NCBI GenBank assembly: GCA_021162615.1
Contig: JAGGYH010000100.1
Location: forward strand, 6,065 to 70,064
DNA length: 64,000 nucleotides
Source: Candidatus Aminicenantes bacterium
GTDB lineage: Bacteria; Acidobacteriota; Aminicenantia; Aminicenantales; Aminicenantaceae
Direction: 5' to 3'
The notes beneath the pieces are model-generated. The model was not told where the DNA came from. It ran no database searches and saw nothing but the letters and a program-made list of their open reading frames with translations. The translations under genes were made by a program, and so were the position numbers. Every line of letters starts with the position of its first letter. The first letter of the stretch is position 1. Of this stretch, positions 1 through 64,000 are shown piece by piece.

Positions 1-2
1 GC

Positions 3-506
3 CTTCTCTGCCTGCATTCCCAGCAGCATTCTTATTCCAGGCTGGACTGGTTTACAGATATTGCTGAAATGTCTGCTTTTAGAGGACTCGATTGGAATAA
101 GGTGTTATACATATGTCGAAAAGAGGGCATTGAGGCGCCTGTTTCCTATGGACTTCGCCTTGTCAATGAATTCTGGCCAGGGACTGTTTCAGAAGATACC
201 ATCAGAAGGTTTTCTGTTTCCCCTCTGGAGCGCCTCCTTCTTGAATTTTTCTGGCCCAAGGATTCAGTGAGGGCACGAGAGCAGAAATTGATGTTTCCCA
301 TGCATGCGCCCACTTTTTTTTCCGTTCTTTCGCACAAGAAACCTCTGCCGTTTATGAAAGCGGTTTATCAATTTTTCTTTCCTCCGCGTTCCTGGGTTTC
401 CTTTTACTATGGGATTTCTCCAGGATCATATAAAATGGCTGTTCACTATCTGTGGCGGTTCTGGAGGCCGGTGTATTTGGTTATGAGAAGGCTGATCGGA
501 AAATGA
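3..506 (+). CDS. C-terminal part of an ORF entering from the left edge; weak resemblance to uncharacterised nucleotidyltransferase (NTP_transf_5-like) proteins that accompany ABC exporters
   Basis: Frame 3 is open from nt 3 with no stop before the listed Met at 69. The stop TGA 504-506 overlaps the ATG 503-505 of the next gene (ATGA coupling). The functional call rests only on remembered family resemblance. Confidence 0.4.
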   Translation, partial: LLCLHSQQHSYSRLDWFTDIAEMSAFRGLDWNKVLYICRKEGIEAPVSYGLRLVNEFWPGTVSEDTIRRFSVSPLERLLLEFFWPKDSVRAREQKLMFPMHAPTFFSVLSHKKPLPFMKAVYQFFFPPRSWVSFYYGISPGSYKMAVHYLWRFWRPVYLVMRRLIGK

Positions 507-1309
507 ATGCGATAGAAGTAAAGAATGTCACAAAGGTCTATCCTGCAATAAAAGGATACAAGGAGCTGTTGCTTCATCCTTTTCAAAGGAAAGGCACCAC
601 AGCGTTAAGAGGAATTGACCTGGAAGTCAGGCCGGGTCAGTGCTTTTGTCTGATGGGGCCTAACGGAGCTGGCAAGACCACATTGATCAAGATCTTATCG
701 ACACTTGTACTTCCGGATGAAGGGAAAGCTTTCATAAAAGGACATGACCTGGAAAAGGAAACAGACGAGGTCAAGAAGCACATTGGATTTGCACTGGCTG
801 AAGAAAGAAGTTTTTACTGGAGGCTGACAGGGCTGCAGAATCTTGATTTTTTTGCAGCTTTAAATAATATTCCTCTGTCAAAGAGAAGAAAGAAAATCCA
901 GGAAGTCATTGATTTAGTGGGCCTGGAAAAAGCAGCGGGCCGGAGATTCAATACCTATTCGACAGGGATGCGCCAGATGATGGCGATTGCAAGAGCTCTT
1001 CTTACGGATCCGGATATTCTGTTTGTTGATGAGCCCACACGAAGTCTGGACCCTGTTGCAGCCCAGAACATAAGGACCTTTTTAAGGAAGGAAATGGTTG
1101 AAAATCATGGGAAGACAGTGTTCTGGGCTACACATGATTTATCGGAAGCCGCGGAATTTGCTCATACCATAGCCATTATTGCAGAGGGGCAGATAAAGGC
1201 TGAAGGCTCTGTTCGAAGCCTTACGGGCCAAGGATCTTTTCCTTTGAAGGAAGTCTATGAAAAGGCTGTCAAAGAACCGGCCCCTGAGAGCAAAGCTTTT
1301 GGGAATTGA
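503..1309 (+). CDS. ABC transporter ATP-binding protein (ABC-2/DrrA-like exporter ATPase)
   Basis: Walker A GPNGAGKTT, signature YSTGMRQ, Walker B ILFVDEPT, H-loop ATHD. ATG 503 (MNAIEVKNVTKVY) is preferred over the ORF-track start at 452. Confidence 0.9.
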   Translation: MNAIEVKNVTKVYPAIKGYKELLLHPFQRKGTTALRGIDLEVRPGQCFCLMGPNGAGKTTLIKILSTLVLPDEGKAFIKGHDLEKETDEVKKHIGFALAEERSFYWRLTGLQNLDFFAALNNIPLSKRRKKIQEVIDLVGLEKAAGRRFNTYSTGMRQMMAIARALLTDPDILFVDEPTRSLDPVAAQNIRTFLRKEMVENHGKTVFWATHDLSEAAEFAHTIAIIAEGQIKAEGSVRSLTGQGSFPLKEVYEKAVKEPAPESKAFGN

Positions 1310-1313
1310 TGTC

Positions 1314-2129
1314 ATGTCCGTACTGATGCAGAAACTCTTTGCCTTTCTCAAGCGTGATTTTCTGGAAGAAGCCAGCTACAAGTATTCATTTATCGCTTCT
1401 TTTTTTGGTATTTTTCTGTCCTCCGCCACTTTTTTCTTTATTTCCAAATTAATATCTCCAAACAGCAGTTCAGTTCTAGCCCCTTACGGAGGTGATTACT
1501 TTTCTTTTGTGATCATAGGGATTGCTTTTTCAGGTTTGCTGGCTATTTTTCAGGAACGCCTCCCTGCTATCATAAGGCAGGCTCAGGTCACAGGGACCCT
1601 GGAAGCGATTTTGGTCTCACGAACGAGCATTCCCGTGATTCTGTTCGGTTCGTCACTTTATTATTTTCTTTACTCCATTGCATCGACTGTCTTTCACCTC
1701 ATTCTGGCCGTAGTGGTTTTCGGAATGCAGGTTGAAAAAATAAATTGGCTGGGCGCTGTCTTGACTTTTCTTTTGACTGCCTTGTGCTTTTTAAGCATAG
1801 GGATTTTATCAGCCTGTTTTATTCTTGTTTATAAGAAAGGGAATCCGTTTTCATGGATTTACGGCAGTGTTTCCGGATTATTGGGAGGCGTGTTTTTCCC
1901 CATAAAAGTGCTCCCTGTATGGATAAAATGGATATCCTATATACTTCCCATCACTTATTCGCTTGAAGGACTGCGGAAAAGCATCATCGTTACGTCGCCC
2001 TTTTCTGAGATCCTTCCCAATATTATTGCTTTGTCTGTTTTCACCGTTGTTTTTTTCCCCCTGAGTATTTATTTGTTCCGGCTGGCATTGAAGAAAGCCA
2101 AGAAAGATGGTACTCTTACCCATTACTAA
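1314..2129 (+). CDS. ABC-2 type transporter permease
   Basis: Multi-pass hydrophobic protein directly after the ATPase. ATG 1314 (MSVLMQKLF) is preferred over 1257, which overlaps the ATPase. The stop TAA 2127-2129 lies in the terminus of a repeat element. Confidence 0.8.
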   Translation: MSVLMQKLFAFLKRDFLEEASYKYSFIASFFGIFLSSATFFFISKLISPNSSSVLAPYGGDYFSFVIIGIAFSGLLAIFQERLPAIIRQAQVTGTLEAILVSRTSIPVILFGSSLYYFLYSIASTVFHLILAVVVFGMQVEKINWLGAVLTFLLTALCFLSIGILSACFILVYKKGNPFSWIYGSVSGLLGGVFFPIKVLPVWIKWISYILPITYSLEGLRKSIIVTSPFSEILPNIIALSVFTVVFFPLSIYLFRLALKKAKKDGTLTHY

Positions 2130-2392
2130 CCTGAATTATTCATAAAATATGTATGCATCCCTAAATAAATTTATCATGATAAATGCTTTTTACAAGATTA
2201 TCCTATAAAGAACATGATTCTGATTTTAATTCATGTTATGATTTTAATTTTAATGCATACATATTTTACCTTACAGGCGAGCCGATCTCACAGCATCTGC
2301 TTTGTTACAGGGCATTCGCGGTGAAGAACCACAGCTTCATACCCTGTGCCTCGCATTTGCAGCGACCTCGACTCGTGAATAATCCAGGTTAA
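2127..2392 (+). mobile_element. Family-1 miniature inverted-repeat element, full copy A with GC-rich core (core 2274-2372)
   Basis: Left end TAACCTGAATTATTCATAAAA, right end CGACTCGTGAATAATCCAGGTTAA. The core is near-identical to copies at 11513, 38006, 42667 and 50417, but the AT-rich arm differs from copies B/C/D. Confidence 0.8.
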
Positions 2393-2396
2393 TAAG

Positions 2397-3005
2397 ATGA
2401 AAATCAGACTTCAGATTTTAAACGCCATTCGTTTTCGGTTTGAAAAGGGAATGGTGGTTTTTTGTTTGATTTTTGCGGTTTTTTTCTCACAGGCTGATGC
2501 CGCTCAGACAGGTTATTCGCTTGATGAAGCGATGAAGGTGCTGGGGCTGATTGAGAAAGTCAATTCAGAGAGTGAAGAGGATTATTCAGGCCCTTTACGC
2601 CAGGTAGTGGTTGCAGAAAGCGAACTCAATTCCTATTTAGCATTCAGACTCGAGCAGGAAGAAGATGTGTTAAAGGAACTGAGATTGAAATTGTTCGATG
2701 CGAACAGGATAGAGGGGAAAATACTGCTTCGGTTTAAGAAAACAGGCCTTTCTTTAATGCTTGAACCTGAAATGATTTTTTATTTTAGCGGAACAATCAA
2801 GGTCAAAGAAGAGGCAGCTCGTCTGGCGATCGATGAGCTTTTCCTGAATAAGGAACGGGTTGATCCTCTGCTGCTGGATACAGTGATTTATCTGGCGTCA
2901 AAGCTCCAGGGAACAGAATACACAGGATTGAGCAATTGGTATGAACTTCCCTATGGTCTCAAAGATGTGCGAATAGAAAAAGGGAGGGCTGTGTTTTTCT
3001 ATTAA
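2397..3005 (+). CDS. hypothetical exported protein
   Basis: 202-aa ORF with an N-terminal hydrophobic signal-like segment (VVFCLIFAVFFSQADA). No family recognised. Confidence 0.55.
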   Translation: MKIRLQILNAIRFRFEKGMVVFCLIFAVFFSQADAAQTGYSLDEAMKVLGLIEKVNSESEEDYSGPLRQVVVAESELNSYLAFRLEQEEDVLKELRLKLFDANRIEGKILLRFKKTGLSLMLEPEMIFYFSGTIKVKEEAARLAIDELFLNKERVDPLLLDTVIYLASKLQGTEYTGLSNWYELPYGLKDVRIEKGRAVFFY

Positions 3006-3086
3006 AATTGGATTATTCATAAAAAAATGGACATAAAAATCAGATATGGCTTGTACAAACATCGTTTTGTGAACATGCCAGTTTAA
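3002..3086 (+). mobile_element. Family-1 element, empty mini copy (two termini only)
   Basis: TTAAAATTGGATTATTCATAAAAAAATGG ... CGTTTTGTGAACATGCCAGTTTAA aligns with the canonical left and right termini. It starts on the stop codon of the upstream ORF. Confidence 0.6.
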
Positions 3087-3110
3087 ATTTTAAATAAGGT
3101 CTAAGAGGAT

Positions 3111-3683
3111 ATGCTGCGTGTAATAAGTGGAAAATACAAGGGAAAGCGTCTCCGGATGGTGATGAATGAAAGAGTCAGGCCTATGCCTCACAAACTAAAG
3201 GAGACTCTTTTTAACATAGTGCAGTTTGATATCCCCGATATATCCATCCTGGATGGATTTGCAGGGACAGGGTCTCTTGGTATTGAAGCCTTAAGCCGGG
3301 GAGCCGGAGAAGTGGTTTTCATTGATGAATTTTATCCAGCGGTCAAGGCGATCAAAACAAATATAGAAAGATGTGAAGCAGGGAGTTTGACCAGGGTCAT
3401 ACATAAAGAGTTCAACAGAGCCGTCATCATGCTGTCAAAAGAAAATAAGATTTTTGACTTAATATTTCTTGATCCTCCTTATTTGCTTGTAGAAAAAAGG
3501 GATCCGCTGAAAGTGATCTATAAGAGAGAGATACTGAGCAAAGGAGGTATCATTGTTTTAAGGCATCACTTTAAAACAAGATTTGAGTCGAAATATTTTG
3601 AACTTAAGAGAAAAATGAGGGTAGCTGATGATGTGCTGGAGTTTTATGGTTACGAAGAAATAGAAGCCCTCGAAAAAGGATGA
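3111..3683 (+). CDS. rsmD: 16S rRNA (guanine966-N2)-methyltransferase RsmD
   Basis: N-terminal RVISGKYKGKRL, SAM-binding DGFAGTGSLGIEALSRGA, DPPY motif, ~190 aa. Confidence 0.85.
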   Translation: MLRVISGKYKGKRLRMVMNERVRPMPHKLKETLFNIVQFDIPDISILDGFAGTGSLGIEALSRGAGEVVFIDEFYPAVKAIKTNIERCEAGSLTRVIHKEFNRAVIMLSKENKIFDLIFLDPPYLLVEKRDPLKVIYKREILSKGGIIVLRHHFKTRFESKYFELKRKMRVADDVLEFYGYEEIEALEKG

Positions 3684-4531
3684 AAAAGATCATTAGAGAT
3701 AAAAAGAAGAAAAAATCGAGCCTGACACCTCTTATTGAAAGGGGAGATATCTTTCAGGATATATCCGGGGCCAAAGGCACTTCTCTTCTCCTCGGGAAAT
3801 ACACGATGAGAGAAGCCGAAGCCGTATTAAGAAAGAGAAATTTTTATAAAGACGCCAGAAAAAGAGGTCTATGGCCCATAGATTTTGAGCTGGATTCTTC
3901 TCAGTTCCCTCCTCTTCAAAGGCTCGTTATCTATTATAAAGAGAAAAATCCGGATAATGTCATCGTTGACCTTAAAATAAGGGAAGGGACATTCAAGACA
4001 AAAAAAGACTTTCCTTTGGAGATAACGAGATCAAAATTTTTGGTTTTGGAATGGCTGACCATGCAAAATCCCCGGGTGATGTTCGAAAAGCAGAAAACAC
4101 CTCTTCCGGGGCAGGCACATCCTGGGTTGAGTTTAGGGAAAAAGGTCGTTGACCTTTTCTCTTACGTGGCCAGATTGAATAAGAACCGGGGGATCATAGC
4201 GTATCCGGCATATTTTCATAACGCGCTTCTTTTCTCCAGGTATTTTGATTTTGTATCCCCTGCAAAAAAGGCGGAAGTGGAAGAGATAAGAAGGACGTTT
4301 AAAAAGATAACCTTTAAAGAGCTGGCATGGATCGTTTATCTCGAATGCCTGAGGGACGGTGAGGGAAAGGTCTATCAATGGGAGGCCGAAGAGATGCTTC
4401 TGCCCGTTGACAAGAAATTGGAGGGCTATTTTGACTCCAAGCAGTATAAAAATGAAGTCAAAAAGGCCAGGCAGAAGACGGATTTTTCCATAGACTGGGA
4501 CTGTGTGAGAAAAAAGATAAGGACTGCATAG
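3680..4531 (+). CDS. conserved-looking hypothetical basic protein, translationally coupled to rsmD
   Basis: 283-aa ORF whose ATG overlaps the rsmD stop (ATGA at 3680-3683). Lys-rich N-terminus. No domain recognised. Confidence 0.6.
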
Positions 4532-4557
4532 AATATCTGGAGTTTTTTAGCCTAGTT

Positions 4558-4566
4558 TGTTATAAT
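4558..4566 (+). promoter_or_regulatory. candidate extended -10 promoter (TGTTATAAT) for rpmE-prfA-prmC
   Basis: TGnTATAAT at 4558-4566, about 30 nt upstream of the rpmE SD (AAGGAGAAAGAGG). The -35 is poor. Confidence 0.4.
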
Positions 4567-4596
4567 AGACCTCTACTAAGGAGAAAGAGGAAGAAA

Positions 4597-4818
4597 ATGA
4601 AGAAGAATATTCATCCTGAATACAAAGAATGTGTGGTGACATGTGCTTGCGGAAACAGCTTTAAGACCCGCTCCACCAAAGATGAGATAAGGGTTGAGAT
4701 TTGTTCGCAGTGCCATCCTTTTTTCACCGGGAAACAAAAGTTTGTCGACAGTGCTGGAAGAGTCGAAAAATTCCAAAGAAAATATGGAAAGATTTCCTGG
4801 GATAAAAATAAGAAATAG
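4597..4818 (+). CDS. rpmE: 50S ribosomal protein L31 (zinc-binding type)
   Basis: MKKNIHPEY start, CxC...[10 protein letters not shown] motif, 73 aa. Confidence 0.95.
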
Positions 4819-4821
4819 AAT

Positions 4822-5892
4822 ATGCTCCAAGATTTAGAATCCATAAGGGAGAGGTATAACAAGCTTACTTCTTCTTTGTCAGACCCTGAGTTTATATCTG
4901 ACCCTCAAAAAATAAAGGAAGCCTCTAAAGAAAGGTCTGAGCTTGAACCCATTGTTCGTAAATATGAAACGTATAAGAGAGTCCTGGATGAGATAAAGGA
5001 TTCGCAGGAGATTTTAAACAGTCCGGATACAGAAGAGGACCTTAAGGAACTTGCCAGAGAAGAGCTCAGCAAATTGAAGGAAAAGAAAAAGGGACTGGAA
5101 GAAGAGCTCAGGGTGCTGCTCCTTCCAAAAGATCCGAATGATGAAAAGAATGTGATCTTGGAGATCAGAGCAGGAGCCGGGGGGGATGAAGCCTCGCTTT
5201 TTGCTCAGGATCTGTTCCGTATGTACTCGCGTTTTGCCGAAAAAAAGGGATGGAAGATGGAAGTAATGAGCACAAGTTCATCGACCATAAACGGGTTCAA
5301 GGAGATCGTTGCCAATATCAAGGGAAACAGAGTTTATTCTCAGTTGAAATATGAAAGCGGTGTCCATCGGGTGCAGAGAGTACCTGAGACAGAAGCAAGC
5401 GGAAGAATTCATACTTCCACGGTAACAGTTGCCGTTCTTCCAGAGGCTGATGATGTGGATGTGAAGCTTGATTCAAAGGATATCAGAATCGAAGCTTTTG
5501 GTGCTTCAGGGCCGGGAGGGCAAAATGTCAACAGAAATTATACAGCCATAAGGGTGACTCATATCCCTTCCAGGCAGGTGGTTTCATGCCAGGATGAGAA
5601 GTCGCAGCACAGAAACAAGGAAAAAGCGCTTAAGATCCTGAGGACAAGATTGATGGATATTGCCCAGAGGGAACAGCATGAGAAAATATCAAAGGATAGA
5701 AAATCTCAGGTCGGGACCGGGGAGAGGAGTGAAAAAATAAGGACTTATAATTTTCCCCAATCCCGGGTTACGGACCACAGGCTGAATCAATCACTTTATA
5801 ATATCGAAGGCATCCTTGATGGGGACCTTGATGAGGTCATCAAAAATCTGACCGTGCATTTTCAGACCAAAATGATGGCAGAGTCAAACTGA
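4822..5892 (+). CDS. prfA: peptide chain release factor 1
   Basis: GGQ motif (GPGGQNVN), RF1-type RVPETEASGRIHTST tripeptide region, 356 aa, conserved rpmE-prfA-prmC order. Confidence 0.95.
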   Translation: MLQDLESIRERYNKLTSSLSDPEFISDPQKIKEASKERSELEPIVRKYETYKRVLDEIKDSQEILNSPDTEEDLKELAREELSKLKEKKKGLEEELRVLLLPKDPNDEKNVILEIRAGAGGDEASLFAQDLFRMYSRFAEKKGWKMEVMSTSSSTINGFKEIVANIKGNRVYSQLKYESGVHRVQRVPETEASGRIHTSTVTVAVLPEADDVDVKLDSKDIRIEAFGASGPGGQNVNRNYTAIRVTHIPSRQVVSCQDEKSQHRNKEKALKILRTRLMDIAQREQHEKISKDRKSQVGTGERSEKIRTYNFPQSRVTDHRLNQSLYNIEGILDGDLDEVIKNLTVHFQTKMMAESN

Positions 5893-5950
5893 TTGGAAGT
5901 GACATCTTTAATATCGCTTCATCCGCACCTGAATTTGTAAAAAAGAGAGA

Positions 5951-6811
5951 ATGTCAAATTTACGGGATTTGCATAGGAAGGGGACTTCTCTATTAAAGGA
6001 TTTTGATAAGCCGGCTTTGGAAGCAAAAACAATTCTTTTAAAGGCAGCCGGTTTTTCTGAAGAAAAGTTCTATTCTGCGCCGGAACTAAGGATATCTGAT
6101 AAAAAGAGGGACAAATATTTGGAAATGCTGGGGAAGAGGAAGAGGGGAATGCCTCTGGCGTATGTCATCGGGACCAAGGAGTTCTGGTCAATGGATTTTA
6201 AAATAGGGAGAGGAGTCCTGATTCCCAGACCTGAGACTGAGGGCCTGGTAAAGAAAATTCTTGACCTTTATTCTGGAAATGAGAAGATGATCATAGATAT
6301 AGGGACCGGATGCGGCAACATCGCCTTAGCGGCTGCGAGAGAACTGCCTGGAGTCAAGATAGTGGGATTGGATGTATCAGAAAAGGCGCTTTCCTATGCA
6401 GAAAAAAATGCTCGTTATCATCATCTGGATAATGTTCGGTTCATAAGGGGAGATATGTTCGGGCCTTTCAGCAAAGCTGTTTTAAAAAAAAAATGCGGTT
6501 TTATTGTTTGCAATCCCCCTTATGTCGCAGAAAAGGATTGGCTCGCTCTGGATCCCCAGATCAGGAAGTTCGAACCAAAACAAGCCCTTGTTTCAGGCCG
6601 GGATGGATATGAATTTATCAATCAATTGATAGGCGAAGCCCCGAAATATTTAAAGCCTGGGGGGTATTTGATATTTGAAATAGGAAAAGGCCAGGAAGAT
6701 AAAGTGAGAAGTTTTTTTTCAGAAGAATGGGAACATGTGGAGTGTGAAAGAGACCTGGCCGGAATCCACAGAATATTTTTTGCTCAAAGACGTAATTCTT
6801 TGCCTTTTTGA
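5951..6811 (+). CDS. prmC: release factor glutamine N5-methyltransferase
   Basis: SAM motif DIGTGCGNIA, NPPY motif, directly downstream of prfA. Confidence 0.9.
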   Translation: MSNLRDLHRKGTSLLKDFDKPALEAKTILLKAAGFSEEKFYSAPELRISDKKRDKYLEMLGKRKRGMPLAYVIGTKEFWSMDFKIGRGVLIPRPETEGLVKKILDLYSGNEKMIIDIGTGCGNIALAAARELPGVKIVGLDVSEKALSYAEKNARYHHLDNVRFIRGDMFGPFSKAVLKKKCGFIVCNPPYVAEKDWLALDPQIRKFEPKQALVSGRDGYEFINQLIGEAPKYLKPGGYLIFEIGKGQEDKVRSFFSEEWEHVECERDLAGIHRIFFAQRRNSLPF

Positions 6812-6859
6812 TACAAATGATGTATAAAAAGCTGAGGCGGAAAACAAAGGAGATCGTGG

Positions 6860-7975
6860 ATGTCAAGCCAAACAAAACTGATGATTGTTGATAACAATAA
6901 GAAGCGGAGGAGTTCTCTGAAAGAATTTTTATCAAAGCATTCTTTTCTCATAGAGGAAGCATCAGATTTTTCCCAGGCTTCAAATAAATTATTAAGCGCC
7001 AATAGTTTTTCAATCCTGCTTTTTCGTCTGGGTTCAAGCGAACAGCATAAAATCAGCACGATCCAAAGCATAAGAAAGTTCAACCCAGAACTGGGAATCA
7101 TTATGCTTCCCGGTCAGATTGATACGGAATTTGCTGTGTCGTTATACAAAAAAGGAGTCATAGACCATATTATCAAACCTGATAATAAAGCGGGACTTTA
7201 CTCTGCTGTGAGAAATGAAGTGCTGAAAAAAGACCTCTTAAGCGATACACGGATGTATCGGGAGAGGATAGAAAGGATCAAGGACCAGCAGGAGAAAGAT
7301 CTAAAAAAAGCGCTTGCGCTTGAAGAAATATATGATTCTACACTGGAAAACCTTATGACAGCTCTGGATTTAAGGGATGTTGAGACTTTCGGTCATTCAC
7401 GGACAGTGGCGAAATACAGCCAGGTATTAGCAAAGATACTGGGTATAAACGACCCGGAGACTCTGGACAATATAAAAAAAGGTGCGCTCCTCCATGATGT
7501 GGGGAAGATAGCTATTCCGGATTCCATTCTCAAAAAGCCAAGCGCTCTTTCAGCATCGGAGTGGGAGAAGATAAGGCTTCATCCTTCCCTTGGATACGGC
7601 CTCATTAAAGAAATAAAGCTTGTTCAGGAAGTTGGAAATATCATTCTGTACCATCATGAAAGATTTGAAGGAGGCGGGTATCCCAATAGTCTCAAAAAGC
7701 AAGAAATCCCTAAAGAAGCAAGGATATTTGCGGTTGCCGATGCTCTGGATGCCATTACATCTTACCGGCCGTACAGAAACGAGAGGGATTTCAAATTTGC
7801 CAGAGAAGAGATCGAAAGAAACTCAGGGACTCAGTTTGACCCGGAAGTTGTTAAAGCCTTTTGTTCGCTTGATCTAAAAAAATGGGAAAAAATAAGGTTT
7901 GAAAGCACCCGTTTGATGCCTTTTTTCGAGCATATGGCAAGCATCTCCTCAAAAAAAAGCACTGCCCTCCAGTAG
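6860..7975 (+). CDS. response-regulator receiver fused to an HD-GYP c-di-GMP phosphodiesterase domain
   Basis: N-terminal REC-like ~120 aa. C-terminal HSRTVAKYS...LHDVGKIAIP...HHERFEGGGYPN (HD and HHExxxGxGYP). Confidence 0.85.
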   Translation: MSSQTKLMIVDNNKKRRSSLKEFLSKHSFLIEEASDFSQASNKLLSANSFSILLFRLGSSEQHKISTIQSIRKFNPELGIIMLPGQIDTEFAVSLYKKGVIDHIIKPDNKAGLYSAVRNEVLKKDLLSDTRMYRERIERIKDQQEKDLKKALALEEIYDSTLENLMTALDLRDVETFGHSRTVAKYSQVLAKILGINDPETLDNIKKGALLHDVGKIAIPDSILKKPSALSASEWEKIRLHPSLGYGLIKEIKLVQEVGNIILYHHERFEGGGYPNSLKKQEIPKEARIFAVADALDAITSYRPYRNERDFKFAREEIERNSGTQFDPEVVKAFCSLDLKKWEKIRFESTRLMPFFEHMASISSKKSTALQ

Positions 7976-7992
7976 GGCTGCACCCCTGTATG

Positions 7993-8012
7993 TCTCACCC
8001 TTAAGGGTGAGA
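7993..8012 (+). terminator. stem-loop after the HD-GYP gene (TCTCACCC-TTAA-GGGTGAGA)
   Basis: Perfect 8-bp stem with a 4-nt loop, 18 nt after the stop. There is no following U-run, so terminator function is uncertain. Confidence 0.35.
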
Positions 8013-8122
8013 TGTCAAGCAGAAAATTCCCCCCTGATTTACTCCCAAAAGGGTATTGTCATGGATACAGGATTTTCGCTATATTTAGCGCAGATAAAAG
8101 GAGCGATGATTGAGTGAGAATA

Positions 8123-8151
8123 TTGACACTGATAAGAGGCAGATGTATTAT
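8123..8151 (+). promoter_or_regulatory. candidate sigma70-type promoter (TTGACA-17-TATTAT)
   Basis: TTGACA 8123-8128, 17-nt spacer, TATTAT 8146-8151, about 30 nt upstream of the ATG at 8180. Confidence 0.5.
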
Positions 8152-8179
8152 CTAAAAAAAGGGGACAGGAGATAAAAAA

Positions 8180-9439
8180 ATGGACAAAAAAGATGCTTTT
8201 TTAAAAAGTTCAGCTTCTATAATAGAAGAGGTGGAAGAACAGCTTAATAAGATTCTCGATGAAAGAAGAAAAAAAATCCAGGAAGACCTGGAAGAAGCAA
8301 TAAACAGGCAGAAGGAAGAGGCTGAGAGCAAGATCAGCGAGATAGAGAATGAGGTCAACGAAGAGAGGGAGAGTTTAAGTGAATATAAAACGCTCCTGTC
8401 CGAGTTTGAGGATGAAAAAATATCCATAAAGGATGAGATAAAATCTCATCTTAAAATCGTTATGAAGCTTCAGTCTGAAATTGAATCCCTGACTGGAAAG
8501 TCTTTGGAAGAGCTGAAAATCATCGAAGAATTAAACACGAAGCTTGAAAATATAAATGAAGAGACAACTGAAAAGTTAACCACTCTGAGAAAGGAACTGG
8601 AAGAAAAATATGGAATAGAAACAGAAATCCCTGAAAGCATCGGGCCTGTAAATGAGGATTTTGACCTTGGTGATGAACTCCGGAGACTCAATAAAATCAA
8701 AGAACTTCTTGGGGAAAATGGAAGCCAAGGAGCTGTGCTGGATACTTTTGAGGAACAGATCGAAGAGGAGGAACAGGAGGAAGACGAAGCTGAAGAGTCA
8801 GAGACTGAAGAAAAAGCGGACGAGGAGCTGGAGCCAATGGAATCATCTGATGAGGATGAGAAGGATGAACTGGATGATGAAAAGGAGGAGGAAGAACTGG
8901 AGTTGGGAGAGGAACAGGAGGAAGAGGAAGAAGAAAAGGAAGATGAAGATAGAGGGCCTTATGAGAAATTAGAAAAATTCAAAAAAACCGAAGGCAGTGA
9001 ATCCGAAGCAAAGGTCGTTTATTTTGAAAATGAGGGTAAGATCGCTCTGGACGGTAGATATGTTATAGATGCAGTAACAGAGGGGATCAGCAAAGCGGAC
9101 AAGCTTTATGACAAGCTTGATGAGACCACTTCACCTAAAGAGCATTTTTTTATTAAACAGGAAATCATACAGGAGCAGGAAAATGTACGCAAACTTATTC
9201 TTGGCTGCCTGAGAGTCTGTGAGATGAAGGACTGCTTTTTCCCTCAGAGTACAAAAGATGTTTTAAATGAGGGAAAGCTTAAAGAAATGCTCGAGAGAGT
9301 GAGCATGGAAAACTGGAGCAACCAGGATGACTTTAACGGTTTTTCTGAGTATATTGATGATTTGAAGACAGAATTCGATGCAAAGAGCTCACCCCTGGAA
9401 GAGTATACAGAATCAATAATCAAAGAATTGTCAGGATAG
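8180..9439 (+). CDS. hypothetical acidic coiled-coil protein with an E/D-rich low-complexity centre
   Basis: 419-aa ORF with heptad-like E/K/L-rich N-terminal half, an uninterrupted E/D run around 8750-8950, and a globular-looking C-terminus. Consensus promoter upstream. Confidence 0.6.
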   Translation: MDKKDAFLKSSASIIEEVEEQLNKILDERRKKIQEDLEEAINRQKEEAESKISEIENEVNEERESLSEYKTLLSEFEDEKISIKDEIKSHLKIVMKLQSEIESLTGKSLEELKIIEELNTKLENINEETTEKLTTLRKELEEKYGIETEIPESIGPVNEDFDLGDELRRLNKIKELLGENGSQGAVLDTFEEQIEEEEQEEDEAEESETEEKADEELEPMESSDEDEKDELDDEKEEEELELGEEQEEEEEEKEDEDRGPYEKLEKFKKTEGSESEAKVVYFENEGKIALDGRYVIDAVTEGISKADKLYDKLDETTSPKEHFFIKQEIIQEQENVRKLILGCLRVCEMKDCFFPQSTKDVLNEGKLKEMLERVSMENWSNQDDFNGFSEYIDDLKTEFDAKSSPLEEYTESIIKELSG

Positions 9440-11479
9440 GGAATTTAAATATTTTCCCAGCATCTTTTTATTCTCAAGTGACATTTTAGTGAACTCAATT
9501 CCTGCATAATAGTAAGAGAGGTGTCCGTTTCCTTTATGTGAATAGACCACATGTCCTCTGCATTCAAAGGCCTTGTTTGTCAGAACAACAATAAGATCTA
9601 GAGTTTTGTCAGGGGGGATCAGAATGTTGCTGGAGACTTTAGCCCCTCCCCGGCTTATATTTATTGTTTTTGTGGCTTCATGGCCTTTTTTGTCTTTATA
9701 GATCAGAGGGATGGAAGAATAGTATCTTGGATATCTCCTTTTTTCTTCAGGGAATTTAGCATCTGGTTTGATAAGAAAAGAGCTTTTTTCCGGCTTTGAG
9801 ATGCGCCTGTGATATACGGAGATCTTATTTTTTTCAAAGGCCTTTTCTTCTTTTTTACTTAGGAAAGAAGTCCTTTTTCCTTTGGCTTCAGACAAAGCAA
9901 TGTCAGCCTCGTTAACGAGGTGTTTCAAATTTTCTGTGTTTATGGATCGGGGGGATTTGAATTTATCTTTTGAAAAATTAGTGATCCCAAAGCTCATAGT
10001 GAGATTGTTCCTGGGCTGTATTTCCTGGTTATCAAAGTAGGTCTCTTCTACGTTTTTCCTTATCCTATCCGTAAACATGAGGGCTTCCTCTTCGTTTTCT
10101 ATGCCGGATAAAAAGAATAAAAACTCTTCTCCTCCGTAACGGCAGAGAAAATCTTCCTCACGTATGGACACCTTGAGGATTCCTCCCAGCTTTCTCAATA
10201 AGCGGTTTCCTGACTCATGGCCTAACCTGTCATTATAATTTTTGAACCAGTCGACATCTCCCATTACAAGAGCGTAGCTTCCTTCTTCCCGGTGCCTTTT
10301 ATTTTCCTGTATGATTTTCTGGATGACCTTTTCAAAGAAAGGCTCGGGTCTCAAAAGTCCAGTCAAAGGGTCGTATTGGATCAAGTTAAGTTTTGTTATG
10401 GCTATGGATATGTGTTCGGATAGATGGATAAGTGTATCCTGGTCGATCTGATCAAAACCCTGTGGAGCGAACTGCTGGTCCTTTTTCTTGTTATAGACTT
10501 CAAGCACTCCAATGAGTTCGTTTTTGTATATGATGGGGATACAGATTATGCTGTATAGAGGGGAATTCAACTGTTGTTGGTAACGGGAGCTGACTCCGGC
10601 ATCTTTTTTTATCCCAGCAGATCTTATTATTTTTGTGAGCCGGGCTGATTGAGCAGCAAAGTCATCATCGTTTAAGCGAACGATATGCTTTGTGAAATCG
10701 ACATGGGAGAGGATGGAATCATCCCATACCAGAGGTTTTAAATATTTGTCGCTGGAACGGGTCTCTTCAAGAATGTAGATGGTCGTCCCGCTGGCGTTTA
10801 TGAGTTCTTTGATGTCAGAGATGGTATCAATCAGGCTGGTTACATCATTGGCCATGTAAAGTTTTTTCAGAAGCGTTTCTATCTTAAGCCTTTCTTTTCT
10901 AAAATGGTCATATTTAGCTTGAAAGGCAATGCGTTTTTCGATTTCCTTGACTATGGATGATTTGATAAACTTTTTTATTTTGTTTATCTCATAAAAGGCT
11001 TTCTTGTAATCTATTTCTTTTTTGTCAGCGGATTTTTTGAGGGCCTGGACTTCAAGAAGAAGATGCGAGTGTTTTATGGCTGTTTCAAGAGAACGCCTGA
11101 AGGAACTTTTGCTGCTTTCTGATTGAGAGAACACAAAGGTAGTGGCAAACCGATTTTGAGGCCATCCTCTGGCTGTATTTATTGTTTCTTTCTCTGAATA
11201 TCCTGTTATGATAATGCTGGTCGTGTTCTTGAAAATTCCCTGGAGGAGGGAATAGCTGGCGAGAGAGAAATCAGCTATCAGGACATTGAAATCCAGGGAT
11301 TTTGCAAGAGAAGCTGCTTTGTCAATGCTGGGAGCATAGTGCACTCGGGCTGTATCAGGACACAGGCCGTCAAGAAAAAAAGCTTCATTGCTGTTGTTGT
11401 TGAGAATAAGGATGTCTTTTGGAAAGCTGCGGACTCGGTAGTTATTTATAGAATTTTTTTGGCTGTTGCTTTTATCCAA
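9431..11479 (-). CDS. diguanylate cyclase with REC-like N-terminus, GAF-like middle, GGDEF domain and C-terminal PilZ domain
   Basis: RYGGEEFLFF (GGEEF active site). C-terminal RRYPRYY...INISRGGAKV matches the PilZ RxxxR / D-x-S-x-x-G pattern. Confidence 0.85.
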   Translation of the reverse strand: MDKSNSQKNSINNYRVRSFPKDILILNNNSNEAFFLDGLCPDTARVHYAPSIDKAASLAKSLDFNVLIADFSLASYSLLQGIFKNTTSIIITGYSEKETINTARGWPQNRFATTFVFSQSESSKSSFRRSLETAIKHSHLLLEVQALKKSADKKEIDYKKAFYEINKIKKFIKSSIVKEIEKRIAFQAKYDHFRKERLKIETLLKKLYMANDVTSLIDTISDIKELINASGTTIYILEETRSSDKYLKPLVWDDSILSHVDFTKHIVRLNDDDFAAQSARLTKIIRSAGIKKDAGVSSRYQQQLNSPLYSIICIPIIYKNELIGVLEVYNKKKDQQFAPQGFDQIDQDTLIHLSEHISIAITKLNLIQYDPLTGLLRPEPFFEKVIQKIIQENKRHREEGSYALVMGDVDWFKNYNDRLGHESGNRLLRKLGGILKVSIREEDFLCRYGGEEFLFFLSGIENEEEALMFTDRIRKNVEETYFDNQEIQPRNNLTMSFGITNFSKDKFKSPRSINTENLKHLVNEADIALSEAKGKRTSFLSKKEEKAFEKNKISVYHRRISKPEKSSFLIKPDAKFPEEKRRYPRYYSSIPLIYKDKKGHEATKTINISRGGAKVSSNILIPPDKTLDLIVVLTNKAFECRGHVVYSHKGNGHLSYYYAGIEFTKMSLENKKMLGKYLNSLS

Positions 11480-11512
11480 TATGAATCAACCTTAGCAGTT
11501 AGCAGTATATAT

Positions 11513-11773
11513 TTAACCTGACCTATTCATAAAAAAATGGCGATGAGCAATTTTTTGTTTTGCTTTCAAGGATATGCATACTTTTTAAAAAAATGACAAC
11601 TGAAATATCTTTGCCTGTTTTCACTTTCATTTTAATCGCCATTTTTTTACCTTTCAGGCAAGCCGATCTCACTGCATCTGCTTCGTTACAGGGTACTCGT
11701 GGTGAAGTACCACAGCTTCGCACCCTGTGCCTCGCATCTGCAGCAACCTCGACTTGTGAATAATCCAGGTTAA
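11513..11773 (+). mobile_element. Family-1 element, full copy B (core 11655-11753)
   Basis: TTAACCTGACCTATTCATAAAAAAATGGCGAT ... CGACTTGTGAATAATCCAGGTTAA, flanked by TTAA on both sides. Confidence 0.85.
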
Positions 11774-11895
11774 TTATTATCTGACACAAACAATCAGACA
11801 AATATCCTCTTTATAGCCCTTTAAATTTATAGTAATTTTTTGCTTCTTAGTCAACCTTTTTATTAAAAAACAGGGAAGTGAGTCAATCTTTAGGT

Positions 11896-11924
11896 TTGAA
11901 AAACGGAATGGATTGATTTATATT
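11896..11924 (+). promoter_or_regulatory. candidate promoter of tRNA-Arg (TTGAAA-17-TATATT)
   Basis: TTGAAA 11896-11901, 17-nt spacer, TATATT 11919-11924, 18 nt before the tRNA 5' end. Confidence 0.5.
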
Positions 11925-11942
11925 TATCATATCTGAATTTAT

Positions 11943-12015
11943 GCGCCTGTAGCTCAGTGGATAGAGTGTCGGTCTCCGGAACCGAAGGTCGCGGGTTCGA
12001 ATCCCGCCTGGCGCA
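11943..12015 (+). tRNA. tRNA-Arg (anticodon CCG)
   Basis: Cloverleaf with acceptor GCGCCTG/CTGGCGC (one U-U mismatch). Anticodon stem TCGGT/ACCGA with loop CTCCGGA. T-arm GCGGG-TTCGAAT-CCCGC. No encoded CCA. Confidence 0.9.
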
Positions 12016-12064
12016 TTTTTTATTTGTCCCTGCTGCCTCTGGAAAATCAGTGAGTTATGAGTGA

Positions 12065-12841
12065 TTATTTGATTTGAGAGGGCAGAAAGAGCATTATTTG
12101 AGGCTGGCCGTTGTATTCCTCTAAGAGACCGGATATGAAGATTTTTTCTCCTATCAAAGAATTTATATCAGGGAAGAAATGAAGGTATTTTTTATACAAG
12201 GGGACTCCAAAGTTATCATTTTTTGAAACAAGAAGAATCAGGTTTTCTTTATCTTCGATTTTTTCGCATGTAAATCCATAGGAGACCAGAGTCCCCATGT
12301 GAGCTGGAACCTCCTGTTCAGTGATTAAGTGAAAAGGCTCTTTTTTCCACATACCGTTTCCTTTGGTTTTGGCGTATTTCTCTGCTTTTACAAATCTTTC
12401 CCTGTATTCTTGCCTGTATTTGAATCGGGTGTAAGCAGCGGCAAATCCTCTTTGAATGATAAATTCATTAAAGAGAGTTCCGTCTTCAGTCCAGATATAG
12501 GCAAGAAGCCTCCCATATTTGTCGCGTTTTTCCCAATCATATTCTATCCTTACCGGTTTCTTGTATAAGGACCTAAAGGCAAATCTTTTTGAATAAAATG
12601 AGTTCAGCCTTGTTTTTTCGTCCTCAGAGTTTGTTTCCGGAGCATCAATTCCGATCAATCGAATTTTTTCTTCTTGCCCATTCGCAAGACGGACTTTGAT
12701 GGTGTCTCCGTCATAGACCGCCGTGACCGTGCCGGAGTCTGTCTGAGCGGAACACTGAAGCAGAAGAGCTGTGCAAAAAAAGAAAAAGGCAAGAAATTTT
12801 TTTGATGTTTCGTAAAAGCGTTGTTTACTGTAGTTTTTCAA
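12065..12841 (-). CDS. secreted thermonuclease (SNase)-like nuclease with a C-terminal extra domain
   Basis: Signal-like N-terminus. VYDGDTIKV...IRLIGIDAPE...RDKYGRLLAYIW motifs typical of staphylococcal nuclease homologues. Confidence 0.8.
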   Translation of the reverse strand: MKNYSKQRFYETSKKFLAFFFFCTALLLQCSAQTDSGTVTAVYDGDTIKVRLANGQEEKIRLIGIDAPETNSEDEKTRLNSFYSKRFAFRSLYKKPVRIEYDWEKRDKYGRLLAYIWTEDGTLFNEFIIQRGFAAAYTRFKYRQEYRERFVKAEKYAKTKGNGMWKKEPFHLITEQEVPAHMGTLVSYGFTCEKIEDKENLILLVSKNDNFGVPLYKKYLHFFPDINSLIGEKIFISGLLEEYNGQPQIMLFLPSQIK

Positions 12842-14648
12842 CGGCTTCTATGATGTGTTTGGCTGATATCCCGTATTTATCAAGAAGCTCATCAGGTTTT
12901 CCTGAACGGGGAAGGGATCCAACAGCCAGATGGATAACTTTTGCCTTTCCCGCCAGGGCTTGAGCTACAGCACATCCCAAGCCTCCGTTGGGATAATGGT
13001 CTTCCACTGCAACGACCTTACCCCCTGTCTCTTCCGCATTTTTTATCAGGCCGGCTCTGTCTACGGGTTTTATGGAATAGGCATCCATGATACGAACAGG
13101 AATTCCTTTTTTCTTTAATACTTCATAGGCCTTGAGAGCTTCGAAAACAGTGATTCCGGCTGCTACGAGAAGGGCTTTGTCTTGGCTGCTCTTTTTTAGG
13201 ACCTTTGACCCTCCCACTGGAAATTTATCTCCCTTTTTATAGAGCACCGGAGTAGCAGGCCGGGTTGTCCTTATATAGGCCATGCCGTGATGCCGAGCCA
13301 TGGTTTCAACGCAGGCTTCGGCAGATGGGGCGTCGCAGGGATAAAACACCACACATCCTGGTATGGGAGTGAAGATAGCCATATCTTCCAATCCCATTTG
13401 GGAAGGGCCGTCCGCTCCAATGCTGACTCCAGCATGGGATCCAGCCACTTTGATGTTGGACATAGAGTAAGCTGCCATCCGGATCTGGTCATGCGCTCTT
13501 CCGAGAAAAGCTGAGAATGTAGCCATGAACGGGATATAGCCTTTGACAGCCATTCCTATGCCCATCCCTATCATATTCTGTTCAGCAATATAGGATTGAA
13601 AGGACCTTTCAGGAAAGGCTTCAAAGAAGTCTTCCGCATATGTTGAGTTCTTCACATCACCGTCTATGCATACAACAGCTTCGTTGACCTTTCCCAGGTT
13701 CATAAGCGCGTTTCCGTAACCTCTGCGGGTGGCTGTGTCCTTTTTATAGTCCAGCTTTTCGAAGTCATATCTTTTTTTTAATTCAGGAGCCGCAGCTTTC
13801 TCCGGTTTTTTAACATACTTTTTTGCGTCTATTTCAGGCATAGGTCCGATTTCCTTAAGAGCCTTATGGATATCATCGCCTTTTAAGGGTTTGCCGTGCC
13901 ATCCGTTTTTATTTTCCAGGAAGGACACTCCTTTTCCTTTAATGGTCCTTGCCAGAATGACCACGGGTTTTTCAGCTGTTTTGGCTTTATGAAGGGCCTG
14001 AAGAATTTGTTCTATATTATGGCCGTCTATCTCTATGCATTCCCAGCCAAAAGCTCTGAATTTTCTGGTATAGGCATTGATATCATGACCGTGCATGGTC
14101 GGTCCTGACTGGGACAGCCGGTTGATATCAACAATGGCACAGAGGTTATCCAATCCAAGGTCAGCCGCGCTGTTAGATGCTTCCCAGGTCGAACCTTCCG
14201 CGCACTCACCATCTCCCATAACTACATACACTCTTCGGTCTGATCCAGCCAGTTTGATAGCAGCGGCTATCCCGACACCTATGGAAAGGCCCTGCCCAAG
14301 AGAACCTGTTGCTGATTTAACCCAGTTCATCCTGGGAGTGGGATGTCCTTCTAAAGGGCTTGAGATTTTTCTCAGATCCATGAGGCTTTCCAGAGGGATG
14401 ATGCCGGCTTCAGCATAACAGGCCCACAGAAGGGGAGCCGCGTGTCCTTTGGAGAGGACGAATTCATCATTTGACCAGTCGAAAGGGTCGTGTATGTTGT
14501 ATCTCATCTCATCAAAAAATAAACAAGCTGCGATCTCAGCCATTGAAAGGCAGGTCGTGGGGTGACCTGAGCCTGCTTCAGAAGTCATTTTTATGGAATG
14601 AATGCGAAGTCTTTGTGCGACTTTTTTTAATGCTTCTCTTTTGTCCAT
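12825..14648 (-). CDS. tkt: transketolase
   Basis: 607 aa with TPP-binding GHPTTCLSMAEI, GDGECAEGSTWEA and a full pyrimidine-binding plus C-terminal domain. Confidence 0.9.
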   Translation of the reverse strand: MDKREALKKVAQRLRIHSIKMTSEAGSGHPTTCLSMAEIAACLFFDEMRYNIHDPFDWSNDEFVLSKGHAAPLLWACYAEAGIIPLESLMDLRKISSPLEGHPTPRMNWVKSATGSLGQGLSIGVGIAAAIKLAGSDRRVYVVMGDGECAEGSTWEASNSAADLGLDNLCAIVDINRLSQSGPTMHGHDINAYTRKFRAFGWECIEIDGHNIEQILQALHKAKTAEKPVVILARTIKGKGVSFLENKNGWHGKPLKGDDIHKALKEIGPMPEIDAKKYVKKPEKAAAPELKKRYDFEKLDYKKDTATRRGYGNALMNLGKVNEAVVCIDGDVKNSTYAEDFFEAFPERSFQSYIAEQNMIGMGIGMAVKGYIPFMATFSAFLGRAHDQIRMAAYSMSNIKVAGSHAGVSIGADGPSQMGLEDMAIFTPIPGCVVFYPCDAPSAEACVETMARHHGMAYIRTTRPATPVLYKKGDKFPVGGSKVLKKSSQDKALLVAAGITVFEALKAYEVLKKKGIPVRIMDAYSIKPVDRAGLIKNAEETGGKVVAVEDHYPNGGLGCAVAQALAGKAKVIHLAVGSLPRSGKPDELLDKYGISAKHIIEAVEKLQ

Positions 14649-14664
14649 TAATAAAACTCCCTTT

Positions 14665-14691
14665 TTAATCTGTATTATTCATAAATAACGG
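14665..14691 (+). repeat. solo Family-1 left terminus
   Basis: TTAATCTGTATTATTCATAAATAACGG resembles TTAACCTGACCTATTCATAAAAAAATGG. Confidence 0.5.
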
Positions 14692-14778
14692 CTATGGTTT
14701 CATAAAATACATGAAAAAGAACAAATCATTATAATATCTTACGAATGGCTTCACAATATTTTTTTTGCTAAATCATCC

Positions 14779-15010
14779 GGGGACGTCCCATTAGGTACCA
14801 CTCTATAAAATCCCGCTTGTTTGCACGGCTTACTACCAGAATGAGATCTTCACTTGTCCTGCATCGTTGGTACATACTCATAGAGGAACTTTCTTCTTCA
14901 GGATGGCGGTAGTGTATTAAATAGAAATAGTTCAGAGGGGGACAATCTGGAATATTTTTTAATATCCAGCGGATTCAGTAATATAGGGTGGTACCTTATG
15001 GAGCGTCCCC
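14779..15010 (+). mobile_element. Family-2 palindromic element, copy 1 (~28-bp terminal inverted repeats around GGTACC)
   Basis: GGGGACGTCCCATTAGGTACCACTCTATA ... TATAGGGTGGTACCTTATGGAGCGTCCCC. About 80 percent identical by eye over its full length to 32019-32246. Confidence 0.75.
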
Positions 15011-15064
15011 CATAAGAAGAAAGGTTTACTGTTTCCCGGTTTTTTGATATATTCGTTTCAAATA

Positions 15065-16462
15065 ATGGTCCGCGTAAGATTTGCTCCCAGTCCCACAGGA
15101 CACCTGCACATCGGAGCAGCCCGCACAGCGCTCTATAACTGGCTGTATGCCCGTCATTACGAAGGGAGATTTATTCTCCGGGTTGAAGACACGGATATTT
15201 CACGGTCATCTCAAGAAATGAGTGAGGGAATCATTAAGGGGCTCAGCTGGCTGGGTTTGGATTGGGACGAAGGTCCTGTGTTCCAATCAAAAAGACTTAA
15301 ATTCTATCAGAAAAAAGCAGAGGAGCTTGTGAAAAGAGGTGCTGCCTATTACTGCTACTGCACTCCTGAAAACAGAAAGGCTTCAGGGCAATGGCAGACC
15401 AGATGTGCGTGTTCCAGCCTTTCTAAAGAAAAGATAAGACATTACGAACAGCAAGGGCTTAAAAAAGCTGTGCGGTTTAAGGTCCCCGGGGGAGAGGTCA
15501 GATACAAGGACATGATACACGGAACCATCACAACACGATCAGATAATATTGAAGATTTTGTGCTTCTCAGGCGGGACGGGCTTCCCACTTATCATCTCTC
15601 TGTAGTGAGTGATGACATCGACCAAAAGATCACTCACGTTATAAGGGGGGACGACCATATATCAAATACTCCCAAACAGATCCTTGTTTACAAAGCACTG
15701 GGAGCTGATATACCGAGGTTTGCCCATATGTCTCTCATACTGGGGAAAGACAGAAAGAAGCTGAGCAAAAGGCACGGCGAGACATCTGTTCTGGAATTCC
15801 GTGATAAAGGATTTCTTCCTTTGGCTGTCGTGAACTTTCTTGCCCAGATGAGCTGGTCTCCCGGAAAAGAAAGAATCTATTCCATGGAGGAGATGAAAGA
15901 GAAATTCTATTTGGACCGAAGAAGCAGCGGGAATCCTATTTTTGACCTTGATAAGCTGGAATGGCTGAACGGTCAGCTTATCTCTCAAATGGATGAAGAG
16001 GAATTGCTTCCTTATGTGAGGGAAGAGCTGAAAAATTCGGGTCTATGGGTTGATGAATTTGAAAACAAGCAAAGAAAATGGTTTTCACGGCTGGTGGGCC
16101 TTTTAAAGCAAAGAAACAGGCGTATAACGGATTTTACGCCCAGAGCCAGGCCTTTTCTGTCAGATGACTATCCTATGGAGGAAGAGGCTGTTTCAAAATA
16201 CCTGAAGGATGAACGCCTTAAGCTGCTTTTGCCAAAACTCATTCAGGATTTTTCAGAATGCGGTGATTTTACAGCGGAAAAAGTCGAAACAATCATACGA
16301 AAAAGAGCTGAAAAGGAAGGAGTGAAGGCAGCCCTTTTTATCCATGCGTTGAGAGTCATTGTATTGGGAATGAAGGTCAGTCCCGGAATATTTGAGGTTT
16401 TAGAGCTTATAGGCAGGAGAAAAACCATCAAACGTGTGCAAGCGTACTTTGAGATGCAATAG
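15065..16462 (+). CDS. gltX: glutamate--tRNA ligase
   Basis: MVRVRFAPSPTGHLHIG (HIGH), KLSKR (KMSKS-type). ATG 15065 is preferred over the TTG at 15044. Confidence 0.95.
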   Translation: MVRVRFAPSPTGHLHIGAARTALYNWLYARHYEGRFILRVEDTDISRSSQEMSEGIIKGLSWLGLDWDEGPVFQSKRLKFYQKKAEELVKRGAAYYCYCTPENRKASGQWQTRCACSSLSKEKIRHYEQQGLKKAVRFKVPGGEVRYKDMIHGTITTRSDNIEDFVLLRRDGLPTYHLSVVSDDIDQKITHVIRGDDHISNTPKQILVYKALGADIPRFAHMSLILGKDRKKLSKRHGETSVLEFRDKGFLPLAVVNFLAQMSWSPGKERIYSMEEMKEKFYLDRRSSGNPIFDLDKLEWLNGQLISQMDEEELLPYVREELKNSGLWVDEFENKQRKWFSRLVGLLKQRNRRITDFTPRARPFLSDDYPMEEEAVSKYLKDERLKLLLPKLIQDFSECGDFTAEKVETIIRKRAEKEGVKAALFIHALRVIVLGMKVSPGIFEVLELIGRRKTIKRVQAYFEMQ

Positions 16463-16469
16463 ACATTAA

Positions 16470-19400
16470 ATGATAAAGAGGTGTTTTATGAATTCTTTGA
16501 ATTTAAAAAAGATTTTTACTGTGGCTTTTTGTTTGTCTCTTGTATATGCGCTCCCTTTCTTTTTACAGGGAAACCAGGTGGCTGCTAAAGATGTGAAACG
16601 TATTGACCAGAGTGCATATCAGGCAATGAGATGGCGGTGTATAGGCCCTTATAGAGGAGGAAGAGTGACGGCGGTAACCGGGATCCCTTCCATGCCGTAT
16701 ACCTATTATTTTGGCTCATGCGGAGGAGGAGTCTGGAAGACCGAAGACGGAGGGATGAACTGGAGGCCTGTATCCGACGGATATTTTAAAACCGGTTCTG
16801 TTGGAGCTGTTGCTGTTTCTGAATGGGATCCAAATGTGGTTTATGTGGGAATGGGTGAAGCTCCTATCAGGGGGAATGTATCCCATGGCGATGGCATGTA
16901 TAAGTCTTTGGATGGAGGCAAGACATGGAAGCACATAGGACTCGGGGATACCCGCCAGATATCCAGGGTCAGAATCCATCCCAGAAATCCAGACTTGGTT
17001 TATGTGGCGGCTTTAGGCCATGTGTATGGCCCCAACATGCAGAGAGGCGTTTTCAGGTCAAAGGATGGGGGCCAGACATGGGAGAAAGTCCTTTATGTCA
17101 GCGAAAAAGCCGGAGCCATAGACCTTATTCTGGATCCTTTTAATCCAAGGGTGATTTATGCGGCTTTCTGGTCAGCGCACCGGACTCCTTACAGCTTAGT
17201 GAGCGGGGGCCCTGGAAGCGGGCTTTACAAATCCACTGACAGCGGCGATACATGGAAGGAACTGACACACAATACCGGGATGCCGAAAGGAGTCCTGGGC
17301 AAGATCGGGGTGGCTGTATCCGGCGCCAGGCAGGATAGGGTCTGGGCGATTGTGGAGGCAGAAAAGGGGGGCGTTTTCCTTTCTGATAACGGCGGAGAGA
17401 CATGGATGAAAGTCAACAGTGATAGAAATCTCCGTCAGAGGGCCTGGTATTATTCCCGGATTTATGCAGATCCCCAGAATCCTAACGAGGTGTATGTCCT
17501 TAATACCGGTTTGTACCGCTCTCTGGACGGAGGCCGAACTTTTTCTTATATAAGAACGCCTCATGGCGACAATCATGACCTCTGGATCGACCCGAATAAT
17601 CCGGACAGAATGATAAACAGCAATGACGGCGGGGCTAATGTGACCTATAACGGAGGAATTTCATGGACACCCCAGGACAACCAGCCCACTGCGCAGTTCT
17701 ATCATGTCGCCGCAGATGACCAGTTCCCCTATTGGGTCTACGGAGCCCAGCAGGATAATTCAACAGTGCGTATTGCCTCCAGAACTACGGAATCCGGGAT
17801 AGGTCCTAAGTACTGGCATTCGGTAGGAGGCGGGGAAAGCGGCCATGTAGTTCCAAAACAAGATAACCCTGATATTGTGTATGCAGGCAGCTACGGAGGA
17901 TTGATAACACGCTGGGATTATAAAACACGTGAGACGAGGGCTATTAATCCCTGGCCTGAAAATCCTATGGGATGGGGGGCTAAAGACCTGAAGTACAGAT
18001 TCCAGTGGACAGCGCCTATCCTTGTTTCAAGATTTAATTCGAATGTCCTCTACCATGCGGCTCAAGTGTTGTTCAAATCCACTGATGAAGGCCACAGCTG
18101 GAAGGTCATAAGTCCTGACCTCACAACAAATGATAAGTCCAAGCAAAATAAGTCCGGGGGGCCTATCACCAAAGATGACACAAGCGTTGAATACTACTGC
18201 ACTATTTTTGCTCTTGCGGAATCCGTATATGACCCGGATATTTTATGGGCGGGATCTGATGATGGACTGGTGCATATCACCAGAGACGGCGGCAAATCCT
18301 GGAAAGACATCACTCCCAAAAACATGCCCGAATGGAGCATGATCAGCATGATAGAAACATCCACCTTTAAAGCCGGAAGAGCTTTTATCGCCGTGGATAG
18401 GCACAAGCTGGATGATTTTTCTCCTTATATTTATAAAACAGAGGATTTTGGGAGGACATGGGAGAAAATTACGAATGGAATCCCTGACAACACATTTGTC
18501 CGTGTTGTAAGAGAAGATCCCGAGAGAAAAGGACTGCTTTATGCAGGGACAGAAACAGGTGTTTTTATCTCCTTTGATGACGGTAAAAACTGGCAGTCTC
18601 TGCAGTTGAACCTGCCGGTGGTTCCCATACGCGATATGGTAGTTAAAGAGGATGATTTGATAGCTGCGACACATGGAAGGGCGTTTTGGATTCTTGATGA
18701 CCTGACCCCTCTGCATCAACTGACAGATGACGTACTGGAAGCTGATTTTTTTCTTTTTACCCCAAGGAGTTCTTACAGAATGGGAGGGTATGGATACCCG
18801 AGTTCAGATATGGGAGAGAACCCTCCTGCCGGAAGTGTGATCTATTATTATTTCAAGGAGAAGCCAGAAGAAGAGGTTACACTGAAATTTCTGGACAGCC
18901 AGGGGAATCTCATAAAGGAGTTTAAATCCGGGGAAAGGGAACAAGACACATCCGGATCTTTTTCACGCTGGGGGTATTCCGGCTCCCAGACGATCTCTAT
19001 AGAGAAAGGGATGAACCGGTTTGTGTGGGATATGCGTTACCCCGGAGCCGAAAGGGTCCCCGGCGCTGTTTACTGGGGAGCTTCACTGAGAGGTCCGGTG
19101 GCTGTTCCGGGTGACTATTCGGTCAGGCTTAAAGTGGGGGAGGACCAGATGATCAAGAGCTGGAAATGGAAAAAAGATCCAAGAATCGAGGCCACGCAGC
19201 GGGATCTTCAGGAACAGTTTGGTTTTCTGATAGAGATCAGGAATAAGAGCAGTAAAGTAAACAGAGGGATAAAAACACTGAGAGGCGTGAAGCAGCAGAT
19301 CCAGGACTTTTTTGAAAGATACAAGGACTACGATAACATTAGGGATATCATCGAGGCAGGTAAGGATATCATTAAAAAGCTGGATGCTGTTGAAAATGAG

Positions 19401-19658
19401 CTTATCCAGTCAAAGTCAAAAAGCGGTCAGGATCCTTTAAATTTCCCCATCAAGGTCGACAATAAGATAGCGGCTCTCGCTTCATATGTATCAAGCGCTG
19501 ACTTTCGGCCTACGGAACAGTCTTATAGAGTGTTTCAAGAGCTGTCCTCAAAGGCAGACTCCCAGTTGGGGCTTTTGGACCTGTATCTGGAACGGGACCT
19601 GAAGAACTTCAATAAAATGGTGAAAAAGGCGGATATTCCGTTTGTGATCGTAAAGTAA
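16470..19658 (+). CDS. secreted BNR/Asp-box repeat protein, sortilin/VPS10-like (paralog 1)
   Basis: Signal peptide and about 10 SxDxGxTW-type Asp-boxes (TEDGGMNW, SLDGGKTW, SKDGGQTW, STDSGDTW ...). 1062 aa. Confidence 0.8.
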   Translation: MIKRCFMNSLNLKKIFTVAFCLSLVYALPFFLQGNQVAAKDVKRIDQSAYQAMRWRCIGPYRGGRVTAVTGIPSMPYTYYFGSCGGGVWKTEDGGMNWRPVSDGYFKTGSVGAVAVSEWDPNVVYVGMGEAPIRGNVSHGDGMYKSLDGGKTWKHIGLGDTRQISRVRIHPRNPDLVYVAALGHVYGPNMQRGVFRSKDGGQTWEKVLYVSEKAGAIDLILDPFNPRVIYAAFWSAHRTPYSLVSGGPGSGLYKSTDSGDTWKELTHNTGMPKGVLGKIGVAVSGARQDRVWAIVEAEKGGVFLSDNGGETWMKVNSDRNLRQRAWYYSRIYADPQNPNEVYVLNTGLYRSLDGGRTFSYIRTPHGDNHDLWIDPNNPDRMINSNDGGANVTYNGGISWTPQDNQPTAQFYHVAADDQFPYWVYGAQQDNSTVRIASRTTESGIGPKYWHSVGGGESGHVVPKQDNPDIVYAGSYGGLITRWDYKTRETRAINPWPENPMGWGAKDLKYRFQWTAPILVSRFNSNVLYHAAQVLFKSTDEGHSWKVISPDLTTNDKSKQNKSGGPITKDDTSVEYYCTIFALAESVYDPDILWAGSDDGLVHITRDGGKSWKDITPKNMPEWSMISMIETSTFKAGRAFIAVDRHKLDDFSPYIYKTEDFGRTWEKITNGIPDNTFVRVVREDPERKGLLYAGTETGVFISFDDGKNWQSLQLNLPVVPIRDMVVKEDDLIAATHGRAFWILDDLTPLHQLTDDVLEADFFLFTPRSSYRMGGYGYPSSDMGENPPAGSVIYYYFKEKPEEEVTLKFLDSQGNLIKEFKSGEREQDTSGSFSRWGYSGSQTISIEKGMNRFVWDMRYPGAERVPGAVYWGASLRGPVAVPGDYSVRLKVGEDQMIKSWKWKKDPRIEATQRDLQEQFGFLIEIRNKSSKVNRGIKTLRGVKQQIQDFFERYKDYDNIRDIIEAGKDIIKKLDAVENELIQSKSKSGQDPLNFPIKVDNKIAALASYVSSADFRPTEQSYRVFQELSSKADSQLGLLDLYLERDLKNFNKMVKKADIPFVIVK

Positions 19659-19674
19659 GATGAAAATCAGGTGT

Positions 19675-19692
19675 GGCTTGTGAATGAATCGG
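19675..19692 (+). repeat. solo Family-1 right-terminus-like sequence
   Basis: GGCTTGTGAATGAATCGG resembles CGACTTGTGAATAATCCAGG. The preceding AAAATCAGGTGTGGCTTGT also resembles 3038-3056. Confidence 0.35.
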
Positions 19693-19778
19693 AATCAAAT
19701 TTATGCATCAAAAGGCACAATCTTCAAGGCCGCTCAAACCGAGCCCGAATTAAATGAAATAAAAAAGGAACAGAAAAA

Positions 19779-21203
19779 ATGGCGGAATACAAGAAAGCGG
19801 ATGAGAAGGTGATTGAGGATTTGAAAGGAATAGTAGGGGAGAAGAATGTCATTACTGATAAATCCAAGATGATCGATTACAGCCATGATGAGTTTACTCT
19901 TTCTGATATTGCTCATATGCCGGATGCGGTGGTCAAGCCGGCCAGTACTGAACAGGTATCAAAGGTTCTGAAATATGCTGATGAAAGACGGATACCGGTT
20001 ACGCCAAGAGGCGGGGCTACCGGCCTCTGCGGCGGGTGCGTCCCTTGCCTCGGAGGGATTGTTCTGTCTGTAGAGAGAATGAACCGGATCAGGGAAGTGG
20101 ATGTGGATAACCAGATGGCTGTGGTGGAGGCTGGAGTCACTCTGATGGATTTTTATGAATCCATAGAGTCCGCTGGCTTGTTTTTCCCCCCTCATCCTGG
20201 AGATGAAAGCGCTATGATCGGAGGCCTGGTCGCAGCGAATGCAGGAGGGGCCCGGGCCGTGAAATATGGAGTGATAAGGAACTATATAAGAGGGCTTGAA
20301 GTGGTTCTGGCTTCCGGAAAGATAATACGTCCAGGCGGAAAGGTGATGAAAAGCAGCGCAGGATACAGTCTTCTCAACCTGTTTATCGGTTCTGAAGGAA
20401 CGCTGGGTATTGTGACCTCGGCCGTTATACAGCTTATGCCTCCTCCTGAAGCGAGCCGGTCTCTTATTATTCCTTATGATGACCTTGCGTGCGCTATAGA
20501 AACAGTGCCTCTTTTGATCAAAAGGAAAATACTTCCTATGGCCGTGGAGTTTATTCCAAAGGAAGTGATTGTCAGGACTGAAGAGCTCTTGAAAAAGAGA
20601 TGGCCCAGCAAAATGGGGAATACCTATCTTTTAGTTATACTGGATGCTTCAAGCGAGGATGAAATTGATAAACTATCAGAAAAAGTAGCTGAGGTAAGCC
20701 TTGAGAAGGGGGCGTTGGATGTATTTGTGGCGGACAGCCCGGAAAAACAAAAACTGGTTCTTGATATAAGGAGCAAAATATATGAATCGATAAAAGAGGA
20801 TAATGTTGAGACCCTGGATATTGCCGTGCCCAGGGCTGAAATAGCCGATCATGTAAAAAAAGTGATGGATGTCCAGAAAAAATATGGATTGTGGCTTCCG
20901 ACTTACGGGCATGCTGCCGACGGCAATGTGCACACACATATCATGAAGGTCAGATATGACAAAGGAAAGACCGTCCCCCTGCCGGAAAAAGAATGGAAAG
21001 AGAAACTGGAAAAAGTTCGGGAAGAGCTGTTTAAGGACTGCAGGGACAGAGGGGGCACTATTTCAGGGGAACACGGGATTGGTTTAGTGAAAAAAGCATA
21101 TCTTTCCTATGTTGTGGATGAGGAAGAGATTTCCCTTATGAAAGGGATAAAAAAGGTTTTTGATCCCCATTTTATACTCAATCCTGCAAAGATATTTGAT
21201 TGA
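19779..21203 (+). CDS. FAD-linked oxidase (GlcD / D-lactate dehydrogenase family)
   Basis: FAD-binding PCMH-type N-terminus (PRGGATGLCGG) and C-terminal GTISGEHGIGLVK motif. 474 aa. Confidence 0.85.
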   Translation: MAEYKKADEKVIEDLKGIVGEKNVITDKSKMIDYSHDEFTLSDIAHMPDAVVKPASTEQVSKVLKYADERRIPVTPRGGATGLCGGCVPCLGGIVLSVERMNRIREVDVDNQMAVVEAGVTLMDFYESIESAGLFFPPHPGDESAMIGGLVAANAGGARAVKYGVIRNYIRGLEVVLASGKIIRPGGKVMKSSAGYSLLNLFIGSEGTLGIVTSAVIQLMPPPEASRSLIIPYDDLACAIETVPLLIKRKILPMAVEFIPKEVIVRTEELLKKRWPSKMGNTYLLVILDASSEDEIDKLSEKVAEVSLEKGALDVFVADSPEKQKLVLDIRSKIYESIKEDNVETLDIAVPRAEIADHVKKVMDVQKKYGLWLPTYGHAADGNVHTHIMKVRYDKGKTVPLPEKEWKEKLEKVREELFKDCRDRGGTISGEHGIGLVKKAYLSYVVDEEEISLMKGIKKVFDPHFILNPAKIFD

Positions 21204-24200
21204 GGTTTTTTATGGATAGAACCGATGAACCTGGGAGGGAAGAAATGAGAAATCTTCGTATGTATCTGTTATTTTTCCTTGTTTTTTTCATAATAATGGG
21301 CGTTATAAGTGCTCTGTCATTCGGAACAGCCATGGATCCGGTTTCGGTTGATGATGTAGAACTTGATTCAGCTCTTTTTAAAAATCTATCATGGAGAAAC
21401 ATCGGACCGGCCAACATGGTCGGGCGGATCAGTGATGTGGAAGGAGTTCCCGGAGATCCCAATATCGTGTATGTCGGAAGCGCATCCGGTGGTGTGTGGA
21501 AAACAACGAACGGCGGGACCACCTGGACTCCTATATTTGACGGACAGCCTGTGGCCTCTATTGGAGACATAGCGCTTGAGCCCGGAAATCCTGATGTTGT
21601 TTATGTAGGCACAGGAGAGTCAAATGTGCGGAACAGTGTTTCTTTCGGGAATGGGGTCTACAAGTCAACGGACGGCGGCCATACGTGGAATTATCTCGGC
21701 CTTAAGGATACAGAGCATATATCCCGGATTGTGATCAATCCCAATAATACCGATGTTGTGTATGTGGGAGCTCTGGGCCGTGCGTTCGGGCCGAATGCGG
21801 GCAGGGGAGTTTTTGTTTCCAGAGATGGAGGAAAAAGCTGGGAGAAGACACTTTATAAGGATGAATGGCATGGGATATCGGATATGGATATAAATCAGAA
21901 AAACCCCAACATTCTTTTTGCCGGTTTATGGAGGTTTGTGAGAAGGCCCTGGACATTTGAGAGCGGGGATAAGGGAGGCGGAGTGTTCAGGTCTGTGGAT
22001 GGAGGAAGGACCTGGAGCAAGGTCACAGAAGGGCTTCCTGAACTGATAGGGCGTATTGGGATCAAAATAGCGCCCAGCAACCCGGATGTGGTTTATGCCA
22101 TGACAGAGTCTCCGGAAGGGACCTTGTACCGCTCTGACGACGGAGGGAAAAGTTTCCGCCGTGTTTCAGAGGATAAACAGATCGTATCCCGGGGTTTTTA
22201 CTATACAGATCTCAGAGTAGACCCTGTTGATGAAAACCGGGTCTACGCTGTCTCTTCACGGCTTCATGTTTCCATAGACGGAGGGAAAACATTCAGGCGG
22301 ATATCTTCGTCGACTCATGTTGATTTTCATGCTCTCTGGATAGACCCTGAAAATCCTGGCAGGATGTGGCAGGGGCAGGATGGAGGGATAGCTGTTTCTT
22401 ATGACAGAGGCGCGAATTGGGATTATGTCAATAATATCTGCGCCGCACAGTTTTATCAGATATATGCGGATAACAGGGAACCCTTTTATTATGTAGGAGG
22501 AGGACTTCAGGATAATGGAGTCTGGTACGGTCCCAGCAGAAACAAAGAAACATTCGGGATTCTCAAAGCTGATTGGAGGATGATAAGTTTTGGAGATGGA
22601 TTTCATGTCACCTGTCATCCTGATAATCCCGATCTTTTTATTAGCGAGAGACAGGGGGGCGGTATCGTGAGAACAGACATGAACACCAGGGAGCAGCAGG
22701 ATGTAAGCCCTCAGCCCAGACGAGCAGATGGGGCTCCTGTCTCCGAACTTGAATACCGTTTCAATTGGAACACGCCTATCATCCCGTCTCCTCATGATAA
22801 AAAGACGATTTATGTGGGGAGTAATGTTGTTTTCAAATCACTGGATTTTGGTTCTACCTGGGAGGTCATAAGCCCTGATTTGACAACTGATGATCCGGAA
22901 AAACAGAAGGCCGCTGGGGGCCCAGCCTGGCCTGAGAACACAACGGCTGAATATTACTGCACTATTATAAGCCTGGCTGAATCCCCGGTTCAGCCAGGAG
23001 TGATTTGGGCAGGAACTGATGACGGTCAGCTTCATGTGACCATGAATGGAGGCAATGAATGGGAAAATGTGGTGAACAGCATTCCTGACCTGCCTTCCTA
23101 TACTCCGGTTTCACATGTGGAACCCTCTCTTACATCTGCCGGCATGGCTTATGCGACTTTTGACAGGCATATGCTGGATGACTTCAGCCCGTATGTATAC
23201 AGGACCTCTGATTTCGGTAGAACTTGGGTCGACATAACAGGTAATCTTCCTGATAATGCGTATGTATGGGTTGTCAGGGAAGATCCGGTCCGGCCTCAAA
23301 TCATCTATGCAGGAACAGAACTTGGTCTTTTTGTTTCCTTCAGCCGCGGGACATACTGGGTGAAGTTTCATATGAAAAATCTTCCGACTGTGGCTGTTCA
23401 TGATATTTTGCTCCATCCGAGAGATAAGGATTTGATACTGGGCACTCACGGCAGAGGGATCTGGATTTTTGATGATGTTTCGTTCATAAGAGGAATCTAT
23501 AAGGAACTGCTTGAGAAAGAAGCCCACCTTTTCAGGATACGGACAGCTATCCGCTATGCTGAGAAAGCGACCCGTTACGGAATCGGAGACAGAGAATATA
23601 CAGGGGAGAATCCTCCATATGGAGCCCTCCTTACTTATTATTTAAAAGACAGGATTGATGATAGCAAGGATTTAAGAATAGATATTTACGACAAAGATAA
23701 AAAATTAATAAGAAGGATAACAGGCCTTCCCTCAGAAAAGGGGATCAACAGAGCTGTGTGGGATTTGAGAGAAACAGCTCCCCGCCAGAGGATAGAAATA
23801 GAACAAGAGGAGAATTTCTTCTCCAGAGGCCCTAGAGGGCCTCTGGTACTTCCCGGAATTTACACTGTAAGGCTTGTCCTGAAGGGACAAGCTTATAAGG
23901 AAGAATTAACTGTTGAAGCGGACCCTACGGTTGAGGTCAGTCATGATGACCTTGAGCTTCAGCATAAGTATGCTTCTGATCTGTGCTCCATGCAGTCCTG
24001 TGTGAATGATGGGCTCAGGGCTTTTGATACTCTTTTAGAGCAGCTCAAAGAGAGGAAAAATACGATTTTAAAACAAACAAACAAGTTTTCCGAAGAAGTT
24101 ATGGATGCCATTGACAGCCATATTCAAGAGATCATGCAGATCCAGGACCTTCTGACCAAGCCTGAGGGAGCTCCTTTCTGGACTGAAGGGCCCCGGCTTA

Positions 24201-24415
24201 TTGAAAGGTTGAGCGCATTATTCCAGTCTATAGATAGCGTTAACAAAGCGCCGACCAGGGCTCAACAATCCTATTTCAGTGAATTGAAACAGGAATTTGA
24301 AGCTGCGATGATTCAAATCAACGCGTATCTGGGTGAGAGGGCAAAACTGATCAACAGAATTTTTTCAGAAAATAATGTTCCCACCCTGCTTATTCCTTCT
24401 GCCATTGAGTATTAG
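21200..24415 (+). CDS. secreted BNR/Asp-box repeat protein, sortilin/VPS10-like (paralog 2)
   Basis: Same architecture and colinear motifs as 16470-19658 (TTNGGTTW, STDGGHTW, SRDGGKSW ...). Its start overlaps the stop of the oxidase gene. Confidence 0.8.
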   Translation: MRFFMDRTDEPGREEMRNLRMYLLFFLVFFIIMGVISALSFGTAMDPVSVDDVELDSALFKNLSWRNIGPANMVGRISDVEGVPGDPNIVYVGSASGGVWKTTNGGTTWTPIFDGQPVASIGDIALEPGNPDVVYVGTGESNVRNSVSFGNGVYKSTDGGHTWNYLGLKDTEHISRIVINPNNTDVVYVGALGRAFGPNAGRGVFVSRDGGKSWEKTLYKDEWHGISDMDINQKNPNILFAGLWRFVRRPWTFESGDKGGGVFRSVDGGRTWSKVTEGLPELIGRIGIKIAPSNPDVVYAMTESPEGTLYRSDDGGKSFRRVSEDKQIVSRGFYYTDLRVDPVDENRVYAVSSRLHVSIDGGKTFRRISSSTHVDFHALWIDPENPGRMWQGQDGGIAVSYDRGANWDYVNNICAAQFYQIYADNREPFYYVGGGLQDNGVWYGPSRNKETFGILKADWRMISFGDGFHVTCHPDNPDLFISERQGGGIVRTDMNTREQQDVSPQPRRADGAPVSELEYRFNWNTPIIPSPHDKKTIYVGSNVVFKSLDFGSTWEVISPDLTTDDPEKQKAAGGPAWPENTTAEYYCTIISLAESPVQPGVIWAGTDDGQLHVTMNGGNEWENVVNSIPDLPSYTPVSHVEPSLTSAGMAYATFDRHMLDDFSPYVYRTSDFGRTWVDITGNLPDNAYVWVVREDPVRPQIIYAGTELGLFVSFSRGTYWVKFHMKNLPTVAVHDILLHPRDKDLILGTHGRGIWIFDDVSFIRGIYKELLEKEAHLFRIRTAIRYAEKATRYGIGDREYTGENPPYGALLTYYLKDRIDDSKDLRIDIYDKDKKLIRRITGLPSEKGINRAVWDLRETAPRQRIEIEQEENFFSRGPRGPLVLPGIYTVRLVLKGQAYKEELTVEADPTVEVSHDDLELQHKYASDLCSMQSCVNDGLRAFDTLLEQLKERKNTILKQTNKFSEEVMDAIDSHIQEIMQIQDLLTKPEGAPFWTEGPRLIERLSALFQSIDSVNKAPTRAQQSYFSELKQEFEAAMIQINAYLGERAKLINRIFSENNVPTLLIPSAIEY

Positions 24416-24477
24416 CCTGACATATTTACAAACAATAACTGAAACAGCATTCTCGACTTGTGAATAATCCAGGTTAA
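24412..24477 (+). mobile_element. Family-1 element, empty mini copy
   Basis: TTAGCCTGACATATTTACAAA ... CTCGACTTGTGAATAATCCAGGTTAA. The stop TAG 24413-24415 of the upstream gene lies in its left terminus. Confidence 0.65.
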
Positions 24478-24512
24478 TATGTCGTGGCAAAGGACGAATT
24501 AAGGAGGACATT

Positions 24513-25637
24513 ATGAGTGTCAATCGTGCATTTTTTATTATAAGTATCATCATATCCATTTGTTATCTTCCGTTTTACGGTTTCAGTGATATGACTGAAG
24601 AAGATGTTGAAGAGCTGTTTTTTATCCCTTCTCCAACCGGATATGAAAACCTGATGTCGGAAAAGATCATTCAAAAGTTTCCAGATTATGAATCAGTAAG
24701 CAATGACCTTTTAGGCAGTGTTTATTTCTCAAGAGACGGAAACTCTCCTCATATTTCTATAATCTGCGGCATGGATGAATTGGGGTATATCGTGGGAGGT
24801 ATCGATTCACAGGGCACTATTACTCTAGACCGGGTCGTGCAGTCTCCCTATCCGTCTTTTGATTCTTTTTTTCCGGGCCATTCTATGGAGGTATGGACAG
24901 AGAAAGGGCCTGTGAAAGGAGTGCTGGCGGTCCCCTCTCTTCATATCTTTCCCAGAAGGGAAAGAGAAAATTTTGCAGAGTACTTCACTCTTGAAAAAAT
25001 GAGACTTGATGTAGGGGCTTCCGGCAGGGAGCAGGTATTGGAAAAAGGAATCCAGAACTGTGCACCCGTGACACCAGAAAAAAAAATAGGTTATTTGCAG
25101 GATGGAAAAATGGCTGGTTATTTTATAGGGCAAAAGGCATGTGCGGCGCTTCTTGTGAAAATAGCGGAAAAAGTCCTGGCTGAAGAGGATCTTGGAAAGG
25201 TCACTATAGGATGGCTGGCTCAAACAAGAATGGTTTCCAGAGGCTCCAGCCCAAGAGCTTGTGCCGGAGGAGTGAGAGCGGGAAAATATTTGGATTCTTT
25301 TGAGAATATCGTCATCGGTGTTTTCCCCACGGATGGTTTAAGAAATGAGGATATTCATATTGGGAAAGGGCCGGTTTTGATAGGGAAATGGGAAGGAGCA
25401 TCAAAGCTCAAAAAGTTGATCTCGGAGACAGCTGAAAGCCGGAATATCAAGATTCAAACGGCTGGAAAATATGAGACTTTGCTTTTGAATGCGTTTTCAG
25501 GCGGCAAGAAAGATTCTGCAGGACTGTTTATTCCGGCTAAATTTGCTTTTTCTCCATCAGAAGTCATTGATTTCAAAGACGTTAAAGCACTGGAGAAACT
25601 GGTTGTGTCCGTTCTTTCCGAGAGGAGGAAAAGATGA
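24513..25637 (+). CDS. M42 peptidase-like protein, probably catalytically degenerate, with an N-terminal hydrophobic segment
   Basis: Colinear with M42 enzymes, but the HxDExG site reads CGMDELG, the DDRAG site reads IGQKAC and the QEE(I/V)G site reads QTRMVS. Confidence 0.6.
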   Translation: MSVNRAFFIISIIISICYLPFYGFSDMTEEDVEELFFIPSPTGYENLMSEKIIQKFPDYESVSNDLLGSVYFSRDGNSPHISIICGMDELGYIVGGIDSQGTITLDRVVQSPYPSFDSFFPGHSMEVWTEKGPVKGVLAVPSLHIFPRRERENFAEYFTLEKMRLDVGASGREQVLEKGIQNCAPVTPEKKIGYLQDGKMAGYFIGQKACAALLVKIAEKVLAEEDLGKVTIGWLAQTRMVSRGSSPRACAGGVRAGKYLDSFENIVIGVFPTDGLRNEDIHIGKGPVLIGKWEGASKLKKLISETAESRNIKIQTAGKYETLLLNAFSGGKKDSAGLFIPAKFAFSPSEVIDFKDVKALEKLVVSVLSERRKR

Positions 25638-26740
25638 AAAGATTATCTATTTATGCCGTGATATTTTTTATGTTAGGCTCGATGATGTTCAGCCGTTCTG
25701 AACAGCCGGAATCCCAAGCTTGGAGTTTGTTGCAAGAGATGCTTTTGATTCCTGGCGTGTCTGGCCAGGAAAGCCGCGTGGCTGATTTTGTTTTTTCATC
25801 GATTCCAATGACCCTGAATCCAAATAGAGATGAGATGGAAAATGTTTGGTTTACAGCCGGGGAAGGGGAGCCTCATATTCTATTTGTGGCGCACACAGAT
25901 GAGATCGGTCTTATTGTTGAGCAGATTACCCAAGATGGAACACTAAAAGTCGAGGGGCGGGGAGGTTTTTTCCCTAAGATGTACGAAGGCCATTTGGTCG
26001 TGGTCTATACCAAAAAAGGCCCTGTTGACGGAGTCGTGATTCCAAGAAAAGGCTCTTTTTCAATGACTCCGGATGCGTCTTATTTCGATATCCGCGATAT
26101 TGAAATATATCTGGGCGTTTCCACGAAAGAGGAGGCTGAGAATTTAGAGATATCTCCGGGTGACCAGATAACCATAAAAAAAACAATAACCGAACTTTCT
26201 CCTGAGATTATTTGTGCCAGGGGAATCGATGACAGAGCCGGGTGTGCTGTGCTGCTGGATGCTTTAAGGAGAGTCGACTGGGACAAGATTAAAGGCAGAA
26301 GAGTCACATTTGCATGGGATGTTCAGGAAGAGATCGGTTTGTACGGAGCATCAAGGTTGGCGGAAGTACTGGATGCAGACTATGTGTTTCCTGTTGATAC
26401 GTTCGTGTCTTCAGATGCTCCTTTTGATTCAAAAAGATTTGCCCAGCTTCCGCTGGGTCAAGGAGCGGTAATACGCGCTATTGACAGCAGCAGCATCACA
26501 CCCTGGACTTATATTCAGAAAGTCAAAAAAATCGCAAAATCAAATCACATACCTGTTCAGATAGGAAACACCAGAGGAGGAAACGATGGATCTGTGTTTG
26601 TTCCAAAGGGTTCTGTAAACATCCCCCTTTCATGGCCGGGTCTTTATTCCCACTCTTTTATTGAAAAGATCCACAAAAAAGACCTGGAAGCTTTGACCGA
26701 ACTGGTAGTTGCGATTGCAGAGAAGTGGGAAGAGAACTAG
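25634..26740 (+). CDS. M42 family metallo-aminopeptidase (TET/FrvX-like) with an N-terminal signal-like segment
   Basis: AHTDEIGLIV, DDRAGCAVL and QEEIGLYGA metal-ligand motifs are intact. Its start overlaps the upstream stop. Confidence 0.85.
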   Translation: MKRLSIYAVIFFMLGSMMFSRSEQPESQAWSLLQEMLLIPGVSGQESRVADFVFSSIPMTLNPNRDEMENVWFTAGEGEPHILFVAHTDEIGLIVEQITQDGTLKVEGRGGFFPKMYEGHLVVVYTKKGPVDGVVIPRKGSFSMTPDASYFDIRDIEIYLGVSTKEEAENLEISPGDQITIKKTITELSPEIICARGIDDRAGCAVLLDALRRVDWDKIKGRRVTFAWDVQEEIGLYGASRLAEVLDADYVFPVDTFVSSDAPFDSKRFAQLPLGQGAVIRAIDSSSITPWTYIQKVKKIAKSNHIPVQIGNTRGGNDGSVFVPKGSVNIPLSWPGLYSHSFIEKIHKKDLEALTELVVAIAEKWEEN

Positions 26741-26775
26741 CTCTTCACTACTGTCGTTCTTATAAAAAGTTCAGG

Positions 26776-29370
26776 TCAGTCGGATTGAGGATAGAGCATG
26801 GCATTCAGCAGGAATTTGTAGGAACCGTGAGACTGGGCTCTGTGCTGACAGCGGATTCCTATTAGGATGAGATGGCCTTTTTTGTATGTAACATCAACCA
26901 CAGCAGGACTCCGGCTTATGGTGTCCTCACCAAGAAGCCAGCCGCTGAGAAGGACATCTTTCTTGGGGTAGCTGGCTACGACGGTTCTGTCCCATTCGAT
27001 ACCAGGAGTATTGGTCCGAAAAGCAAGACTTCTGGAAAAGACAACGGCTGTTTCTTTATTCATTCCGTAACCTATGGGTGTTTTTGGATCAACATTTACT
27101 TTCAGTATAGATGTCGGGCAGAAGAACTTGTCCCTGGATACACCATCAAGAGTATTGGATACAGGCGGTTTGAATTCCTGAATAGCCAGCTTGCAGGCAT
27201 CGTTCAAAGTGACGAGGATTCCTCCCTCAGAAACAAAGGTCTTTAAAGCCTCGACGCCTTCTTTGCCGATTCCTCCCTCATATTCCGGAGGGCCTTCGGT
27301 ATAGTATCGGGAGTATCTTGAACCAGCACCTGGTTTTCCTGTTTTTATGATATCAGGGCTTTCACTGGCAAAGACGATTACATCGAATTTATCCTTTAGA
27401 TCAGCAGGCTTATCTTTTTTATCTTTGAAGTCTTTATTGTGAATGGTGGTGTAAGGGATTTCGAGGTCATCGAGAACATAACGGGTCCAGCCTTCATCCA
27501 TGTTTGATTTCCACGATTGGTAAAGAGCTATTCTTGGATTGGTTAACGGGTCTTTTTGTATATGTGATATATCACCTATGGGATAAGCTTTGACGTTCCA
27601 TTTTTCCAGAAGTGCCGGAAGTTCTTTTTGGACCTGGGGAGTGTTTTCAATCAAAAAGCTGCCAAAGCAGGTATGGAATCCATCTCCATTCACAGGTTCT
27701 TTTGAGCGATAAGCATTTGGACTTGTTTTGAGCAGAGAAAAGACCACCGAGTAAGAGGCGTTTTGTTTGGAATCCAAAACGATATATTTTGCATCTTCTG
27801 AAGGAACTTGGATTTCCGGGTCGGGGATCTCATCCACTCTGACAAGTTCTGTCTCAAACGGAGTGTCAATTTGTTCACAAGCCACTCCCATCTGGAGCGG
27901 GAGCGTCCAGCCGGCATTATCATACGGAGGTTCCGGAGGGCCCCCTGGATACTGCCTCATATCCGGGTATTCCTGTTTTTCAAGGAGCGATTGAGCGTAC
28001 GGCCTGTAGGGCTGGGACATAAGAACGACGAATGAACCTGCAGGGAAAAACTTGCCGTCTGCAATAAAGTCTTTTTGAGCCCTATGTATTTCGATTCCCC
28101 CTAATTTTAAGATCTCAAGCATACGCAGCGTTGTGGGATAGTCCCTTTGGTCTTTGGAGATAACAAAGGCAAACGGGTTGCCTTCTTCCCTTATCTCGAT
28201 TTCGTCCCTGCACATCTTATAAAAATTAAAGAGGAAGTCTTCTTTGTGGATGTAAGCTGTTTCAACCAGACTTTTGGACAGAGTGAGCTCGTAATCAACG
28301 ATATCTCTCAATCTCCACCATCCGCCCATCCATGGGTCCGGGAACTGCAGCCTTTTTTCCATATAGGAATCAGGGATTTCTGTCGGGTCTATATAAATCG
28401 GGGTTGCGACACGGACGGAAGCCATTTCACTGAGCAGCCCTATGCAGTTGTGGAGCCAGGAAGTATCATCACAGGCTCCGATCCACCAAGCCGTGAAGCT
28501 TCTTTCGTGCACCACGCCCTTGAATCCGTTTTTCTGGAGGTCATAGGCCATATTGGTTCCGCAGAGGGCCACGCCTCTCCAGAGAAGGGGATGTATGGTG
28601 GGAACAGGGGGGTTCATGAACGGAGGAATGAACAGACGGGCTCCGGTCGAACCCATTTGGTGTTCGTCGATATGGATCTGGGGAATCCAGTCATGATAAA
28701 GGACTTTTGTCACAGCTCTGGTTTCTTTAAGATTGAACATAAACCAGTCCCGGTTGTCATCATGGCCTGCATAGGGATGATAGAGCCAGGGCATACTCGA
28801 TCCTTCATGTTTCGTGCCCACCCATTTTCTGTACCATTCTGTCACCATCTGCTCTCCGTCGGGATTTGTGGATGGAACCAGAAGCACGATCACGTCTTTG
28901 AGAGCACTTTCCGAGTCAAAGGGCGTGTTTCCGGTGACCAGGTCATAGGCAAGCTCCATAGCCATCTGGGAAGAGGCGATTTCTGTTGAATGGATATTGC
29001 ATGTTAGAAGGAGAATGGCCTTTCCTTGCTTAGCAAGATTTTTTGCTTCCTCAGTGCTTAAACCTCTGGCATCTCTCAATCTTCTTGTTATTTGCGTGTA
29101 GGCATCCAGCTTGTCCATGTTATCTTCATCGGTTATTACAGCCATAATAATGGGCTTTCCTAGGGTGGATTTTCCGATGGTCAAAACCTGGATCCTGTTG
29201 GATTCTTCAGCCAGCTTTTTGAAATAGTCTGTTATCTGGGTATAATCAGCAAGTTTTCTGTCAGCGCCGACTTTATGGCCAAGGAATTCTTCCGGATGCG
29301 TCTGTGCGGAGAGCACAAACGGAAGAAGGAGTAAAGTGATACAAACAAAAACGATACATTTTTTACTCAT
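26776..29370 (-). CDS. secreted M14-like zinc carboxypeptidase family protein (large, multi-domain)
   Basis: ATG 29370 (MSKKCIVFVCITLLLLPFVLSAQ signal peptide) sits behind a GGAGGG SD. HxxE motif NIHSTEIAS. The ORF-track start 29463 is likely too long. Confidence 0.7.
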   Translation of the reverse strand: MSKKCIVFVCITLLLLPFVLSAQTHPEEFLGHKVGADRKLADYTQITDYFKKLAEESNRIQVLTIGKSTLGKPIIMAVITDEDNMDKLDAYTQITRRLRDARGLSTEEAKNLAKQGKAILLLTCNIHSTEIASSQMAMELAYDLVTGNTPFDSESALKDVIVLLVPSTNPDGEQMVTEWYRKWVGTKHEGSSMPWLYHPYAGHDDNRDWFMFNLKETRAVTKVLYHDWIPQIHIDEHQMGSTGARLFIPPFMNPPVPTIHPLLWRGVALCGTNMAYDLQKNGFKGVVHERSFTAWWIGACDDTSWLHNCIGLLSEMASVRVATPIYIDPTEIPDSYMEKRLQFPDPWMGGWWRLRDIVDYELTLSKSLVETAYIHKEDFLFNFYKMCRDEIEIREEGNPFAFVISKDQRDYPTTLRMLEILKLGGIEIHRAQKDFIADGKFFPAGSFVVLMSQPYRPYAQSLLEKQEYPDMRQYPGGPPEPPYDNAGWTLPLQMGVACEQIDTPFETELVRVDEIPDPEIQVPSEDAKYIVLDSKQNASYSVVFSLLKTSPNAYRSKEPVNGDGFHTCFGSFLIENTPQVQKELPALLEKWNVKAYPIGDISHIQKDPLTNPRIALYQSWKSNMDEGWTRYVLDDLEIPYTTIHNKDFKDKKDKPADLKDKFDVIVFASESPDIIKTGKPGAGSRYSRYYTEGPPEYEGGIGKEGVEALKTFVSEGGILVTLNDACKLAIQEFKPPVSNTLDGVSRDKFFCPTSILKVNVDPKTPIGYGMNKETAVVFSRSLAFRTNTPGIEWDRTVVASYPKKDVLLSGWLLGEDTISRSPAVVDVTYKKGHLILIGIRCQHRAQSHGSYKFLLNAMLYPQSD

Positions 29371-29484
29371 AATAAAATCCCTCCGTAAAATGATTTTGTT
29401 GTGAAAATATAATGACAATGGATTTGATTGAACATAGTTAATGCAAGACCTTTTTTCTATCACTTCTTTATCGGCATGTCAAGA

Positions 29485-29706
29485 TAATCCTGGTAATTCA
29501 TAAAATATGGTTGCGTTTCCAACACATTTACCATGATCGGCTCTCTTATCATTACTCCACCCGTCCGTGGGTCAAACATACTCACAGCTCGGCTTTGCCG
29601 AGTTCCCTCAAACACAGCACTCCGAAGGCTAAATCTTCAATGTCGCCACGACCACACCTGAATTTCAGTATGCCTTCTTCAAGCTCGACTCGTGAATAAC
29701 CAGGAT
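29485..29706 (+). mobile_element. Family-1 termini with a different internal cargo
   Basis: TAATCCTGGTAATTCATAAAATATGG ... CAAGCTCGACTCGTGAATAACCAGGATT. The interior is unrelated to the GC-rich core and contains hairpins such as CTCGGC-TTT-GCCGAG. Confidence 0.6.
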
Positions 29707-29747
29707 TGCATTCATACATACGATCAACCTTAAAGTTGTCTGGTTGG

Positions 29748-29776
29748 TTGACAAAATGGAGGTTTCACGTTACGAT
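29748..29776 (+). promoter_or_regulatory. candidate promoter of the SRP RNA gene (TTGACA-17-TACGAT)
   Basis: TTGACA 29748-29753, 17-nt spacer, TACGAT 29771-29776, about 30 nt upstream of the mature-looking 5' end. Confidence 0.4.
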
Positions 29777-29805
29777 TTTTATGGAAGCTGCGTGATCGCA
29801 TTTTA

Positions 29806-30081
29806 GGACCGTGCTAGATGGGGAGTTAGCGGTGCCCTGTAACTCACAATCCGCTAAAGTGAGGTTGAATTCCCTGCTGAGGCAGCCAGCTTTTTCTGGC
29901 CGGTACTTATGTAAGTGGTGTTGAAGGTATGGGCCCTGTGCAAAGTGCACTTTGTAAACCCCGTCAGGACCGGGAGGTAGCAGCGGTAGCAGAGTTGCTT
30001 CTTGTGCTGCAGGTTCGCCTTGCCAGAGCTAACTGCATAGGATACGCAGGGGAAGTTATGTCAAAGCCGGGTGCACGGTCC
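29806..30081 (+). ncRNA. ffs: signal recognition particle RNA, long Bacillus-type (with Alu domain)
   Basis: 5' GGACCGTGC pairs with 3' GCACGGTCC. Blocks recalled from B. subtilis scRNA are present: GGGGAGTTAGCGGTGCCCTGTA, CAATCCGCT, AAGTGGTGTTGA, GTCAGGACCGGGAGGTAGCAGC (domain IV), GAGCTAACTGC. A T7 run follows. About 276 nt. Confidence 0.9.
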
Positions 30082-30102
30082 TTTTTTTATGGGAACAGCA
30101 AA

Positions 30103-31008
30103 TCAGGTTCGTTTTGCTTCCTTCAGTTGTTTTAGTTTTGTTAGTATGACTTCAATTTCGTTTTTGACTGTGCTTCCGGGAGATGTGAGAGGAAGCCGGC
30201 AGGGGCCTCCATAATACCCAAGCAGGTCCAGAGCGTATTTTGCAGCGGCGATCCCATGCTGTTTTGTAACGGATTGGTTGAGAGGGACCAAGTCCAGTTG
30301 GAGTTTTTTAGCTTTCTCCCATTTTTTATCTTTATATAATTCGTATAATTTAGTGCAGAGACGAGGAACAACACTGGCAAGCCTCAATATCCCTCCGCTG
30401 GCTCCCATGATGAGTCCGGGGAAAATCAGGCTTCCTGCTCCGAGAAGGAATGATTTTTCCGGGCTGAGATAAGGGGAAACTTCTTCAAAAAAGATGAGGT
30501 TTCCCGAACTGTCCTTTAATCCGAGAATATTGGGATGTTTCAAAAGGCTTATGATAAGTTCCTTATCCACACTGATTCCTGTATTTTGAGGGATATTGTA
30601 TATGATTATGGAAATGCGGGATTTTTCTGCGACAGACAGATAATATTTTTTCAGTGCATCATGAGTCATGTCGGATTTGTAATAGTGAGGCGTACAGACA
30701 AGTGCGGCATCAGCCCCTGCATCCGCAGCCCTGTTTGTGAGATCAACCGTGTTTTTCACAGATTCACGTGCGGTTCCTGCTATGATTTTTATATCTTTTA
30801 ATGATGATTTTTTGGCTTCCCGGATAAGAGTGATGCATTCGTCATCAGATAAATAAGCTCCTTCTCCGGTCGAACCGGCAATGACATAGCCTGTAAGCCC
30901 GGTTGCGTTGTATTTATCTATATTTTCTCTTAATTTCTCAGGATAAACGCGCTCATCCTTAAAAGGAGTCGTCAGCGCAGCAATGATGCCTCTGTATGAT
31001 TCCCTCAT
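30103..31008 (-). CDS. dihydrodipicolinate synthase / N-acetylneuraminate lyase family aldolase (DapA-like)
   Basis: GSTGEGAYLS, TARES, YNIPQNTG and Schiff-base Lys context LKDSSG. 301 aa. Confidence 0.8.
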   Translation of the reverse strand: MRESYRGIIAALTTPFKDERVYPEKLRENIDKYNATGLTGYVIAGSTGEGAYLSDDECITLIREAKKSSLKDIKIIAGTARESVKNTVDLTNRAADAGADAALVCTPHYYKSDMTHDALKKYYLSVAEKSRISIIIYNIPQNTGISVDKELIISLLKHPNILGLKDSSGNLIFFEEVSPYLSPEKSFLLGAGSLIFPGLIMGASGGILRLASVVPRLCTKLYELYKDKKWEKAKKLQLDLVPLNQSVTKQHGIAAAKYALDLLGYYGGPCRLPLTSPGSTVKNEIEVILTKLKQLKEAKRT

Positions 31009-31023
31009 AATCCTATCCTCCTG

Positions 31024-31398
31024 TTAGTCAGTCTCGTTTTCTATTTCTCTCAATTCTTTATCGTCCTTACCAAAATAATGTCCTATCTCATGCCTCACAA
31101 CCTCTCTGACTTTTTCTTTGATTTCCTTTTCAGAGGAGCACACTTTTTCAATGGGTTTTTGGTAAATGGAGATGACGTCTGGGGGCACATTTCCGTAATA
31201 CGCTCCTCTTTTATTTATGGGAACTCCATGATACAGTCCCAGAAGGAGACCTCCACGGTCGATACCAAGCCGGCTGTAGACACCTTGAGGAGGATTGTCT
31301 TCCACGATAACGGTTATATTTTTCAGGTATTTTTTAAACTCTTTATGTATTTCAGAGAGAGCTTCTTCGACAAGGCGTTCGAAATTTTTTTTATCCAT
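31024..31398 (-). CDS. small zincin-like metallopeptidase family protein (DUF1025-like)
   Basis: 124 aa with HEIGHYFG near the C-terminus. Confidence 0.65.
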   Translation of the reverse strand: MDKKNFERLVEEALSEIHKEFKKYLKNITVIVEDNPPQGVYSRLGIDRGGLLLGLYHGVPINKRGAYYGNVPPDVISIYQKPIEKVCSSEKEIKEKVREVVRHEIGHYFGKDDKELREIENETD

Positions 31399-31425
31399 TT
31401 GCTAGTGCGAAAGTTCCACCGGCGG

Positions 31426-31956
31426 TTATCTTTCGATCCCGTCACGTGCTGTGATTTTTTTCGTGTAGTAGTGTTTGATTTCTTTCATTTCAGTCACCAG
31501 GTCAGCCCTTTTTATAAGAGAATCCGGCGCATATCTTCCTGTTAAAATCACTTCAATGTTTTCTGGTTTTTTATCAAGGAATTCATGGACTTTTTTTTCT
31601 TCAATAAGATTGAAATAAAGAGCAACGTTGATTTCATCCAGGATAATGATGTCATACAATCCTGAAAGCATGGCCTTTAAGCACGTTGTTAATCCCTTAT
31701 TGGCTTTTGCGATATCCTGTGGATCTGCGTCTTTGTTAACATGAATAAAAGCACTTCTTCCAAACTGTTTGATATCCACCAGGGGTTCCAGTCTTTTGAT
31801 GGCTGTGAGTTCTCCATATTTTTGTCCTTTTATGAACTGGCCGATAAAGGTCTTGTATCCGCGGCCGGCTGCTCTCAAAGCAAGCCCGAGCGCTGCAGTC
31901 GTTTTTCCTTTCCCATTTCCGGTGTATATCTGGATATAACCTTTGAATTTTTTCAT
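31426..31956 (-). CDS. cobO: cob(I)yrinic acid a,c-diamide adenosyltransferase (CobO/BtuR type)
   Basis: ATG 31956 (MKKFKGYIQIYTGNGKGKTTAALG P-loop) sits behind AAGGAAAGGG. The ORF-track extension to 32121 runs into the Family-2 repeat. Confidence 0.85.
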   Translation of the reverse strand: MKKFKGYIQIYTGNGKGKTTAALGLALRAAGRGYKTFIGQFIKGQKYGELTAIKRLEPLVDIKQFGRSAFIHVNKDADPQDIAKANKGLTTCLKAMLSGLYDIIILDEINVALYFNLIEEKKVHEFLDKKPENIEVILTGRYAPDSLIKRADLVTEMKEIKHYYTKKITARDGIER

Positions 31957-32018
31957 TCTTAAAACCCTTTCCTTTGATTTTCTATCATATTGGAATACAG
32001 CCTTATAGTCAATCATAA

Positions 32019-32246
32019 GGGGACATCCCATTAGGTACCACCCTATAGAATCCCACTTATGTACGCGGCTTACTGCCAGAATGCGATCTTCCCTTGCCCT
32101 GCCTCGTTGGAATCCACTCATATAGGGACTTTGCAGGATTACGGTGGTGTATTAAATGCAAACAGCTCGAAGGGAGAAAATCTGAAATATTTTTTAATAT
32201 CCAATGGATTCAGTAATATAGGGTGGTACCTAATAGAGCGTCCCCC
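32019..32246 (+). mobile_element. Family-2 palindromic element, copy 2
   Basis: GGGGACATCCCATTAGGTACCACCCTATA ... TATAGGGTGGTACCTAATAGAGCGTCCCC. Same orientation as copy 1. Confidence 0.75.
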
Positions 32247-32259
32247 ATTTATTTAACAT

Positions 32260-32288
32260 TTCACATTATACTATTTTTATAATATAAT
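32260..32288 (+). promoter_or_regulatory. candidate serS promoter (TTCACA-17-TATAAT) implying a leaderless or near-leaderless mRNA
   Basis: TTCACA 32260-32265, 17-nt spacer, TATAAT 32283-32288. The ATG is at 32296, only 7 nt after the -10, and there is no SD. Confidence 0.45.
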
Positions 32289-32295
32289 CGACCAC

Positions 32296-33567
32296 ATGCT
32301 GGATATTAAATTCGTTCAGGAAAACGCAGATTTGGTTAAGGAAAAAATATCAAGCCGCGGTGTAGACCTTGACCTTTCTGAGTTTCTCAAACTGGCTGAA
32401 GAAAAAAAGGAATATTTGGTTAAAATTGAGAAGCTTAGGTATGAATTGAACAAAAATTCAAAATTGATAGGAAGGATGAAAAGGGAAGGCACAGATGCGT
32501 CTTTATTGATAAAAAAGATGAAGCATGTGACGGATGAAATAAAGAAAAATAAGGATGAGTTCAAAGATATCGATGAAAGGATTAGGGATATTATGCTGGG
32601 TATTCCAAATATTCCTCACCCGTCCGTACCTGTTGGGAGGGATTCCTCTTTTAATAAGGAATTGAGAAAGTCAGGAACAAAGCCTGTGTTCGATTTTGAT
32701 CCCAAACCGCATTGGGAGATAGGGGAAAGCTTAGGGATCCTTGATTTTAAAAGAGCGGCTAAACTGGCTGGGGCCAGGTTTGCTGTTTACAAGGGGTTAG
32801 GCGCAAGATTGGAAAGAGCTTTGATAAATTTCATGATTGACATCCATTTAAGGGAAAATGAATTTGAGGAAGTGATTCCGCCCTTTATTTCAAATAAAGA
32901 GAGTCTTCTGGGAACAGGGAATCTTCCCAAGTTTGAAGAAGATCTGTTTAAACTGAAAGGATATGATTGGTATCTCATTCCCACTGCTGAGGTGCCGCTG
33001 ACGAATATGTTTCGTGATGAGATTATAGAAGCAGAATCACTCCCTAAAAGATATGTCGCGTATACTCCCTGCTTTAGAAGCGAGGCAGGTTCTTATGGAA
33101 AAGATGTTCGAGGACTCATAAGGCAGCATCAGTTTAATAAGGTCGAGTTGATGAGTTTTTCACTTCCGGAGAATTCTTACAAGGAACTGGAAAAAATCAC
33201 TTTGAATGCGGAGAAAGTGCTCAAAGAACTGAACCTTCATTATCGAGTCGTCAGTCTGTGTACAGGAGATCTGGGTTTTGCCGGAGCCAAGACATATGAC
33301 CTGGAAATCTGGATGCCCCACCGAAAAGACTATGTGGAGATCTCATCCTGCACGAATTGTGAGGATTTTCAAGCGAGGCGGGCCAATATCCGGTTTCGAA
33401 GGAACAAAAAGTCCAGGTCCGAGTATGTGCATACTCTTAATGGTTCTGGAGTGGCTGTGGGCAGGACGGTCAGCTCTCTTCTTGAATCTTATCAGCGGGA
33501 AGACGGAAGTGTGAGGATTCCGGAAGCCCTTCACTCATATATGGGTGGAGTTACAGAGATAGCCTGA
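32296..33567 (+). CDS. serS: serine--tRNA ligase
   Basis: [10 protein letters not shown] start, coiled-coil tRNA-binding arm, class II motifs ([16 protein letters not shown]). 423 aa. Confidence 0.95.
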
Positions 33568-33613
33568 TATTTTGCGAATCTGAAGTAAAAATGTTAGACT
33601 ATTGTCTTTTTGT

Positions 33614-33700
33614 GGAGGGATGGCCGAGCGGCTGAAGGCGGCGGTCTTGAAAACCGCTTCACGAGGAATCGTGACGGGGGTTCGAATCCCTCTCCCTCCG
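33614..33700 (+). tRNA. tRNA-Ser (anticodon UGA)
   Basis: Acceptor GGAGGGA/TCCCTCC, anticodon stem GCGGT/ACCGC with loop CTTGAAA, long variable arm, T-loop TTCGAAT. Confidence 0.9.
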
Positions 33701-33720
33701 TTTAAATATGACTCCCAATG

Positions 33721-33870
33721 AACCTGAATCATTCACAAGTCGAGGTTACTGTGTTATTGCAAACGGCCGCAAGGGAGTGCGGCAATCTCATTGTGACAAG
33801 GGAGCATCATGAGATAACCACGTCGCTGCGCTCCTCATGATGGTGTTGTGTTAGAACCTTGAAACCAAGT
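33721..33870 (-). mobile_element. Family-1 right terminus (reverse orientation) followed by a third, hairpin-rich cargo; far boundary uncertain
   Basis: AACCTGAATCATTCACAAGTCGAGG, then CCGCAAGGGAGTGCGG and CATCATGAG..(17 nt)..CTCATGATG hairpins. It begins 21 nt after tRNA-Ser. Confidence 0.5.
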
Positions 33871-33878
33871 TAGGAGAC

Positions 33879-33896
33879 ATCTGTTTAAAAACAGAT
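33879..33896. terminator. palindrome ATCTGTTT-AA-AAACAGAT between tRNA-Ser and the convergent lipid kinase gene
   Basis: AT-rich 7-8-bp stem, 3 nt beyond the stop of the minus-strand gene. Possible bidirectional terminator, but weak. Confidence 0.3.
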
Positions 33897-33898
33897 AA

Positions 33899-34822
33899 TC
33901 ATCCAAGGATTTTTATGGCAGAGGAAAGGGCCGAGACTTTAAATTCTTTGATCCCTGAAATGACTTTCCCGTCATATTGGACGCTCATGGGCTCATGGGA
34001 TTTAACCGTGAAGTCTTTACTGCGGAAAAATTGGATTTCCTTTCTTTTGACATGTTTTCCCCTCAATACAAGGTATGCCAGTTTTGTTGTTTGAAGAAGA
34101 GATGTGCTGCTGACAATACTGCAGTTTATTTTTCCGTCAAAAGGGGATGTGTCCGGACAGACTCTCAGACCCCCTGCATAACAGGGAACATTGGAAAATA
34201 TGATGATAGAGAAAGCGACCTCGGTTTCAAAGTTTTCCCCTGACAGCCTTATTTTCAAGGGGATTTTGTTTTTTTTGAAAGAATCCCTTCCCCCTAAAAA
34301 TCCGGCCATCACCTGAAACCCTTTCCCAAGTTTTGCCTGCACGGGATGGCGTTTCCAGTATTCGGATATGAATTGATTTATGGTAACTCCCAATCCAAGG
34401 CTTAACGAACCCACGAAATATATTTTTTCAGATCTTCCCTTTATATCAAGGAGACAGATATCCATCCTATGTGTTTTGCCCTCTTTTAAAGAAGCAAGAA
34501 TGGATTTAGAGGAACAGCTGTCCAATGATTTGGCTATGTCATTTGCTGAGCCTGTAGGGATCATGCAAAGAGCCGGATTATATGGAGTTTTATAGATTTC
34601 AGAAGCAACGATCTGGAAGGATGTATCTCCGCCCACGATCATAATGACCTGGAATGATTCGGCTTTTTCTCTGGCAAGCTGCATGAGATGGTTTTCCGAT
34701 TCAGAATCAAACCACTTAAAGGATAGGGAGTTTTTTTTTAAATTTTCCTTTATACATTCCTTTTTTTTTAAAGACAGGCCTCGCCCGGAAGAAGGATTGA
34801 AGAGGATAGCGACTTTATCCAT
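33899..34822 (-). CDS. diacylglycerol/lipid kinase family protein (YegS/BmrU-like)
   Basis: NPSSGRG N-terminus, GGDTS (GGDGT-like) motif, ~300 aa. Confidence 0.75.
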   Translation of the reverse strand: MDKVAILFNPSSGRGLSLKKKECIKENLKKNSLSFKWFDSESENHLMQLAREKAESFQVIMIVGGDTSFQIVASEIYKTPYNPALCMIPTGSANDIAKSLDSCSSKSILASLKEGKTHRMDICLLDIKGRSEKIYFVGSLSLGLGVTINQFISEYWKRHPVQAKLGKGFQVMAGFLGGRDSFKKNKIPLKIRLSGENFETEVAFSIIIFSNVPCYAGGLRVCPDTSPFDGKINCSIVSSTSLLQTTKLAYLVLRGKHVKRKEIQFFRSKDFTVKSHEPMSVQYDGKVISGIKEFKVSALSSAIKILG

Positions 34823-34918
34823 TTTGGTTCATGATTATAACACAGTTTGAAGCCTGAAGAAAAAGATGGTGGCTGAGAGTTAAGGCTTTATACCTTTATG
34901 TTTTATAAGGGGGAGAGC

Positions 34919-34943
34919 TTTTTTTATGAGTAGGTCAGGTTAA
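34919..34943 (-). repeat. Family-1 left terminus (reverse); may close a ~115-bp element starting near 34829
   Basis: TTTTTTATGAGTAGGTCAGGTTAA. The stop codon (34940-34942) of the DUF2061-like gene lies in the TTAA. Confidence 0.5.
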
Positions 34944-35263
34944 TCTATATAGCCTAGATCTTTCAACTTTTTAACAATGATCTCCCTGTCCTTGGGGTCC
35001 AGCTTGCGGTTTACAGGAATATCGGATAAGGGATGGTCTTTTTTCCCCCATTTGATCTTGTTCCACATTCTTTCATGAATATAGTAGAGAAGAATCTTTG
35101 CAACGACCTCGACGACTCCGACTCCTATGGAAAGGAATATTTCTTTTGTGAAGAAATAAACGATCAGCATGGTTGTGAGGGTCGCAACAACGCGCCAGGA
35201 GATGGATTTGAACACACTTCGCGTGTGATCTATGACATCGATCCTGCGGTTCGATTTTGGCAT
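34940..35263 (-). CDS. small membrane protein, DUF2061-like
   Basis: 107 aa with SISWRVVATLTTMLIVYFFT and a second hydrophobic helix typical of DUF2061. Confidence 0.5.
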   Translation of the reverse strand: MPKSNRRIDVIDHTRSVFKSISWRVVATLTTMLIVYFFTKEIFLSIGVGVVEVVAKILLYYIHERMWNKIKWGKKDHPLSDIPVNRKLDPKDREIIVKKLKDLGYID

Positions 35264-35339
35264 ATTTTAATCCTCTCATCCATTATACAAATAAATAATG
35301 AAATTGCAACGAAATTCATGGTGACTTGGGCTCCTTTTG

Positions 35340-35367
35340 GAATCATCCTTTAACATGACTTATTCAT
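35340..35367 (+). repeat. solo Family-1 left terminus upstream of tRNA-Ser(GCU)
   Basis: TTAACATGACTTATTCATAAAAAAATGG. Confidence 0.55.
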
Positions 35368-35406
35368 AAAAAAATGGTAGAATATTTTGGCGTTTATGGA
35401 ACAAAC

Positions 35407-35500
<94 letters not shown>

Positions 35501-35535
35501 CTCTTTTCATTAAAGTCCTCGGAAAAGGGATCAGA

Positions 35536-37800
35536 TTAGAAAGACCTGGAACGGACACTTTTGACCGCCTGAACCATGTGCCTTAAAGAAGGACTTACTT
35601 CTTCCCATTTTCTGGTCTTTAAACCGCAGTCAGGATTAATCCACAGCTGTTCAGCTGGAAGAACACTCATTATTTTTTCGATCTGCTTTATAAACTCATC
35701 CACAGACGGCACTCGAGGGGAATGGATATCATAAACCCCGGGACCGATTTGATTGGAATAACCGGTTTCTGTAAAAACTTTCAGCAGTTCATTACCGCTT
35801 CGCGTGTTTTCAATGGTAATGACATCTGCATCCATGGCCTCAATGGTTTTAATAATATCATTAAATTCGCTGTAGCACATGTGGGTATGGATCTGGGTTT
35901 CTTTTTTTGCTTTAGAAACGGCAAGTTTAAAGTTATCAACAGCCCATTTTTCATATTCAGGTATATTGTATGAGCGCAGAGGATATCCCTCTTTAAAGGC
36001 TGGTTCATCGACCTGAATGACTTTGATGCCCCCTGACTGAAGGTCGTGGATCTCATCTCTTAGAGCAACCGCTATTTGTCTGCAGACCTCTGACCGGTCC
36101 TTGTCATCTCTTACAAACGACCAGTTGACTATGGTTACCGGTCCTGTAAGCATTCCTTTCATGGGTCTGCTGGTTTGGCTCTGAGCATAGGTGATCCATT
36201 TTACTGTCATTGGTTCCGGTCTGCTTATATCTCCATAAATTACCGGTGGTTTCACGCACCTGCTTCCATAACTTTGCACCCAACCGTTGTTTGTAAAATG
36301 GAATCCTTTAAGCATTTCTCCGAAATACTCGACCATATCACTGCGCTCGGGTTCACCATGGACAAGGACATCAAGACCGATTTCCTGTTGAAAGGCCACG
36401 CAATCGTCTATATATTCTTTAATTCCTTTCTCGTATTCGATCCTGGAAACAGCTTTTTTCCTGTAATCTTTTCTTAGCTGCCGGATTTCCTTTGTTTGGG
36501 GGAAACTTCCAATAGTCGTTGTCGGAAGGCAAGGGAGTTTGAGCCTTTTCTTCTGCAGTTCGATCCGTTCGGAAAATGCGCCTTCTCTTTCAACCTTCTG
36601 TATCTTATTGATTCTATTGAGAGTCTTCTCATCTTTTATAAGAGGAGATGTTTTTCTTTCTTTTACCAGGGCACGGTTCTTTTCCAAAGACTTATGATCC
36701 GGACCGGACAGCTCAGACGAACGGAACATTCTGTTAAGAAGCACAATCTCATCGAGCTTTTCATAGGCAAAACTCATCCATTTTTTGATTTTACTTTCTG
36801 GTTCAGTGTCAGTAGTGTAGGGAATGTGCAGAAGAGAACAGCTCGATGATATGATTATCTGTTCTTTGTTCATTTCCTTACTAAGATGTGTGAGTTTATC
36901 CAGAGTATTTTCGAAATCATTGATCCAGATATTCCTTCCGTCCACAACTCCTGCAATAAGCTTTTTATCTTTTATGAACTTCAGAGCTTCCATATTCTTT
37001 GTGCCGTGCACAAAATCCAGGCCTATGCCCCATACAGGAGTGTCACTCAATACCGATGTCGCTTCATTGGAATGCTCGAAGTAAGTCGTTATAATGAGCT
37101 TTACATTTTCCCTCACCTCTGCGAGCTGATCACAGCTTTTTCTGAGAAGCTCGAGCTGTTTTTCATCAGGTCCTTTAACAAATACAGGTTCTTCCATCTG
37201 GACATAAACGACTTTGTTAAGATTCGAAAGCACCGCCATAAGTTCTTTATAAACAGGAATGATTTTATCGTAGTAAGAATAGGGGTCTTTGTCGTCTTGT
37301 GCCTTGGATAGACCGAGAAATGTCACAGGTCCTATAATGTTTATTTTCGGATTTATCCCCAGTTCTTTGGCTTCGTTGTACTCTGAGATAATTTTTGATG
37401 CGTCAAGCCTGAATCGAATGGTGCGGTTGAGTTCCGGAACAAGATAATGGTAGTTCGTATTGAACCATTTTGTCATTTCCATGGCAGCAGCCGAATCACT
37501 GCCTCTTGCCATTGCAAAATATCTCTCTGTTTTGTCGCTGATATCTCTAAATCTTTCGGGGACAGCATTAAGCATTACAGCTGTGTCCAGCATAATGTCA
37601 TAAAGGCTGAAGTCATTACAGCTAATAAAATCAATTCCTTTTTCCTTCTGTACCAGCCATTGTTTTTTTCTTAGATCGGATGATGTTTTTTGCAGCTCTT
37701 CAACAGAGGTTTTTCCTGCCCAATAGTTCTCCAGTGCTTTTTTAAGTTCTCTTTTCTTCCCTATTCTGGGAAATCCGGTGACAGCGGTTTGTTGGCTCAT
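35536..37800 (-). CDS. metE: 5-methyltetrahydropteroyltriglutamate--homocysteine methyltransferase (cobalamin-independent methionine synthase)
   Basis: 754 aa with duplicated Meth_synt domains, N-terminal GFPRIGKKRELKKALE and C-terminal zinc site HMCYSEF. Confidence 0.95.
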   Translation of the reverse strand: MSQQTAVTGFPRIGKKRELKKALENYWAGKTSVEELQKTSSDLRKKQWLVQKEKGIDFISCNDFSLYDIMLDTAVMLNAVPERFRDISDKTERYFAMARGSDSAAAMEMTKWFNTNYHYLVPELNRTIRFRLDASKIISEYNEAKELGINPKINIIGPVTFLGLSKAQDDKDPYSYYDKIIPVYKELMAVLSNLNKVVYVQMEEPVFVKGPDEKQLELLRKSCDQLAEVRENVKLIITTYFEHSNEATSVLSDTPVWGIGLDFVHGTKNMEALKFIKDKKLIAGVVDGRNIWINDFENTLDKLTHLSKEMNKEQIIISSSCSLLHIPYTTDTEPESKIKKWMSFAYEKLDEIVLLNRMFRSSELSGPDHKSLEKNRALVKERKTSPLIKDEKTLNRINKIQKVEREGAFSERIELQKKRLKLPCLPTTTIGSFPQTKEIRQLRKDYRKKAVSRIEYEKGIKEYIDDCVAFQQEIGLDVLVHGEPERSDMVEYFGEMLKGFHFTNNGWVQSYGSRCVKPPVIYGDISRPEPMTVKWITYAQSQTSRPMKGMLTGPVTIVNWSFVRDDKDRSEVCRQIAVALRDEIHDLQSGGIKVIQVDEPAFKEGYPLRSYNIPEYEKWAVDNFKLAVSKAKKETQIHTHMCYSEFNDIIKTIEAMDADVITIENTRSGNELLKVFTETGYSNQIGPGVYDIHSPRVPSVDEFIKQIEKIMSVLPAEQLWINPDCGLKTRKWEEVSPSLRHMVQAVKSVRSRSF

Positions 37801-37927
37801 TTGTGCAATTTTAAACCAATTGAGCGCTTATTTAAAGTCTTATCTTTTTTTTTTTTGTAAACCTCGGGAAAAATATATATGAGCCGCACACAGATTCGTT
37901 TCTTATGGTGTATTCCTGAAATGACTC

Positions 37928-37956
37928 TTGTCTCATTGAGGGGCATCAGGTATAAT
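37928..37956 (+). promoter_or_regulatory. near-consensus promoter (TTGTCT-17-TATAAT) reading into Family-1 copy C and the DUF711 gene
   Basis: TTGTCT 37928-37933, 17-nt spacer, TATAAT 37951-37956. Confidence 0.45.
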
Positions 37957-38005
37957 GAATATCGAGTTTATTTTGAATTTTCGGGCGGGCATGGATTCTT
38001 GTTTT

Positions 38006-38259
38006 ACCTGGATTATTCACAAGTCGAGGTTGCTGCAGATGCGAGGCACAGGGTGCGAAGCTGTGGTCCTTCACCGCGAGTGCCCTGTAACAAAGCAGAT
38101 GCAGTGAGATCGGCTTGCCTGTAAGGTAAAAAAATGGCGATTAAAATGAAAGTAAAAACAAACAAAAATATTTCAGTTGTCATTTTTTTTAAAAGTATGC
38201 ATATCCTTGATATCAAAACAAAAAAAGTAACATCGCCATTTTTTTATGAATAGGTCAGG
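38006..38259 (-). mobile_element. Family-1 element, full copy C (core 38023-38121), reverse orientation
   Basis: ACCTGGATTATTCACAAGTCGAGG ... CGCCATTTTTTTATGAATAGGTCAGGT. Confidence 0.85.
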
Positions 38260-38306
38260 TTTTAAGGACAGATTCCATTTGTAATTTTATATTGAGGGAC
38301 TGAGAC

Positions 38307-39443
38307 ATGAAGATTAGAACAATCACTACAGGCTTCAATCTGGAGGTGCCCCTTTCCGAAAAGCAAATTAAAGAAATTGCTGGTTTTACCAATAGAGTCA
38401 AGGATGAATTTATTCAAAACGGATTTGATGTTCAAACCCTGCGGTTGGCCACTCAGCCATGGGAGGAGTACTTCTCTTCTCCTGCTCAGATGAGGAAGTT
38501 AGTCCCAAATATTGAGAAGCTCTCACTTTCCAGCGGGATTGATTATTTCAATATCGGGACGACGTACAACCCAAAGAACATTCCTCTTATATATGATCTT
38601 ATAAAGTCGACTTCCACTGCATTTTGCACTGTCATGGTTTCTGATGAGAAAAAAGTGGATTATGAGGCCGCTCAAAAAACAGCAGAACTCATAAGGAGAC
38701 TTGCCTTTATAGATAAAGACGGATTTGCCAACTTGAGATTTGCTGCGCTGTTCAATACAAAGCATGGCAGCCCTTTTTTTCCGGCGGCTTATCATAAAGG
38801 ACCTGTTTCTTTTGGGATCGGGACTGAAAACAGTGACCTGGTGAACAGAGCTTTTTCCGAGGCCGGAGACATAAAAAATGCTGGAAGGATAATTCAAAAA
38901 GTGCTTGAAGAGGAGTTTGCAAAGGTAGAAGAGATTGCAGAAAAAATAAGCAGGAAAGAAAACATTCAGTACAACGGCATAGATGTTTCTATTGCGAGTT
39001 CCATTGAAAAGAATGAAAGCACAGCTTATGCTTTTGAGAAACTGGGACTTGGCCGGTTCGGAGAGGTGGGGACCTTGGCTGCGGCTAAATGCGTGACTGA
39101 TTGTCTTGGTAAACTTAATGTAAAGAGATGCGGATATTCAGGGCTTATGCTGCCTGTATTGGAGGATTTTGGCTTGGCGGAGAGAAACATGGAAAAAGCA
39201 TTCAATATTACTCATATCCTGCTTTATTCTTCTGTTTGCGGGACAGGTCTGGACACGATCCCTCTCCCGGGAGATGTGTCAGTCATGAAATTATATGCTC
39301 TTTTACTTGATGTTGCCTCTCTTGCTGTCAAACTGAATAAGCCTTTGTCAGCAAGGTTAATGCCGATTCCAAAGAAAAAAGCAGGTGATATGACATCATT
39401 TTCATTTGATTATTTTGCAAATACTAAAATAATGGAGATATAA
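38307..39443 (+). CDS. DUF711 / UPF0210 family protein
   Basis: MKIRTITTGFNL start typical of UPF0210. 378 aa. Confidence 0.65.
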   Translation: MKIRTITTGFNLEVPLSEKQIKEIAGFTNRVKDEFIQNGFDVQTLRLATQPWEEYFSSPAQMRKLVPNIEKLSLSSGIDYFNIGTTYNPKNIPLIYDLIKSTSTAFCTVMVSDEKKVDYEAAQKTAELIRRLAFIDKDGFANLRFAALFNTKHGSPFFPAAYHKGPVSFGIGTENSDLVNRAFSEAGDIKNAGRIIQKVLEEEFAKVEEIAEKISRKENIQYNGIDVSIASSIEKNESTAYAFEKLGLGRFGEVGTLAAAKCVTDCLGKLNVKRCGYSGLMLPVLEDFGLAERNMEKAFNITHILLYSSVCGTGLDTIPLPGDVSVMKLYALLLDVASLAVKLNKPLSARLMPIPKKKAGDMTSFSFDYFANTKIMEI

Positions 39444-39463
39444 AGAGTAAGGGGGGAGTTAAG

Positions 39464-40492
39464 ATGGCAAGAGAAAATGAATACAAAATCTTGGATGAAT
39501 ATTTGGAGCTTTCACTGTTTGCTGATAAGGAACTTGGCCTGGCAGCGGCAAATAAGATAGATGAAGCTATGGATCAGGTCATGGAGAAAATCGGGGAAAT
39601 GCTTTTTCCGGTCCATTGGTCGTTAATCCTTAATGATGTAAGAAGAGATGTGCTTTTCTTCAAAAAATCCAGAGGCAGAGGTGCGGAAGATTTAGAAGGG
39701 AAGGATGTTCCAAAGCGGAAAGGACTGGCAAACTGGATTTTTAAAAGTGGAAAGTCTCAGGTTGTAAAAGATGTCAGCAAGGAATCAAAGTTTCACAATT
39801 ACATTGAAAAGCTGATCGGATTCAAAGCACAGACTGTATTGGGCGTGCCTCTCAAAGTGAATGATAATGTTATCGGAGTCATTGAATTGATCAATAAGAC
39901 CGATAAACAGAAATATACTGAGAATGACTTAAAGATACTGGAGACAATAACAGAGTACGCTGTTTTGGCTATTGAGAAGTTATATTATTTAGGTGCCATA
40001 GAAAATATGGCAAGGGTCGAACCTTTGACCGGGCTGTTGAATCCCAAGCATTTTATCAAGGTCATAGAGAGAGAAGCAGATAGGTGTAAGCGTTATGGGC
40101 GTCCTTTGACTGTAATGATTATCGTCATTGAGAATCTAAAAGACATCAACAAGGAGCATGGGGCTGAAATCGGAGATAAAGTGCTTAAAAACATAGCTGA
40201 TGTGTTGAATACAAATATAAGAAAAATTGACAGTGTGTCCAGGTATGAAGGGAATAAATTCATGGTTCTTATGCCGAATACAAAAAAACATGAAGCTGAG
40301 AATGTCAGGCAGAGGGTCAAAAAAGTGGCTGGAGAAAAAATGAAAATAAAGAAGAAGAAAGAAGTCAGCTATACCTTAAATATTGATTTGAGATCGCTTG
40401 GCCCTGAAAATGTTTCGGAGATTATGGATATGCTGTCAGAAAGCTTTCATGTAACTGAGAAAAAAGAAGAAACGTCACCTAAAAAAGAATGA
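39464..40492 (+). CDS. GAF domain protein with a degenerate GGDEF domain
   Basis: GAF-like region (VLGVPLKVNDNVIGVIELINK). The GGDEF fold has its active site replaced by YEGNKF. K/E-rich tail. Confidence 0.75.
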   Translation: MARENEYKILDEYLELSLFADKELGLAAANKIDEAMDQVMEKIGEMLFPVHWSLILNDVRRDVLFFKKSRGRGAEDLEGKDVPKRKGLANWIFKSGKSQVVKDVSKESKFHNYIEKLIGFKAQTVLGVPLKVNDNVIGVIELINKTDKQKYTENDLKILETITEYAVLAIEKLYYLGAIENMARVEPLTGLLNPKHFIKVIEREADRCKRYGRPLTVMIIVIENLKDINKEHGAEIGDKVLKNIADVLNTNIRKIDSVSRYEGNKFMVLMPNTKKHEAENVRQRVKKVAGEKMKIKKKKEVSYTLNIDLRSLGPENVSEIMDMLSESFHVTEKKEETSPKKE

Positions 40493-40528
40493 AACTCAAA
40501 TAGACGGGCTGTTTTTTCGTACCAGCCG

Positions 40529-42466
40529 TCACATTCTCTCAGGTTGAGGGATTCCCATCAAATCCAGAGCTTTTTTTATGATTTTATATATGTAAGAGAT
40601 GGTGAGGATCCTTGCATTTCTCAGGAGCTCGTTTTCTTCCTGGATAATAGAGTATTTATGGTAGTAAGCATTGAATTTCTGGCAGAGGTTGAACGTGAAT
40701 TTAGCCAGGTGCAGGAATTCAAGAGTATCGATGGAATGAAGTACTTCTTCATCCAGTTTAGAGGCATAGAGAACAAGTTCCCAGAAGTCGTCAAGTTCTT
40801 CATCGGGCATGCTGTCAAGGGATAATTTTTGAGCTGATATTTTGGATATTATCTCTTCTTTTGTTATGTTTTTCGTGTTCTTGAGCTTGCTGAATATACT
40901 GTTTATCCGGACCAAAGTGTACTGCAGGTAAGGACCTGTTTCCCCCTCAAAGCTAAGCACATCTTCAAAATCAAAAATGATAAGAGAATTTCTCGCGAAT
41001 TTCAGCATAAAATATCTCAGCGCCCCGCAGGCAATGTTTTTTGCTGTCTCGGATTTCTTTTTGTCAGACCATTCCGGATTTCTTTTATTGACTTCATTGA
41101 AGGCTTTTTGGTTGAGCCTGTCTATGAGGTCATCTGCTTTGATTCCAAGTCCTTTTCTTCCAGAGACTTCAAGAAAACCTTTATTTTTTTCATCTTCTGT
41201 GACTTTATACCCCAGTTCTTTCAAACTGTTTGAGGAAAGGGCCACCATTTCATATGAAAAATGGATAGATTTTTCTGCCTGCCTTAAAAATTTTAAGGAT
41301 TTCAGCCCCTGAGCCACGACTTTTTGAGGATAAGACTGGCGGATGTCTATGACGTTATAGACACTGCTGGCATTTCCGAAATCAACTGTATGAGAAGTTT
41401 TTACAGAAGAGGTGATCCATACGGTTTTATTGTTTTGCTTGATAAAGGGGATGAAGAAAAAATCTTTTTGAAGCAGGCCGAATTTCCAGAGCTGGTATGC
41501 GATGTCTTTCCCCACATAGGTAACGGTTCCGTTTGAGCGGACCAGTATTTTTTCCTGATCCGTTTTCCCCTTGAGCTTCATGACCCAGCATCCCTTATGT
41601 TTTCCCTTGTCAACAAAATAAGCGGCTTTTTTTGCCTTCAGAAGATTGAAAGCGCTTTCCCAGAATTTAAGTTTGATGATGTCGCTTTCACAGACCTGAA
41701 GGTCATAGGTGATCCCAAGCCTTTGCATGGTACGAAGGTGGTCTTTAAGTATCCGTCTTGAAATGTAAAGGGCGATATCACTTTCAGGATGTTTCCCATC
41801 CTCTATGTTTTTTAATATTTCTGATTTTCTTTCTTCAGCCTCAGGATTATTTTGAAGAAACTGGGTTGTTTTTGTGTACAAGTCCCAGCAGTAGTAGTCG
41901 AATTTTCCTTTTATTTTTTTTATTTCTTCCAAGGTCTTTTTTTCGACTTCTAAAAAACCAAACACTACGTCAGCGACCTGGACTCCTGTGTCATCGATAT
42001 AGTTCTGGATTTCGACTTTTTCTCCCTTGTATTTCTGGCAGCGTGCCAGTGTGTCCCCGAGACATGAATTTCTCAGATGACCGATATGGGCTGCTTTATT
42101 GGGATTTATGGATGTGTGTTCGACAATGACTTTTGATTCATCGGCAGAGAGAGACGACTCATCAGCAGTCTTAAGCCTTTTTAAAAAATAGGCTTTCCGG
42201 TTTATGAAGAGATTTATATAACCCCCTCCAGCCACATCAACTCTTTTTATGATATTCAGGGATGAAAGGAGGGGAGATGTTTCTTCCGCAATTATTCGGG
42301 GATTTTTTTTCAGTTTCTTTGCCAGCCTGAACGGAAATGAAAGAGCAAGGTCGCCCATTTTTATGTCCGGAGTGTAAGATAATTCCAGTTCATCTATTTG
42401 GATGGGATATTTTTGCTTAAGTATCCGGTATATGCTTTTTTTTAATTCTGTCTTTAATGCGATCAT
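40529..42466 (-). CDS. argS: arginine--tRNA ligase
   Basis: HIGH-type NPNKAAHIGHLRN, DALR anticodon-binding C-terminus, ~645 aa. ATG 42466 (MIALKTELKK) is preferred over the TTG at 42541. Confidence 0.9.
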   Translation of the reverse strand: MIALKTELKKSIYRILKQKYPIQIDELELSYTPDIKMGDLALSFPFRLAKKLKKNPRIIAEETSPLLSSLNIIKRVDVAGGGYINLFINRKAYFLKRLKTADESSLSADESKVIVEHTSINPNKAAHIGHLRNSCLGDTLARCQKYKGEKVEIQNYIDDTGVQVADVVFGFLEVEKKTLEEIKKIKGKFDYYCWDLYTKTTQFLQNNPEAEERKSEILKNIEDGKHPESDIALYISRRILKDHLRTMQRLGITYDLQVCESDIIKLKFWESAFNLLKAKKAAYFVDKGKHKGCWVMKLKGKTDQEKILVRSNGTVTYVGKDIAYQLWKFGLLQKDFFFIPFIKQNNKTVWITSSVKTSHTVDFGNASSVYNVIDIRQSYPQKVVAQGLKSLKFLRQAEKSIHFSYEMVALSSNSLKELGYKVTEDEKNKGFLEVSGRKGLGIKADDLIDRLNQKAFNEVNKRNPEWSDKKKSETAKNIACGALRYFMLKFARNSLIIFDFEDVLSFEGETGPYLQYTLVRINSIFSKLKNTKNITKEEIISKISAQKLSLDSMPDEELDDFWELVLYASKLDEEVLHSIDTLEFLHLAKFTFNLCQKFNAYYHKYSIIQEENELLRNARILTISYIYKIIKKALDLMGIPQPERM

Positions 42467-42666
42467 TGTTCTTTTTTTTCGCATCATTATAACACATATC
42501 CGGATTAATTCACGAGCTAATGTCAGATCTTGTGCTCTCAACTTTCGTCATGCAAGCTGGTCCTTCAGCCCGCTGATTTTCACCGTCGAGTAAAAGCAGC
42601 CGAGAGATAGCAAATTTTCTTGCATAACCCTGTGTTATATGGTAGTTAATAATTTCATATTAATCA

Positions 42667-42927
42667 TTAACCTTGATTATTCACAAGTCGAGGTTGCTGC
42701 AGATGCGAGGCACAGGGTGCGAAGCTGTGGTCCTTCACCGCGAGTACCCTGTAACGAAGCAGATGCAGTGAGATCGGCTTGCCTGAAAGGTAAAAAAATG
42801 GCGATTAAAATGAAAGTGAAAACAGGCAAAGATATTTCAGTTGTCATTTTTGTAAAAAGTATGCATATCCTTGAAATCAAAACAAAAAATTGCTCATCGC
42901 CATTTTTTTATGAATAGGTCAGGTTAA
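42667..42927 (-). mobile_element. Family-1 element, full copy D (core 42687-42785), reverse orientation
   Basis: TTAACCTTGATTATTCACAAGTCGAGG ... CGCCATTTTTTTATGAATAGGTCAGGTTAA, flanked by TTAA on both sides. Confidence 0.85.
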
Positions 42928-42989
42928 TAAGATAAGGTTAAGCTACATGATAGGAAGAGAATCCAATTCAATAAAGAAAGAGGATAAAT

Positions 42990-44081
42990 ATGAAAAAAAC
43001 AAGGCTTTATAAGAATCATAAGGATATGGGAGCAAAAATGGTCGAGTTTTTCGGTTGGGAAATGCCTGTGGAGTATTCAGGCATTAGGGAGGAACACCTT
43101 GCCGTTAGGGAACAGGCCGGCCTGTTCGATGTGAGCCATATGGGAGAGATCATTGTTTCCGGACCCCAAGCCCTTGATTATGTTCAATTTTTAACTCCCA
43201 ACGATGCCTCCCGGCTGGATACTCAAAAAGCACAGTATTCAGCACTGACCACCCCGAAAGGGACTTTTGTTGATGATATGCTGGTCTATAAACTTGAGGA
43301 TACAGAATATCTGCTGGTTGTCAACGCAGCAAATACGGATAAAGACTATGAGTGGGTCCTGAGCCATAAAAGCGGTTTTAATGTGGAAGTGGAAAATGTG
43401 AGTGATCAGTACACACAGCTTGCTTTACAGGGACCAAAGGCTCTAGACATTCTGAAATCCCTTACAGACATCGAACTGGAGGATATGAAGCCGTTTCGAG
43501 TCAGACGGGGCCGAGTGTGCGGGGAGGACTCCCTTGTTTCCCGCACCGGATATACGGGAGAGGACGGATTTGAGATCTATACTCTTTCGCCGAGACCGGA
43601 GAAGATATGGGAATCCATATTTGAGAAGGGGAAAAAATTCGGGGTAAAGCCTATCGGATTGGGTGCAAGAGATACTCTTCGCCTGGAAGCGTGTCTTATG
43701 CTCTACGGTAATGATATAGATGATACCACGACTGTCCTCGAGGCGGGATTGGGATGGCTTATCAAATTCAAAAAAGGAGATTTTATGGGAAGGGATCGCC
43801 TTCTCAGTCAGAAAGAGGAAGGAGTAAAGAGAAGAATCGCAGGGTTCGAGATGCTGGGAAGAGGAATTGCCAGGCATGGCTATCCAGTTTTCATTGGAGA
43901 GAAAGAGGTTTCAAAAGTAACATCAGGTACTTTTTCCCCTTATTTAAAAAAAAGCATAGGCCTGACCTATCTTCCTATCCAATATTTGGGACCAGGGACT
44001 CAGATCGCCATTGGAATCAGGGATAAGAAGGTGGAAGCCGAAATAGTCAAAATACCCTTTTATTCCAGGAAAAAGGAATAA
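42990..44081 (+). CDS. gcvT: glycine cleavage system aminomethyltransferase T
   Basis: 363 aa with FDVSHMGE and SRTGYTGEDGFEI motifs. Confidence 0.95.
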   Translation: MKKTRLYKNHKDMGAKMVEFFGWEMPVEYSGIREEHLAVREQAGLFDVSHMGEIIVSGPQALDYVQFLTPNDASRLDTQKAQYSALTTPKGTFVDDMLVYKLEDTEYLLVVNAANTDKDYEWVLSHKSGFNVEVENVSDQYTQLALQGPKALDILKSLTDIELEDMKPFRVRRGRVCGEDSLVSRTGYTGEDGFEIYTLSPRPEKIWESIFEKGKKFGVKPIGLGARDTLRLEACLMLYGNDIDDTTTVLEAGLGWLIKFKKGDFMGRDRLLSQKEEGVKRRIAGFEMLGRGIARHGYPVFIGEKEVSKVTSGTFSPYLKKSIGLTYLPIQYLGPGTQIAIGIRDKKVEAEIVKIPFYSRKKE

Positions 44082-44129
44082 TCCGGCTTATTCACAAGCC
44101 GCCGTTTTTTTATGGATAGGTCAGGATAA
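44079..44129 (-). mobile_element. Family-1 element, ~50-bp empty mini copy abutting the gcvT stop
   Basis: TAATCCGGCTTATTCACAAGCCG + CCGTTTTTTTATGGATAGGTCAGGATAA is just the two termini back to back. Confidence 0.6.
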
Positions 44130-44231
44130 TCAGTGAAATGCAAAAAAACGGGTTTTACGTTAAACTTTAAACAATTTAAGTTATAATAAATAAAAGTAAT
44201 GATAAATATACCTTAAGAAAAGGAGGTTATA

Positions 44232-44624
44232 ATGTATCCGGAAGATTTTCGTTACACGAAAGACCATGAATGGGTTAAGATCGAAGGAGACACAGCAAGC
44301 GTTGGTATTACGGATTTTGCCCAGAGCCAGTTGGGTGATGTGGTGTTTGTTGAACTTCCTGAGATCGGAGAGGAACTAAAGTCTCATCAAACCCTGGGAG
44401 TGGTGGAATCCGTAAAAGCTGTCTCTGATATTTATTCTCCCATATCCGGGGAAGTGACAGAGGTGAATGAAGGATTGAACGATGTCCCTGAAATTTTAAA
44501 TCAGGACCCTCATTCAAAAGGCTGGATCATAAAACTCAAAATAAAGGATAAATCAGAACTGGATGAACTTATGTCTGCTTCCGAATATGAAAAATATTTG
44601 GAAGGGCTCAAAGATGAGGAATAA
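44232..44624 (+). CDS. gcvH: glycine cleavage system protein H
   Basis: Lipoyl-lysine motif VESVKAVSD. 130 aa. Confidence 0.95.
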   Translation: MYPEDFRYTKDHEWVKIEGDTASVGITDFAQSQLGDVVFVELPEIGEELKSHQTLGVVESVKAVSDIYSPISGEVTEVNEGLNDVPEILNQDPHSKGWIIKLKIKDKSELDELMSASEYEKYLEGLKDEE

Positions 44625-44645
44625 ATTTTAAAGAAAGAACAAAAA

Positions 44646-53790: not shown

Positions 53791-55749
53791 TTAATCTCCT
53801 TCCAGAATTGTATTAACCATAGAATAAATCTGGTCATCAGTAAAGTTCTTTTGTTGAGCTGCACCGGATGGACAGGCAGCAATGCACGAACCGCAGCCTT
53901 CGCAGAGAACTTCGTTGACAGAAACGATGCCTTTTTCTTCATCAAAAACTCTGGCATCATAGGGACAGATCGGAATACAGAGTTTACATCCGCTGCACAG
54001 TTCTTCGTCCACAGCCGCCACAATGGGTTCCTGGTGAAGCACATCTCCGGAAAACATGGCTTGGACTTTGCTGGCTGCCCCGCTTGCTTGAGCCACAGCT
54101 TCGGGAATATCTTTGGGGGCTTGTCCGGCGCCAGCTACAAAAAGTCCTCCGGTGACACTTTCTACAGGCCTTAATTTTGGATGAGCCTCAGCAAGGAAAC
54201 CATCTTTATCTAAAGCAATTTTTAATTGTTTGGCCAGTTCATCTGTTTGATGAGAAGGTTCCATGGCCATAGCCAGAACCACCATATCTGCATTGATCTC
54301 GATATCTTTTCCGGTCAAAGTATCCACTCCCCAAACAGTGACTTTTCCGTTGTTTTGGAAAACCTTGGATACTTTTCCTCTTAAATATACAACTCCTTCT
54401 TCCTCCACAGCTCTCTGAACAAATTCTTCGTAATTTTTGCCTCCTGATCTTATGTCTATGTAAAAAACATAGGCTTGGCCGTCAGGGACATGTTCTTTGT
54501 ACAGCAGGGCATGCTTGGCTGTGTACATACAGCAAATTTTTGAGCAGTAAGGTTTGTGCAGCTCAGGGTCTCTGGAGCCGCAGCATTGGATAAAGACCAC
54601 TTCTTTAGGCACTTTATGGTCAGAAGGCCTTAATATTTCTCCAGCAGTCGGCCCTGAAGCAGACAGCAGTCTTTCAAACTGAAGACCGTCCAATACATCA
54701 GGATATTTTCCCCGGCCGTATTCAGCCATGTTTTTTTTGCTGTAGAGATCATATCCGGTTGTCACCACAATGGCGCCGACTTCTTCTTCCACGATTTCGG
54801 GTTTCATGTCAAAATCAATGGCATTGGGCTCACATACATCAGCGCATTTGCCGCAGGCAATAGGCAGCACGCCCGGACAGTTTTCAATATCCAAAGTGTA
54901 TGTGGCTGGTATGGCCTGGGGGAATGGAATATAGATGGCTTTTCTTCCGGTCAATCCTTCATCGAATTCATTGGGAACCACCACCGGACATACTTTGGTG
55001 CATTCATCGCATAAAGTGCAGACGTCAGGATCGACATAGGTGGGTTTTTTTAGTATCTTCACTTTAAAATTACCTACATATCCAGTAACTTCTTGAATCT
55101 CACTATAGGTCATGAGTTTTATTTTTGGGTGATTTGCCACTTCCACCATTTTTGGGGTCATGATGCATTGAGAGCAGTCAAGAGTAGGAAAGGTTTCGGA
55201 TAATTGGATCATATGTCCGCCGATGGAAGGAGACCTTTCCACCAGGATCACCTCATGTCCTCCGTCTGCGATATCTAGGGCGGCCTGAATGCCTGAGATG
55301 CCTCCGCCTATGACCAGAGCTCGTTTAGTGACGGGGACAGATATGGGTTCCAGGGATTCATTTCTCAAGACTTTTTGTACAATACTTTTAACGATTTTTT
55401 TGGCTTTGGATGTGGCTTTTTCTTTGTCTTTATGAACCCAGCTGCACTGCTCTCTTATATTTGCGATTTCACATTGGTAAGGATTAAGGCCTGCGGATTG
55501 GGTTACGTTTCTGAATGTTTTTTCATGCAGGCTCGGGGAGCAGCAGGCTACCACAACACTGTCAAGTTTGTGTTCTTTTATGGCATTTTCAATCAGTTTT
55601 TGCCCCGGATCCGAACACATATACACATAGTCTTCGGCATGGACCACGCCTTCATACTTAGATAGTTCTTTAGCGACGTCTTTAACGTCTACTGTACCTG
55701 CTATGTTTATGCCGCAATGGCATACGAAAACTCCTGTCCGTTTTTTCAT
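53791..55749 (-). CDS. hdrA: heterodisulfide reductase subunit A-like FAD/FeS protein
   Basis: N-terminal VFVCHCGINIAG, FAD fold VIGGGISGIQAALD, several CxxCxxCxxxCP ferredoxin motifs. 652 aa. Confidence 0.85.
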   Translation of the reverse strand: MKKRTGVFVCHCGINIAGTVDVKDVAKELSKYEGVVHAEDYVYMCSDPGQKLIENAIKEHKLDSVVVACCSPSLHEKTFRNVTQSAGLNPYQCEIANIREQCSWVHKDKEKATSKAKKIVKSIVQKVLRNESLEPISVPVTKRALVIGGGISGIQAALDIADGGHEVILVERSPSIGGHMIQLSETFPTLDCSQCIMTPKMVEVANHPKIKLMTYSEIQEVTGYVGNFKVKILKKPTYVDPDVCTLCDECTKVCPVVVPNEFDEGLTGRKAIYIPFPQAIPATYTLDIENCPGVLPIACGKCADVCEPNAIDFDMKPEIVEEEVGAIVVTTGYDLYSKKNMAEYGRGKYPDVLDGLQFERLLSASGPTAGEILRPSDHKVPKEVVFIQCCGSRDPELHKPYCSKICCMYTAKHALLYKEHVPDGQAYVFYIDIRSGGKNYEEFVQRAVEEEGVVYLRGKVSKVFQNNGKVTVWGVDTLTGKDIEINADMVVLAMAMEPSHQTDELAKQLKIALDKDGFLAEAHPKLRPVESVTGGLFVAGAGQAPKDIPEAVAQASGAASKVQAMFSGDVLHQEPIVAAVDEELCSGCKLCIPICPYDARVFDEEKGIVSVNEVLCEGCGSCIAACPSGAAQQKNFTDDQIYSMVNTILEGD

Positions 55750-55837
55750 TGCATTACCTTATTAGTAGTCATTTGTTTTAATGATTATTTTGTAAATATA
55801 TGCTAGAACCTTTCTATCTTTTTTCATGACTGTATTG

Positions 55838-56389
55838 CTACTGAGTTTTTTCTTTAAGAACTTCTAAACCGTATTCATATCCTTTATCAAAGGCTTTTTT
55901 ATTCAGGTCAAGAAATCTGTCAGGTACAAGACCAGGGAGGGCTTTTTTCATGACATCCGGTGTGGTGATCTTGGTGACAGCTGTGAAAAAGCCCATCATG
56001 ACCAGGTTAGCAATGATGCGGTTTCCCAGCTCTTCAGCAAATCTGGTGGCAGGTACAGAATAATGTGTAATGTTTTTTCTTTCTGTTTTAGGCTTAACCA
56101 AATCAGTATCAGTGATGAGGAGACCATTGTCCTTGAGTTCATTCTGATATTTTTCATAGGCTTCCTGAGACATAGATACCAATATATCGGGTCTTGTGAT
56201 GTAAGGATAGAGGACTCTTTCATCAGAAACAATGAGTTGAGAACTGCAGGCGCCCCCACGGGCTTCCGGTCCAAAGCTCTGGTTCATGGTAGAAAACTTA
56301 CCCCCATAAATGGAAAGAGCTTTCCCTCCTATCAGAGCGCATCTTATGATTCCTTGGCCTCCATAACCAGAAAATCTTATCTCAGTCAT
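55838..56389 (-). CDS. 2-oxoacid:ferredoxin oxidoreductase gamma subunit (Oor/Kor-type)
   Basis: 183 aa, IRFSGYGGQGII N-terminus typical of gamma subunits. Confidence 0.85.
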   Translation of the reverse strand: MTEIRFSGYGGQGIIRCALIGGKALSIYGGKFSTMNQSFGPEARGGACSSQLIVSDERVLYPYITRPDILVSMSQEAYEKYQNELKDNGLLITDTDLVKPKTERKNITHYSVPATRFAEELGNRIIANLVMMGFFTAVTKITTPDVMKKALPGLVPDRFLDLNKKAFDKGYEYGLEVLKEKTQ

Positions 56390-57252
56390 TTTACTTCTCC
56401 ATAAGGTGTGTATTTGTCACCCAGAACTTTAGAAAGATGCTGATTCATGGCATCCAGGAAAGTGGGTTTTTCTTTGTCTACAAATTTGCCAACGATAAGC
56501 TTTCCTTGATATGTGATATCAAGGTCTTTGGTATCAGCGTTATGCTGGATTTCAGAATTGTCATAGTAATACTTAAGTAAGTTCAGGCCATCCCCGAGAC
56601 GGTTTCTCCGTGCATAAAGAGTCGTGCAGGGAGTGATGACTTCAATAAAAGAAAAACCTCTTCGGTGCAAAGCTTCTTGAATGGATTTTGTGACTCTTCT
56701 TAGATGAAGCGCAGTCCATCGGGCAATATAAGTCCCTCCGGCTGATGCCACAAGGTGGGGAAGATTAAAAGGATATTCAAAATTTCCGAACGGAGCTGTG
56801 GATGCATTGGCATCTATTGGAGTAGTGGCGGCCACCTGGCCTCCGGTCATGGCATAATTAAAATTATTAACCAGTATGACCAGCATATCCATGTTTCGTC
56901 TGGCTGCATGGATGAGATGATTTCCTCCTATCCCAGCTATATCGCCGTCTCCGCTGAATACGACGATTTTAGTTTTTGGATTTGCCAGTTTAAGTCCTGT
57001 AGCAAACGGGATAGCTCTTCCGTGAGTGGTGTGGAAAGAATCTAATTTCATGTATCCGGCCACTCTGCCTGTACAGCCGATTCCTGAGACCACAACTATA
57101 TTATCCAAATCAGTCTCTTCTTTCCTCAAAGCCTCTGCAAAGGAGGTGACCACGGTCCCGATGCCGCAGCCTGGGCACCAAATATGAGGCATCCTGTCCA
57201 TTCGCAGTATTCTTTCTACCGGATTTCTTTGCGGCTGCTTCTTTTCTGTCAT
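56386..57252 (-). CDS. korB: 2-oxoacid:ferredoxin oxidoreductase beta subunit (TPP-binding)
   Basis: WCPGCG, GIGCTGR, SGDGD TPP motif. Overlaps both neighbours by 4 nt. Confidence 0.85.
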   Translation of the reverse strand: MTEKKQPQRNPVERILRMDRMPHIWCPGCGIGTVVTSFAEALRKEETDLDNIVVVSGIGCTGRVAGYMKLDSFHTTHGRAIPFATGLKLANPKTKIVVFSGDGDIAGIGGNHLIHAARRNMDMLVILVNNFNYAMTGGQVAATTPIDANASTAPFGNFEYPFNLPHLVASAGGTYIARWTALHLRRVTKSIQEALHRRGFSFIEVITPCTTLYARRNRLGDGLNLLKYYYDNSEIQHNADTKDLDITYQGKLIVGKFVDKEKPTFLDAMNQHLSKVLGDKYTPYGEVK

Positions 57253-58421
57253 TTTACGGCCTCCTTGATTGCTTTAAAGATGTCATCTGGGTTATGGACC
57301 CATCCTCCTAAATGGGGAACACTCACCACTTTGCACTTATTTCTGGAGCATCTGTCCACTTCTAAAAAGACCTGGCCGGCATTTATTTCAGGAACCACGA
57401 TAGCTTTGACTTTTTTTGCCAGTTCCTCGATTTTCTTTTCCGGGAAAGGCCATACAGTGATTAAGCGGATAGTCCCTGTTTTGATCCCTTCTTTTCGGGC
57501 CTGCTGGACGGCTCTGAACGCTACTCTGGATGTAATACCATAGGAAAGGACTATGACTTCAGCACCATCAATTTGTTCCTCTTCCATTTCTATGATTTTG
57601 TCCGCATTATTTTTGATTTTGTCTATGAGATGCTGCACATTTATTTTCTGGCATTCTGCATTAAGGAGGGGATATCCTCTTTCATCGTGTGTCAGTCCGG
57701 TAATATGAAAACGGTATCCCTGTCCTGTTTTGACCATGAAAGGGATTCCGTCAGAATCGCATTTGTAGGGCAGGTATTTATCTTTAGGGCCCTTATACCA
57801 CTTTCTCTCTACAATCTCTATTTCTTCGGCTGGAGGTATAACCACCTTTTCATGCATATGCCCCACACATTCGTCTGTCATTACAAAAACCGGAACACGG
57901 AATAATTCTGATAGATTAAATGCTTTGATGGTCATATCAAAACATTCCTGCGGGGAATCTGGGGAAAGGGCAATGATTTCATAATCCCCATGAGAACCCC
58001 ATCTCGCCTGCATCATATCCTGCTGACTGGTCAGGGTGGGTAGGCCGGTTGAAGGCCCTCCTCTCTGGACGTTGGCTATGACTAGAGGAGTTTCTAACAT
58101 GCAGGCCAAACCAATGTTTTCCTGCATCAGAGAAAATCCAGGACCGGAAGTCACGGTCATGGCTTTGAGTCCTCCCCAAGCTGCTCCTATTAAAGATGCG
58201 ATTGAGCCCAGTTCGTCTTCCATCTGAATAAAGACTCCCCCAACTACAGGAATTCTTTCAGAAAATCTTTCAGCTGTTTCTGTGGAGGGGGTTATGGGAT
58301 AACCTCCGAAAAAGCGGCATCCTGCTGCAAGGGCTCCCTCAGCTAAAGCGTAGTCTCCATCCATAAAGTGGGAACCCGTTAAGACTCCTTTAGGATCTGC
58401 TTTGGACTTTTTCACCTTCAT
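57249..58421 (-). CDS. korA: 2-oxoacid:ferredoxin oxidoreductase alpha subunit
   Basis: 390 aa with GYPITPSTE and TSGPGFSLM motifs. Confidence 0.85.
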   Translation of the reverse strand: MKVKKSKADPKGVLTGSHFMDGDYALAEGALAAGCRFFGGYPITPSTETAERFSERIPVVGGVFIQMEDELGSIASLIGAAWGGLKAMTVTSGPGFSLMQENIGLACMLETPLVIANVQRGGPSTGLPTLTSQQDMMQARWGSHGDYEIIALSPDSPQECFDMTIKAFNLSELFRVPVFVMTDECVGHMHEKVVIPPAEEIEIVERKWYKGPKDKYLPYKCDSDGIPFMVKTGQGYRFHITGLTHDERGYPLLNAECQKINVQHLIDKIKNNADKIIEMEEEQIDGAEVIVLSYGITSRVAFRAVQQARKEGIKTGTIRLITVWPFPEKKIEELAKKVKAIVVPEINAGQVFLEVDRCSRNKCKVVSVPHLGGWVHNPDDIFKAIKEAVK

Positions 58422-58665
58422 CCTCCTCTTTCTTTATGGTTACAAAAATAGCAAATTCCGGACATATTGTCTCACAAAGCTGGCAGTAGCAACAATTATC
58501 TTCGTTTTTAATATAAGGGGGGTGATATCCTTTTTTATTGAATTCATCAGATAATTCAAGCACTTCCCGTGGACAATATTCCACGCAAAATCCGCATCCT
58601 TTACATCGTTCTTTTTCGATGTGGATTTCACCCTTTATTGGTTTTAAATCTCCAAAATAAGTCAT
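58390..58665 (-). CDS. 2-oxoacid:ferredoxin oxidoreductase delta subunit (2x[4Fe-4S] ferredoxin)
   Basis: CKGCGFCVEYCP and CCYCQLCETICP. 91 aa. Confidence 0.8.
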   Translation of the reverse strand: MTYFGDLKPIKGEIHIEKERCKGCGFCVEYCPREVLELSDEFNKKGYHPPYIKNEDNCCYCQLCETICPEFAIFVTIKKEEDEGEKVQSRS

Positions 58666-58672
58666 TTGTACC

Positions 58673-59551
58673 TCAAATTAATCCTTTTTCCTTTAAAATA
58701 GGGTTGGGATCTATGTAATGAAGATCTAACCTCAAACTTTTATTGGCACAGCCGAGAGCGATGGCTAAAAGCTGTGTGAAGTAGAGAACAGGGATATTTT
58801 TGAATTCTGGATAAATTTGACGGGTCTTTTTCTGACGCTGATCAAGGTTGAACACACAAAGAGGACAGCTCGCTACAACCACATCCGCTCCTTGAGATTG
58901 AGCTGAAGAAAGAATTTGAAAGGTTCGTTCTGCCACCAATTCTTGATTGTCTACAGTTTGGTAAGCGCCGCAGCATTCTGTTTTATATGGAAATTCAACC
59001 GGCTGAGCTTCCAGTGCAGACATGAGGTTATCCATGGAATTTGGATTTTCCATGTCATCAAAGCCAATATTTTTGGGTCGGACCAACATGCAGCCATAAT
59101 AACTGGCTACTTTTAATCCTTTAAGTGGCTTTTTTACTTTTTTGGCTATGTTCTCGAGCTTGATGTCGTTCTGGAGAATTTCCAGAAGATGGAGCACTTC
59201 TACATCTCCCTCATATTTGATTTTTTCCCGATACATGAAATCATTGATTTTTTGTAGGTCTTCGGGATTGTCTTTGACTCGTTGATTGGCTCTTTTCAAG
59301 GTGTTGTAACACATGGCACAGAGAGTCATGACTTTGTTATTGTTTTGTTCTTTGACACGAATGAGATTTCGGATAGGGGCCACATGATGGATAAGGTCGT
59401 CAGTGGATAGGGAGAAAACCGTACCGCAGCAGTTCCATCGGGGCAGCTCTTCAACCCCCACATCAAGCTTTTTTAAAGAACATAAAGCTGAATCTTCGAA
59501 ATTTTTGGCGTGATTCTTGAGTGTGCATCCAGGGTAATAAGACAGTTTCAT
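58673..59551 (-). CDS. hdrB: heterodisulfide reductase subunit B-like protein (two CCG domains)
   Basis: YYPGC...NCCGT and SYYGC...ECCGAY duplicated CCG motifs. 292 aa. Confidence 0.8.
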   Translation of the reverse strand: MKLSYYPGCTLKNHAKNFEDSALCSLKKLDVGVEELPRWNCCGTVFSLSTDDLIHHVAPIRNLIRVKEQNNNKVMTLCAMCYNTLKRANQRVKDNPEDLQKINDFMYREKIKYEGDVEVLHLLEILQNDIKLENIAKKVKKPLKGLKVASYYGCMLVRPKNIGFDDMENPNSMDNLMSALEAQPVEFPYKTECCGAYQTVDNQELVAERTFQILSSAQSQGADVVVASCPLCVFNLDQRQKKTRQIYPEFKNIPVLYFTQLLAIALGCANKSLRLDLHYIDPNPILKEKGLI

Positions 59552-59594
59552 CTCTATGATTCCTTTGTAGATAATTTTGTGATCTCATAGATAT

Positions 59595-60002
59595 TTACGA
59601 GGTCGTTTTTCTAAAATTGCCCACTAAAGCAATGGGAGGAAGTTCTGACTTTTCTTTGGTGGAGAGCTTGTTGATATCCACATGATCTTTCCGCTGGCGA
59701 AGCAATACCTGTCTTAAGGCTTCCATGACTTCAGCGATATTAATCCCTTTAGGACAGCGGACATTGCAGGTTAAGCAGGATGCACAAATCCACATGGTAT
59801 TGGAATTTATCAGCTCGTCTTTAAGGCCCAATTGGGCATAACGGATGACTTGATTAGGCGGAAGATCCATCTGAGAAATGGCTGGACAGCCTGCAGAGCA
59901 TTTGCCGCATTGATAGCAGGCAAGCAGATTTTGACCGCTTAATTCTTCCACTTTGGCAACAAAAGGACTTCTGATTTTTTGGCGGGAAATGATGGTTTTC
60001 AT
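59595..60002 (-). CDS. hdrC: heterodisulfide reductase subunit C-like 2x[4Fe-4S] protein
   Basis: CYQCGKCSAGCP and CASCLTCNVRCP. 135 aa. Confidence 0.75.
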   Translation of the reverse strand: MKTIISRQKIRSPFVAKVEELSGQNLLACYQCGKCSAGCPAISQMDLPPNQVIRYAQLGLKDELINSNTMWICASCLTCNVRCPKGINIAEVMEALRQVLLRQRKDHVDINKLSTKEKSELPPIALVGNFRKTTS

Positions 60003-60122
60003 TCGATCTTCCTTCTTCCTTCCATTAAAAAAGTGCTCATTTTATGAAAAATATTTTAATAAAATAAGACTCTACAGTGAAGCATAATTGAAAGATTGTG
60101 TCAAGAATTTATCAAAAAAATA

Positions 60123-62297
60123 TTATGACTTGAATTCCAGCTTCACTTTTCCCCAAATGAGAAGCAGAAGACAGAATGAACCGGCCAGAAATAAGTACTG
60201 AAGAACAAGGGGAAGCCCAACTAAAGGAATGAGAATGGATGAGACGGCAATAGCCCCTAGAAAAGAACCTATCAAGTCAAGTCCGTAGCCCAATCCGTAG
60301 TGCAGACCTTTTTTAAGGTAAAGCTGGTTTGATATGATAAACATCTCTCCGCCTATGGATCCAAGAAAAATGAGATACACGGGAAAGAAAAGAGGAGGAG
60401 GGGTTTGTTTAAGAAAAAGGAATAAGAGAAGCAAAAGGATCAGGGATTGGAATTGAACAACAATCAAATGCTTGAGATCAACATTCTTTATCTTGGTGCC
60501 TAGATAGGCTCCCAGAGCCATCCCTGCCATGAAAGAGGCAAAGAGAAGAGATACGGTATGATAGATATACCCGTAAAGAGTCTGGAAAGCGATGATGACT
60601 ATGATTTCCACAGCGATGGACGTAAGTCCTATAAGGATCAATGGGGTCAGGTAAAAAGAGGATTCTTTCTTTTTGAGCCCTATGATGATCAAGACAGCGG
60701 CAAACACAATCAGAGGAAAATCCAGGATCCAGAAACGACCTTTCTCGGAGAGGAATGAAAGGAGCTGGATCTCTACCCCTTTAAAATGGGTGCTTCTGAG
60801 TACTGAATTGTAAAAATAACTGATAGGGAAAAGGTCTTTGTTCACCTGTTTTTTCCCGGACACGATTTTTTCTCTGAGAGACTGAACCCGCTGAGGAGAT
60901 AAGCGGGCTTGCAGAAGATAAGGAGAGACATATGTGTTGTGGAGGCCAAGGTCCTTTATTTTTTGGCTGAGTTTATCCGGGTCGAGGTCATTGAGATATG
61001 AGGAAGCAAGAAAGATATTTGAGGCTCCCGGCACGATTTTCACTTCATTGAATACAGAACGGAGAGTGAAATAAAGGCAGCTTAAAAAATCTTGAAGCTG
61101 GGGACTGATATAGTTTTCAGCCGAGGGAACCTGAAATGAAAAAACGCCCTCAGGGTGGAGTTTTTTTTTGACGATTTGAAAAAATTCCTGAGTGTAAAAC
61201 CGGTTAAGCTGTGCTGTTTCAGGAGGGGGAAGGTTTAAAATGATGACATGGTATGTTTTTTTTGTCTTTGATATAAAAACCCTTCCGTCTTCGTAATGGA
61301 CACTGATCCGGGGATGATTACGGATATGGTTCTCAAATTCAGGGAGAAAACGGGAAGATATTCGGATGACTTCAGGGTCCAGCTCTACATAATCAATATT
61401 TATATCAGGATATTTGAGGAGCTGGCTGAGGCTTCCGGACAGCCCTCCTCCTATGAGTAAAACATTTCCTGTCCCGGACTTTTGAAGCATTGCGAAATGC
61501 ACCGCTTCTTCGGCTGATGACAGATCAGGATAAGTGTAACCTTTGGAGTGGTTGTTATAGAGAGTGATTTGTTCTTGGATTTTTACGATTTGGAGTTTTC
61601 CATAGGGAGAGTCTTGACTTGCCGCAAGGGAGAAAGGTTTCCAGTAGAGTTCCTGCATGGGAAGGTCAAGGATCCAGAAAGCAGCCAGAGCTAGGACAGC
61701 AACAGGAAGAAATAGGGCTTGTTTCTTGTTTGGGAAGACAAGATAGATGACGGCAGCACAGACCATTCCTATCAAACTTGCGGCTTTCCAGTTAGAGAGA
61801 TGGGGAACAAGAAAGAAATAAACGATAATTCCCCCTGAAGCTGCACCAATAGATTCAAAAAGATAGACTTTGGAGACCTTTCCGCTTAGAAAATTTGTAT
61901 TGAAAACAAAAAGAACTCCCAAAGGAAAGCACATAAAGAGAGAAATGAAGAGAGCTGAGATGAGCATAGGAAAGAGCCCCATAAGTTCACCCGGGCTCTC
62001 TTTGAATATAAATCGAATCATTCTGAGCCCTATAAAGCAGAGGGGAAAAACAAGTATGACCAGATAGTAAAGTCCTGAAAATTTAGTCATGGAGAACTTA
62101 AAAAGGGAACCTGAAAGGCTCCCTATTCCCGTCCAGAAAAGCCATGCTCCCAGCATAATGCCGAATGTTATTTCACTGCCTGCGAATTGAACGGAAAATT
62201 CCCGAAGGATAAGCACTTGAAAAGAAAGAGCCATAAACCCGAGGATAAAAGAGGGGAGTAAAAAATGTATTTGATGATGGAAAATTGACTTTTTCAT
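60123..62297 (-). CDS. membrane-embedded spermidine synthase-like (aminopropyl/methyltransferase fold) fusion protein
   Basis: About 7 N-terminal and about 5 C-terminal hydrophobic helices flank a soluble domain with VLLIGGGLSGSLSQLL...VELDPEV. ATG 62297 is preferred. Confidence 0.65.
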   Translation of the reverse strand: MKKSIFHHQIHFLLPSFILGFMALSFQVLILREFSVQFAGSEITFGIMLGAWLFWTGIGSLSGSLFKFSMTKFSGLYYLVILVFPLCFIGLRMIRFIFKESPGELMGLFPMLISALFISLFMCFPLGVLFVFNTNFLSGKVSKVYLFESIGAASGGIIVYFFLVPHLSNWKAASLIGMVCAAVIYLVFPNKKQALFLPVAVLALAAFWILDLPMQELYWKPFSLAASQDSPYGKLQIVKIQEQITLYNNHSKGYTYPDLSSAEEAVHFAMLQKSGTGNVLLIGGGLSGSLSQLLKYPDINIDYVELDPEVIRISSRFLPEFENHIRNHPRISVHYEDGRVFISKTKKTYHVIILNLPPPETAQLNRFYTQEFFQIVKKKLHPEGVFSFQVPSAENYISPQLQDFLSCLYFTLRSVFNEVKIVPGASNIFLASSYLNDLDPDKLSQKIKDLGLHNTYVSPYLLQARLSPQRVQSLREKIVSGKKQVNKDLFPISYFYNSVLRSTHFKGVEIQLLSFLSEKGRFWILDFPLIVFAAVLIIIGLKKKESSFYLTPLILIGLTSIAVEIIVIIAFQTLYGYIYHTVSLLFASFMAGMALGAYLGTKIKNVDLKHLIVVQFQSLILLLLLFLFLKQTPPPLFFPVYLIFLGSIGGEMFIISNQLYLKKGLHYGLGYGLDLIGSFLGAIAVSSILIPLVGLPLVLQYLFLAGSFCLLLLIWGKVKLEFKS

Positions 62298-62339
62298 GCC
62301 TTGATTCCTCTTCACCCGGGAATGGATCATTCGTTCAAT

Positions 62340-63461
62340 TTAGGACCAGAAACCGGGAATTTCTTGGCCGCAGAATACGCACCGCCCGTTTTCAATATTT
62401 ATTTTACCTATAAGATAGCCTGTTCGGTTTACAATGATTTTACCGCAGTGAGGGCAGTAAGTGTTTTCCGCTTCATGAGCCGGGATATTGCCAATATACA
62501 CATAATTCAGGCCTTCCTCCAGAGCTGTGTTTCTGAGGATTTCCAGAGTCGATATAGGAGTGGGAGGAAGATTTTTCATGAGATAGTTAGGATAAAAGCG
62601 GGAAAAGTGAAGGGGAACATCAGGACCTATTTCGTTTTTTATCCAGCGGCACATCTGACGTATTTCCGAAGGGGTGTCATTTAAAGTGGGGATGACAAGA
62701 TAGACGATTTCCAGCCACACCTGACTTTTAGAGGCAGTCACAACGGCATCCAGAACAGGCTGGAGCTTGCCTCTGACATATTTGGTATAGAAGTCTTGGT
62801 TAAACGCTTTAAGGTCTATCTTGACTCCGTCCACCACTTCCAGAAGGTCCTTGAAAGGTTCAGGATTGACATGAGCTCCGGTTATCACAACGTTTTTAAT
62901 TCCTTTTTTTCTGGCTTCCAGGGAAGTGTCGTACATGTATTCAAAAAATATGACAGGCTCGGAATAAGTGTACGCTATGCTGGGGCAGTTGTTTTTTTGC
63001 GCTGTTTTGACGACTGATTCGGGAGGAAGGTCAATATGGGTGATCTGTTCAGGTCTTACTTGAGAGATCTCCCAGTTCTGACAGAATTTGCAGTTCACAT
63101 TACATCCTGCGGTGGCTATGGAAAGGGCAGTGGTTTTTGGCAGAAAATGGAAAAGCGGCTTTTTTTCAATGGGGTCCACATGAACAGCGCAGGCTTTTCC
63201 ATAAACCAGCGTGTAGTATGTTCCTCCCATATTTTCCCTGACTCCGCAGTAGCCCCTCTCTTTATCCCCCAGTTTGCAGAACCGAGGGCAGAGTTGGCAT
63301 TCAATCTCTCTGTCAGGGAGTTTTTTGTAATATCTGGCTTCAACTTTTGATAGGTTTGATTCATTGGAGAAAGAAAAAAGATCGGATGCAAAAGGGAGAA
63401 GGCATCTTTTGGGAGTTATCCCTGCGGCAGCTGAGAACTTCAGAAAATTCCGTCTTTTCAT
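62340..63461 (-). CDS. AmmeMemoRadiSam-type radical SAM enzyme carrying an N-terminal twin-arginine (Tat) signal
   Basis: MKRRNFLKFSAAAG (RRxFLK). CNVNCKFCQNW radical SAM CxxxCxxC. N-terminal CQLCPRFC...YC and C-terminal CPHCG...CVFCG cysteine motifs typical of this family. Confidence 0.75.
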   Translation of the reverse strand: MKRRNFLKFSAAAGITPKRCLLPFASDLFSFSNESNLSKVEARYYKKLPDREIECQLCPRFCKLGDKERGYCGVRENMGGTYYTLVYGKACAVHVDPIEKKPLFHFLPKTTALSIATAGCNVNCKFCQNWEISQVRPEQITHIDLPPESVVKTAQKNNCPSIAYTYSEPVIFFEYMYDTSLEARKKGIKNVVITGAHVNPEPFKDLLEVVDGVKIDLKAFNQDFYTKYVRGKLQPVLDAVVTASKSQVWLEIVYLVIPTLNDTPSEIRQMCRWIKNEIGPDVPLHFSRFYPNYLMKNLPPTPISTLEILRNTALEEGLNYVYIGNIPAHEAENTYCPHCGKIIVNRTGYLIGKINIENGRCVFCGQEIPGFWS

Positions 63462-64000
63462 CAGATTTCCTCTTTTATTATACTGATATTTGCCGGATCT
63501 GCTGAGCCCAGACCTAACTCCTCTGCAGTTTTAATGTAAAGAGGCTCTCTGTTCTCTTCCTTTAAAGAGGGGAGACCGTGTTTTTTTCTCAGTTCTTCAA
63601 TGACCTGCCAGCCGATGTAGTCAGCAGCAACAGGATCTGTGCTCATAATCAAGCCTCCGTAATTTTCTGTCCAGAGGGAATGGTAGGCCGGCCCTTTATG
63701 GAACTGTACTGTCAAGGCATCAATGACAGTGAGTTTGTGTTTTCCCCTTATTGCAGCTGTGTCAAACAGGTCAGCCACAAAAGGATTGCAATTATAATCG
63801 TGATATTTATTTGGATTGTGGATGGAGCCAAAGTAGTTTTTCATACCAGCGGTAATGCCGGCTAATCCGTGGTCTTTAAGGATGGCCAGGCTTATTGATT
63901 GTGAGATAATGTCAGATTGGATGGAGGAGAACCGGCTGCCTATGCTCCGGTGAACAGTAAGGTCTTTATCGTAACCTATGGTGTTTGAATCCGTTCCGAA
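63461..64000 (-). CDS. DUF362 domain protein (C-terminal part; ORF continues past the right edge)
   Basis: The frame is open from 64000 down to the listed Met at 63844. LKDHGLAGITAGMKNYFGSIHNP is a typical DUF362 motif. The stop overlaps the start of the radical SAM gene. Confidence 0.6.
   Translation of the reverse strand, partial: FGTDSNTIGYDKDLTVHRSIGSRFSSIQSDIISQSISLAILKDHGLAGITAGMKNYFGSIHNPNKYHDYNCNPFVADLFDTAAIRGKHKLTVIDALTVQFHKGPAYHSLWTENYGGLIMSTDPVAADYIGWQVIEELRKKHGLPSLKEENREPLYIKTAEELGLGSADPANISIIKEEI

What the first reader, a model, noticed from the sequence alone, without database searches (positions are those of the whole stretch)
2127..2392. Very dense family of miniature inverted-repeat elements occupying most intergenic spacers
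One imperfect ~20-nt terminal inverted repeat recurs at least 14 times in 64 kb, always intergenic. One end reads TTAACCTGAcCTATTCATAAAAAAATGG and the other reads CGACTTGTGAATAATCCAGGTTAA, so both read inward as TTAACCTGnnnTATTCAyAA.
- Full ~255-265-bp copies: 2127-2392, 11513-11773, 38006-38259 (rev), 42667-42927 (rev), 50417-50657.
- Empty 50-85-bp copies made of only the two termini: 3002-3086, 24412-24477, 44079-44129 (rev).
- Copies with the same termini but unrelated interiors: 29485-29706, 33721-~33870 (rev), possibly 34829-34943 (rev).
- Solo termini: 14665-14691, 19675-19692, 35340-35367, perhaps 5926-5946.
Flanks are mostly TTAA/TA (11513, 42667), which suggests TA- or TTAA-targeted insertion. 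No transposase lies in the window, so mobilisation would have to act in trans. A density of roughly one per 4-5 kb with modular cargo is unusual for a bacterial MITE.
Basis: seen in the sequence. Interest (0 to 1): 0.7.

Follow-up and report, generated by a model that had tools for sequence, protein, structure and literature searches.

The report
IS1380-type miniature transposons with folded core
The repeated intergenic sequence is a real family of small, non-autonomous transposons in an uncultured Aminicenantes bacterium; they use the end sequences of IS1380-family (piggyBac-related) insertion sequences, often insert exactly at stop codons, and carry a conserved folded RNA-like module of unknown function.

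Summary
The terminal motif occurs 18 times in the window (≤3 mismatches) against 0.49 expected, and every match is intergenic.

The interpretation as a MITE family is supported and can be sharpened.
- **Ends:** the element ends are CCTG…CAGG. The flanking TTAA is the target-site duplication, 4 bp (TTAA, TTAG, CTAA) or sometimes 5 bp.
- **Empty sites:** two orthologous empty sites in close relatives show clean insertions. Two syntenic relatives have no copies in 18-21 kb where the window has nine termini.
- **Source family:** full-length insertion sequences in other phyla have the same termini and TTAA/CTAA duplications. They encode an IS1380-family DDE transposase.
- **Missing partner:** no partner transposase was found in the window or in any Aminicenantes DNA sampled.

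New here: the 250-260 bp form carries a conserved ~120-nt hairpin plus two further stems. These are kept by compensatory changes (96% paired in 72 non-redundant copies) and are readable on one strand only (418 G·U against 52 A·C). Orientation is biased relative to neighbouring genes. About a fifth of gene 3' ends next to an element abut it exactly. What the fold does (transcript-end or insulating domain, outward promoter, or small RNA) is inferred, not shown.

Verdict: a new member of a known kind, with an unusual structured cargo.

The parts
2130..2388 (-). Full element (259 bp). L end is at 2130 and R end at 2388. Flanks are CTAA (2126-2129, contains the stop of the ABC-2 gene) and TTAA (2389-2392). 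Strand given is the strand on which the fold reads (R->L).
3007..3082 (-). Short, decayed copy made of two diverged termini (ATTGGATTATTCAT ... GTGAACATGCCAGT). It sits next to the stop codon at 3003-3005.
11517..11769 (-). Full element (253 bp) with a TTAA duplication on both sides (11513-11516 and 11770-11773). The L end faces the start of the GGDEF/PilZ gene and the R end faces tRNA-Arg.
14669..14692 (.). Solo L-type terminus (TCTGTATTATTCATAAATAACGGC), 21 nt from the start of the transketolase-like gene.
24416..24473 (-). Internal-deletion copy (58 bp): the L terminus plus the last ~33 nt of the R side. Flanks are TTAG (stop codon of the 1071-aa BNR protein) and TTAA.
29489..29704 (-). Second subfamily (216 bp). 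It has the same L and R termini and R subterminal CTCGACTCGTGAATAA, but a different interior. That interior is repeated in other Aminicenantes contigs.
33723..33752 (+). R terminus plus subterminal remnant (CCTGAATCATTCACAAGTCGAGGTTACTG), just after tRNA-Ser. No matching L end could be recognised.
34895..34939 (+). L-end fragment (…GGGGGAGAGCTTTTTTTATGAGTAGGTCAGG). Its TTAA flank contains the stop codon of the DUF2061 gene. The sequence beyond it is host flank conserved in L116.
35354..35380 (.). Solo L-type terminus (CATGACTTATTCATAAAAAAATGG) between the DUF2061 gene start and tRNA-Ser.
38007..38259 (+). Full element (253 bp) with a 5-bp duplication TTTTA (38002-38006 and 38260-38264). It is absent from the orthologous spacer of L116, L117 and L118.
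42671..42923 (+). Full element (253 bp), 98% identical to the 11517 copy, with a TTAA duplication. Relatives have only a decayed R-type remnant at this spot.
44083..44125 (+). Minimal element (43 bp, two termini only) with a 5-bp duplication ATAAT (44078-44082 and 44126-44130) that contains the gcvT stop codon. The site is empty in L116 and L119.
50400..50657 (-). Old full-length copy with decayed termini (GGATATGGATAATTTATAAAA…) but an intact core. It is shared with L117 and L119. L116 keeps only one L-like repeat.
11638..11756 (-). Example of the conserved core: a ~120-nt irregular hairpin, closing stem GAGUCGAG/UCGGCUCG, next to the R terminus. The same module is at 2260-2375, 38020-38137, 42684-42802 and 50527-50645.
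11533..11650 (-). Example of the L-side stem: AAAAAAATGGCGAT pairs with ATCGCCATTTTTTT around a variable, AT-rich ~95-nt loop. The arm sequences differ between copies but stay complementary.

Best explanation
These are copies of a non-autonomous DNA transposon (MITE) family of an Aminicenantes bacterium.

**Transposition.**
- Each element ends in imperfect ~14-16-bp inverted repeats, CCTG(A/G)NNTATTCA(T/C)… .
- These match the termini of IS1380-family insertion sequences, the bacterial relatives of piggyBac.
- The elements are presumably cut and pasted in trans by such a DDE transposase into A/T-rich sites. Usually this is TTAA or TTAG/CTAA, duplicating 4 bp and sometimes 5 bp.
- The duplication contains TAA or TAG. 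An insertion exactly at a stop codon therefore regenerates the stop, which explains why so many copies abut gene ends.

**Anatomy.**
- The full 250-260-bp form is asymmetric, with an L end and an R end.
- On the R->L strand it folds into a closed three-way junction: the two termini pair, a ~120-nt core hairpin lies next to the R end, and an A-run/U-run-flanked stem encloses a variable AT-rich loop next to the L end.
- Shorter copies are internal-deletion derivatives. Solo termini are decayed remnants.

**Shown:** repeat family, termini, duplications, empty sites, matching IS1380 elements, the fold with its covariation and strand asymmetry, and the orientation bias.

**Inferred:**
- The cognate transposase is in the same genome or population.
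- The fold acts as RNA when the element is co-transcribed with its neighbours. It would be a self-contained transcript-end or insulating domain.
- A -10-like box in the loop may drive transcription out through the L end into the adjacent gene.
For: **Repeat family.** 18 termini against 0.49 expected. Five full copies align end to end.

**Clean insertions.**
- In the metE-DUF711 spacer the 253-bp element is flanked by TTTTA/TTTTA in the window. L116, L117 and L118 have a single TTTTA.
- In the gcvT-gcvH spacer a 43-bp element is flanked by ATAAT/ATAAT. L116 and L119 are empty.

**Variable load.** There are 0 termini in 21 kb (L116) and 18 kb (L117) of synteny, against 9 in the window.

**Flanks.** In 108 further elements, 40 have identical 4-bp flanks. 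TTAA accounts for 19, TTAG 7, TTAT 4 and CTAG 2.

**Repeat behaviour in assemblies.** Many motif matches lie at contig ends.

**Autonomous relatives.**
- L033 carries TTAA|CCTGATTAATTCATAAAC … 451-aa ORF … TTATGAATAATTCAGG|TTAA.
- That ORF matches NF033539, IS1380 family transposase, at 1.6e-107, and PF13701 at 3.5e-145.
- L022 has the same terminus followed by an IS1380 transposase.
- L241-L245 are further copies with the same termini, and L244 is flanked by CTAA/CTAA.

**Fold.**
- 72 non-redundant copies give a consensus energy of -63.2 kcal/mol on the R->L strand and -21.4 on the other.
- 96.4% of cells are paired. G·U outnumbers A·C by 418 to 52.
- For the core hairpin, 22 of 33 pairs show double changes. 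There are 189 double-change cells against 53.5 in shuffles (0 of 500 reach it). Slid partners are only 28-41% paired.

**Orientation.**
- Between tandem genes the folding strand equals the gene strand in 25 cases against 9 (p=0.009).
- Gene starts lie beyond the L end in 62 cases against 27 gene ends. Beyond the R end the counts are 43 against 47.

**Stop-codon abutment.** 14 of 64 adjacent gene 3' ends are at distance 0.
Against: - No IS1380 transposase, and no other transposase bounded by these termini, was found in the window or in about 1.6 Mb of sampled contigs. Most of that DNA is Aminicenantes. The exceptions are a decayed remnant in L238 and the elements in other phyla. Trans-mobilisation in this host is therefore unproven.
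- Only 40 of 108 elements have perfectly matching flanks.
- The non-coding R-side end of the Bacteroidales IS is not structured (z about +1), so the origin of the core is unexplained.
- No transcription data exist.
- No consistent sigma-70 promoter or canonical terminator was predicted. The L-side stem has a ~95-nt loop, too large for a classical terminator.
- The orientation statistics rest on crude ORF calls.
- At argS-gcvT a fresh copy sits exactly where relatives have a decayed remnant. This points to gene conversion or site re-use, which complicates simple insertion histories.
Confidence: 0.82

Rival explanations
1. The important object is the folded RNA, not the transposon. On this view the core is a functional non-coding RNA (a small RNA, or a portable cis-regulatory or terminator-promoter cassette). 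It has been spread by the transposon ends and is kept by the host after insertion. This overlaps with the best explanation rather than excluding it.
For: - Covariation is strong and the G·U asymmetry is strand-specific.
- Orientation is biased toward neighbouring genes.
- The core is absent from the autonomous IS ends tested.
- In the old copy at glyS-PilZ, which has decayed termini, the core is 77% identical between the window and L119. Four-fold degenerate sites of the adjacent glyS are only 46% identical and the loop 57%.
- Among the three orthologues of that copy, 5 pairs changed on both sides and 5 changed through G·U.
- A -10-like TAAAAT/TATAAT box follows the core-proximal arm in most copies.
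Against: - There is no Rfam match even at E≤10.
- There is no conserved single-stranded 'seed', and the apical loop varies.
- There is no room for a promoter inside the element upstream of the core.
- The old copy's core resembles the window's own active copies (89%) more than its orthologues (86% and 77%). Gene conversion between copies could therefore mimic conservation.
- Copies come and go between close relatives, which is not expected of an essential RNA.
Confidence: 0.3
2. The family is a MITE, but of another transposon family with a similar target: IS5 group (YTAR, 4 bp) or IS630/Tc1-mariner (TA).
For: The observed duplications TTAA, TTAG, CTAA and CTAG fit the YTAR target known for IS5 (own knowledge).
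Against: - The only transposase-bearing elements with these termini encode IS1380-family enzymes.
- The duplications are 4-5 bp, not 2 bp.
- Termini starting with CC and 4-5-bp duplications are the IS1380 family signature (own knowledge of ISfinder).
Confidence: 0.04
3. It is a host-encoded, non-mobile intergenic motif: a conserved operator, terminator or REP-like element inherited vertically at fixed positions.
For: - All copies are intergenic.
- The terminus contains a near-palindrome, TGAATnATTCA.
- One site (glyS-PilZ) is shared by three genomes.
Against: - Empty orthologous sites carry target duplications.
- Two close relatives have zero copies in synteny.
- Copies within the window are 93-98% identical.
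- Matches sit at contig ends.
- The same termini bound a transposase gene.
Confidence: 0.02
4. It derives from a single-strand transposon (IS200/IS605 palindrome-associated element). The core would then be a guide-RNA scaffold (omega RNA), or a bridge-RNA-like module of IS110.
For: A strand-specific fold next to one end of a mobile element is reminiscent of these systems (own knowledge).
Against: - The elements have terminal inverted repeats and target duplications, which IS200/IS605 and IS110 lack.
- No TnpA(Y1), TnpB or IS110 recombinase lies nearby in any locus examined.
- No match to the Rfam families for such RNAs was found.
Confidence: 0.02

Closest known systems
IS1380 family insertion sequences (e.g. 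IS1380, ISEcp1, IS942/IS1186; NCBIfam NF033539, Pfam PF13701)
   Same: The termini begin with CC. The target duplication is 4-5 bp. Full elements with the very same CCTGNNTTATTCATAA termini and TTAA/CTAA duplications encode this transposase.
   Different: The window elements have no transposase and are 43-260 bp long. The transposase-bearing relatives were found in Bacteroidota/Calditrichota-type contigs, not in Aminicenantes. Annotated plasmid-borne IS1380 transposases are only about 40% identical to them.
piggyBac transposons of eukaryotes
   Same: Both insert at TTAA and have termini starting with CC. IS1380 transposases are used as the prokaryotic outgroup of piggyBac (PMC10813416).
   Different: The host domain differs. 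The duplication here is relaxed (TTAG, CTAA and 5-bp A/T-rich sites also occur). Precise excision was not tested.
Correia elements (Neisseria) and ERIC/IRU elements (enterobacteria)
   Same: Both are dense intergenic MITEs with terminal inverted repeats. They are co-transcribed with neighbours, and their RNA hairpins affect mRNA processing or stability. Short and long forms coexist (review PMC2229807).
   Different: The sequences and source IS family are unrelated. Here the fold is a three-way junction with a 120-nt covarying core and clear strand asymmetry. Insertion is frequently exactly at stop codons. No functional data exist.
REP/BIME elements
   Same: Both are intergenic, structured, and often lie at gene 3' ends.
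   Different: REPs have no terminal inverted repeats or target duplications and are linked to RAYT tyrosine transposases (own knowledge). The elements here have both features.

Membership tests
MITE (miniature inverted-repeat transposable element) | Small (<~500 bp) and without a transposase gene | tested here: met
   The elements are 43-260 bp. No transposase homology was found in the window. Indels that are not multiples of three, together with compensatory changes, argue against coding.
MITE (miniature inverted-repeat transposable element) | Terminal inverted repeats | tested here: met
   CCTG(A/G)NNTATTCA(T/C) is present at both ends of all full copies and of 109 further elements.
MITE (miniature inverted-repeat transposable element) | Target-site duplication, confirmed against empty sites | tested here: met
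   TTTTA and ATAAT are duplicated in the window and single in the orthologous empty sites. 40 of 108 elements have identical 4-bp flanks, mostly TTAA or TTAG.
MITE (miniature inverted-repeat transposable element) | Multi-copy with presence/absence polymorphism between related genomes | tested here: met
   There are 18 termini in 64 kb. Syntenic L116 and L117 have 0 and L119 has 5.
MITE (miniature inverted-repeat transposable element) | An autonomous element with matching termini exists | tested here: met
   L033, L022 and L241-L245. All of these are in other lineages.
MITE (miniature inverted-repeat transposable element) | The autonomous partner is present in the same genome or lineage | tested here: inconclusive
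   None was found in about 1.6 Mb of sampled contigs, most of it Aminicenantes. There is only a decayed IS1380-like remnant in L238. Whole genomes could not be scanned.
IS1380 family (as source of the termini) | DDE transposase of the IS1380 type (NF033539 / PF13701) | tested here: met
   The 451-aa ORF bounded by the same termini scores 359.7 bits (cut-off 180) and 484 bits.
IS1380 family (as source of the termini) | Ends begin with CC, and direct repeats are 4-5 bp (ISfinder description, own knowledge) | tested here: met
   The ends are CCTG…CAGG. Duplications are 4 bp (TTAA and similar) or 5 bp (TTTTA, ATAAT).
IS630/Tc1-mariner-derived MITE | TA dinucleotide target duplication | tested here: not met
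   The duplications are 4-5 bp.
IS5-family-derived MITE | An IS5-type transposase and termini | tested here: not met
   The YTAR-like target is shared, but the transposase bounded by these termini is IS1380-type.
IS200/IS605 palindrome-associated element / omega-RNA scaffold | No terminal inverted repeats, no target duplication, subterminal hairpins, and a link to TnpA(Y1)/TnpB | tested here: not met
   Inverted repeats and duplications are present. No such genes were found nearby.
Any Rfam RNA family | Covariance-model match | tested here: not met
   Nothing was found at the gathering threshold for the window. Only noise (E 4-8) appeared in permissive mode on the element.

The most novel reading that the evidence does not exclude
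The transposon ends are a vehicle for a functional, strand-specific structured RNA. This would be a ~250-nt three-way junction with a 120-nt covarying core. The host retains it after the copy has lost its mobility, and it acts as a portable transcript-boundary module: it ends or insulates the upstream message and starts or permits the downstream one. It could alternatively act as a dispersed small-RNA gene family. That would make it a new class of bacterial non-coding RNA spread by a piggyBac-like cut-and-paste system.
Probability: 0.3. Interest if true: 0.7.

Novelty: new member of a known kind. Interest (0 to 1): 0.5.

Why it matters
- **Annotation.** The result explains much of the intergenic DNA of this Aminicenantes lineage. 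The elements break MAG assemblies and can be mistaken for regulatory motifs, so this gives a practical annotation rule: CCTG…CAGG with a TTAA-like duplication.
- **Transposon evolution.** A bacterial IS1380 subgroup shares TTAA-type targeting and CC termini with piggyBac. This makes the link between the two families more concrete.
- **Insertion tolerance.** Insertion exactly at stop codons, with the duplication restoring the stop, shows neatly how a transposon can saturate a compact genome without breaking genes.
- **Candidate RNA.** The covarying, strand-specific fold inside the element occurs in at least 150 copies and is absent from Rfam. If it acts on transcripts, these elements rewire operon boundaries differently in each strain.

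Tried and rejected
- **Rfam.** Scans of the window at gathering thresholds and of one element at E≤10 found no family for the core.
- **Search for the autonomous partner.**
  - tblastn with the L033 transposase against all 240+ loci found only L033, L022 and a decayed remnant in L238, 2.9 kb from its MITE.
  - A scan for inverted termini 0.9-3.5 kb apart found only host genes lying between two separate MITEs.
  - The protein search with the transposase returned mostly unnamed metagenome proteins and one Caldithrix entry, none from Aminicenantes.
- **Origin of the core.** I tested whether it is the non-coding R-side end of the parent IS. The 243-nt equivalent in L033 is unstructured and shows no homology.
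- **Promoter and terminator scans.** They gave nothing consistent across copies.
- **Coding potential.** The 81-92-aa ORFs that cross the elements were considered. They start outside the element, and indels and covariation speak against translation.
- **Orientation.** A first analysis on 28 copies showed no bias. The bias appeared only with about 100 distinct sites.
- **Synteny.** The window shares no synteny with the first 115 loci. Orthologous loci had to be fetched through GcvT homologues.
Full report
**1. The observation**

The motif TTAACCTGNNNTATTCAYAA matches 18 times in the window at ≤3 mismatches. Dinucleotide-preserving shuffles give a mean of 0.49 and never more than 3. The five long copies align over their whole length. 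A ~125-nt half next to one end is almost invariant, and the other half is variable.

The window is ordinary housekeeping chromosome. It carries aminoacyl-tRNA synthetases, glycine-cleavage genes, metE, three tRNAs and a large SRP RNA. Every terminus lies outside an ORF. GcvT homologues identify the host as Aminicenantes.

**2. It is a mobile element, with ends CCTG…CAGG**

I fetched syntenic loci from relatives through GcvT homologues: L116 (93% identical), L117/L118 (90%) and L119/L120 (81%).

- In the metE-DUF711 spacer the window has a 253-bp insertion. L116, L117 and L118 lack exactly this insertion. The window reads …GTTTTA|CCTGG…TCAGG|TTTTAAGG… and the empty sites read …TTTTAAGG…. The duplicated target is therefore TTTTA and the element starts at CCTG.
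- In the gcvT-gcvH spacer a 43-bp element made of two termini is flanked by ATAAT/ATAAT. This duplication contains the gcvT stop codon. L116 and L119 are empty.

In 109 further complete elements from public contigs the modal length is 250-259 bp. Of 108 with both flanks, 40 have identical 4-bp flanks: TTAA 19, TTAG 7, TTAT 4, CTAG 2.

The load differs sharply between close relatives. There are nine termini in window 33.0-54.5 kb, none in the syntenic 21 kb of L116 or 18 kb of L117, and five in L119.

Some sites have more complex histories.
- At argS-gcvT all four genomes carry a decayed R-type remnant at one spot. The window has a fresh copy there, 98% identical to the one at 11517. L119 has another fresh copy elsewhere in the same spacer.
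- At glyS-PilZ an old copy with decayed termini is shared by the window, L117 and L119.

**3. Which transposon family**

The hits came from Aminicenantes MAGs and also from Bacteroidota, KSB1, Calditrichota and others. Many lay within a few dozen bases of contig ends, as expected for a repeat that breaks assemblies. In these loci inverted pairs of termini lie 45-450 bp apart, so this is a superfamily of MITEs of many sizes.

One pair, 1698 bp apart in a Bacteroidales MAG (L033), encloses a 451-aa ORF. The element reads TTAA|CCTGATTAATTCATAAAC…TTATGAATAATTCAGG|TTAA. The protein is an IS1380-family transposase: NF033539 at 1.6e-107 and 359.7 bits against a cut-off of 180, and PF13701 at 3.5e-145.

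- L022 has the same terminus followed by a 42%-identical IS1380 transposase.
- Relatives of the L033 protein are abundant in metagenomes, mostly on 1.6-2.3-kb contigs.
- Five further copies (L241-L245) have the same two termini, and one has a clean CTAA duplication.
- Annotated plasmid-borne IS1380 transposases are about 40% identical.

Termini starting with CC and 4-5-bp duplications are the family's hallmarks (own knowledge of ISfinder). IS1380 is the bacterial outgroup of piggyBac, which targets TTAA (PMC10813416).

No transposase bounded by these termini was found in the window or in the Aminicenantes loci. Mobilisation in trans in this host is therefore inferred.

**4. Anatomy of the full element**

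Written L->R, the element consists of:
- the L terminus, CCTGACCTATTCAT;
- an A-run plus arm, AAAAAAATGGCGAT;
- a variable AT-rich loop of about 95 nt;
- the complementary arm plus T-run, ATCGCCATTTTTTT;
- a 3-4-bp mini-hairpin, CCTnnnAGG;
- the ~120-nt core;
- the R terminus, GTGAATAATCCAGG.

The arms differ between copies but stay complementary. Examples are TGTATGCAT/ATGCATACA, TGCCGAC/GTCGGCA and AGCTGACAA/TTGTCAGCT.

In the L033 IS the L-type end lies upstream of the transposase. It carries the same kind of A-run-stem-loop-stem-T-run just before the start codon. The L half of the MITE therefore probably descends from that end. The core has no counterpart in the IS. The 243-nt non-coding R side of L033 is unstructured (z +1.0 and +1.7) and is not hit by the core profile.

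**5. The fold is real and strand-specific**

A second scan, of metagenomes with a core pattern, added 120 loci and brought the total to 150 full cores.

In 72 copies less than 94% identical to each other:
- the consensus fold on the R->L strand has 60 pairs and -63.2 kcal/mol, against -21.4 on the other strand;
- 96.4% of cells are standard pairs;
- 25 pairs show two or more Watson-Crick types;
- G·U/U·G pairs number 418, against 52 A·C/C·A.

The last figure is the classical sign that this strand, not its complement, is the one that folds.

For the core hairpin alone (33 pairs), 22 pairs show double changes. There are 189 double-change cells against 53.5±5.3 in shuffles (0 of 500 reach it). 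Sliding the partners by 1-3 columns drops pairing to 28-41%.

A single copy folds at -92.2 kcal/mol (z -7.9) on this strand and -74.8 (z -5.4) on the other.

No Rfam family matches.

**6. Relation to genes**

The statistics below rest on 102 distinct insertion sites and crude but symmetric ORF calls.

- Elements between tandem genes have the folding strand in the gene sense 25 times against 9 (p=0.009).
- Beyond the L end lies a gene start 62 times and a gene end 27 times.
- Beyond the R end the counts are balanced, 43 against 47.
- Fourteen of 64 adjacent gene 3' ends are at distance 0. In those cases the stop codon is the last three bases of the duplication.
- In the window this holds at 2126, 3003, 24412, 34940 and 44079, where the stop lies inside the flanking duplication. 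The old copy at ~50400-50657 starts about 2 nt after the glyS stop.

A duplication that contains TAA or TAG restores the stop after insertion. This makes stop codons safe landing sites in short spacers. Whether they are also preferred targets cannot be told from these data.

In most copies a -10-like box (TAAAAT, TATAAT, TAGAGT and similar) directly follows the core-proximal arm on the folding strand. A promoter there would read out through the L end, which would fit the L-end bias. Generic scans found no consistent promoter or terminator, however.

**7. Selection after immobilisation?**

In the old glyS-PilZ copy, window against L119:
- the core is 77% identical;
- the arm plus mini-hairpin is 83% identical;
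- the loop is 57% identical;
- four-fold degenerate sites of the adjacent glyS are 46% identical.

Among the three orthologues 13 of 33 core pairs changed. Five changed on both sides, five changed through G·U, and three contain a non-pair.

This suggests that the fold is kept in place by selection. However, the window's old copy resembles the window's active copies (89%) more than its orthologues. Conversion between copies could therefore produce the same picture.

**8. Verdict**

The finding is a genuine MITE family. It is derived from, or at least uses the termini of, IS1380-family elements, and it has burst in this Aminicenantes lineage.

MITEs, their density, and their RNA hairpins that affect neighbouring messages are known from Correia and ERIC elements (PMC2229807). 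The finding is therefore a new member of a known kind.

Four features are unusual:
- the IS1380/piggyBac-type TTAA-like targeting;
- the frequent insertion at stop codons;
- the modular interiors, with a second interior family at 29489-29704 that is repeated elsewhere;
- above all the covarying, strand-specific three-way fold, whose function remains to be shown.

Noticed in passing
window 14776-15015 and 32019-32248; L231 10214-10449: A ~235-nt element is 83-87% identical between copies and lies directly upstream of gltX and of serS. It is closed by a ~22-bp stem (GGGGACGTCCCATTAGGTACCAC … GTGGTACCTTATGGAGCGTCCCC) and contains the T-box-like string GGGTGGTACC. There is no Rfam match, even at E≤1. 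It may be an unusual aminoacyl-tRNA-synthetase leader or another repeat family.
   Followed up: partly
window 5904-5936, 19720-19752, 29633-29665; many loci (e.g. L194, L216, L197, L147, L166): A separate ~50-nt repeat (…ATCTTCAATGTCGCCACGACCACACCTGAATTTCAGT…) forms part of the interior of the second MITE subfamily at 29489-29704. It also occurs on its own in other spacers.
   Followed up: partly
window 50393-50426, 50658-50691, 50700-50733: There are three direct copies of TCGTGGATATGGATAATTTATAAA around the old element and just upstream of a good TTGACT-N17-TATAAA promoter of the PilZ gene. The repeat is 93-97% conserved in relatives, including L116, which has lost the element. It may be an operator derived from a transposon terminus.
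   Followed up: partly
L116 ~2290-2360 and L119 ~1830-1900 (DAGK-DUF2061 spacer); absent from window 34823-34939: Relatives encode a conserved 20-codon ORF (MKLFMVPRVAHCSEGCLTRS in L116) followed by a terminator-like hairpin. In the window this stretch is replaced by the L-end fragment of the element.
   Followed up: no
window 29809-30078: A large (Bacillus-type, Alu-domain-containing) SRP RNA scores 169.7 bits. This form is not the common one in most Gram-negative phyla.
   Followed up: no
window 42466-42541: The longest argS ORF (670 aa, TTG start) is 25 codons longer than the 645-aa orthologues in L116, L117 and L119. The true start is probably near 42466, which lengthens the argS-gcvT spacer.
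   Followed up: no
L238 5066-5879: A decayed IS1380-like transposase remnant, with residues ~45-199 deleted, lies in a metagenome contig that also carries a core-bearing element. It is the only trace of this transposase family seen next to these elements.
   Followed up: partly

Follow-up and report, generated by a model that had tools for sequence, protein, structure and literature searches.

A covarying, strand-specific stem-loop inside a MITE family of Candidatus Aminicenantes

MITEs classically fold into long RNA stem-loops (PMC3184786). The bcr1 element is flanked by 5-bp direct repeats, is transcribed and adopts a fold of two stem-loops that is kept by compensatory changes (PMC3184786), bcr elements as a group are located in untranslated regions (PMC3446304), and elements of the ERIC and Correia/NEMIS type are treated in the same review (PMC3184786). 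The element described here comes from a 64-kb stretch of Candidatus Aminicenantes DNA, analysed as a whole and called the window in what follows. Like bcr1, bcr2 and bcr3 of the Bacillus cereus group, it is short, non-coding, high-copy and intergenic, with short direct repeats at its flanks. With bcr1 in particular it shares a cruciform-like fold of two independent stem-loops supported by compensatory changes and a frequent location in a UTR or operon spacer. Notwithstanding these likenesses, there is no sequence relation between the two, which belong to different phyla; bcr1 measures ~155 bp and duplicates 5 bp, in contrast to 253 bp and a 4-bp YTAR duplication here. Furthermore, a long GC-rich rod, interrupted at regular intervals by purine-rich internal loops, makes up one arm of the present element.

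The ERIC elements of enterobacteria and the Correia/NEMIS elements of Neisseria are also imperfect palindromic, intergenic MITEs with terminal repeats, and are thought to form RNA hairpins in co-transcribed mRNAs, with orientation-dependent effects. They consist, however, of one long palindrome made from two halves, whereas the internal hairpin of the element described here is separate from the terminal repeats and, unlike theirs, can be exchanged for other cargo modules. Correia elements duplicate TA, as opposed to 4 bp here. The family resembles REPINs and the REP-RAYT system in its high-copy intergenic hairpins of ~100 nt and in its evolution as a population of master copies. REPINs lack terminal inverted repeats and target duplications and are marked by GTAG/CGTC tags and a RAYT gene, none of which applies here; membership of the REP/REPIN-RAYT group was rejected on the presence of terminal repeats and target duplications and the lack of a RAYT gene nearby. 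An IS200/IS605-type PATE with an omega-RNA was likewise discarded, as a variable 4-nt sequence is duplicated on both sides and neither TnpB nor TnpA adjoins. Elements of the IS200/IS605 type have no terminal repeats or duplication, insert 3' of a fixed tetra- or pentanucleotide and are linked to TnpA(Y1)/TnpB. The element described here is short and without a transposase gene, carries terminal inverted repeats, is flanked by a target duplication and is dispersed in polymorphic copies. It is thus a new MITE family in an uncultivated phylum, similar in its workings to bcr1 or ERIC and unrelated to them in sequence.

Element anatomy and copies

The segment that the original prediction had singled out as a conserved core forms the stem-loop in the interior of a MITE, a non-autonomous transposable element ~253 bp long. 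It is not a free-standing module, but the interior of a unit with terminal inverted repeats and 4-bp target duplications. The five proposed copies, at 2274-2372, 11655-11753 and 50544-50642 on the forward strand and at 38023-38121 and 42687-42785 on the reverse strand, were all confirmed. An 81-nt core pattern allowing up to three mismatches gave 3 matches in the window and 0 in 100 shuffles, repeat finding connected all five copies, which can be aligned over ~130 nt, and a covariance model of the core found exactly these five (E-values 2e-48 to 3.5e-43), with no score above 17 bits elsewhere in the window. As had been noticed, the core is richer in GC than its surroundings (0.58, against 0.28 in the arm and 0.43 in the whole window).

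On the structured strand, the element opens with the terminal repeat CCTGGATTATTCA, which is followed by the ~100-nt GC-rich rod hairpin, a 3-bp mini-hairpin and an AT-rich arm closed by A6-7UGGCGAU/AUCGCCAU6-7, and ends with the terminal repeat UGAAUAGGUCAGG. Within the element, nothing but the 13-nt terminal repeat precedes the hairpin, so that the element has no space for a promoter of its own. No conserved promoter was seen between arm subfamilies in the arm alignment, and a scan of copy D for sigma-70 promoters and terminators returned predictions no commoner than in shuffled sequences. On the opposite strand one terminal repeat reads CCTGACCTATTCA and its counterpart TGAATAATCCAGG. These 13-nt inverted repeats (CCTGnnnTATTCA; consensus CCTG(A/G)nnTATTCA and TGAATAnnnCAGG) are conserved in 150+ copies. 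The arm has a closing stem of its own, A7-TGGCGAT/ATCGCCA-T7, which is compensated between copies, ATGGCGAT/ATCGCCAT being replaced by ATGCCGAT/ATCGGCAT in copy E and by TATGTATGCAT/ATGCATACATA in copy A. The arms of copies A and E, earlier taken to be unrelated to the others, are indeed unlike the arms of B, C and D, yet the terminal repeat and the compensated closing stem are retained in them. Copies B, C and D are 93-96% identical to one another, and a length of 250-259 bp, with a mode of 253 bp, was found for 58 of the 78 complete copies. The window copies and their derivatives are listed in Table 1.

Table 1. The MITE and its derivatives in the window; for copies A to E the strand is that on which the structure is formed.
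Feature	Position	Strand	Core hairpin	Flanks	Remarks
MITE copy A, 259 bp	2130..2388	-	2278-2375	CTAA and TTAA	Antisense to both adjoining genes
Solo terminal repeat	near 3010	+			
MITE copy B, 253 bp	11517..11769	-	11659-11756	TTAA/TTAA (target duplication)	Upstream of GGDEF gene (9431-11479, minus strand)
Mini derivative, 58 bp	24416..24473	+		TTAG and TTAA	Both terminal repeats, interior almost absent
Partial relative	33723..33860	+			Core-side terminal repeat and outer stem (CCTGAATCATTCACAAGTCGAGGTTAC), then a different GC-rich cargo module of the type 'GAGGAGCG.AGCGACG'
Solo arm-side terminal repeat	34922..34940	-			
Solo terminal repeat	near 35354	+			
MITE copy C, 253 bp	38007..38259	+	38020-38117	TTTA and TTTT	Neighbours metE (minus strand) and DUF711 gene (plus strand)
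MITE copy D, 253 bp	42671..42923	+	42684..42781 (+), ~98 nt; rod of four helices with conserved purine-rich internal loops between	TTAA at 42667-42670 and 42924-42927	Between argS (minus) and gcvT (plus); order on +: core-side terminal repeat, core hairpin, AT-rich arm, arm-side terminal repeat
Solo terminal repeat	near 44108	-			
MITE copy E, ~259 bp	50400..50658	-	50548-50645		Terminal repeats degenerate (TATGGATAATTTA ... TAAATTATCAAAT); surrounded by 42-nt direct repeats

Copies B, C and D lie 20-70 nt upstream of start codons in sense orientation. In copy E, the stop codon of glyS (50413-50415) falls inside the terminal repeat and inside the first 42-nt unit, so that repeat DNA codes for the final residues of GlyS. 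The 42-nt unit itself (AAATCGTGGATATGGATAATTTATAAAAAATGCCGATCAACC) comes from the arm-side end of the element and is present in 2-4 units depending on the strain (window 50396-50760; loci L115-L122).

The family is modular, with cargo modules that can be swapped, as variant elements keep the ends and outer stem but have a different interior at the hairpin apex. Such alternative interiors, with shared terminal repeats and outer stem, were observed at 33723-33860 of the window, in loci L030, L051, L057, L089, L092 and L096 and in many of L129-L248. They include a G/A-rich 'GGAAAA' module, other GC-rich modules, mini elements of 41-81 bp and a 'GCGAGGAGCGAAGCGACG...' long-hairpin module, the last of which is also added beside the core in variants of 290-350 bp.

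Beyond the window, a scan of 185,579 species genomes with a 19-nt loop pattern returned at least 110 loci. Among the matches listed, at least ~95 are true copies, and nearly all come from MAGs of Candidatus Aminicenantes or Acidobacteriota; some core-bearing MAGs are labelled 'uncultured Eubacteriales'. A single MAG holds at least 22 loci, and many copies lie ~70 nt from contig ends. An independent scan of metagenome contigs with a pattern of the core-side terminal repeat and outer stem added 120 further loci from anoxic sediments, ~70 of them with the canonical core. The viral collection gave one match only, by chance, within a phage ORF. In both the genome and the metagenome core alignments, the core was never seen without terminal repeats. 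The genes next to the copies are unrelated (metE, argS/gcvT, glyS, GGDEF, ABC-2 and many others).

With regard to other features of the window, an unrelated repeat of ~240 nt occurs twice (14766-15013 and 32011-32258, 83-86% identity), upstream of the ORFs starting at 15044 and 32296, and a 42-nt inverted match joins its ends. A bacterial SRP RNA of the large type lies at 29809-30078 (169.7 bits). There are tRNA genes at 11943, 33614 and 35407, two of which are abutted by element remnants (33723, 35354).

Target duplication and turnover

The target duplication was assessed in 90 elements with exact CCTG...CAGG termini. The 4 nt on either side are identical in 40 of them, where permutation expects 6.1, while the next 4 nt outward are identical in just 3. 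The duplicated sites are mostly YTAR (TTAA in 10 cases, TTAG in 7, CTAG in 5 and CTAA in 4), and the inclusion of the non-palindromic TTAG and CTAA indicates a true 4-bp duplication. Apart from YTAR, the sequences flanking the copies are unrelated.

The turnover of the element is confirmed by presence, remnant and absence alleles with identical flanks. The window's gcvT protein was found identical on 22 metagenome contigs, and the argS-gcvT spacer, with flanks that are 100% identical, holds the full element (window), a remnant of 54 bp bounded by the same two TTAA sites (loci L112-L114) or no element (L111). The element-free allele is 7 nt (TCATTAA) shorter than a precise empty site, as compared with window 42660-42930; it may have arisen by a microhomology (TTAA) deletion, or the inserted unit may have had 7 extra nt, and the allele may not represent the state before insertion. 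At the glyS-PilZ locus, one allele (L122) is devoid of the core-bearing part, and the others differ in the number of 42-nt units. For copies A and C, the comparison with empty sites met with neighbour proteins without a record or contigs that end within the repeat; all six metagenome contigs with this metE end inside copy C.

Fold, strand and selection

The core is a real, covarying and strand-specific structured module. Among 92 distinct cores from the genome set, 15 of the 34 predicted pairs are compensatory, 154 cells are changed on both sides and 97.5% of the cells are paired; none of 500 shuffles reached the observed values, and partners slid by 1-3 columns paired in only 25-42%. The 63 sequences of the metagenome set, which were aligned with MAFFT independently of any model and ascertained outside the apical region, gave comparable figures: 19 of 38 predicted pairs are compensatory, G-C to C-G swaps included, with 217 cells changed on both sides and 96.8% of the cells paired, as against 0-1 of 500 shuffles reaching these values and 31-40% pairing for partners slid by 1-3 columns. 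The coupled substitutions pointed out in the window copies, T50564 with A50629 and T2315 with A2339, fall on predicted pairs as described, and the variable base in GGTGAAG[g/t/a]ACC lies, as suggested, in the apical loop.

The metagenome set places the apical stem in the register GC-(U·Y mismatch)-GUGG / CCAC-GC around a loop of 3-5 nt. The internal loops are GG/GA, GA/GA, GA..GC/AA..GAA and GAA/GA, and the unpaired positions are purine-rich and better conserved than the paired ones. At full length, an alignment of 59 elements is consistent with a three-branch fold, in which 26 of 52 pairs are compensatory, made up of the terminal-repeat stem, the core rod with its 3-bp mini-hairpin and the closing stem of the arm. 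Subfamilies with different compensated stems have the same 253-bp length and the same junctions.

The absence of a match to known RNAs was borne out, since no Rfam family covers any copy at gathering thresholds and, at E-values up to 10, only chance matches to snoRNAs (14-22 bits) appeared. A hammerhead was rejected, the CUGAUGAG-like string in some cargo variants not being conserved, as were a retron ncRNA, given the lack of a reverse transcriptase and the multi-copy nature of an element with target duplications, and an integron attC site, given the lack of an integrase and of a cassette array. The proposal of a novel structured RNA or hairpin module stands in part: the module is structured, but it is the interior of a MITE, and probably neither an independent RNA gene nor a novel class. 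As a separate observation, the minus-strand sequence at 42560-42640, upstream of argS (CTCGACGGTGAAAATCAGCGGGCTGAAGGACCAGCTTGCATGACGAAAGTTGAGAG), is identical in all metagenome alleles and has GGTGAA..GAAGGACCA in common with the core apex; it has no Rfam match and may be an argS leader structure.

The strand on which the core was originally written is not the one that folds. On its reverse complement, G·U cells outnumber A·C cells by 492 to 17 in the genome set and by 262 to 23 in the metagenome set, and pairing on the opposite strand falls to ~82% (from the genome-set counts) and 86.8% (metagenome set). The tandem G·A loops exist on the structured strand only, the other strand having C·U mismatches in their place, and for the 281-nt region around copy D (42661-42941) the predicted energy is -93.9 kcal/mol, compared with -75.9 kcal/mol on the opposite strand. 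A palindromic double-stranded protein-binding site was discarded, as it leaves the G·U asymmetry and the compensatory changes unexplained. Where the neighbouring genes are co-directional, the structured strand is sense in 25 cases and antisense in 12 in the genome set, and in 19 and 7, respectively, in the metagenome set (pooled, 44 versus 19, p = 0.002), judging by gene calls that are crude longest-ORF calls. Replication-strand bias could be a partial source of this sense bias of ~2.3 to 1, because genes tend to be co-oriented with replication. Taken together, the sense bias and the G·U and G·A features favour an RNA fold in read-through transcripts, and the fold is most likely, to judge from these sequence features, one that RNA adopts upon co-transcription of the element with its neighbouring genes.

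Individual copies appear to decay freely, as pair types present in at most two sequences are mostly pair-breaking, with 49 disruptive and 17 preserving cases (A·C 17, G·U 9). Within subfamilies, divergence is 2.4% in the core (a value somewhat deflated by 19 pattern-fixed columns), 1.5-2.0% in the terminal repeats, ~2% in the arm stems and 6.1% in the arm interior. Terminal repeats matter for mobility only. Selection thus seems to keep the hairpin in the propagating master lineage and not locus by locus, which agrees with the loss alleles and with the great diversity of neighbouring genes.

Mobilisation and the role of the stem-loop

A staggered cut by a DDE-type transposase acting in trans is what the 4-bp duplication at YTAR-like sites suggests. 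YTAR is the target motif of IS5 (PMC5009759). A 4-bp YTAR duplication is thus common to the IS5 group and to this MITE, the termini of which start with CCTG and seem to differ from IS5-group ends. Among the groups of ISfinder, IS5 ends start with GG or GA, IS1380 has 'CC' ends and duplications of 4-5 bp, and IS701 duplicates 4 bp. As a lead, the YTAR duplication fits the IS5 group and the 'CC' termini seem to fit IS1380 better. In the ~230 loci (~1.4 Mb), the search for a transposase of the IS5, IS1380 or IS701 type with such ends was negative, as was that for any autonomous partner with these terminal repeats. An all-against-all comparison of the ORFs in both locus sets yielded orthologues only, which in the metagenome set are housekeeping genes by Pfam. 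The suggestion that the core might be found beside a transposase, a TnpB/IscB-type nuclease or a reverse transcriptase gene was not borne out at any of these loci, and that of a subterminal region of a catalogued IS holds in spirit, the core being the interior of a transposable element, but not literally, as no catalogued or autonomous IS was found.

Several candidate parents were set aside. Variant copies with a different 5' half proved to be cargo variants or copies interrupted by an IS, with unrelated neighbouring genes, and pairs of terminal repeats 0.5-3.5 kb apart enclose housekeeping genes. One such arrangement, at 33723-34940 of the window, has a DAG-kinase/YegS-like gene (33899-34822, minus strand) bracketed by a core-side and an arm-side terminal repeat that are correctly oriented to each other at a distance of 1.2 kb; its flanks are TGAA and TTAA, and it could be a chance juxtaposition of two remnants or a composite that carries a passenger. 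An IS1182-like IS in locus L037 has different terminal repeats and is inserted into the core, and was likewise rejected as a parent. This complete IS (L037 1-1913; terminal repeats CAGGCTGTGTCAT) splits the core immediately after ...CCGTATCT and encodes a 481-aa transposase with the domains DUF772, DDE_Tnp_1_6 and DDE_Tnp_1, which mark it as IS1182/IS5-like. Another core copy is interrupted at this very point by a derivative of ~155 bp with the terminal repeats of that IS (L100 4750-4905, minus strand). A second mobile family targets the hairpin.

The reading that appears probable as a whole joins the identity of the element as a MITE, selection at the level of the lineage and an RNA stem-loop in read-through transcripts. 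According to it, the MITE would insert at YTAR-like sites via a DDE-type transposase supplied in trans and reach dozens of copies per Aminicenantes genome, and its compact, stable stem-loop, lying in UTRs or operon spacers, would allow insertions to be tolerated or would act on mRNA ends, a role already proposed for bcr1, ERIC and Correia elements. Points against this reading are that no autonomous partner was found in the ~230 loci and that a cut-and-paste DDE mechanism gives no obvious reason for a strand-specific fold in propagation. Alternatively, the hairpin might go back to an autonomous IS, as part of its untranslated leader or subterminal region, in which the RNA fold would control translation of the transposase or prevent read-in transcription, much as in the control of IS200 and IS10-type elements, the MITE merely carrying it along. 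The structured strand does run from the core-side terminal repeat into the element, the direction expected of a transposase leader, and the other interiors sit at the hairpin apex, which would be the place of a gene in a full-length element; no full-length element was found in the ~230 loci, however, and the constancy of length and junctions across subfamilies with different compensated stems suggests that the fold was kept during the evolution of the MITE and not re-derived from evolving parents, which leaves such an inheritance unlikely. It is also quite unlikely that the fold acts as single-stranded DNA, read by a structure-specific enzyme or by host replication or repair during mobilisation, on the model of REPIN/RAYT, IS200/IS605 or integron attC sites. 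A strand-specific tolerance of G·T and tandem G·A loops would suit DNA as well, the conservation of the fold at the level of the terminal repeats suggests a link to mobility, and the second IS family was inserted twice at the same point of the hairpin; but HUH and peel-and-paste elements have neither target duplications nor terminal inverted repeats, so that the 4-bp duplications and terminal inverted repeats seen here are a misfit, the core never occurs without the terminal repeats, no RAYT, TnpA(Y1) or integrase gene lies near the copies, and the orientations of the five window copies in order (-,-,+,+,-) show no simple replication-strand bias.

Two further readings are less likely still. 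The strong covariation, the conserved loop nucleotides and the lack of an Rfam match, by which it would be new, are what one would expect of a structured non-coding RNA gene standing on its own, or of an RNA that regulates the adjacent genes in cis, as is the sense position of copies B, C and D ahead of start codons. Against this stand unrelated neighbour genes, the want of a conserved promoter with only 13 nt of element ahead of the hairpin, copies that are lost or cut to 54 bp in strains with identical flanks, private mutations without bias toward keeping pairs and ~30% of copies in antisense orientation. The core is probably not a stand-alone RNA gene, and this reading in either form is very unlikely. 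To see in it the remnant of a transposon guide RNA, or one acting in trans, for instance the omega-RNA of TnpB/IscB or the bridge RNA of IS110, is extremely improbable: such a role is suggested only by the size (~100-130 nt), the structure and the position beside the end of the element, whereas no TnpB, IscB, IS110 or reverse transcriptase gene adjoins any copy, terminal repeats with a target duplication are foreign to those families, the flanks have nothing but YTAR in common and Rfam, which in release 15 is without some guide-RNA families, gives no match.

One further conjecture, to which a low probability is given, is that the rod hairpin with its regular G·A-type loops is an obligatory cofactor or recognition module for propagation, as RNA or as folded single-stranded DNA. 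If so, its binder would be a structure-reading transposase or a host protein, and the family would constitute a modular 'cargo-swapping' MITE system in which mobility depends on nucleic-acid structure as well as on terminal repeats. This would account for a fold that equals the terminal repeats in conservation and for the fact that no ordinary transposase partner has been seen.

To our knowledge, all Aminicenantes are uncultivated and their genomes come from MAGs only. In this phylum the repeat breaks assemblies, occupies many promoter and UTR regions and provides stop codons, for instance to glyS; in annotation it should be masked or labelled as a MITE and not as a novel riboswitch-like RNA. 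The presence, remnant and absence alleles can serve as strain markers in sediment metagenomes. Lastly, the 150+ copies, rich in covariation, offer a data set on why MITE lineages keep strand-specific folds, and the conservation of master lineages as opposed to the decay of single copies argues for selection on propagation or on tolerability.
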